From positions 29,711 to 62,871 of the forward strand of contig JBBDTI010000058.1 of NCBI GenBank assembly GCA_040904565.1: a DNA stretch of 33,161 nucleotides. The letters are read 5' to 3'. The position numbers and the translations under genes were made by a program. The stretch is from Rhodothermales bacterium. Its GTDB lineage: Bacteria; Bacteroidota; Rhodothermia; Rhodothermales; VXPQ01. Every line of letters starts with the position of its first letter. Position 1 is the first letter of the stretch. Positions 1 to 33,161 of this stretch are shown piece after piece. The notes beneath the pieces are model-generated. The model saw only the letters and a list, made by a program, of their open reading frames with translations, did not search any database and was not told the DNA's origin.

Positions 1-11
1 CGCGCCACTCG

Positions 12-1172
12 ATGGCCGTGCGCGTCCCGTCGATTATCGACGACGTGATCGAGCGGAACGCGGATTATCCACCCGAGATATCTGACGCTTTTCGACGACT
101 CCGGGACGAGATCGCGGGCGATGCGCCGCTGCGGCTCTTTGCGCTCCCGTCGCCGGACTTCGATCTCTGGCGGCCCCGGTTCGCCGTCCATACGGATGAG
201 TCCTGGCTCGACGCGGAATGGTTTTTTGCGGAAATGCTGGCCTACCGCCTGATGATGGAGGCGGGACGGTACTGGTCGACGCTCCGCGACCCGTTCGCGC
301 CCTTCAAGCGGGAGGAGCTGTCGTCCGAGGCCCTGTGGTCGCTGCTCGGCGAGGCGCTCGCGCTCGAGGGTCCGATCGAGGAACGCATCTACCGGATGTT
401 GCTGCTGAATCTGTGGGGTAACCGTATCGATCTGAGCCTGTCGAACGTGGCCGCAAAGGGTACGGGCGCCTCGCAGGAGCACCTGCTCGCCGACCATGCT
501 TCCCTCGCTGCGCGGCACCTGACGGGTGATCGGGGCGATGGCCCGGCGGGTGCTGCCGCGCGTGCATCCGGGATCCGCGAGCCGGGGACCGTGCACGTCA
601 TCATGGACAATGCGGGCACGGAGGAAGCCATGGACCTCGTCCTGGCGGACCTCCTGCTCCGTGAAGACCTCGCGGTGAACGTGGTTATGCACGTCAAGCA
701 GCTCCCCGTTCTGGTGAGCGACGTCATCACGGCGGACGTGCACGAGATGGTGGAGGCCATGAAGGCTCGAGGCGGCGAGGCGAGGCGTCTGGCCGGCCGG
801 CTCGATGGCTACCTGGAGTCCGGACGGCTGCGCCTCGTTCCCGATGCGTTCTGGAATACGGACGGGCGCCTGTGGGAGCTGCCGGCGCGTCTGGCCGATG
901 CGTTCGAGGGCGCGAGCCTCGTCATCGGGAAGGGTGATGTCAACTATCGGCGGGCTACCAACGACGCGCTCTGGCCGCTCGAGACGACACTGAAGGAAGC
1001 GGTAGGGACCTTCCCGGCACCGCTGCTGCTGCTGCGTACATTGAAGAGCGACACGCTCGTCGAGGTGGCTCCGGATCGCGCCGCGGCACTGGAGGCGGAC
1101 GAGCCGGACTGGCGCACGAACGGCTCGTACGGGGTGATCCAGTACGCATTCGGGCCGCCTGTCATTCGTTAA
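12..1172 (+). CDS. ARMT1/DUF89-family damage-control phosphatase (probably 5'-truncated by the window edge)
   Basis: Motifs WFFAE..YR, LWGNRIDLS, DNAGTE..MD, KGDVNYRR and RTLKSD match DUF89/ARMT1-like proteins. The frame is open upstream of ATG 12 to the window edge. Confidence 0.85.
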   Translation: MAVRVPSIIDDVIERNADYPPEISDAFRRLRDEIAGDAPLRLFALPSPDFDLWRPRFAVHTDESWLDAEWFFAEMLAYRLMMEAGRYWSTLRDPFAPFKREELSSEALWSLLGEALALEGPIEERIYRMLLLNLWGNRIDLSLSNVAAKGTGASQEHLLADHASLAARHLTGDRGDGPAGAAARASGIREPGTVHVIMDNAGTEEAMDLVLADLLLREDLAVNVVMHVKQLPVLVSDVITADVHEMVEAMKARGGEARRLAGRLDGYLESGRLRLVPDAFWNTDGRLWELPARLADAFEGASLVIGKGDVNYRRATNDALWPLETTLKEAVGTFPAPLLLLRTLKSDTLVEVAPDRAAALEADEPDWRTNGSYGVIQYAFGPPVIR

Positions 1173-1220
1173 GGCGGATTCGTATGCTGCTTGTGATTGC
1201 ACGTCTTATTATGGTGAAGG

Positions 1221-1303
1221 GCGTGTGTCGGGGTCGGCATGCGCGTGTCGGGAGGTAGCATGCGCATGTCGAGACGCGGAGTGTGAACATCGGGAGGTGA
1301 GAC
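1221..1303 (+). repeat. Degenerate ~21-bp tandem repeat, 3-4 units
   Basis: Units gcgtgtgtcggggtcggcat / gcgcgtgtcgggaggtagcat / gcgcatgtcgagacgcggagt / gtgaacatcgggaggtgagac. The last unit holds GGAGGT (1293-1298), 5 nt before GTG 1304. Confidence 0.55.
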
Positions 1304-3220
1304 GTGAGAACGCGCTTACGAAGCTCGACGGCGGGGCTGTCGGCCTCTCTGCCGCGGGCGTGTCAGCTCTCGGCCATTGTATTGACGGTTTATATGCTGT
1401 CGGCCTGCGTTTCGGAGCGACGGGACCGAACGCCGGATGCGTATACCGAATGGGCGTCGTACCGCGGCGACCGGGCCGTCACCGGGTATTCCGCACTGGA
1501 TCAGATCGACCGCGACAACGTCTCGCGCCTCGAAGTGGCGTGGGTCTACGAGACGGGCGACGAGCGCCTGAGTACGATCGAATGCAATCCGATCGTGATC
1601 GGTGAGACCCTGTTTCTTACGACGCCGATGCTGCGCGTCGTGGCGCTGAATGCGGCGAGCGGCCGCGAGATCTGGTCGTTCGATCCCTTCGAACGGCTGG
1701 AAGCAGAAGCCCGCGGCGTCAATCGCGGCGTCGTGTACTGGGACGACGGAGAGGACGGGAGAATCTATTCGTCAGCGGACAATGTTCTCTTCGCCGTCGA
1801 TGCAGGGACCGGTGCGCTCGAGACAGGCTTCGGAGTGGACGGATTCGTAGATCTGCGGGAAGGCCTCGGCAGACCGCCGGAGTCGCTACGCGTCGCCGCT
1901 ACGTCACCCGGCGTCGTCTATGAAGATCTGCTCGTGATGGGATCCTCCGTGGGGGAGGGGCCCGGCCCGTCGGCGCCCGGACACATTCGCGCCTTCGATC
2001 TGATGACGGGCGAGATCCGGTGGACCTTCCACACGATCCCGCATCCGGGCGAGTTCGGCTACGATACCTGGCCCGAGGACGCGTGGATGCGTACCGGTGG
2101 AGCCAATTCCTGGGCGGGACTGAGTCTGGACGTCGAGCGCGGCATCGTGTTCGCCTCAACCGGCTCGGCCGCGTACGATCATTTCGGCGGCGACCGGCAC
2201 GGCGATAACCTGTTCGCGAATTCCGTCGTCGCGCTGGACGCTGCCACCGGCGAGCGCCGCTGGCATTTCCAGGCCGTACGTCACGACGTGTGGGATTACG
2301 ACCTCGCCACGTCGCCGAATCTGGTCACCGTTAGGCGCGAGGGTCTACCTATCGACGCCGTCGCGCAGCCGACGAAGGTCGGGCACCTCTTCGTGCTGGA
2401 TCGTGAGACGGGCGAGCCGCTCTATCCGATCGAGGAGCAGGCGGTCCCGTCCAGCACGCTCGATGGGGAGAAGCTCTCGCCGACACAGCCGTTCTCGTCG
2501 ATCGTCTACGCGCAGCAGGGGTTCGGCGAGGCGAACCGCAACACCTTGACGCCCGAGTCCGACGCGTTTTCGAAACAGCTGATCGAGGAGTACGGCGAGG
2601 CGGGTCTGTTCCCGGCGCCGAGCCGCGAGGGCGACGTCATCCTTCCGCAGTTCAACGGCGGCACGGACTGGGGCGGCGCGTCGTACGATCCATCCACGGA
2701 CATGCTGTACGTGAATGCTTCGAACGAGGCGGAATTTCTGCAGATGTTTGAAGCGTCTGAGACGGACGAACACGATCACCCGTTTATCGACGGCGGACAT
2801 CAGCCCCTGCGCGGCCCGGACGGATATCCCGTCAACCAGCCACCCTGGGGTACGCTCACGGCAATCGATCTGAGCGAGGGACGCATCGACTGGCAGGTTC
2901 CCCTTGGGACGTACCTCGAACTCGAGGAAGAGGGGCTTTCTCCGACGGGCACGTTCAATATGGGCGGTTCGGTCGTGACGGCGGGTGGACTCGTCTTCAT
3001 CGCTGCAGCCATGGACGAGCGGATTCGCGCCTTCGATAAGACGACGGGCGAGCTTCTCTGGCAGGCCGATCTGCCGGCCGGAGGCTATGCGACGCCCGCC
3101 ACGTACGCGGTCGACGGCGTGCAGTATCTTGTCGTCGCCGCGGGCGGCGGCGGGAAACCCGGCACGCAGTCCGGTGACAGCTACGTGGCCTTCGCCCTAC
3201 CTGAATCAGAACGAAACTGA
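1304..3220 (+). CDS. PQQ-dependent (quinoprotein) sugar dehydrogenase, glucose/quinate/shikimate-DH-like; probable lipoprotein
   Basis: PQQ beta-propeller Trp-docking repeats (VALNAASGREIWSF, RAFDLMTGEIRWTF, VALDAATGERRWHF, RAFDKTTGELLWQ) plus HDVWDYD, GGTDWGG, PPWGTL and GGYATPATY. Lipobox-like LSAC; SD GGAGGT upstream. Confidence 0.88.
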   Translation: MRTRLRSSTAGLSASLPRACQLSAIVLTVYMLSACVSERRDRTPDAYTEWASYRGDRAVTGYSALDQIDRDNVSRLEVAWVYETGDERLSTIECNPIVIGETLFLTTPMLRVVALNAASGREIWSFDPFERLEAEARGVNRGVVYWDDGEDGRIYSSADNVLFAVDAGTGALETGFGVDGFVDLREGLGRPPESLRVAATSPGVVYEDLLVMGSSVGEGPGPSAPGHIRAFDLMTGEIRWTFHTIPHPGEFGYDTWPEDAWMRTGGANSWAGLSLDVERGIVFASTGSAAYDHFGGDRHGDNLFANSVVALDAATGERRWHFQAVRHDVWDYDLATSPNLVTVRREGLPIDAVAQPTKVGHLFVLDRETGEPLYPIEEQAVPSSTLDGEKLSPTQPFSSIVYAQQGFGEANRNTLTPESDAFSKQLIEEYGEAGLFPAPSREGDVILPQFNGGTDWGGASYDPSTDMLYVNASNEAEFLQMFEASETDEHDHPFIDGGHQPLRGPDGYPVNQPPWGTLTAIDLSEGRIDWQVPLGTYLELEEEGLSPTGTFNMGGSVVTAGGLVFIAAAMDERIRAFDKTTGELLWQADLPAGGYATPATYAVDGVQYLVVAAGGGGKPGTQSGDSYVAFALPESERN

Positions 3221-3224
3221 CGTG

Positions 3225-4601
3225 ATGAACCTCATGCGCTTCGCCCTTCTCGCTCTGATCTTGTGGATGGTCCCGGCTTCTGCCTTCGCTCAGGCGCCGC
3301 CGAACGTCGTCGTGTTCGTCGCGGACGACGCGGGATGGCGCGATTTCCGGGCGTACGGGAGTGATGTGGTCCGGACCCCGAACATCGATGCCCTGGCCGA
3401 GGAAGGTCTTCGCGTCGAACGGGCCTTCCTCACCATCGCGCAGTGCAGCCCGTCCCGCATCAGCATCCTGACGGGGAAATACCCGCACGCCACCGGCGCG
3501 GAAGATCTCCACATGCCGCTGCCGGAGGGCGAGCGGCTCCTGCCGAGCTACCTGGCCGAACGCGGCTATTTTAGCGGCATCATGAACAAACGTCACCTGG
3601 GCCCTAACGGCGACCGGCAATTCGACTGGATCTCCGAAAACCTCTCGGCGGATGTTCCGGCGTTTCTGGACGAAGCGGGCGACCGTCCCTTCTTTCTGTG
3701 GGTCGGCTTTACGGACCCGCACCGTCCCTACGACAGCGCGCCCGCCGTCCACGATCCATCCGAGGTAAACGTGCCGCCGTACCTGATCGACGAACCCGAG
3801 ACGCGGGCGGATCTCGCCCGCTATTACGACGAGATCCACCGGATGGACGGGCAGATCGGGCGGTTCGTGGACGTCCTCGAGGAGCGCGGCCTGCGGGAGC
3901 ACACCCTCGTCATCTTTCTCTCCGACAACGGGATGCCGTTCCCCGGCGCCAAGGGCACGGTCTACGACGAAGGCATCCGCACGCCCCTCATCTTCACGTG
4001 GCCGGGCCGGATCGAAGCCGGGACGACCTACGGCGGGCTCGTGAGCGTCGTGGATCTCGCCCCCACGATCCTGGAGATCGCGGGCATGGAGACACCCACG
4101 GAAATGCAGGGAAGCAGCATCGCGCCCATCCTGGAGGATCGGGACGTGGAGGGGCGCACGTACGTCTTCAGCGAGCGCAACTGGCACAACTGCGACGAGC
4201 ACATCCGCGGCGTGCGGTCCGAGCGCTTCAAGTTCGTCCGCAATGCGTACACCGAGCTGCCGCACGGAACCCCTGCCGACGCGAGTACGAGTCCGACCTG
4301 GTACGCCCTGAAGGACGCGCAGCGCGCCGGCACGTTGACGGCGGAGCAGGCGCGGATCTTCGCCGCACCGCGGCCCGCCGTCGAGCTCTACGACCTGGAG
4401 AACGATCCCTGGGAGATGGTTAACCTCGCCGGGCGGGCCGAGTATGAGGACGTCGCCCGCGAGCTGGCCGACGTCCTCGACGAATGGATACGTGCGACGG
4501 ATGACTTCCCGCCGTCCGAGCGCAGGCGGCTCGACAATACGGACCGCGTTACGGGCGTGAAGTTCACGATGGAGAATCCGCCGTTCACAGACCGACACTG
4601 A
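3225..4601 (+). CDS. Secreted Cys-type S1 sulfatase (N-sulfoglucosamine sulfohydrolase-like)
   Basis: Start reassigned to ATG 3225, just after the upstream stop. Signal peptide ends ASAFA-Q. Motifs PNVVVFVADD, CSPSR (CxPxR), SILTGKYPH, SDNG.PFPGAK and ELYDL..DPWE..NLA. Confidence 0.92.
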   Translation: MNLMRFALLALILWMVPASAFAQAPPNVVVFVADDAGWRDFRAYGSDVVRTPNIDALAEEGLRVERAFLTIAQCSPSRISILTGKYPHATGAEDLHMPLPEGERLLPSYLAERGYFSGIMNKRHLGPNGDRQFDWISENLSADVPAFLDEAGDRPFFLWVGFTDPHRPYDSAPAVHDPSEVNVPPYLIDEPETRADLARYYDEIHRMDGQIGRFVDVLEERGLREHTLVIFLSDNGMPFPGAKGTVYDEGIRTPLIFTWPGRIEAGTTYGGLVSVVDLAPTILEIAGMETPTEMQGSSIAPILEDRDVEGRTYVFSERNWHNCDEHIRGVRSERFKFVRNAYTELPHGTPADASTSPTWYALKDAQRAGTLTAEQARIFAAPRPAVELYDLENDPWEMVNLAGRAEYEDVARELADVLDEWIRATDDFPPSERRRLDNTDRVTGVKFTMENPPFTDRH

Positions 4602-4611
4602 AAAAGATATC

Positions 4612-5889
4612 ATGACATCCCGACGATCATTTCTTTCCAGGTCTGCCAGCGCGATGGCGGCTGCCGCCGCGGGTCCGGCCGTGCTGCCTGGAGGGTGGCC
4701 GCAAACCGCTGCCGAGCAAAGGGGCGCCCTGCCAGACGAGATCGTCGAGGCGCTCAACCGGCCCGTTCTCAGGCGCGAGCTCTTTCCGGATCCCGTCGTC
4801 ATCGAGTCGCTCGAGCTGCTTCGGAACGGCCAGTATTACATCGTGCGCGCTCGATCGACGGACGGGGCCGAGGGCTACGCGGTCAGCAATGAAGACAAGA
4901 TGTATGTGCTCTGGCCGATCTTCGTAGACCATCTCACGAACTTCTTCAAGGGGAAGGACGCCCGCGACCTCGATGCACTGGTGCAGCAGGCGTTCATCGA
5001 CCGCAGCTACTACAAGTTTCAGAGCCTGGCGATCTGGGTGCCGATCGCCTCGGCGGAGTTTGCGATTCTGGATCTGCTCGGACAGGTGAGCGGCCGGCCC
5101 GTCGGCGAGCTGCTGGGAGATGTCATCCGGGATGAAGTGGCACTCTACCGGGCGAATAATTTTCGCGGCCGCACGGCCGAGGAGTCGGTCCGTCTGATCA
5201 AGGAACGCTACGAGCGCGAACGCCCGCCGGCGGTGAAGTTCAAGGTAGCCGGACGCATGAGCGAGCCGGAGACGCCTCCCGGTCGCTCGGAAAGGATGAT
5301 CCCCATGCTGCGTGAAGCTCTGGGCGACGACGTCGTTATGTACGCCGACGCCAACGGCGGCTATGACGTCGAGGAGGCGATTCGTATAGGCAGGATGCTG
5401 GAAGACATCGACGCCGGCTTCTTCGAAGAGCCGTGTCCGTTCGACGACCTGTGGGCTACCAAAGAAGTGGCCGATGCGTTGGAGATCCCGGTGGCCGGCG
5501 GCGAGCAGGAAGACTCCATGCGGCGGTTCAGGTGGATGGCCGAGAACGACGGCGTCCAGGTATTTCAGCCCGACCTGTTCTATTACGGCGGACTCATTCG
5601 TTCTATCAAGGTCGCACGGATGGCCGAGGCCGTCGGGCGGCCATGTACGCCGCATATTTCGGGGGCCGGGCTCGGCATGCTCTACGTCCTCCATTACACG
5701 GCCGTCGTACCGAATGCCGGGCCGCATCAGGAATACAAGGGGCCGAATCGCGATATTCCGTTCGAGGCGCCACCCGGAGACCTGGCCGCCGTGAACGGCG
5801 TGATCCAGGTGCCGACCGGCCCAGGCCTCGGCGTGAAGATCGATCCGGATTGGTTGGCCGGGAGCGAGGTCTTGAGCACCCTTCCGTAG
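4612..5889 (+). CDS. Mandelate racemase/muconate lactonizing enzyme (enolase superfamily), probable acid-sugar dehydratase, with Tat signal
   Basis: N-terminal TSRRSFL twin-arginine motif. KFK (KxK), metal ligands in YADAN, FEEP and GGEQ, and QPD...TPH as in the MR-subgroup His-Asp dyad. C-terminal PTGPGLGV. Confidence 0.88.
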   Translation: MTSRRSFLSRSASAMAAAAAGPAVLPGGWPQTAAEQRGALPDEIVEALNRPVLRRELFPDPVVIESLELLRNGQYYIVRARSTDGAEGYAVSNEDKMYVLWPIFVDHLTNFFKGKDARDLDALVQQAFIDRSYYKFQSLAIWVPIASAEFAILDLLGQVSGRPVGELLGDVIRDEVALYRANNFRGRTAEESVRLIKERYERERPPAVKFKVAGRMSEPETPPGRSERMIPMLREALGDDVVMYADANGGYDVEEAIRIGRMLEDIDAGFFEEPCPFDDLWATKEVADALEIPVAGGEQEDSMRRFRWMAENDGVQVFQPDLFYYGGLIRSIKVARMAEAVGRPCTPHISGAGLGMLYVLHYTAVVPNAGPHQEYKGPNRDIPFEAPPGDLAAVNGVIQVPTGPGLGVKIDPDWLAGSEVLSTLP

Positions 5890-5910
5890 GCTGTTCGATG
5901 TGAAACTCGC

Positions 5911-7329
5911 TCAGGGCGCCCCGTCGAACGGCCAATCTCCGGGGGCCGGGAAGTCCTGCGAAGCGTCGTCGACAACCAGCACCCAGTCATTGCCCCGCGC
6001 TCCTTCACCGGGTGGGTTGAACCGTACCGATCCCTTCTCGCCGAACCTGCCGATCTTGGCAGCGGCGCCGGTGCGAGGGTCGTACCACCACGCACGTGCA
6101 TCAGCGCCTGACAGCCCGGAAAGGTCGACTTCGAAGGGCCAGCCGTACGGCGTATACGCGATCAGGTAGCGCCCCTGCTCGTCGCGTGCGGCGCGGACGT
6201 GGCGGGCGCCGTCGGACGTCTGGGCGACGACGGACTGATCCGGCACGAGCGTCAGAAACGGGCGCGACAGGAACAGCTCCTTCATGAAGCCGACGTGGGC
6301 CGCGCCCGGATGCGTCAGGGCTTCGCTCCACGGCGTCCGCGCCGACGAGATCGGTTTCCGTCCCGGCTCCCACATCTGCCAGATGTTGTGGTTACCGTAG
6401 GTGTGTCCGGCCGCGCCCGCGAGAACCGACCAGTAGCCCGCCTGGCGCACGTCGAAGGCGTCGTACCATCCGCGCTCCGGGTCCCAGTTGATCGGATGGT
6501 CCTCGTAGCGCGGCTCGCCGTCGAGCACGGGCTTGACGGGCTCCAGGTCGTAGCCGGCGGCGGTGACCTCGTAATTCGGGTTGTCGGGTTCGCCGTGACC
6601 GGACTGGTAGAAGTTGAAGTCGAGCCACGAGTCCTCGTGGAACCACTCCCACGACTGCCGCCCGCCCGAGGGATGATACGTCATAAGCTGCGAGTCGCCG
6701 TGGCCGGATGCGATGCCCTCGGCCATGGCCCGAATGATCGCGAGATCTTCGTCGTCGCCCGGAATGCGGTCGCCGCCCAGGATCCAGATGACAGGGTCGT
6801 CGGCATAGCGCTCGCCGAGAAAGGTGCCGTAGGCGCGGGCGTTCTCCGGCGTGAACACCTCCGGACCCATGCCCCACATGAGGTTAAACTTGTCGCCCCA
6901 CGTCGGGAGCATGCCGACGAACATGCCGAGCGCTTCCGCCTTGTCGACGATGTAGTCGACGTGCTCGAAGTAGGCTTCGTCGGGTCGGCTCGGGTCGTCG
7001 ATCAGCGGCGTGTGGCCGTAGGGGTTCGGCGTGTGGAGTCCGTCCAGTTCGGCCAGCACGACGGCCTGGATCACGTTAAAGCCTTTGCGGGCCCGGTCCT
7101 CGAGGTAGCGGTCCGCCTCCTCGCGGTCGAGGCGGTGGAAGAGCTCCCAGGCCGTGTCGCCGAGCCAGAAGAACGGCTCGCCTTCGTTCGTCACGATTCG
7201 ACGGCCGTCTTCCGATACGGCGAGCGTGCCCTGCGCCTGCGCTGCGCCCATCCACCCGAAACAGAAAAGAGCCAGGGCGAGCCGGAGGGACCGGACGGGA
7301 AAAGTCTCGTGCTGTGGACGGGTTGTCAT
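5911..7329 (-). CDS. DUF4038 / glycoside hydrolase family 140 (apiosidase-like) with C-terminal putative collagen-binding domain
   Basis: Motifs PFFWLGDTAWELFHRL, KGFNVIQAV, LPTWGDK, WILGGD, QSGH, KPVLDGEPRYEDHP, GHTYG, WYDPRTG and NDWVLV. Signal peptide ends AQA. ATG 7329 preferred over TTG 7344. Confidence 0.85.
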   Translation of the reverse strand: MTTRPQHETFPVRSLRLALALFCFGWMGAAQAQGTLAVSEDGRRIVTNEGEPFFWLGDTAWELFHRLDREEADRYLEDRARKGFNVIQAVVLAELDGLHTPNPYGHTPLIDDPSRPDEAYFEHVDYIVDKAEALGMFVGMLPTWGDKFNLMWGMGPEVFTPENARAYGTFLGERYADDPVIWILGGDRIPGDDEDLAIIRAMAEGIASGHGDSQLMTYHPSGGRQSWEWFHEDSWLDFNFYQSGHGEPDNPNYEVTAAGYDLEPVKPVLDGEPRYEDHPINWDPERGWYDAFDVRQAGYWSVLAGAAGHTYGNHNIWQMWEPGRKPISSARTPWSEALTHPGAAHVGFMKELFLSRPFLTLVPDQSVVAQTSDGARHVRAARDEQGRYLIAYTPYGWPFEVDLSGLSGADARAWWYDPRTGAAAKIGRFGEKGSVRFNPPGEGARGNDWVLVVDDASQDFPAPGDWPFDGAP

Positions 7330-7358
7330 GGTGCGTCCTTCCAATTATTGTGGGATGC

Positions 7359-9029
7359 TTATCGGGCGTCGGCCCGCTCGAATGTAGACCTGACCTCCGC
7401 GCTCGGTGCATACCCGATTCGGTGCGCGATAGCCGACAGCGACGATCCCGCGGGCACGAAGACGGGACGCTCGTACACGTTCCAGGTCTCGTCGGAGCCG
7501 ATTCGATAGCCGATCGAGGCACCGTCCGTCGAAGACGACAGCCTCACGATGACGCCGCCCCGGGCAGGCGCGGCGTGGATCTCCGGATCCCGCGTGACGG
7601 GCTGCTCACCATACGGCGGATAGAGCATGTTCTTCAGCACCGGCTCCGGAATGAGTCCCATGTCGTCGATTTCGTCAAACCAGCGCTCCTGCTCGGCACG
7701 CAGCTCCAGGAGCTTGTCTCGATAGCGTGGATCGTCGGCCAGGTTGTTGATCTCGTGCGGGTCTTCCCGGGTGTCGTAGAGCTCCTGCAGCGGCTTGGTC
7801 TGCCGCAGCAGCTGCCAGTGACGCGTGTTGTCCAGGCCGCCCTCCCGAGCGAGCCGGTGAATCTCCTGCATCAGCGGCATCTGGTCGCGGTACGGGAGGA
7901 ACTGGATGTAGGGCCGCTCCGGCCGGTAATTTCGGATGTATTTGAAGCGGGCGTCACGGACGGCACGCCGGGTGTCCATGGCCGGATCCATGCGGTCCCG
8001 CGCGGCGTGGACGTAGCGGCGCTCTTCAGCTTCGGCCGGACCGAGAAAGGCCCGACCCTGGAGGTATTCGGGAATCGGAATGTTGGCGAGCGATAGCACG
8101 GTGGGCGCAAAATCGATGAAGCTGACGAGCCGGTCCTCCACCATGCCGGCCCGGTCCTGATGGGGGAAACGGACGATGAGGGGAACGTGGAGTCCGGAGT
8201 CGTAGACCCACCGTTTCGCACGCGGAAGGCCCGAACCGTGATCGCTGAAGTAGAAAATAATCGTCTCGTCGAGCAGGCCGTCATCCTCCAGTTCCTGGAG
8301 AACGCGGCCGACCATCGTATCCATCCGCGCGATGTTGTCGTAGTTGATGGCGATGTCTCGTCGTACGATCGGCGTGTCGGGATAGTACGGCGGCACCTGG
8401 ACCTCGTCCGGATCGGTCACCAGCGGCCGGTCGCTCTGGCCCCAGACCTGCGACTCGTGCGTGATGGTAAAGTTGACGACGGAGAAGAAAGGCATGTCCG
8501 GATCGGGCCGGTTGCGCCAGTGGGCATCCGGACTCGATTCGTCCCACACCGTAACCGGGGCGTTGAACTGGTAATCCTGTTTGGAATTGTTGGTCGTGTA
8601 GTATCCGTGGCGTCGGAGCAGTTCAGGAAAGAGGCGAAGCTCCGGGGGCGGTACGGCTTCGTACGTGGGAATCGCAAGGAGCTCGGGATCCGTCACCTCG
8701 TCGATCGAAGACGTGCGCGTCATCGTGCGCATGTGGTGCCCGCCGTACGAGCTGGGATACCGCCCCGTGATCAAGGCGGACCGGTTCGGGGCACAGACGC
8801 CGTAGACGCCGAAGGCGTGTGTGTAGCGGACTCCCTGCTCGGCCAGCCGATCGACGTGCGGCGTGCGGGCAACCGGGTCCCCATAGGCACCCAGCTGGGC
8901 GCTCATGTCTTCCGTCGTGATCCAGAGGATGTTCGGATGGACCGGTGCCTGCTGCGATGATGCCGCGCCGGGAAAGCAAGTGGCGAAAAGAAGGAGCGCG
9001 GCGAGCAGGTAGGCGAATCGAGTGTGCAT
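7359..9029 (-). CDS. Secreted Cys-type S1 sulfatase with C-terminal Fn3/chitobiase-like extension
   Basis: Motifs PNILWITTEDMS, CAPNR (CxPxR), SALITG.YP, SDHG.GLPRAKRWVYDSG and ELYD..EDPHEINNLA. C-terminal T.GASIGY...W..Y..P segment is typical of Fn3-associated tails. Confidence 0.9.
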   Translation of the reverse strand: MHTRFAYLLAALLLFATCFPGAASSQQAPVHPNILWITTEDMSAQLGAYGDPVARTPHVDRLAEQGVRYTHAFGVYGVCAPNRSALITGRYPSSYGGHHMRTMTRTSSIDEVTDPELLAIPTYEAVPPPELRLFPELLRRHGYYTTNNSKQDYQFNAPVTVWDESSPDAHWRNRPDPDMPFFSVVNFTITHESQVWGQSDRPLVTDPDEVQVPPYYPDTPIVRRDIAINYDNIARMDTMVGRVLQELEDDGLLDETIIFYFSDHGSGLPRAKRWVYDSGLHVPLIVRFPHQDRAGMVEDRLVSFIDFAPTVLSLANIPIPEYLQGRAFLGPAEAEERRYVHAARDRMDPAMDTRRAVRDARFKYIRNYRPERPYIQFLPYRDQMPLMQEIHRLAREGGLDNTRHWQLLRQTKPLQELYDTREDPHEINNLADDPRYRDKLLELRAEQERWFDEIDDMGLIPEPVLKNMLYPPYGEQPVTRDPEIHAAPARGGVIVRLSSSTDGASIGYRIGSDETWNVYERPVFVPAGSSLSAIAHRIGYAPSAEVRSTFERADAR

Positions 9030-9248
9030 GTGCTTGTGGAACGTGTATCCCGAGAACGGTTGCGCGGCTCGTCGTAAAGTAAGGAAGGATGCATCGATGT
9101 TTGGAACGTGAAGATTGTGTGGGGAAGACTGTATATTGCGACCGGCGATTTCCCCGGCTGGCCCACGTGCGGCATTGTGTACGGGGCGCCGCGCGTACCT
9201 GCATCAGTATTCCATGGGCCTACATCCCCCTTTACGTTTCTCATTCCG

Positions 9249-10664
9249 ATGATCCATCCCCTTCTCATCCTCCTGATCGCGACGGTGGTCGTGGTGGGTG
9301 GCATCCTGGTGTTCCGCCTCCACGCCTTTCTGGCGCTGCTCCTGGCGGCCATTACCGTTGCCGTGCTGACGACGCCGGAGACGGTTTATGAATTCGCATT
9401 GGGCCAGGGCATGACGGATCAGGAGGCGCTCGAGCTCTCCCGCATGACTATCACCGAGCGCGTCGCGGAGGGATTCGGGCGGACGATCGGACAGATCGGC
9501 ATCGTCATCGCGATGGCGTCGGTGATCGGTATCTGCCTGCTGGAAAGTGGCGGCGCGGATCGCATCGTCCGCACGGCGCTGCAGCGATTCGGCTCCGACC
9601 GGGCACCGCAGGTCTTTACGGGCAGCTCGTTCCTGCTCTCCATCCCGGTATTTTTCGATACGGTATTTTATCTGATGATCCCGCTCGTGAAGTCGATGCG
9701 GGTGCGGACGGGGCGCAACTATCTCTTTTATATCCTGGCCATTCTCGCGGGCGGCGCCGTGACGCACTCGATGATCCCTCCGACTCCCGGTCCGTTGTTT
9801 ATCGCGGAGGAGCTCGGCGTCGACGTCGGGGTGATGATTCTGGGAGGTCTCGTCGTGGCGGTGCCGACTACGCTGGCCGGCTACGCGTATGCCGCGTGGG
9901 CGGAACGGCGTTGGGATCTGCCGCTGAACGAGCCGCCGGAGGCGCTGGAACGATTGAATCGGTTCGCGGAGCGAACGACGGACGATCTTCCGTCGCTGGG
10001 CATGGCGCTTACGCCCATTCTCCTCCCGGTGGCGCTGATCGCCGCGACGACGATCCTCACGACCGTCGTCGGCGAGGGGCAGACGAGGCTGTGGCACGAC
10101 GTGATCTTTACGCTCGGAGAGAAGAATATGGCCCTCATTCTGGGCGCGGCCGTGGCGCTGATCATGCTCGTGCGCAGCTATTCCCTTCGCGATGCGATGC
10201 CGTACGTTCGGGATTCGCTCCTGAGCGCCGGACTCATCGTACTGATCATCGGGGCGGGAGGGGCCTTCGGACAGGTCCTCCAGCAAACCGGGATCGCGAG
10301 TACGATCGAGGGAGTTGCCGGCGCGTACCGCTTCGCCGTGCTTCCCGTGGCCTTTCTGATGACCGCGTTTATCCGCGGCGCGCAGGGATCGGCCACCGTG
10401 GCGATGATTACGGCCGCCGGCGCATTCGCCGGCATTGCCTCGGCCGCGCAGCTCGGGTTCCACCCGGCGTATCTCGCTCTCGTCATCGGGTGTGGATCCC
10501 TCCCCCTCTGGTGGATGAATGACAGTGCCTTCTGGATCATCACGAAGATGAGTGGAACGTCCGAGCGACGGGGACTCTACTGGCTCTCGCCGATCCTTTC
10601 CATCATGGGCGTGACGGGCTTTCTCGTGGTGATGCTCCTGGCAACCTTCTTCCCGCTGGCATGA
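9249..10664 (+). CDS. GntP-family (gluconate/sugar-acid:H+) permease, paralog 1
   Basis: Start reassigned to ATG 9249, which gives 471 aa, the same as paralog 2. Motifs LLESGGADRI, IPVFFDTVF, HS..PPTPGP, GAGGAFG, AQGSATVAMIT and MNDSAFW; multi-TM. Confidence 0.92.
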   Translation: MIHPLLILLIATVVVVGGILVFRLHAFLALLLAAITVAVLTTPETVYEFALGQGMTDQEALELSRMTITERVAEGFGRTIGQIGIVIAMASVIGICLLESGGADRIVRTALQRFGSDRAPQVFTGSSFLLSIPVFFDTVFYLMIPLVKSMRVRTGRNYLFYILAILAGGAVTHSMIPPTPGPLFIAEELGVDVGVMILGGLVVAVPTTLAGYAYAAWAERRWDLPLNEPPEALERLNRFAERTTDDLPSLGMALTPILLPVALIAATTILTTVVGEGQTRLWHDVIFTLGEKNMALILGAAVALIMLVRSYSLRDAMPYVRDSLLSAGLIVLIIGAGGAFGQVLQQTGIASTIEGVAGAYRFAVLPVAFLMTAFIRGAQGSATVAMITAAGAFAGIASAAQLGFHPAYLALVIGCGSLPLWWMNDSAFWIITKMSGTSERRGLYWLSPILSIMGVTGFLVVMLLATFFPLA

Positions 10665-11695
10665 TGCAACGACGCCGGTTCCTGACAACCTTCGCCGCCG
10701 CATCGGGTGCACTTGCTCTCGGCCATCTATCGGCATGCGCACCGCGGCACGGTGTCGCCGGTCGCTACGCGGAGGTCGAAATCGGGTCGCACCTGTCGGG
10801 CCTGCGCCGCGAGACGACGGTCGACGGCGATGAGGTTTTTCTCGAAGGTCCGGCTGCCGGACCGGACGGCCGTGTGTACTTCACCGACATTCCGTCGTCT
10901 CGCATCCTGCGGTGGGATCCGTCGGGGCAACATCTGGAGGTGTTTCGCGAGAACAGTCACATGGCAAACGGACTCCTCTTCGATCCTGACGGGCGACTGC
11001 TCGTCTGTGAGGGGGCGACGGGGCGCCTTACACGTACGGATCTCGCAACGGGCGAGACGGAGATTCTTGCCGATGCGTTCGACGGACATGACCTCGAGCC
11101 GGTGAACGACGTGACGCTCGACGCGCAGGGCCGGGCGTATGTTACCTCCCGGCCGAGCGGGGGCGTCCCGCGATCGGGCGTCTACGTGAACGCCGTATAC
11201 CGGGCGGACCCCGACGGGAGCGTGCACCAGCTGCTGGCCGAGCCGCAGGTGGATATGCCGAACGGCATCCTCGTATCGCCGGATCAGCGCACGCTATATC
11301 TCATCGAAGCGCACAGCGGGGCGGGCCGAGCGCGTCACGTCAAGGCCTTCGACCTCGCCGGCGAGGGCACCCTTTCGAACGAGCGGATCCTGATCGATTT
11401 CTATCCGGGACGCAGCGGAGACGGGATGTGCGTCGACGAAGCGGGAAATCTGTACGTCGCGGCCGGACTCCACGAGCGGCGCGGCACCAGTGAGACCCTC
11501 GATACGCGTCCGGGCATTCACGTCATCTCCCCCGGCGGCGCCCTCCTCGATGTGCTGGAGACGCCTGAGGATACCATCACCAACTGTACGTTCGGGGGCG
11601 CTGACCTCCGCACGCTTTACATCACGGCCGGCCGCGGCCTCTACAGCGCCGTGTCCGCCATTCCGGGCGATTCCAGATACCTTACGGACCGTTGA
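10661..11695 (+). CDS. SMP-30/gluconolactonase/LRE-family lactonase; Tat lipoprotein
   Basis: QRRRFL twin-Arg motif plus lipobox LSAC. Motifs LEGP, YFTDI, ANGL, VND, PNGI..SPD, GDGMCVD..GNLYVA and TNCTFGG..L.TLYITA. ATGA overlap with gntP paralog 1. Confidence 0.9.
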   Translation: MMQRRRFLTTFAAASGALALGHLSACAPRHGVAGRYAEVEIGSHLSGLRRETTVDGDEVFLEGPAAGPDGRVYFTDIPSSRILRWDPSGQHLEVFRENSHMANGLLFDPDGRLLVCEGATGRLTRTDLATGETEILADAFDGHDLEPVNDVTLDAQGRAYVTSRPSGGVPRSGVYVNAVYRADPDGSVHQLLAEPQVDMPNGILVSPDQRTLYLIEAHSGAGRARHVKAFDLAGEGTLSNERILIDFYPGRSGDGMCVDEAGNLYVAAGLHERRGTSETLDTRPGIHVISPGGALLDVLETPEDTITNCTFGGADLRTLYITAGRGLYSAVSAIPGDSRYLTDR

Positions 11696-11841
11696 ACGGC
11701 CATCGTGCCTTAGGTGCCGCACGAAGACAACATACCCCGACAGCGGATGATGTCATGAGCGTAGAACGACGTACCGCGTTGCGGCATCCGGGTTGATCGC
11801 CGCGTGCCGGCCATGATTCAGCATCCCCTTATCACCATGCA

Positions 11842-13257
11842 ATGATCCACCCCTTCCTCATACTGCTCGTCGGGATGGTCGTCGTCATCGGCGGGATCCT
11901 TCTGCTTCGCCTCCACGCGTTCCTGGCCCTCATCCTCGCCGCGCTTGCGGTCGCCCTGCTGACCGCCCCGGAGACCGTGTATCAATACGGCATCGCAACC
12001 GGTCTGGCGCCCGCGGAGGCGCTCGAGCTGTCGACGCAGCCCCTCGCCGAGCGCGTGGCGGAGGGGTTCGGCCGGACGATCGGGCAGATCGGTATCGTCA
12101 TCGCCATGGCGTCGGTGATCGGCATCTGCCTGCTCGAGAGCGGGGGTGCCGACCGGATCGTTCGCACGGCCCTCAAGCGGTTCGGAGAGGATCGGGCCCC
12201 CCACGTCTTCGCGGGAAGCAGCATGCTGCTGGCCATCCCCGTCTTCTTCGATACGGTGTTCTATCTCATGATGCCGCTGGCCAAATCGATGCGCGTGCGT
12301 ACGGGCCGCCACTATCTGTTCTACATCCTGGCCATCATCGCGGGAGGATCCATGATGCATTCGCTCGTGCCTCCGACGCCCGGCCCGCTGTTTATCGCCG
12401 GGGAGCTGGGCATCGATCTCGGCGTGATGATGCTGGGCGGGCTCGCCGTGGGAACGCCCGCCGCGGTCGCGGGATTCGCCTACGCAAGGTGGGCGGACCG
12501 CAAATGGGGCCTGCCGCTCCGGGAGACGCCGGACGCGCTCGAGCGCCTGAAAAAACTGACGGATCGATCGACCGATACGCTGCCGTCCCTGGGTTTCGCG
12601 CTCTTGCCTATCATCCTGCCCGTAGTCCTGATCGCGGGAAGCACGATCGTCTCCAGCGCGACCGCCGGAGACGCGCCGGAGGTCTGGCACGGCGTCCTCT
12701 TCACGCTTGGGGAAAAGAACATGGCGCTGATTCTGGGCGCGGGGGCGTCCATCATCATGCTCCTGCGGAGCTATTCGCTCCGGGACGCCATGCCGCACGT
12801 ACGTGAGGCCCTGCTCAGCGCCGGGCTCATCGTCCTCATCATCGGGGCGGGAGGGGCGTTCGGGCAGGTTCTCCAGCAGACGGGTATCGCCGGCACGATG
12901 GAAGGTCTCGCGGGTAATTACCAATTGGCCGTTCTGCCCGTTGCCTTCGTCATGACGGCCGTCATTCGCGCCGCGCAGGGCTCCGCCACGGTAGCCATGA
13001 TTACGTCTGCCGGCGCATTCGCGGGAATCGCCACGGCGGCCCAGCTCGGTTTCCATCCGCTCTACCTGGCGCTGGCCATCGGGTGCGGCTCGAAGCCGCT
13101 GTGGTGGATGAACGACAGCGCCTTCTGGATCATTACAAAAATGAGCGGCATGAGCGAGGAACGAGGCCTGACGACGCTCACGCCGATATTGTCGATTATG
13201 GGTACGGCCGGATTCGTGGTGGTCATGGTGCTCGCCGTGCTGCTGCCCCTGGCCTGA
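11842..13257 (+). CDS. GntP-family permease, paralog 2
   Basis: Same motifs as paralog 1; 471 aa; gap-free alignment to paralog 1 at about 74% identity by hand count. Confidence 0.92.
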   Translation: MIHPFLILLVGMVVVIGGILLLRLHAFLALILAALAVALLTAPETVYQYGIATGLAPAEALELSTQPLAERVAEGFGRTIGQIGIVIAMASVIGICLLESGGADRIVRTALKRFGEDRAPHVFAGSSMLLAIPVFFDTVFYLMMPLAKSMRVRTGRHYLFYILAIIAGGSMMHSLVPPTPGPLFIAGELGIDLGVMMLGGLAVGTPAAVAGFAYARWADRKWGLPLRETPDALERLKKLTDRSTDTLPSLGFALLPIILPVVLIAGSTIVSSATAGDAPEVWHGVLFTLGEKNMALILGAGASIIMLLRSYSLRDAMPHVREALLSAGLIVLIIGAGGAFGQVLQQTGIAGTMEGLAGNYQLAVLPVAFVMTAVIRAAQGSATVAMITSAGAFAGIATAAQLGFHPLYLALAIGCGSKPLWWMNDSAFWIITKMSGMSEERGLTTLTPILSIMGTAGFVVVMVLAVLLPLA

Positions 13258-13316
13258 TACCATACCGCACACCGCACGTACTACGTCACGAGCCTCGCAC
13301 ACGAGACCATTACAGC

Positions 13317-15062
13317 ATGTTTTTCAACCGAAAAAAAGCAGACAGAATCGCCCCGGAACAGCTTCGCAGCCACCGCTGGTTCGGTCCGGATGACCTCCGG
13401 TCGTTCGGCCACCGGTCGCGCACGAAGCAGATGGGCTATGCCGACGAGGAGTACCGCGGCCGGCCCGTCATCGCCATCCTCAATACGTGGAGCGACCTGA
13501 ACCCCTGCCACATGCACTTCAAGAGCCGGGTGGAGGACGTCAAGCGCGGGATCCTTCGGGCCGGCGGTTTTCCGGTGGAGCTGCCGGCGCTGTCGGTCAC
13601 CGAGACGTACATGAAGCCGAGTCCGATGCTCTATCGGAATCTGCTCGCCATGCAGACCGAGGAGATGCTGCGGAGCCAGCCGATCGATGGAGCCGTGCTG
13701 ATGGGAGGATGTGACAAGACGACGCCTGGACTCCTGATGGGTGCTATCACGATGGACCTGCCCGCGATTTATATGCCGGCCGGACCCATGCTGCGGGGCA
13801 ACTGGCGCGGCGAGCCGGTGGGAAGCGGTAGTACGGTCTGGAAAGCGTGGGCGGATCGGTGCGGCGGGGCGCTCTCGGAGGAGGCATGGGACGATCTGGA
13901 GGACGGGATCGCGCGTTCCGCGGGGCACTGCATGACGATGGGCACGGCCTCGACGATGACCTCGGCCGCCGAGGCGCTCGGATTCACCCTGCCCGGCGCG
14001 GCGTCCATCCCCGCCGTCGACTCGAACCACGTCCGCATGGCCTCCGAAAGCGGCGCACGCTGCGTCGACATGGTCTGGGAGGACCTGCGTCCGAGCACGA
14101 TGCTCACCGACGCGTCGTTCGAAAATGCGGCGACCACCGTGCTGGCTATAGGCGGTTCGACGAACGCCATCGTGCACCTCACCGCCATGGCCCGGCGTGC
14201 AGGCTGCGCACTGGACCTGCGCCGCTTCGATGTCCTCTCGCGGCGGACTCCGCAGCTCGCCGACATCATGCCCATCGGACGGTTTTTGATGGAGGACTTT
14301 TATTATGCGGGTGGATTGCGGGGCCTGATGAGCCGCATCGACGACCTGCTGGATCTGGACGCCGCCACCGTAACGGGGAGGCCGCTTCGCGAGAGTATCG
14401 ATGGGGCGGAGGTGTTCGACGACGACGTGATCCGGCCGCGCGACAACCCCGTCTCGGACGAGGGCGGCACGGCCGTACTGTTCGGCAACCTGGCGCCGGA
14501 CGGCGCCGTGATTAAGCATGGGATTGCTGACGAGCGGTTTCATCGGCACACCGGCCCGGCCGTCGTGTTCGAGGACATGGCGGATCTGAAGCGGCGAATC
14601 GACGAGCCCGGGCTGGAGGTGGACGAGAATTCGGTGCTCGTGCTGAAGCATGCGGGTCCGCTCGGAGGGCCCGGCATGCCCGAATGGGGCATGCTGCCTC
14701 TCCCGAAGAAGCTGCTCGAAAGAGGCGTCCGCGATATGGTCCGCCTATCCGACGCGCGCATGAGCGGGACGTCCTACGGCACCTGCGTGCTGCACATCTC
14801 CCCGGAATCTTACGTCGGCGGTCCGCTCGCGCTGGTCGAGGATGGCGACGAGATCGAGCTCGACGTCCCGGGACGCCGGCTCGAGCTGCTCGTGTCGGAC
14901 GAGGAGCTCGCTCGACGCAGGGAGGCGTGGACGCCGCCGGAACCTCGGGCCGGCCGTGGGTTTGCCGCGCTCTACGAGAAGCACGTCACGCAGGCCCACC
15001 TCGGCTGCGACTTCGATTTTCTGGAACGCGGCGGGGAGGTGCCCGAGCCGCAGATCTTTTGA
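13317..15062 (+). CDS. IlvD/Edd-family [2Fe-2S] sugar-acid dehydratase (L-arabinonate dehydratase-like)
   Basis: Start reassigned to ATG 13317. Motifs LRSHRWFG, NPCH, GGCDKTTPG, GHCMTMGTASTM, GGSTNA, GPGMPEWG and SDARMSGT. The N-terminus resembles pentonate dehydratases rather than biosynthetic IlvD. Confidence 0.88.
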   Translation: MFFNRKKADRIAPEQLRSHRWFGPDDLRSFGHRSRTKQMGYADEEYRGRPVIAILNTWSDLNPCHMHFKSRVEDVKRGILRAGGFPVELPALSVTETYMKPSPMLYRNLLAMQTEEMLRSQPIDGAVLMGGCDKTTPGLLMGAITMDLPAIYMPAGPMLRGNWRGEPVGSGSTVWKAWADRCGGALSEEAWDDLEDGIARSAGHCMTMGTASTMTSAAEALGFTLPGAASIPAVDSNHVRMASESGARCVDMVWEDLRPSTMLTDASFENAATTVLAIGGSTNAIVHLTAMARRAGCALDLRRFDVLSRRTPQLADIMPIGRFLMEDFYYAGGLRGLMSRIDDLLDLDAATVTGRPLRESIDGAEVFDDDVIRPRDNPVSDEGGTAVLFGNLAPDGAVIKHGIADERFHRHTGPAVVFEDMADLKRRIDEPGLEVDENSVLVLKHAGPLGGPGMPEWGMLPLPKKLLERGVRDMVRLSDARMSGTSYGTCVLHISPESYVGGPLALVEDGDEIELDVPGRRLELLVSDEELARRREAWTPPEPRAGRGFAALYEKHVTQAHLGCDFDFLERGGEVPEPQIF

Positions 15063-15074
15063 CTTATATCCACA

Positions 15075-16004
15075 GTGACTATGAGCTTGCTTCCCAATTA
15101 TCACGGTGTCTGTGCCGTTCCGCCCGTTGCCCGTCGCAACGACGATCGGACGATCGACCCGGAGCAAAATCTACGGATGTTGCGACATCTTGCCGCGGGT
15201 GGAATCTCTCGCGTCATCTACGGTGGGAACGGGAATCTCTATCACATGACGCTGCGCGACTACGAAGCGCTGCTGGAATGCCTGAGTACGGCGATGGACG
15301 ACATAGTCATCGTGCCGTCCGTGGGTCCGGCCTACGGACGTGCCATGGAGCAGGCCGAAGTCCTGCGCCGCTATCGTTTCCCGCTCGTCATGGCGCTGCC
15401 GGGCAGTCACCCATGTAATGCGGTAGGGCTCGGCCGAGGGTATCGCGAGATCGCCGAGGCCGCCGGAGCACCCCTGCTGCTTTACGTCAAGGATGAGAGG
15501 GATTTCGGCGACAACATCAGCGCCGGCCTAGACGTGATAGGGTCCCTCGTCGACGACGGCGTATCGGTCGGGATCAAGTACGCCGTCGTCCGAGAGGATC
15601 CGGCCCACGATCCCTATCTGAAAAAGCTGCTCGATCGGGTGGACGCGGACTCGATCCTCAGCGGCATCGGAGAGCGGCCGGCTCTGGTCCACATGCAGCA
15701 GTGGGGACTTCCGGGATTCACGACCGGCTCCGGTTGCGTGCAGCCGACCGCCGCGCGAGCGCTCTACGATGCAGCCGCTTCCGGGGATTTCGAGGCCGCG
15801 CGCAAGATTAGGGCGCGCTTCATGCCGCTCGAAGACCTGAGGGACCAGTGGGGCCCCGTTTCCGTCCTGCACGCGGCCGTGGAGGCGGCCGGAATCGCCC
15901 GCGTCGGTCCACCCCTGCCTTTCCTGGGCGATCTGTCCGTGCAGCAGCGCGCGGAGATCGCGTCCGTCGTCGAATCGATGCTGGATGCGAAGGTGTCGGT
16001 ATGA
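15075..16004 (+). CDS. Dihydrodipicolinate synthase/N-acetylneuraminate lyase-family protein (2-keto-3-deoxy sugar-acid aldolase or dehydratase)
   Basis: AVPP..R start, YGGNGN in place of GTTGE, PLLLY, Schiff-base Lys in GIKY, SGIGERPA and GFTTGSGC. Start could be ATG 15081. Confidence 0.8.
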   Translation: MTMSLLPNYHGVCAVPPVARRNDDRTIDPEQNLRMLRHLAAGGISRVIYGGNGNLYHMTLRDYEALLECLSTAMDDIVIVPSVGPAYGRAMEQAEVLRRYRFPLVMALPGSHPCNAVGLGRGYREIAEAAGAPLLLYVKDERDFGDNISAGLDVIGSLVDDGVSVGIKYAVVREDPAHDPYLKKLLDRVDADSILSGIGERPALVHMQQWGLPGFTTGSGCVQPTAARALYDAAASGDFEAARKIRARFMPLEDLRDQWGPVSVLHAAVEAAGIARVGPPLPFLGDLSVQQRAEIASVVESMLDAKVSV

Positions 16005-16019
16005 AGAGGCTGCAACCGG

Positions 16020-17453
16020 TCAACGATTCCGTTCAGCCTCCAGAACCAGCGGTTGGGTATCGTCGACGTGACCGGGCGGACGCTGATTCACGCCCGCATG
16101 CTCTCCATCGCCGAGATCGTGCCGCGCTCGCTCGGCCAGATCGCGAAGTCGGCTGACGACCTCAGGGTGGTTGGGTGAAACGTCTCGATTTTCACTAATG
16201 TCCGTCGAAAGGTCGAAAAGTCGAACGTCGAGTTCTTCACCTCGCCGATCGGCGCGGAGCCAGAGGTGGCTCGTCTGGTGGTCGTTTCGCAGAAAGTGCA
16301 GTTTCCATCTCCCGGAGCGCACGGCCTCCAGATCCCCCATATAATAGTAGTAAAATACATCGTCGGACGAGACGGCACCGATGTGTCCGGCCAGAAGCGG
16401 CCAGAAATTCTCTCCGTCAATGATCCGGTCCTCCGGAACCCGTCCGCCGCTGAGATGCGCGAACGTGGGCAGGATGTCCAGCGTTGATGCTAGTTCGTCT
16501 TGCGTTGTTCCCATGGGCACCTGTCCAGGCCAGCGGGCGATCATGGGTACGCGCATACCGCCTTCCATCGTGCTCCCCTTGAACCCGCGGAGCGGATAGT
16601 TGGCACCGCCCCAGCGGTCCGATGCGCCGTTGTCCGACGTAAAGATCACCATGGTCCGCTCGTCGAGGCCAAGGTCGTCTAGGGCGGCGAGAATCTCACC
16701 CGTAGACCAGTCGATTTCTTCGATGGTGTCGCCGTAGCGGCCGTTGATGGATCGCCCACGGAACGGTGCACTGGCGTGGGTCGGATTGTGCGGCATCGTG
16801 TGCGCAAGATAAAGAAAGAAGGGCTCGTCTTGGTGATCTTGAATGAACGAAACGGCCTCCTCCGTGTAGCGCCGTGTAATGGTGCGCTGGTCGACCGGCG
16901 CTTCGATCACCGTTTCGCCGCGCAAAAGCGGGACGGGGTGAGCCGCCGGACGATTGACGTCGCCCATGTCGTTGCTGAAAGGGATGCCGTAGTACGAATC
17001 GAAACCCTGCCGCGTGGGCAGGAATTCCGGCTGATCGCCCAGATGCCACTTTCCGACCATCCCCGTGGCGTATCCGCGTTGTTTCAGAACTTCGGCAACC
17101 GTGATCTCGTCGGGATGAAGACCCCGCTGGTTGGCGGGAAACAGCACCCACTGATCTCGACCGTTCTCGTGCAGGCTCACGCGGCGGGGATACGATCCCG
17201 TCATCAGGCTGGCTCGGGAGGGGGTGCACACCCCCGACGTTACGTAAAAGTTTGTAAACCGCATGCCTTCGTCAGCCATCCGGTCGAGATTGGGAGTACG
17301 GTGCACAGTGGAGCCGAACGGGCCGATATCGGCATACCCCAGGTCGTCGGCGAAGATGAAGACGAAGTTAGGGCGTTCGATGGGTTGCGCTTCGGCCGGC
17401 GCGGCAATCGACAGGGCCAGCGCCAGCAGAAGTAACGGGACGGATATGCGCAT
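16020..17453 (-). CDS. Secreted Cys-type arylsulfatase (ARSA/GALNS-like S1)
   Basis: Motifs RPNFVFIFADDLGYAD, VCTPSRASLMTG, GKWHLG, GIPFSNDM, FTSDNG and RGFKGST.EGGMRVP. Signal peptide ends AEA-Q. Confidence 0.93.
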   Translation of the reverse strand: MRISVPLLLLALALSIAAPAEAQPIERPNFVFIFADDLGYADIGPFGSTVHRTPNLDRMADEGMRFTNFYVTSGVCTPSRASLMTGSYPRRVSLHENGRDQWVLFPANQRGLHPDEITVAEVLKQRGYATGMVGKWHLGDQPEFLPTRQGFDSYYGIPFSNDMGDVNRPAAHPVPLLRGETVIEAPVDQRTITRRYTEEAVSFIQDHQDEPFFLYLAHTMPHNPTHASAPFRGRSINGRYGDTIEEIDWSTGEILAALDDLGLDERTMVIFTSDNGASDRWGGANYPLRGFKGSTMEGGMRVPMIARWPGQVPMGTTQDELASTLDILPTFAHLSGGRVPEDRIIDGENFWPLLAGHIGAVSSDDVFYYYYMGDLEAVRSGRWKLHFLRNDHQTSHLWLRADRRGEELDVRLFDLSTDISENRDVSPNHPEVVSRLRDLAERARHDLGDGEHAGVNQRPPGHVDDTQPLVLEAERNR

Positions 17454-17472
17454 AGGGTCGGTCGTGGAATAG

Positions 17473-17502
17473 GCAATGAGGTCGATCGCAATGAGGTCGA
17501 TC
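17473..17502. repeat. Perfect 15-bp tandem duplication (GCAATGAGGTCGATC x2)
   Basis: 17473-17487 is identical to 17488-17502, in the divergent intergenic region between the sulfatase and PhoD-like genes. Confidence 0.85.
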
Positions 17503-17658
17503 TACGGGTCGCGGGGTCCTTCGACGCCCTACGCTGCAGTATAAATAGCATACGTCATCTGGGCAACTGCCGGCCAGGAGGTCGGGCACGTGTCTTTGAG
17601 AGTACCTACATTGTGTTCCATCTTTTGACGCCTCGTTGGACCCTTTGCGACGTACGAC

Positions 17659-19302
17659 ATGATCATGCGTACCGGTGCGCGTGCCGCGGTGTGGTCCCTG
17701 GCGGCGCTTGCTGTCTTCATGCTTGCCGCACGGCCCCCGGCAGCGCACGCCCAGGGGGACCAGTACAAGCGCTACGGGCTCGACGCCATGGCGAATATCG
17801 TCGATGGGGCGACCGACGAGGCGAAGGCGGATATGGCGCGCTATCTGGAGGCGTTTCCGAACGATCCGGAGTTTCTCTACGTGCTCGCCGTGGCGCACGC
17901 GCAGGAAGGAGACGTCGATGCGGCGTTCGAGTATGCCCGGCAGGCCGTCTCGGAGGGGCTGCCGGTCGGACGGCTCGTGGCCGGACCGCGCCGCCTCCTG
18001 GCCCCGCTGCACGACGACGATGCGTTTCAGGAGTGGGTGGACGGATTCGGAATGGAGGCAGAGCTCGTCCAGGGTCCGATGCTCGGCAGCGTGACGTCCG
18101 GTCGGATGAGCGTCTGGCTGCGGACGGCGACCGAGGTAACGGTAACGTTGGTCGTGACGGAAGGCGGGGAAGAAGCCGGTCGTCTGGATGGAGAGACGTC
18201 GGCGTCGGACGATTACACGACCGTGCTCTCGATCGGCGGCCTGGAGCCCGACACGGAGTATCGGTACGCGGTCGAAATCGACGGACGGCCCTATCCCGCG
18301 TCGTGGACCGTGCGATCGATGCCGGAAGAGGGAAGGCCCGCGCGATTCCGGATCGGGTTCGGAGGAGGAGCGGGCTATACGCCGTGGCACGAGCGGATCT
18401 GGACGACCATAGATCAGGAAGACTTTACGGCGTTTCTGATGATGGGAGATAACGTCTACCACGACCATCCCACGCGGCCCGACGTGCAGCTCTACACCTA
18501 TTATCGCCGGCAGTCCCGCCCCGAATTTCGGGCCTTCGCCGCCGAAACGCCGCTTTTCGCCATATGGGACGATCACGATTTCGGGGAGAACGACAGCTGG
18601 GGTGGTCCCGCGATCGACGAGCCGGACTGGAAGCCGTCCGTCTGGCAGGTCTTCAAGCAGAACTGGGCCAACCCTTCGTACGGAGGCGGTGAGGAACGGC
18701 CGGGCGTCTGGTTCGACTTCGCTATCGGCGACGTCGATTTTTTCATGCTCGACGGACGCTATTATCGGACCGATCCCAAGATCGACCGGCCGAGCATGCT
18801 CGGTCCCGCCCAGAAGGCGTGGCTCTTCGATCGCCTCTCGGAGTCGGATGCCACGTTCAAGGTCATCGTCTCCCCCGTACCCTGGGCTCCGGGAGCGAAA
18901 GGCGGCATGCAGATGACGCCCGAGGGGCCGCAGCCGGGTGGACTCGATACGTGGGACGGGTTTCCGGAGGAGCGGGACGAAATCTTCTCGTTTCTCGCCG
19001 CCAACGAGATCGACGGCGTCGTGCTGCTTTCCGCCGACCGGCATCGCTCCGACGCGTGGCGGATCGAGCGAGAGGACGGCTATGCGCTCTACGAGTTCGA
19101 GAGCTCGCAGCTGACGAACGTCCACACCCACGAGCTGATGGACGGCGCCCTGTTCGGGTATAACGAGAAGAACTCGTTCGGTCGGCTTACCTTCGACACG
19201 CAGGCCGAGGACCCCACCGTCACGTACGAGATCGTTTCCATCGACGGTGAAGCGGTGGCCGATATCACCGTACCCTTGAGCCGGCTCACGCACGGTGACT
19301 AG
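17659..19302 (+). CDS. Alkaline phosphatase D (PhoD)-like metallophosphatase with N-terminal TPR-like helical domain
   Basis: Motifs GPMLGSVT, GLEPDTEYRY (Fn3/PAP N-domain), GDNVY.D, WDDHDF..ND, LDGRYYR, MLG..QK.WL, DTWDGF and LSADRH. Sec-type signal ends AHA-Q. Confidence 0.85.
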   Translation: MIMRTGARAAVWSLAALAVFMLAARPPAAHAQGDQYKRYGLDAMANIVDGATDEAKADMARYLEAFPNDPEFLYVLAVAHAQEGDVDAAFEYARQAVSEGLPVGRLVAGPRRLLAPLHDDDAFQEWVDGFGMEAELVQGPMLGSVTSGRMSVWLRTATEVTVTLVVTEGGEEAGRLDGETSASDDYTTVLSIGGLEPDTEYRYAVEIDGRPYPASWTVRSMPEEGRPARFRIGFGGGAGYTPWHERIWTTIDQEDFTAFLMMGDNVYHDHPTRPDVQLYTYYRRQSRPEFRAFAAETPLFAIWDDHDFGENDSWGGPAIDEPDWKPSVWQVFKQNWANPSYGGGEERPGVWFDFAIGDVDFFMLDGRYYRTDPKIDRPSMLGPAQKAWLFDRLSESDATFKVIVSPVPWAPGAKGGMQMTPEGPQPGGLDTWDGFPEERDEIFSFLAANEIDGVVLLSADRHRSDAWRIEREDGYALYEFESSQLTNVHTHELMDGALFGYNEKNSFGRLTFDTQAEDPTVTYEIVSIDGEAVADITVPLSRLTHGD

Positions 19303-19363
19303 CGAGGCGCCTGCTCCCTTCATGCTTTCTGCACGTCTACTCACACGGCTCGGCCGCTTCCAA

Positions 19364-20965
19364 ATGATGACACGCACGCTTTCCTCTGCGCTCGTGACGG
19401 TTCTCGTCGTCGCGAACCTGTCATGTAGAAATGCCGGAGACATCCACGCCGGATCGACGCTTTCCGTGACGGTGGTCGACACGTCTGAGGGGCACACGTC
19501 GGCCCGCGTGAAGCTTATCGACACGGAGGGTCACGCCGCGCCGCTGCCCGAGGAGGCCGTCGCCGTGATGTATGGAATGTGGGATCACGCGGACGGTTAC
19601 GGCTATCAGCCCGACAGTTCGTTCTACGTCGATGGGTACTTCGAACTCGATCTACCGGACGGAACGTATTATCTGGAGATCACGAAGGGCAACGAATTCG
19701 TCGAGATCCGCGACACGCTCCGGGTTGACGGCGCCGTCGAACGCCAGTACCGTCTGGAGCGGTGGATCGATACCGCTTCGATGGGGTGGTATTCGGCCGA
19801 CGACCACATCCACATTCGCCGTTCGCCGCGCGAGGATCCGCTGCTGCACGTCTGGACCTCGGCGGAAGATATCCGTGTCGGCAACATGCTCCGCATGGGC
19901 GATTTCTGGGCGACGTACTACGCCCAGTACGCCTTCGGAGCGGATGGCGTCTATGAGCAAGATGGATATCTGCTGCTCTCGGGACAGGAAGACCCGCGTA
20001 CGCCCGAGCTGGGGCACGTGATCGGACTTGGCGCTTCCGAGTTTATTCGCTTTCCGAATCGCTATTATCTCTACGACCTCGTTTTCGACGGACTGCGCGC
20101 GTCAGGCGGCCTGGGCGGCTATGCACACCAGGCGGAGACCTTTCACGGCTACCGTGGACTCACACTGGATGGCCTGCGGGAAAAAGTCGATCTGGTCGAG
20201 ATCGTCCAGTTCTGTGCACCGGGCGGTCCGCTCATCACCGAGCATTATTACCATCTGCTCGATCTCGGCTTTCCGCTGACCGCAACCGCCGGATCCGATT
20301 TTCCGTGGTGCGGGAAGCCCCACGACGGCTCCGCCGAGATCCCCGTACACGAGCAGGCCCGTATCGGTAACGCCCGCTTCTACGCCTACCTGGGAGACGA
20401 CGGGCTGACGTATGCGAACTGGATGGACGCCGTACGCGCCGGACGGACGTTCGCCACGAGCGGCCCGGTGCTGTTGCTCGAAGTAGACGGTCGTAAACCG
20501 GGAGCGGCCATAGACCTTCCGGAAAGCGGCCCGGTAACGATCGAGGCGACCGCACGCGGACACGCGGCCGGCATCCCGCTCGCATCTATCGAGATCGTCG
20601 CACACGGTACGGTGATCGCCTCGGCGTCGGCAGACGATCCCGATCAATCTACGGAGCGGCTCCGGATTCGAACGTCACTCGAGGTCGAGGAAGGCGTGTG
20701 GATTGCCGCGCGCGCCACGGCCGGATCCATGCAGGTTGCCCATACGACGCCGGTCTATGTCACGGTCGACGGGGGCGGATTTCACAACCGGGCCGCCCTG
20801 AATCGTCTCCTGGATCGATCGGAGACGTACCTGGCCGACGTCGACAGCGTCAGCAGCGAGCCGCATCACGGCGTCGGAGAACATGCCTGGCGCTACCGCG
20901 ACGGACTCATGGAACGCGTCGAGGCGGCACGTGAGGTTCTGGATCACCTGCGCGAGGCGCACTGA
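19364..20965 (+). CDS. CehA/McbA-like PHP-fold metallohydrolase, possible lipoprotein
   Basis: Motifs GWYSADDHIH (HxH), GQE, GHV, YAH, AGSDFPW, W...VRAGRTFATSGP and AHTTPVYV. NLSC follows a hydrophobic stretch. Start uncertain (GTG 19295 or ATG 19364). Confidence 0.72.
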   Translation: MMTRTLSSALVTVLVVANLSCRNAGDIHAGSTLSVTVVDTSEGHTSARVKLIDTEGHAAPLPEEAVAVMYGMWDHADGYGYQPDSSFYVDGYFELDLPDGTYYLEITKGNEFVEIRDTLRVDGAVERQYRLERWIDTASMGWYSADDHIHIRRSPREDPLLHVWTSAEDIRVGNMLRMGDFWATYYAQYAFGADGVYEQDGYLLLSGQEDPRTPELGHVIGLGASEFIRFPNRYYLYDLVFDGLRASGGLGGYAHQAETFHGYRGLTLDGLREKVDLVEIVQFCAPGGPLITEHYYHLLDLGFPLTATAGSDFPWCGKPHDGSAEIPVHEQARIGNARFYAYLGDDGLTYANWMDAVRAGRTFATSGPVLLLEVDGRKPGAAIDLPESGPVTIEATARGHAAGIPLASIEIVAHGTVIASASADDPDQSTERLRIRTSLEVEEGVWIAARATAGSMQVAHTTPVYVTVDGGGFHNRAALNRLLDRSETYLADVDSVSSEPHHGVGEHAWRYRDGLMERVEAAREVLDHLREAH

Positions 20966-21047
20966 GGGCTGCACGTGCGTGGCGCCGGCATGCTGTCGCT
21001 CTGGTCCCGACGCGCTCTTCAGGGTTCCGCGCGGCTATACCGGCGTC

Positions 21048-21087
21048 TCGAACGATTCTTGCGTTCGAACCGAACATGAATTATGCT
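21048..21087 (+). promoter_or_regulatory. Sigma70-like promoter for the TRAP operon with overlapping inverted repeat
   Basis: TTGCGT (21059-21064)-N17-TATGCT (21082-21087). A 7-7-7 inverted repeat TCGAACG-N7-CGTTCGA (21048-21068) overlaps the -35 box. Confidence 0.5.
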
Positions 21088-21142
21088 CACTACCGTGCGT
21101 CAAAGGGGATTGCGCCCAGGACGAATTGGATAGATAGGTAGC

Positions 21143-22156
21143 ATGCAGAAGAACGTAGCGCGACACGTCTTCACGGGAGGGGGCTGGATCGTACCGGCTC
21201 TCGGCGTCGTCCTCTCGGTATGCCTCGCCGCTTGCGGACCCTCATCCGACGTTACGGTGATCAAGATGGGACACGGCCTGGACGTTTCCCATTCGGTGCA
21301 CCAGGCCATGCTCTACATGGGCGAGCGCCTCGTGGAGAAATCAGACTCCACCATGCGTATCGACGTCTATCCGAGCCAGCAGCTGGGCACGGAACGCGAG
21401 CTCTTAGAGCTGCTGCAGATCGGCAGCGTCGGCATGACGAAGGTGTCGTCGGCCGTGCTCGAAGGATTCGTGCCGGAGTATCAGGTGTTCGGGCTGCCCT
21501 ATCTGTTCCGCGACGAGGCGCATCGCTTCAACGTGTGGGATGCCGACGTGGGTCGTGAAATCCTCCGCGGTGGACAGGAATTTGGACTCCGGGGCGTCGC
21601 CTATTATGATGCCGGCACGCGCAGCTTTTACACGAAGGACCGGCCGGTCGAGCGCCCGGAGGATCTTCAGGGACTGAAAATCAGGGTTCAGGAGAGCCCT
21701 GTGGCGATGCAGATGGTGCAGACGCTCGGCGGCTCACCCACGCCGATTGCCTGGGGCGAGCTCTACACGGCGCTGCAGCAGGGCATCGTCGACGGCGCCG
21801 AGAACAATCCGCCTTCATTCTATCTCTCCCGTCATTATGAGGTCTGCCGGTACTACTCGCTCGACGAGCACACGGCGGTGCCGGACGTCGTGCTGGTGAG
21901 CATGGTCCTGTGGAACGATCTGAACGAGCAGCAGCGGCAGTGGCTTCAGGAGGCGGCCGACGAATCGGCCGAGTATCAGAAGGAGCTCTGGGCCGCGTCG
22001 GTGGAGGAGTCGCTGCGAGCCGTCGAGGAAGCGGGCGTCGAGATCATCCGACCGGATATGGAGCCGTTCGCCGAGCGGGTGGCCTCCATGTACGACGCTT
22101 ACCGCGACGACCCCGAACTGTACGATCTCATCCAGCGGATCCAGGAGGTTCAGTAG
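21143..22156 (+). CDS. dctP: TRAP transporter substrate-binding protein (lipoprotein)
   Basis: Lipobox LAAC. Motifs YPSQQLG.ERE, LPYLF, GTRSFY, DLQGLKIRV (carboxylate-binding Arg) and GELYTALQQGIVDGAENN. Confidence 0.93.
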   Translation: MQKNVARHVFTGGGWIVPALGVVLSVCLAACGPSSDVTVIKMGHGLDVSHSVHQAMLYMGERLVEKSDSTMRIDVYPSQQLGTERELLELLQIGSVGMTKVSSAVLEGFVPEYQVFGLPYLFRDEAHRFNVWDADVGREILRGGQEFGLRGVAYYDAGTRSFYTKDRPVERPEDLQGLKIRVQESPVAMQMVQTLGGSPTPIAWGELYTALQQGIVDGAENNPPSFYLSRHYEVCRYYSLDEHTAVPDVVLVSMVLWNDLNEQQRQWLQEAADESAEYQKELWAASVEESLRAVEEAGVEIIRPDMEPFAERVASMYDAYRDDPELYDLIQRIQEVQ

Positions 22157-22686
22157 TGAAGCGTTTTCGCGAAGCGGTCGACCGCGGACTGGCCTGGCTC
22201 CTGATCGTGCTCATGTTCGTCGCGGTCGTCAACGTGCTCTGGCAGGTGTTCACCCGCTGGGTCCTGAATGCGCCCAGCGCCTACACCGAAGAGCTGGCGA
22301 GGTACCTGCTCATCTGGATCGGGCTCGTCGGTGCCGGCTACGCCGCCGGCAAGAAGATGCATCTCGCGATCGATCTGCTGCCCATGATGCTCAAGGGCCG
22401 GAAGCGCCAGGTGCTGGAGATCGTAATCGATGCGTTCGTGCTGCTCTTCGCGTTCTTCGTGCTGATCGTTGGCGGCGTTCGGCTCGTCACCCTCACGCTC
22501 ATGATGGGACAGACGTCGGCGGCCCTCGGCATCGAACTCGGCTACGTCTACCTCGCGCTACCGCTTAGCGGCCTCATCATCGTATTCTATGCGCTCCTGT
22601 CGATTCGCGATCACGTGAACGTGCTCAGGGGACGAGAAGCGGACGTGGTAGAAACGGACCGGTCCCAACAAAAGACGATAAACTGA
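22156..22686 (+). CDS. dctQ: TRAP transporter small permease
   Basis: GTG 22156 overlaps the dctP stop, with SD GGAGG at 22144-22148. Motifs QVFTRW...EELARY and HLAID; four TM helices. Confidence 0.9.
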   Translation: MKRFREAVDRGLAWLLIVLMFVAVVNVLWQVFTRWVLNAPSAYTEELARYLLIWIGLVGAGYAAGKKMHLAIDLLPMMLKGRKRQVLEIVIDAFVLLFAFFVLIVGGVRLVTLTLMMGQTSAALGIELGYVYLALPLSGLIIVFYALLSIRDHVNVLRGREADVVETDRSQQKTIN

Positions 22687-22689
22687 CCC

Positions 22690-23985
22690 ATGGAGCTGGC
22701 CGGAGTACTGGTCCTCGTCGTCGTGTTTCTGGTGCTGCTGCTTATCGGCGTGCCGGTGGCCTTTTCGATCGGCATTTCGGCGATCTGCACCATGCTGCTG
22801 ACCATCCACACCGAACCGGCCCTCGCGACCGCCGCGCAGCGGATGGCGGTCGGACTCGACAGCTTCGCCCTGCTTGCCATTCCGTTCTTCATCCTGGCCG
22901 GACAGCTCATGAATCGCGGCGGGATCGCGCGCAGGCTGATCGACCTCGCGAAAAGCCTCGTCGGGACGCTGCCCGGGGCGCTCGCTCACGTCAACATCGT
23001 CGCCGCCATGTTTTTCGGCGCCATCTCCGGCTCGGCCGTAGCGGCGGCCTCCGCCGTCGGCGGTGTGATGGTTCCCAGGATGGATGCGGAGGGCTACGAT
23101 CGCAGCTACGGCGCCGCCGTCAACATCACGTCGGCCACGACGGGGCTTATCATTCCGCCCTCCAACATTCTCATCGTCTATTCGCTGGCCAGCGGCGGAG
23201 CCTCGATCGGAGCTCTGTTTCTGGCGGGGTATCTTCCGGGGATTCTGGTCGGACTCGCACTGATGTTCGTCGCCGGCGTTATCGCATACCGGCGCGGATA
23301 CCCGCGCGCCGAAAGCGTGCGTATCAGATTCGCCGTCCGCAAGTTCTTCGACGCGCTTCCGAGTCTCTTCCTGCTGATCGTCGTGATCGGCGGCATCGTG
23401 GCAGGGATTTTCACGGCTACGGAGGCCTCGGCCGTAGCGGTGGCCTACGCCTTCGTGCTCGCACTGATCTACCGCGAGATCACCGTGAAAGATCTACCCT
23501 CCATCCTGCTCGATACGGCCTCCACGACGGCGATCGTCATGCTGCTGATCGGTACGTCGATGGGACTCTCCTGGGTGATGTCCTACGAAAATATCCCGCA
23601 GACGGTGGCCACCACGCTCGTGGCGCTGAGCGACAGTCCGATCGTCATCCTGCTGATCATCAACGTGGTACTCCTGGCCGTCGGGACCTTTATGGATATG
23701 ACGCCGGCCGTGCTCATCTTCACCCCGATCTTCCTGCCGATCGTGATGGAGCTGGGGATGGACCCGGTTCACTTCGGCATCGTGATGGTCCTGAACCTGT
23801 GCGTAGGCCTGTGCACGCCGCCCGTCGGCAGCGTGCTCTTCGTCGGCTGCGGTATCGCGGACGTGTCGATCACCAGCGTCGTCCGTCCCTTGATGCCGCT
23901 GTTCCTGGCCATGATCGTCGCACTGCTCGTCGTTACCTTTGTACCTGAACTCAGTCTCTGGCTGCCTCGCGTCTTCGGATTCTAG
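22690..23985 (+). CDS. dctM: TRAP transporter large permease
   Basis: Motifs SFALLAIPFFILAG, FGAISGSAVA, IIPPS, GIFTATEAS, GTFMD, DPVHFG and TPPVG. Confidence 0.95.
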   Translation: MELAGVLVLVVVFLVLLLIGVPVAFSIGISAICTMLLTIHTEPALATAAQRMAVGLDSFALLAIPFFILAGQLMNRGGIARRLIDLAKSLVGTLPGALAHVNIVAAMFFGAISGSAVAAASAVGGVMVPRMDAEGYDRSYGAAVNITSATTGLIIPPSNILIVYSLASGGASIGALFLAGYLPGILVGLALMFVAGVIAYRRGYPRAESVRIRFAVRKFFDALPSLFLLIVVIGGIVAGIFTATEASAVAVAYAFVLALIYREITVKDLPSILLDTASTTAIVMLLIGTSMGLSWVMSYENIPQTVATTLVALSDSPIVILLIINVVLLAVGTFMDMTPAVLIFTPIFLPIVMELGMDPVHFGIVMVLNLCVGLCTPPVGSVLFVGCGIADVSITSVVRPLMPLFLAMIVALLVVTFVPELSLWLPRVFGF

Positions 23986-24039
23986 TGCCACTTGATGATC
24001 TTGCGGGTGCATTCTACCGTCGACCAGCATCTCGTGAAG

Positions 24040-24069
24040 CGTGCCGGCGGCACGGGCCCCAGCGGGGCC
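24040..24069 (+). other. Two abutting GC hairpins between dctM and uxaC
   Basis: CGTGCC-ggc-GGCACG (24040-24054) is immediately followed by GGCCCC-agc-GGGGCC (24055-24069) and then gatttct. Confidence 0.35.
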
Positions 24070-24102
24070 GATTTCTGTTGGATTAGATGATTTTCTCGCC
24101 TG

Positions 24103-25530
24103 ATGGCATCCCTGGAACTGCATCCCGACCGTTATTTCGATCCCGACCCGGGCGTTCGGCGGCTGGCTCGCGATCTGTATCTGAGCGTGTCGGACCTCCC
24201 GCTCGTGTGCCCGCACGGGCACGTCGATCCCCGTGTGCTCGCGGTGAACGAGCCGTTCGCGGAGCCGGCGTCGCTGATCGTCAAGCCCGACCATTACATT
24301 TTCCGGATGCTCTATTCGCAGGGTATTCCCCTCGAATCGCTCGGCATCCCCACGCGAGACGGGTCGCCCGTCGAGAAGGATGCGCGCACGATCTGGCAGA
24401 CGTTCGCGGATCATTACGAGCTGTTTCGCGGAACGCCGACGCGGGCCTGGCTCGACTACGAGTTCTACCACGTCTTCGGCATTCGTACGAAGCTCGATGG
24501 GGATTCGGCCATGCGCATCTACGATGAGATGCTCGAGAAATTGAAGTCGCCCGAGTTCCTTCCGCGGTCCCTGTTCGATCGGTTCGACATCGAGGTGCTC
24601 ACCACCACCGACGCCGCGTCGGACACTCTGGAATACCATCAGCAGATCCGTAACGCCGACTGGAACGGGCGCGTCGTGCCGTGTTTTCGGCCGGATGCCG
24701 CGTTTCGTATCGCGTCGCCTGAGTGGCGCGGCGAGGTCGAGCGGCTCGCATCGGCCGTCGGCTTCGAGGTCGACAGCTACGCCCGGTTCGTCGAGGCGCT
24801 GGTGGAGCGGCGCGCCTTCTTCAAGGAGATGGGCGCCGTGTCGACGGACCATGCCGTCGTCGAACCCTGCACGGAGCGGCTACCCCGGGAGCGGGTCGAG
24901 GAACTGTTCGTTCGGGCGCTGCGGGGCGCGGCCGACGCGGAAGACCAGCGCGCCTTCGAGGCCCACATGCTCATGGAGATGGCCGAAATGAGTGTAGAGG
25001 ACGGCCTCGTCATGCAAATCCACCCGGGTTCATTCCGCAATCACAACGAGCGGGTCTACGAACGCTTCGGGCCGGACATGGGGGCGGACATCCCCGTGCG
25101 CACGGAGTATACCCGCAACCTGCGGCCGCTCCTGAATGCCTACGGGAATCACGAGCGGTTCCGGCTCGTTCTCTTCACGCTTGACGAAACGACGTATTCT
25201 CGCGAGCTGGCCCCGCTGGCGGGTCACTACCCGGCCCTGCGGCTGGGTCCGGCCTGGTGGTTCTTCGACAGCATCGCCGGTATGCGGCGCTACCGCGAGC
25301 TCGTGACCGAGACGGCCGGCATCTACAATACGGCCGGCTTCAACGACGACACGCGCGCGTTTCTTTCCATCCCCTCACGGCACGATCTCTCCCGACGCGT
25401 GGATGCCAACTACGCCGCGACGCTCGTCGCTCGCCACGAGATCGACGAGCAGGATGCGCGGGCCATGGTACGGGCCATGGCGTACGACCTCGTTCGAGAC
25501 ACCTATCGCCTGGATACGGAAGGGGCGTGA
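24103..25530 (+). CDS. uxaC: Glucuronate (uronate) isomerase
   Basis: Motifs LPLVCPHGHVDP, PDHYIFRMLYSQG, TTTDA, STDH, MQIHPG..RNHN, GADIP, YSRELAPLAGHYP, GPAWWF.D and GFNDDTRAF.SIP.RHD..RR. Confidence 0.95.
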   Translation: MASLELHPDRYFDPDPGVRRLARDLYLSVSDLPLVCPHGHVDPRVLAVNEPFAEPASLIVKPDHYIFRMLYSQGIPLESLGIPTRDGSPVEKDARTIWQTFADHYELFRGTPTRAWLDYEFYHVFGIRTKLDGDSAMRIYDEMLEKLKSPEFLPRSLFDRFDIEVLTTTDAASDTLEYHQQIRNADWNGRVVPCFRPDAAFRIASPEWRGEVERLASAVGFEVDSYARFVEALVERRAFFKEMGAVSTDHAVVEPCTERLPRERVEELFVRALRGAADAEDQRAFEAHMLMEMAEMSVEDGLVMQIHPGSFRNHNERVYERFGPDMGADIPVRTEYTRNLRPLLNAYGNHERFRLVLFTLDETTYSRELAPLAGHYPALRLGPAWWFFDSIAGMRRYRELVTETAGIYNTAGFNDDTRAFLSIPSRHDLSRRVDANYAATLVARHEIDEQDARAMVRAMAYDLVRDTYRLDTEGA

Positions 25531-26840
25531 CGATTCGCCGACTCACCCTTGTCGCCGTTTTCATTGCCGGGGCTATCCTGCTGCAGGCTTGTGCCGAGGA
25601 GCGGACGCCTATCGTCTTCAATCCCAATACGAGCTGGTGCTGGTTTCAGGACGAGCGGGCGATCATCGATGGCGGACAGCTGCTGCTTGCCGGCGTGAGC
25701 ACGGAGGGCGACGTAACCGTCACCGCGTACGATCTGGAAACCGGCGAGCGGTCCGTCCACGTGCTCCGGGACACGCTGCAGGCGAACGATCACGCCGTGC
25801 CCGCGCTGTTCGCTCGCCCCGACGGGCGCTATCTGGCGGCGTACTCTCGCCACAATGGCGACTACTCGTTCTGGCGCATCTCCGAAGCGCCGGGCGACGT
25901 AACGCGCTGGCGGCCCGAGCGGCGGTTCGATCACGGGGCGCGGGTGACGTACTCGAACCTGTATGGCATGGCGGCGGAAGGTCCGGCCGGACGTATCTAT
26001 AACTTCACGCGTACGCGGCACTGGGATCCGAATTTCGTCGTGTCCGACGACCAGGGCGAGAGCTGGGCGTACGGCGGACGGCTCATCGACGGCGGCGGCA
26101 GCGAGCAGCGGCCGTATGTGCGATACGCGGGAAACGGCATCGACGCCATCCATTTTATCACCACCGAGGGACATCCCCGTGATTTCGCGAACAGTGTGTA
26201 TCACGGTTACGTCCACGATGGTCGGTCGTATCGCAGTGACGGCACCCTGGTCGACGAAAATATTTTTGACGAGGAGGCGCCGCCCGCGCATGCGTTTACG
26301 CGTGTTTTCTCTGGAGATGAGAACAATGTCGCGTGGACGAGCGACATCGAGCTCGATGGAGACGGACGCCCCTACATCGCCTACTCCGTGACGAAGGATC
26401 GGATCGAACCCGAGCGTGGAGGAATGGATCACCGGTATCGATACGCGAGGTGGGATGGAGCGGCCTGGCACGACGAAGAGATTGCTTACGCCGGCACGCG
26501 CCTGTACGAAGGAGAGGATGCCTATACGGGATTGATCGCCCTTCATCCGTCGACACCGGACGTCGTATATATTTCCACCGACGTCGATCCGGTAGGCGGC
26601 GAGCCGATACGGGTCGACGGCGTGCGACGCTACGAAATATTCAGAGGCGAAACGGAGGATGGCGGTGCGACGTGGACCTGGGAGACGGTAACCGCCGAGT
26701 CCCCGGAAGACAATCTCCGTCCCATCGTCGCCGCGAGCGATCGGGCGTGGGCCGTCGTGTGGCTCCGCGGCACCTATCGCTCCTACACGGATTACGATCA
26801 GGCTGCGGTCGGATTCGTCTACCACGAGCTGCCCGAGTAG
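25527..26840 (+). CDS. BNR-4/Asp-box repeat beta-propeller lipoprotein
   Basis: GTG 25527 overlaps the uxaC stop (GTGA). Lipobox LQAC. Motifs WCWFQDERA, NDHAVPAL, TYSN, Asp-boxes SDDQGESW and TEDGGATW, RPYVRY, HPR and DNLRP. Confidence 0.75.
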   Translation: MTIRRLTLVAVFIAGAILLQACAEERTPIVFNPNTSWCWFQDERAIIDGGQLLLAGVSTEGDVTVTAYDLETGERSVHVLRDTLQANDHAVPALFARPDGRYLAAYSRHNGDYSFWRISEAPGDVTRWRPERRFDHGARVTYSNLYGMAAEGPAGRIYNFTRTRHWDPNFVVSDDQGESWAYGGRLIDGGGSEQRPYVRYAGNGIDAIHFITTEGHPRDFANSVYHGYVHDGRSYRSDGTLVDENIFDEEAPPAHAFTRVFSGDENNVAWTSDIELDGDGRPYIAYSVTKDRIEPERGGMDHRYRYARWDGAAWHDEEIAYAGTRLYEGEDAYTGLIALHPSTPDVVYISTDVDPVGGEPIRVDGVRRYEIFRGETEDGGATWTWETVTAESPEDNLRPIVAASDRAWAVVWLRGTYRSYTDYDQAAVGFVYHELPE

Positions 26841-26872
26841 ACGTCCGGCCGATGCCTTCCGTCGGTTGACCG

Positions 26873-26903
26873 CGTGCGATTCATTGCGTACACGTGCGAT
26901 TCA
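26873..26903 (+). repeat. 11-bp direct repeat CGTGCGATTCA, 20-bp period
   Basis: Identical copies at 26873-26883 and 26893-26903, upstream of blaI. Confidence 0.6.
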
Positions 26904-26982
26904 CCACACCGCTCGCACGTTTGCCGAAACCCCGGTATTCCTCCTGCGTCTGCAAGTACGTCAGACTCTTTCAGGAAATTTC

Positions 26983-27017
26983 ATGCAAAATATTTTACAT
27001 AGCCGTACGTTACGGCT
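26983..27017. promoter_or_regulatory. Candidate BlaI-family operator region
   Basis: Near-perfect 18-bp palindrome ATGCAAAATATTTTACAT (26983-27000, one mismatched pair), followed directly by AGCCGTA-cgt-TACGGCT (27001-27017). AT-rich patch just upstream of the repressor gene. Confidence 0.6.
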
Positions 27018-27038
27018 GGCCTAAGGATAAAAACGAGT

Positions 27039-27455
27039 GTGACGATGGTGAACGACCTGCTTCACTTGCATCTGAGTAGACGCGAGAGCCAGATCATGGA
27101 CGTGCTGTTCCGTCTCGGCGAGGCGAGCGTCTCTGACGTGGTTGCAGGCATGCCGGACGATCCATCGTACAATACGGTCCGGGTAACGCTCGGCATCCTG
27201 GAGAACAAGGGGTACGTTCGCCATCGGGAGGAGGGGCCGCGTTACCTCTACTCGCCGGCGCAATCGCTCGAGCAGGTGAAGCGATCCGCTACGCGGCATC
27301 TGCTTCAAACGTTTTACGAGGGGTCGCCCTCTCGCGCGATCCTGAGTCTGCTGGGTATGTCGGCGAAGGCGCTGAGCGAGGAAGACCTGGACGAGATCGC
27401 CGGTTGGATCGAGGCGGCCAGGGAACGGGCGGAACGAACCAACGAGACGAATTAA
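27039..27455 (+). CDS. BlaI/MecI/CopY-family transcriptional repressor
   Basis: Motifs LSRRESQIMDVL, PSYNTVRVTLGILENKGYV.H..EG.RYLY.P and LLQTFYEGS. Lies directly upstream of an M56 peptidase. Confidence 0.93.
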   Translation: MTMVNDLLHLHLSRRESQIMDVLFRLGEASVSDVVAGMPDDPSYNTVRVTLGILENKGYVRHREEGPRYLYSPAQSLEQVKRSATRHLLQTFYEGSPSRAILSLLGMSAKALSEEDLDEIAGWIEAARERAERTNETN

Positions 27456-27465
27456 CTTTCCGGGA

Positions 27466-29703
27466 ATGGAGATACTGCCATCCTATACCGCGTTTGTTAC
27501 CTACGGCGTCTCGCTTTTTTTGAAGGCGAGCGTCATCCTGGCGGCAGCATGGTTCCTCTCCGGGGCGCTTCGACGGCGTTCCGCGGGCCTCCGGCACGTG
27601 CTCTGGAGCACGGCGTTTGCGGCGATTCTGGTGCTGCCGCTGGTTTCGGCATGGATGCCCGCGATCGAAGTCGACGTCTCACACTTCGAGACATTAAAGC
27701 AGCGCGTCCTTACCACGTCTAAGACGGTAAGCGGAAACGCCGTCGAAATGCCTATCGCCACCGGTGATGGCACGAGCCGGCTCGTCGAAACGCCCGTGCG
27801 GCAGTCCGATATCGAAGACGAGGTCGCGGCCGTTCCCGTACGATCGAGGAACGGTGTGGTCTATGCCTTTTTCGTCTGGCTCGCGGGTGGGGTTGGACTC
27901 GCGGCCGTGTTTCTGATTCATCTGGCGCGGATTCGCAGCGTAACGAGAAATGCCGTCTCCAAACAGTGTATCGATCAGGTGGCGGCGGCGGTGTGGACTG
28001 AGATTGGGCATGTGCGGGAGACGCGTGTTCTGGTTGGCCAGGTCGAGATGCCGGTTACCTGGGGACTGTTTCGCCCCGTAGTCCTCCTGCCCGTCGAGGC
28101 GATCGAATGGGACGAGCGCAGACTGCGCATGGTGCTTATGCACGAACTGGCCCACATTCGCAGGAGGGACTACCTGCCGCACCTCATCGCTGAACTTTCC
28201 TGCATCGCTTACTGGCCGAACCCGCTCGTCTGGGTCGCTCGGCACCGGCTGCGTGCCGAGCAGGAGCTGGCGTGCGACGACGTCGTGCTTCGCGCAGGAA
28301 CGGCTTCGCATGATTATGCCGCATTGCTTCTCGACGTCGCGCAGTCCGTCTCCGGCCGCGAATTGCTGCCTGGCGGCATCAGTATGGCGGAGCGCAAGGG
28401 GCTGAAGGCACGTATCCGGTCGATTCTCGATCCGGAAGTGGATCGCCGTGCCGTTTCCGTCGCTGCGTTCGCAGTCATACTCCTTGTCGTTGCCGTTCCC
28501 GCGCTGCCGATGGCGGCGCTTCGTTCCGTGGACGCGGCGCAGGACGGTAGCGAGGAGCGGGATCCGTCCGCTTCACGTGTAACGGATGCGTCTGTGGAGC
28601 CGGGCGAATCGTCCGGCTCGGATCCGTTCGAGGATGGCTCGGAACGCTCCGGCACATTCCCAAACCCCGCCGATCCGTTGCATGATTCGCTGTCAGATGC
28701 CTCGCGCGGTTCTGTTCCCGAGGCGGCGTTTACGCTTACCGCGGAGGCCGAGAGAGGCCGTATCGTCGAGCCCATGACGGTTCGCAACGATGAGCGGGCC
28801 TCCGGCGGCCGATATGTGGTCGTGCCGGACGGCCCCGGCAACGATCCCCCCGAAGGCGGTCCGGGGCGCGTTGAATTCGACGTCGATCTGAAAGAGGCTG
28901 CCGGTCGTGCCGTCTGGGCGCGGGTAATCGGTGACAGGCATAATGATAATTCGTTCTACGTGTCCGTCGACGGCGGTGGAGCATTCCGATGGGATCTCGT
29001 AGATCCGAAGGATGGGGACACGATCGATGAGTGGACGTGGTTGATGGTGGCCGATCGTTCCGGTAAACCGCTGCAGCTCGAATCCGGCGTTCATGCGCTG
29101 ACCTTCCGGAATCGAGAAGACGGAAGCCGCCTCGATGCCGTATTCGTAACGAGCGATCCCGACCTGGTCCCGAGAGGACGTTCGCCGCTCCCTCCGCCGG
29201 CGCGAACGGTTTCGTACGCCGTCGAGGCCGAATCCCCGGCCGAGATCGTGCCCCCGTTCGAGGTTCGTACCGAAGAGAATGCGTCCGGCCGGTACTTCGT
29301 CTCCGTAGCTGACGGATACGTAAGCCGGGGCGAGCCCCCCGTGGATGGACGCCTCTCGTATCCCGTCGAGGTGCCCGAAGGAGGGCGTTTCGTCGTGTGG
29401 GCCCGTGCCATGGGGCCCGATAGCGACGAGGATTCTTTCTGGATCCGCGCAAATGAGGAGGATTGGGTACGGTGGAACGGTATCGAGGATGACGATGAGT
29501 GGGAATGGCAGCTGGTGCATGACTCAGATGACGGTGGAGAGATTGCCGTATTCCCCCTTCGCGCCGGCAGTAACGTGATTCAACTTGCCTACCGGGAGGA
29601 CAACGCGCGTCTCGACCGGATCGTCATTACAAACAATGTATACCAGCACCCCGCTACCGGCCGAAATCATGCCTCCGGCGTTTCCGTGACCTTTCGAGAA
29701 TAG
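27466..29703 (+). CDS. M56 (BlaR1/MecR1-like) membrane metallopeptidase with two tandem C-terminal carbohydrate-binding-like beta-sandwich domains
   Basis: N-terminal TMs (RRRSAGLRH.LW), P.TWG.FRPVVLLP, zinc motif HELAH (28141-28155), EQELACDD.V, YA..LL and LKARIRSIL. These are followed by a TM helix, an S/E/P linker and two ~150-aa repeats beginning AEAE/VEAE. Confidence 0.88.
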   Translation: MEILPSYTAFVTYGVSLFLKASVILAAAWFLSGALRRRSAGLRHVLWSTAFAAILVLPLVSAWMPAIEVDVSHFETLKQRVLTTSKTVSGNAVEMPIATGDGTSRLVETPVRQSDIEDEVAAVPVRSRNGVVYAFFVWLAGGVGLAAVFLIHLARIRSVTRNAVSKQCIDQVAAAVWTEIGHVRETRVLVGQVEMPVTWGLFRPVVLLPVEAIEWDERRLRMVLMHELAHIRRRDYLPHLIAELSCIAYWPNPLVWVARHRLRAEQELACDDVVLRAGTASHDYAALLLDVAQSVSGRELLPGGISMAERKGLKARIRSILDPEVDRRAVSVAAFAVILLVVAVPALPMAALRSVDAAQDGSEERDPSASRVTDASVEPGESSGSDPFEDGSERSGTFPNPADPLHDSLSDASRGSVPEAAFTLTAEAERGRIVEPMTVRNDERASGGRYVVVPDGPGNDPPEGGPGRVEFDVDLKEAAGRAVWARVIGDRHNDNSFYVSVDGGGAFRWDLVDPKDGDTIDEWTWLMVADRSGKPLQLESGVHALTFRNREDGSRLDAVFVTSDPDLVPRGRSPLPPPARTVSYAVEAESPAEIVPPFEVRTEENASGRYFVSVADGYVSRGEPPVDGRLSYPVEVPEGGRFVVWARAMGPDSDEDSFWIRANEEDWVRWNGIEDDDEWEWQLVHDSDDGGEIAVFPLRAGSNVIQLAYREDNARLDRIVITNNVYQHPATGRNHASGVSVTFRE

Positions 29704-29721
29704 TCCCAAGCCATAGATTCA

Positions 29722-31023
29722 ATGAGTGGATTTTTCACTATGCCTTCGTGCAAAATTCTTTACAGAGGCATCGTTCAATGCGCCGCTGTGCTGGCCTGTA
29801 CCGCGTTGTGGTGGAGCGTGGTAGGTTCGACGCCGGCGTCCGGTCAGGCGATGGAGGGTGCACCGGAGCGACTCGCTATCTTTCTTGATTGCGGCTGGTG
29901 CAATCAGACGTTCATTCGGCAGGAGATGACCTACGTCGACTACGTGCGAGACCGGGAGGGGGCCGACGTGCACGTCCTCGTGACGGACGTGAATACGGCC
30001 GCCGGTGGGGAGGCCTTTACGTTCGACCTCATCGGTCGGGGTGTCTTCCAAGGGATGGACCATACGGCCCAGTTTACATCCGAGGCGGGCGCTACGCAGG
30101 ATCAGGAGCGCCGCGGGTTCTTACGGACGCTGCAGGTGGCCCTGGCTCCATACCTCATCCATACGTCGGTGGGCCCGCGTCTCGCACTCCAAGTCGGCGA
30201 CGGGAACGGATCGGTAGATACGCAGCCTGCAGACGATCCGTGGAATAACTGGACGTTCGAAGTGTACGGCGACGCATGGGCGAACTTCGAATCGTCCCAG
30301 CAGTCCTTGCGCGCGCGTTACGGCCTATCTGCCGAGCGAGTCACGGAGGAGTGGAAGATTCGGCTCAGACCATTCTTCAATTACAACTTCGACGAGTTCG
30401 AGCGGAACGATGAGACGATAACGAGCACCTCGCGACGTGACGGGTTCGACGCCTACGTGGTCAAGAGCCTGGGTCCGCACTGGTCGGCGGGCCTCTTCGG
30501 AGACGTATACACGTCGACGTTCAGCAATATCGACCTGCGGTATCGAGGCATGCCGGCGGTCGAGTACAGCGTATTCCCCTATCGTGAAGCGACGCGACGG
30601 CAGCTGACCTTCACCTATCGCGTCGGAGGAATTCACGTCACGTACGCCGATACGACGATCTTCAACGAGATTTCCGAGGTATTGCCCGAGCACGCCTTCA
30701 ATGCGGCCTACGAAGTGACGCAGCCGTGGGGAGAGATCGACATCGGCGTCGAGGTCTCGCAGTATCTCCACGACACAAGCAAGTACAGCGCCGAATTCGG
30801 GGGCGACGTCGAAGTGCGTATCACGCGAGGGCTCTCCGTCGAGTTCGGTGGCGACGTCGAGTGGATCAAGAACCAGCTGAACCTGCCCAAAGGGGATGCC
30901 AGTCTGGACGAGGTGCTCCTGCGGCGGCGCCAGCTGGCGACGAACTACGAATTGAGTTTTCAGTTCGGGTTCAACTATCGCTTCGGATCCATCTACAACA
31001 ACGTGGTCAACACACGCTTCTGA
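29722..31023 (+). CDS. Conserved hypothetical exported protein, probable outer-membrane beta-barrel
   Basis: Signal-peptide-like N-terminus; N-domain FLDCGWC...YVRDR..ADVHVLVT; then DDPWNNWTF and many alternating aromatic amphipathic strands; ends FGFNYRFGSIYNNVVNTRF with C-terminal Phe. Start uncertain (29722 or 29740). Confidence 0.65.
   Translation: MSGFFTMPSCKILYRGIVQCAAVLACTALWWSVVGSTPASGQAMEGAPERLAIFLDCGWCNQTFIRQEMTYVDYVRDREGADVHVLVTDVNTAAGGEAFTFDLIGRGVFQGMDHTAQFTSEAGATQDQERRGFLRTLQVALAPYLIHTSVGPRLALQVGDGNGSVDTQPADDPWNNWTFEVYGDAWANFESSQQSLRARYGLSAERVTEEWKIRLRPFFNYNFDEFERNDETITSTSRRDGFDAYVVKSLGPHWSAGLFGDVYTSTFSNIDLRYRGMPAVEYSVFPYREATRRQLTFTYRVGGIHVTYADTTIFNEISEVLPEHAFNAAYEVTQPWGEIDIGVEVSQYLHDTSKYSAEFGGDVEVRITRGLSVEFGGDVEWIKNQLNLPKGDASLDEVLLRRRQLATNYELSFQFGFNYRFGSIYNNVVNTRF
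29749..29764. promoter_or_regulatory. Second copy of the candidate BlaI operator
   Basis: TGCAAAATTCTTTACA matches TGCAAAATATTTTACA (26984-26999) at 14/16. Flanked by complementary TGCCT (29741-29745) and AGGCA (29766-29770). Confidence 0.5.
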
Positions 31024-31041
31024 GCGGGCCGAGCCCGGTCA
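31021..31041. terminator. Short hairpin between convergent genes (possible weak terminator)
   Basis: TGA-g-CGGGC-cga-GCCCG-g-TCA spans both stop codons; no U tract. Confidence 0.25.
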
Positions 31042-31407
31042 CTCACTTACGCCCGCGTTGCGGAGCCAGTCGCGGACGGCGTGCTCGGGCAGCGCTCCGA
31101 CGAATTCGTCGGCGACCTCGCCGTCGACGAACAGTTTAACGGCCGGAATTCCTCGAACGCCGTAACGCCGCGCGAATTCGGGATATTTGTCCGTGTTGAT
31201 TTTAACGAGACGCCACGAACCCCCGGCCTCCCTGGCCATTTTTTCGAGGGTCGGTCCCAGTACCCGGCAGGGGCCGCACCACGGCGCCCAGAAATCGACG
31301 AGAACGGGCTTGTTGAAGCTCTTCTCGATGACGTCCTTTTGGAACCGGTCGGCCGTATTCGAAGAGGTTGAAGCATTCGAGGAGAACGTATCGCTATTAT
31401 TCGACAT
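31039..31407 (-). CDS. trxA: Thioredoxin
   Basis: Motifs PVLVDFWAPWCGPC and YGVRGIPAVKLF.DG. Overlaps the end of sulP by 11 nt. Confidence 0.88.
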   Translation of the reverse strand: MSNNSDTFSSNASTSSNTADRFQKDVIEKSFNKPVLVDFWAPWCGPCRVLGPTLEKMAREAGGSWRLVKINTDKYPEFARRYGVRGIPAVKLFVDGEVADEFVGALPEHAVRDWLRNAGVSE

Positions 31408-33112
31408 GCGTGGGTTCCTCTTTCTGTTGGGGTTGGTCGGAAGATGAGTCGAAAAACGTGTCTGCGGCTTCGACGGCCTCGTGCACCTCGTAGAAGAAAT
31501 GCTCGCGGCCGATGAGATCGGCGATACCCGCGCGCTCGAGCACGTCGAATACGGGACCCTTTACGCCCGCAAAATATACGCCGACACCGCGTCGACGAAG
31601 TTCGAGGAGGCTCTCCCTGAGCGCATGCGCCGCCGTCGAATCGATCGTGTTCACCGGATAGGCATCGATCACGAGGGCCTTGACGTCATGGTCCGGCCGA
31701 GCAATCTCGCCCAGCCGCTCCTTCAAATAATCGGTGTTTGCAAAATAGTACGAGGCATCCATTCGCAAGATCACCGTGCCCGAGGTGACGAGCGCCTCGG
31801 GGTGGCGATCTACGTTCCGATACGTCATCGTGCCCGGAAGGCGGCCCATCACGGCCGTATGCGGCCGCACACTCTGATGGACGACTGAAACGAGCGAGGC
31901 CACAACCCCCACGAGAATGCCCTGCTCGATGCCGAGCGCGAGCGTGGCTGCGAACGTAATCAGCAGGAGCGTAAGGTCGCGCCGGTCGACCTTCCAGAGA
32001 AACGCCATCTCTTTCCAGTCGAACAGGCCGGATACGGCAACCATGACGATGGCCGCCAGCACGGCGTTGGGCAGATAGTAAAAGAGTGGCGTCAGCACCA
32101 GCAGCGTCAGCGCGATAATGGCCGCGCTCACGACGGCGGCTGCGTTGGTCTGCGCGCCTGCCTCCGCGTTGACGGCCGTGCGGGAAAACCCACCGGTCGT
32201 GGGATAGGCCCTGAAAAATGCTCCGACCACGTTGGCGAGGCCCAATCCGATCAACTCCTGATTGGCGTCGAGCCGGTAACGTCCTCGGCTCGCGTACACC
32301 TTGGCGACGGCGATGGACTCCATGAAGCCGACGAGCGAGATGACCAGTGCCGTGGGAAGCAGCGCGAGGACGTGCTCGAGCGATACGGAAGGTACGATGA
32401 ACCCGGGGAGTCCTTCCGGTACGGTACCGACCACGCGTACGCCCATCGTTTCCAGCCCCCAAACAGCGGTTACCAGTGTAGCCGCGCCAACTACGAGCAG
32501 CGCTCCCGGAAACGATCGTCGCCACCGACGGACCAGCACCAGCGCCGCGATGCTCGCCAGCCCGATCAGCAGCGTGGGAAGGTGGATGGTGCCCGCCTGC
32601 GCCGCGGCACTCGCGATGATGTCATGCACGAAATGAGACCGGTCGATCGAAATGCCGAGCAGGTGATTGAGCTGGCTGAAGCCGATGATCAGTGCGGCTG
32701 CGGACGTGAAGCCTGCCAGCACCGGATGCGAGAGAAAGTTCACCAGGAAGCCGAAGCGCGCCATGCCGAGGATGAACTGTATGAGTCCGACCATCAGCGT
32801 CAGGAGGAGCGTGAGCGCGATGTACTCCTCCGGGCCGGCCGCGATCGGTCCGACACCCGCGGCGACCAGCAGCGACACCATCGCGACGGGTCCGACGGCG
32901 AGCTGCCTCGACGTGCCGAGAAAGGCGTACACGATGAGAGGCATCAGTGAAGCATACAGCCCGTAGATCGGAGGCAGTCCGGCAATCAGGGCATACGCCA
33001 TGCCCTGTGGAATAAGCATGACGCCGACCGTCAACCCCGCCGTCAGGTCACCTTTCAGCCGGTCGCCGTCGTAGTCCCTCAGCTGCCCTAAAAGCGGAAT
33101 GTGTGCGCGCAC
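31397..33112 (-). CDS. sulP: SulP/SLC26-family anion permease with C-terminal STAS domain
   Basis: Motifs GDLTAGLTVGVMLIPQGMAYA, GLPP.YGLY, GTSRQLAVGPVA, NQELIGLG.AN and GGFSRTAVN; STAS segment YFAN...IDSTA. Confidence 0.93.
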   Translation of the reverse strand: MRAHIPLLGQLRDYDGDRLKGDLTAGLTVGVMLIPQGMAYALIAGLPPIYGLYASLMPLIVYAFLGTSRQLAVGPVAMVSLLVAAGVGPIAAGPEEYIALTLLLTLMVGLIQFILGMARFGFLVNFLSHPVLAGFTSAAALIIGFSQLNHLLGISIDRSHFVHDIIASAAAQAGTIHLPTLLIGLASIAALVLVRRWRRSFPGALLVVGAATLVTAVWGLETMGVRVVGTVPEGLPGFIVPSVSLEHVLALLPTALVISLVGFMESIAVAKVYASRGRYRLDANQELIGLGLANVVGAFFRAYPTTGGFSRTAVNAEAGAQTNAAAVVSAAIIALTLLVLTPLFYYLPNAVLAAIVMVAVSGLFDWKEMAFLWKVDRRDLTLLLITFAATLALGIEQGILVGVVASLVSVVHQSVRPHTAVMGRLPGTMTYRNVDRHPEALVTSGTVILRMDASYYFANTDYLKERLGEIARPDHDVKALVIDAYPVNTIDSTAAHALRESLLELRRRGVGVYFAGVKGPVFDVLERAGIADLIGREHFFYEVHEAVEAADTFFDSSSDQPQQKEEPTHVE

Positions 33113-33120
33113 GGCGATTC

Positions 33121-33146
33121 ACATGTTATTACATATTATAACGTGT
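33121..33146 (-). promoter_or_regulatory. sulP promoter -10 (TATAAT) embedded in an inverted repeat
   Basis: Minus-strand TATAAT at 33135-33140, within ACATGTTAT-N8-ATAACGTGT (8/9 arm match). The -35 position runs off the window edge. Confidence 0.6.
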
Positions 33147-33161
33147 CTGAAATTCATGTAT

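Follow-up and report, generated by a model that had tools for sequence, protein, structure and literature searches.

A candidate BlaI/BlaR1-type switch pairing carbohydrate-binding-like sensor modules with an outer-membrane barrel in a Rhodothermales bacterium

In the window, the whole 33,161-nt stretch of Rhodothermales DNA analysed here, three co-oriented and tightly spaced genes encode a BlaI-like repressor (27039-27455), an M56 protease (27466-29703) and an outer-membrane barrel (29722/29740-31023). We consider it somewhat probable that they form a self-contained proteolytic derepression switch of the BlaI/BlaR1 type, with two palindromic boxes, the barrel as target and a likely carbohydrate ligand. 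A dimer of the BlaI-like protein would sit on two 16-bp palindromes, one before the blaI-M56 pair (autoregulation) and one across the first codons of the downstream barrel gene, which would make the barrel a repression target. [quoted passage not shown] Binding of a periplasmic ligand, most likely an oligosaccharide or envelope glycan, would activate the protease and inactivate the repressor, presumably by cleavage, raising the output of both switch and barrel. The domain make-up, folds, uniqueness and conservation of the boxes, and synteny reported below were all established by computation. The features are as follows.

26984..26999, no strand: operator-like palindrome 1 (TGCAAAATATTTTACA), 39 nt upstream of the blaI GTG at 27039
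27039..27455, + strand: BlaI/MecI-family winged-helix repressor (138 aa, GTG start, PF03965)
27466..28506, + strand: M56 (BlaR1-type) membrane zinc-protease module (four TM segments, HELAH at residue 226, E.ACD at residue 267)
28507..28737, + strand: acidic low-complexity periplasmic linker, residues ~348-424, assigned by composition
28738..29166, + strand: sensor repeat 1, CBM35-like jelly roll, residues 425-567, assigned by structure matches of the model
29197..29643, + strand: sensor repeat 2, CBM6/GH115-C-terminal-like jelly roll, residues 578-726, assigned by structure matches of the model
29722..31023, + strand: outer-membrane protein of a large unnamed DUF481-like family, assigned by model, barrel matches and Atlas clusters
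29749..29764, no strand: operator-like palindrome 2 (TGCAAAATTCTTTACA), over codons 4-9 of the barrel gene counted from ATG 29740

Gene calling reproduced the 10- and 18-nt gaps given in a preliminary description of this DNA, whose range begins at 26983; that position is not the blaI start, its ATG opening a 13-codon frame that overlaps palindrome 1. A second possible blaI start (ATG 27045) lies just after GTG 27039. The barrel gene encodes 433 aa when read from 29722, and ATG 29740 is the more likely start (giving a 36-nt gap), because of the shape of the resulting signal peptide and because the homologue at locus L010 has in-frame starts only just before its box. The BlaI-like protein matches PF03965 (E 2.8e-25, 89.3 bits against a cut-off of 22.6) and stays under the cut-offs of the NCBIfam CopY and BlaI equivalog models. 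It is the only PF03965 gene in the genome searched (4.02 Mb, 94.9% complete), which likewise holds only this one M56 gene.

The 4.02-Mb genome contains exactly two copies of the palindrome TGYAAA-N4-TTTRCA, both at this locus; this genome-unique pair, at blaI and at the barrel gene, is the new observation of our analysis. The window count of two compares with 0.04 expected, none of 100 shuffles reached two or more, and the reversed-pattern control found no site in the genome. Staphylococcal operators, by comparison, carry TACA/TGTA dyads. To follow the boxes through relatives, we compared 12 loci encoding an M56 protein with CBM-like repeats (M56-CBM loci: the window, L009, L010, L025 and L189-L196), 11 of them with downstream sequence. 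An outer-membrane gene follows the M56-CBM gene in eight of the 11, namely a member of the barrel family in seven (the window, L010, L025 (partial), L189, L190, L193 and L194) and a TolC-like OEP gene in L192, and is absent from the remaining three (L191, L195 and L196). Palindromes like box 1 precede blaI in L009, L025, L189, L191, L192 and L194, and a box lies over the start of the barrel gene, as in the window, in L010, L025, L189, L190 and L194; L193 has a degenerate copy at this position, and in L192 it is the TolC-like gene whose start carries the box. Overall, a box marks the 5' end in seven of the eight loci with an outer-membrane gene, plus the degenerate copy (L193), and in none of the three without one downstream. 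Box pairs share a local sequence flavour within a locus: TGCAAA..TTTACA at both boxes of the window, TGAAAA..TTTTCA at both in L025 and TGTAAA..TTTACA at both in L194; L189 likewise has both sites. On sequence comparison the box is specific to M56-CBM loci; the 105 barrel-family loci without M56-CBM gave three weak matches near 5' ends and eight matches in 1.13 Mb in total. From position, palindromy, uniqueness and conservation we infer that the boxes are operators bound by the BlaI-like protein.

Among 80 metagenomic M56 loci, 42 had at least 1300 nt downstream, and the barrel came next in two; these two were also the only ones of the 42 with CBM-like repeats. The favoured reading also draws on eight of 100 phylum loci at which barrel paralogues adjoin BlaI-M56 pairs with other sensor domains. 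Most barrel-family members stand alone, being unlinked to BlaI/M56 at 92 of 100 loci in a phylum sample (including all 15 closest orthologues, 55-60% identical) and at all eight loci from other phyla. This could suggest that the adjacency is coincidental, the barrel being a constitutive housekeeping protein and the palindromes no operators; we regard this as highly improbable, since the genome's only two sites both lie at this locus and since box position and local sequence flavour are kept in relatives whose barrels have diverged to 44-66% identity with that of the window. Because two unique boxes stand beside a single BlaI and a single M56 gene, and because paired boxes and synteny recur in relatives, the relay from repressor and protease to the barrel, as originally proposed, is well supported bioinformatically, and the regulon of the switch seems limited to its own genes and the adjoining outer-membrane gene.

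The transducer (745 aa, + strand) matches PF05569 over residues 19-319 (E 3.9e-29), contains hydrophobic segments at residues 9-27, 42-71, 131-149 and 329-347, retains the HELAH and E.ACD motifs read earlier, and matches the BlaR1 structure 8exs by profile (E 2.7e-6). Beyond about residue 345 it has no Pfam or NCBIfam match, and the NCBIfam model blaR1_generic is matched over positions 105-323 of 585 only (86.5 bits against a cut-off of 400), which agrees with the reported lack of a penicillin-binding domain. The linker that follows is acidic (18 D+E against 5 K+R in residues 356-430) and poorly conserved across homologues (alignment A3). For residues 425-745, AlphaFold2 returned an all-beta model (pLDDT 90.7, pTM 0.83) in which the two beta-sandwich repeats described before appear as jelly rolls of the CBM35/CBM6 type (structure matches at Z 14-16, with Foldseek in agreement). 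Repeat 1 (model residues 1-142) matches CBM35 modules (3zm8, Z 16.1, rmsd 2.1 Å over 119 aa), with further matches to 7byv (Z 14.8), 2wz8 (Z 14.6) and 2vzp (Z 14.4); repeat 2 (model residues 154-302) matches CBM6 and GH115 C-terminal domains (4zmh, Z 14.4; 8j3x, 14.2; 2cdo, 13.8). At the level of sequence, repeat 2 reaches PF17829 below its cut-off (E 0.0033, 17.7 bits against 24.1), the profile match of the sensor to CBM35 2wz8 is weak (E 0.0083), and the M56 protein itself exceeds the cut-off of no CBM Pfam family. The suggested homology between the repeats is borne out as far as a shared fold family in structure matches and a repeated motif spacing (alignment A1). Members of the repeat family are also found in secreted proteins, together with beta-helix, CBM6, CBM35, CBM96 and GH115_C domains. 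The notion of a carbohydrate-binding-like sensor thus stands at the level of the predicted fold, glycan sensing by the ectodomain is plausible, and the antibiotic-binding part of a penicillin-sensor-type protease appears, judging from the models, to have been swapped for two sugar-binding-like modules.

The barrel protein starts with a signal peptide (one N-terminal hydrophobic segment), continues with an alpha/beta domain (nt 29869-30159) and a barrel of 12 strands (nt 30250-30978), and ends in Phe; its model (pLDDT 72.9) places the alpha/beta domain at about residues 50-146 and the strands at 177-419. It matches no Pfam family itself, while homologue P0157 exceeds the PF04338 (DUF481) cut-off (26.1 bits against 21.1) and Atlas clusters named DUF481 align at TM 0.91-0.92. 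The modelled barrel thus resembles DUF481 and outer-membrane barrels of 12-14 strands (overall Z 11-14; 13-14 for CymA, OmpG, NanC, Tsx and KdgM), a fold that makes a channel role conceivable. Unlike these, it carries an extra conserved N-terminal domain of ~100 aa with an invariant C..C pair (C57 and C60) that is confined to this family and has no known relative.

This cysteine pair, together with the best Foldseek match of the barrel, the copper channel PcoB (7pge, E 2e-5, TM 0.57 by target), raises the alternative that relay and target are as proposed and the signal is not a glycan: the jelly rolls would be a generic periplasmic scaffold binding a metal ion, a protein, or a cue of redox state or envelope stress, and the barrel would serve metal or envelope homeostasis. 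Genes that recur beside the barrel family suggest metals or redox instead of sugars: a ZIP transporter gene lies immediately upstream in the same orientation at 35 of 100 loci, a gene for an AhpC/TSA redoxin lies downstream at 16 of 100, and a P-type ATPase gene lies next to the genome's own paralogue, on its upstream side. In addition, the copper repressor CopY belongs to the BlaI family (weak NCBIfam match here), and the M56 partners of barrel paralogues elsewhere carry ankyrin, TonB_C plus CarboxypepD_reg or unassigned domains, not CBMs. However, PcoB (Z 11.4) is tied with many barrels and scores below the five named above; the BlaI-like protein has no cysteine and hence no CopY-type metal site; the ZIP loci come mostly from one bacterial family, so are not independent, and belong to a different paralogue clade; and genuine CBM35/CBM6 modules score far higher than other folds against both sensor repeats, which belong to a repeat family whose other hosts resemble polysaccharide enzymes. 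We therefore judge a non-glycan signal rather unlikely.

The N-terminal domain, being periplasmic, also allows for a barrel that is part of the sensor, instead of or besides the output, and reports its occupancy to the M56 ectodomain in a FecA/FecR-like manner. Paralogues adjoin BlaI-M56 pairs with other sensor domains at eight of 100 phylum loci (four of 74 genomes, two genera) in three gene orders, in one of which the barrel gene separates blaI from M56, and M56-TonB_C fusions from the same phylum are described in the available part of PMC10350073. But the domain is no less conserved in the family members without an M56 neighbour, which are the large majority, the M56 ectodomains beside barrel paralogues are mutually unrelated, which argues against one conserved contact, and the box over the barrel-gene start marks a regulated target; a sensing barrel is accordingly improbable.

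Returning to the favoured switch, its location raises the question of a link to the adjacent 25-kb sulfated-glycan/sugar-acid island, for which the triad had been proposed as dedicated regulator and entry channel. The triad adjoins UxaC, TRAP and GntP transporters, three sulfatases, a GH140-like and a BNR_4 gene, the sensor fold is CBM35/GH115_C-like, and NanC and KdgM, 12-strand porins for acidic oligosaccharides, rank among the tied best matches of the barrel. The statement that the island shows no other regulator and no SusC/D holds inside the window, but not for the 20 kb upstream of its start on the same contig, where the island continues: further sugar genes lie there, along with genes for a LytTR response regulator and a TonB-dependent receptor. 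Furthermore, the box is missing from the island and from the genome outside this locus, and none of the seven relatives' loci with readable flanks (L189, L191-L196) has CAZyme or sulfatase genes beside M56-CBM, the flanks encoding kinases, aminotransferases, a GDSL lipase, a histidine kinase, a hydantoinase, Na/Ca exchangers and similar. A dedicated island function is thus not supported and very improbable, and in the favoured reading the switch is not the regulator of this island.

Among known systems, BlaR1/BlaI and MecR1/MecI of Staphylococcus and Bacillus, where beta-lactam sensing leads to proteolytic inactivation of the repressor (PMC7593790, available part), share with this switch a PF03965 repressor beside a PF05569 four-TM HExxH zinc-protease transducer, an extracytoplasmic C-terminal sensor after the last TM segment, and palindromic operators (here operator-like boxes) before the regulator operon and the target gene. 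They differ in the sensor (class-D beta-lactamase/PBP-like versus two jelly rolls), in the target (beta-lactamase or PBP2a versus an outer-membrane barrel) and in the host, which here is diderm, so that the sensor is periplasmic. Atypical BlaIR pairs (M. tuberculosis, M. abscessus; P. aeruginosa PvmSR) also sense no beta-lactam and control other functions, as far as the accessible text of bioRxiv 10.64898/2026.08.03.742534 describes them; there, their BlaR homologues lack an ectodomain, whereas the tandem ectodomain here is large and well folded in the model, and the predicted regulon has just two sites. The proposed logic of a CBM-type ectodomain coupled to regulated proteolysis is shared with the polysaccharide sensors RsgI/SigI of Clostridium thermocellum, in which a membrane protein with such ectodomains turns genes on (PMC10328401 and PMC6852018, in the portions available). 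RsgI/SigI is an anti-sigma/sigma pair of a monoderm, cleaved by autoproteolysis and RseP, with cellulosome enzymes as targets and neither M56 protease nor BlaI repressor, in contrast to the M56 and BlaI proteins of the diderm studied here. The M56-TonB_C fusions of Bacteroides (TonB1, TonB10) and relatives share the phylum-level setting and, in the part of PMC10350073 available, have no characterised function; they too join M56 modules to non-PBP periplasmic domains, and no reported link between them and this barrel family is known. Their ectodomain (TonB_C, CarboxypepD_reg) differs from the CBM-like repeats. One M56-TonB_C protein adjoins a barrel paralogue, at locus L128.

The 3' end of the window holds three co-oriented genes for a BlaI-like repressor, an M56 (BlaR1-type) protease and a predicted outer-membrane barrel (together, the triad), along with two copies of a 16-bp operator-like palindrome (the box):

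26984-26999, no strand: box 1, TGCAAAATATTTTACA, palindrome upstream of blaI
27039..27455, + strand: blaI-like gene, 138 aa, BlaI/MecI-family repressor, PF03965
27466..29703, + strand: M56 gene, 745 aa, PF05569 peptidase
29722..31023, + strand: barrel gene, 433 aa, without Pfam or NCBIfam match
29749-29764, no strand: box 2, TGCAAAATTCTTTACA, directly after the ATG at 29740 of the barrel gene

The tight spacing reported in the preliminary description was reproduced by our ORF calls (gaps of 10 and 18 nt between the triad ORFs). Position 26983, given there as the beginning, is an ATG overlapping box 1 and is not the blaI start. On the opposite strand, 3' of the triad, Pfam identifies a thioredoxin gene and a SulP/STAS transporter gene. 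GC content is even throughout the window (0.60-0.67), and no compositional break in it marks the triad as foreign DNA.

The box consensus, TGYAAA-N4-TTTRCA, was drawn from the blaI upstream regions of relatives. It occurs twice in the window (0.04 matches expected), and these two sites are the sole matches in the entire assembly (4.02 Mb, 94.9% complete), in which the reversed pattern, used as a control, gave 0 matches. The same genome contains a single PF03965 gene and a single M56 gene. From the position, palindromy, uniqueness and conservation of these sites we infer that the BlaI-like repressor probably binds both boxes. A perfect inverted repeat at 27001-27017 (AGCCGTA-CGT-TACGGCT), located immediately after box 1 and before the blaI start, may serve as another protein-binding site or form a hairpin in the 5' UTR. 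Scanning 26700-31500 for sigma-70 promoters and terminators, with a tool that does not cover Bacteroidota-type promoters, yielded nothing near either box. Public sequencing runs containing the locus comprise four DNA runs from one sediment-metagenome study, with no RNA run among the public runs listed; the source is a sediment bacterium that is uncultured.

The repressor itself is a clear winged-helix family member (PF03965, Penicillinase_R, residues 12-125; E 2.8e-25, 89.3 bits against a cut-off of 22.6) that stays under both the CopY and the BlaI equivalog cut-offs of NCBIfam (for the CopY model TIGR02698, 35.9 bits against 121.95). The C-terminal cysteine metal site of CopY-type proteins is absent, there being 0 cysteines among the 138 residues, and we rejected a CopY-like metal repressor for this reason. 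To our knowledge, a site in the dimerisation region that is cleavable by the cognate M56 protease is known only in staphylococcal repressors.

The second gene encodes an M56 peptidase (PF05569, residues 19-319; E 3.9e-29, 102.2 bits against a cut-off of 31), in which the HELAH and E.ACD motifs are kept, as first described, at residues 226 and 267; both are invariant in our narrow alignment of M56 proteins. Hydropathy analysis places hydrophobic segments at 9-27, 42-71, 131-149 and 329-347; the loops at 33-45 and 154-335 are rich in K+R. This is the topology of BlaR1, with four transmembrane segments, of which TM3 and TM4 enclose the protease and TM4 precedes the sensor. The likeness ends there: the blaR1_generic profile, whose cut-off is 400 bits, reaches 86.5 bits and aligns only over positions 105-323 of 585, its protease half. 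Past about residue 345 there is no Pfam or NCBIfam match, in agreement with the earlier statement that a penicillin-binding domain is missing. Since the protein has no such domain, we rejected beta-lactam sensing; lacking the defining sensor, it forms an M56/BlaI pair but is not a BlaR1.

What replaces the penicillin-binding domain was addressed by modelling residues 425-745 with AlphaFold2 on an alignment of homologues (pLDDT 90.7, pTM 0.83), which predicts two all-beta domains. In an exhaustive structural comparison, domain 1 (model residues 1-142) resembles CBM35 modules, with 3zm8 at Z 16.1 (rmsd 2.1 A over 119 aa) followed by 7byv (14.8), 2wz8 (14.6) and 2vzp (14.4). Domain 2 (model residues 154-302) resembles the C-terminal domains of GH115 enzymes and CBM6 modules (4zmh, Z 14.4; 8j3x, 14.2; 2cdo, 13.8). 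CBM6/35/36 modules, or enzymes containing them, make up nearly all of the first 20 rows, and Foldseek agrees on the fold (2cdp and 2wz8 at TM 0.72-0.74 by target). At the sequence level, no Pfam CBM family exceeds its cut-off; the GH115_C family PF17829 reaches 17.7 bits against 24.1 (E 0.0033), a profile match to the CBM35 structure 2wz8 is weak (E 0.0083), and relatives with three repeats pass PF17829 (P0012, 51.5 bits). The tandem carbohydrate-binding-like sensor of the preliminary description, for which a fold comparison had been proposed, thus stands as a predicted fold, a carbohydrate-binding-type sandwich of CBM35/CBM6 jelly rolls, with weak support from sequence; the likeness of the two repeats to each other is suggested by indirect evidence.

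Searching with residues 425-745 retrieved 51 proteins, of which 29 are M56 proteins (724-992 aa, the majority from short contigs) and 22 are not. Among the M56 relatives (P0010, P0012-P0031), most forms of about 840 aa have three CBM-like repeats, according to the consensus of a wide repeat alignment, and one of 992 aa has HEAT repeats inserted between the protease and the CBM-like repeats. The Pfam families of the 22 other carriers, taken as listed for them and from our scans of P0034, P0037 and P0041, include right-handed beta-helix, CBM6, CBM35, CBM96, PKD and GH115_C. From the modelled fold, glycan sensing by the CBM-like head appears plausible.

The preliminary description had suggested a neighbourhood survey of the triad, and we examined loci sampled from the same order, from metagenomes and from the phylum. 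Within the same order, the CBM-like repeat was matched in 15 of 200 other genomes. Eight of the 12 regions fetched from these genomes encode an M56 protein with CBM-like repeats (M56-CBM; loci L189-L196), and a barrel gene follows directly in four of them (L189, L190, L193 and L194). Both boxes are present at L189 and L194, the second box at L190, and degenerate copies at both places at L193. Two further M56-CBM loci behave alike: at L010 the counterpart of box 2 lies right after an ATG, and at L025 TGAAAA..TTTTCA occupies both box positions. At L192 (7068-8738, minus strand) a TolC-like OEP gene follows M56-CBM in the barrel's stead, with a box over its first codons. The second box was not found at L191, L195 and L196, the loci where no outer-membrane gene follows M56-CBM.

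A metagenome scan with the narrow M56 alignment used patterns from the M56 module and returned mostly unrelated M56 loci, which served as a control set (n = 80). BlaI precedes M56 in 67 of the 68 loci with at least 450 nt upstream, and in the 42 that extend 1300 nt or more downstream a barrel follows in two, the only two with CBM-like repeats. Barrel identity to the window protein is 66% at L010, 62% at L190, 60% at L189 and 44-45% at L193 and L194, and the identity of the M56 C-terminal part declines alongside, from about 62% to about 35%.

Across the phylum, 300 other genomes were sampled, with the barrel family present in 74 and M56 in 150. BlaI and M56 lie within 5 kb at 8 of 100 barrel loci (L169, L176, L181; L167, L172, L173; L157; L128), which come from 4 genomes and 2 genera and show the orders blaI-M56-barrel, blaI-barrel-M56 and divergent. 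None of their M56 heads is CBM-like; they are ankyrin, TonB_C + CarboxypepD_reg, or an unassigned C-terminal part. One genus carries two such cassettes of differing gene order (at L169, L176 and L181 the barrel sits between blaI and M56), and in another genome an ankyrin-repeat M56 and a TonB_C + CarboxypepD_reg M56 each adjoin a barrel paralogue. The BlaI subfamilies beside these paralogues have 16-bp palindromes of their own, different in sequence and often doubled, upstream of blaI. The 15 closest orthologues in the phylum sample (55-60% identity) are all unlinked to BlaI/M56, as are all eight barrel loci that a contig scan with the barrel gave in other phyla. In a quick, midpoint-rooted FastTree of 111 barrels (with SH-like support only and long branches flagged), the five CBM-linked barrels fall with 23 unlinked ones into one 28-row clade (support 95), the six linked barrels from one genus make up a separate clade (99), and the two linked ones from genome G215 lie in a third (99). 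Because the linked barrels lie in separate clades, the link to BlaI-M56 occurs in at least three parts of the family. We also considered BlaI control of the whole barrel family in trans and dropped it, because the box is nearly absent at unlinked barrel genes (three weak matches near 105 5' ends in a position-weight scan).

In sum of this survey, the triad recurs in relatives, box pairs included; the association is real and exceeds chance, and comparative sequence evidence supports well the proposed wiring of repressor and protease to the barrel.

The barrel protein has one N-terminal, signal-peptide-like hydrophobic segment (16-34), 12 strands and the end ...NTRF. In its model (pLDDT 72.9), a 12-strand barrel with a C-terminal Phe comes after a signal-peptide-like helix and a roughly 100-aa alpha/beta domain. 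With a signal peptide, an even strand number and a C-terminal aromatic residue, the product is predicted to be an outer-membrane beta-barrel. Structural matches are tied among CymA, NalP, TamA, OmpG, NanC, Tsx and KdgM (Z 13-14.1), with PcoB at 11.4; PcoB is the top match in Foldseek. With so many small outer-membrane channels tied in score, the fold names no substrate. The N-terminal domain, searched alone in the Atlas, gave no named match and was found only in its own family; its C57 and C60, in the motif FLDC..C, are invariant across 40 sequences.

In Pfam and NCBIfam the protein itself matches no family. Its homologue P0157 (60% identity) matches DUF481 (PF04338) with 26.1 bits against 21.1, and DUF481 clusters of the Atlas align at TM 0.91-0.92; its surroundings there are "hypothetical" and DUF481-like clusters, commonest in Gemmatimonadota and Bacteroidota. 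A word-indexed search returned 3466 matches, many at 58-67% identity, the named ones mostly from Gemmatimonadota metagenome bins, and an exhaustive profile search returned 3048 representative clusters at E <= 1e-3, of which 2305 remain at E <= 1e-10 and 1102 at E <= 1e-30. These sequence comparisons place the barrel in an unnamed family of putative outer-membrane proteins that is very large and highly conserved, with three full copies in its own genome.

The neighbours of paralogues hint at another direction than glycans. At 35 of 100 phylum loci (e.g. L113, L116 and L117), almost all from one bacterial family and from a different paralogue clade than the window barrel, the gene immediately upstream on the same strand encodes a ZIP transporter. 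An AhpC/TSA redoxin gene lies downstream at 16 of 100, and a paralogue in the own genome (C84:62849-74021, L108) follows a P-type ATPase gene. Taken with the paired cysteines and the match to PcoB, these neighbours hint that the barrel and its switch may have a metal or redox role, a less likely reading that we keep beside glycan sensing. A complex prediction for the M56 ectodomain and the barrel N-domain (score 0.04, mark 0.32) weighs neither way.

BlaR1 and MecR1 are textbook antibiotic sensors. Their C-terminal sensor is a penicillin-binding, class-D beta-lactamase-like domain, whereas the triad's M56 protein has predicted CBM-type jelly rolls instead. By analogy, the switch would work like the canonical BlaI/BlaR1 mechanism, as set out in PMC7593790. 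Non-PBP M56/BlaI pairs appear in a preprint (10.64898/2026.08.03.742534) and in PMC10350073 as uncharacterised or of unknown signal. The atypical pairs in the former have no ectodomain at all, unlike the triad's M56 with its large CBM-like one, and the latter calls M56-TonB_C fusions uncharacterised. CBM-headed membrane sensors are known from RsgI/SigI (PMC10328401 and PMC6852018), which resembles the triad's M56 in its heads but is an unrelated signalling system. In a literature search with thin coverage of subscription journals, we found no paper on M56 proteins with CBM-like heads and none on a DUF481-like barrel under the control of BlaI.

A broader reading, which we regard as rather improbable, is that BlaI-M56 is a plug-in cassette repeatedly wired to one family of small outer-membrane barrels and forms here a self-amplifying, trans-envelope glycan-sensing loop. 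The periplasmic heads (CBM-like, ankyrin, TonB_C) would be interchangeable, the oligosaccharide sensed by the CBM-like head would enter the periplasm through the barrel itself, and the regulon would consist of two operators only. Such a loop would need neither TonB nor a sigma/anti-sigma pair and would be a counterpart of Sus-type and FecARI-type circuits. Were the ligand a carbohydrate, glycan sensing would gain a fourth signalling architecture beside hybrid two-component systems, SusR-type regulators and sigma/anti-sigma pairs, and the very large unnamed outer-membrane family would gain a first handle. The circuit is compact and easily testable, and the locus is an unusually clean test case, with one repressor, one protease, two operator-like sites genome-wide, a single predicted target gene and an ectodomain that folds well in the model and should be producible on its own.

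The preliminary description had also tied the triad to the catabolic island beside it, which runs at least 20 kb further upstream of the window (L201, a region of the same contig). Its genes, by Pfam, are as follows:

Window, upstream of the triad: PQQ dehydrogenase, three sulfatases, enolase-superfamily enzyme, GH140-like apiosidase
Window, upstream of the triad: two GntP permeases, gluconolactonase, IlvD/Edd dehydratase, DHDPS-like aldolase
Window, upstream of the triad: PhoD-like protein, TRAP components DctP and DctM, UxaC, BNR_4 protein
G000:C58:9800-29710 (L201): GMC oxidoreductase, TonB-dependent receptor, 3-keto-disaccharide hydrolase, fucose-isomerase-like protein
G000:C58:9800-29710 (L201): FGGY kinase, aldolase, SSF symporter, LytTR response regulator

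This tie is not supported. The island contains no box, unrelated genes flank the seven relatives' loci that were readable, and the upstream contig has further sugar genes as well as a TonB-dependent receptor and its own LytTR response regulator. The statement that the island shows no other regulator holds inside the window, where none besides BlaI was found (a small ORF between DctP and DctM lay outside the scan), and fails upstream of it, where the LytTR gene lies. Two long island ORFs with coding-like GC3, 19295-20965 (+, 556 aa) and 3-1202 (-, 400 aa), are without a Pfam match. An 11-nt direct repeat, CGTGCGATTCA, occurs at 26873-26883 and 26893-26903, 20 nt apart, in the spacer that separates the BNR_4 gene from box 1.
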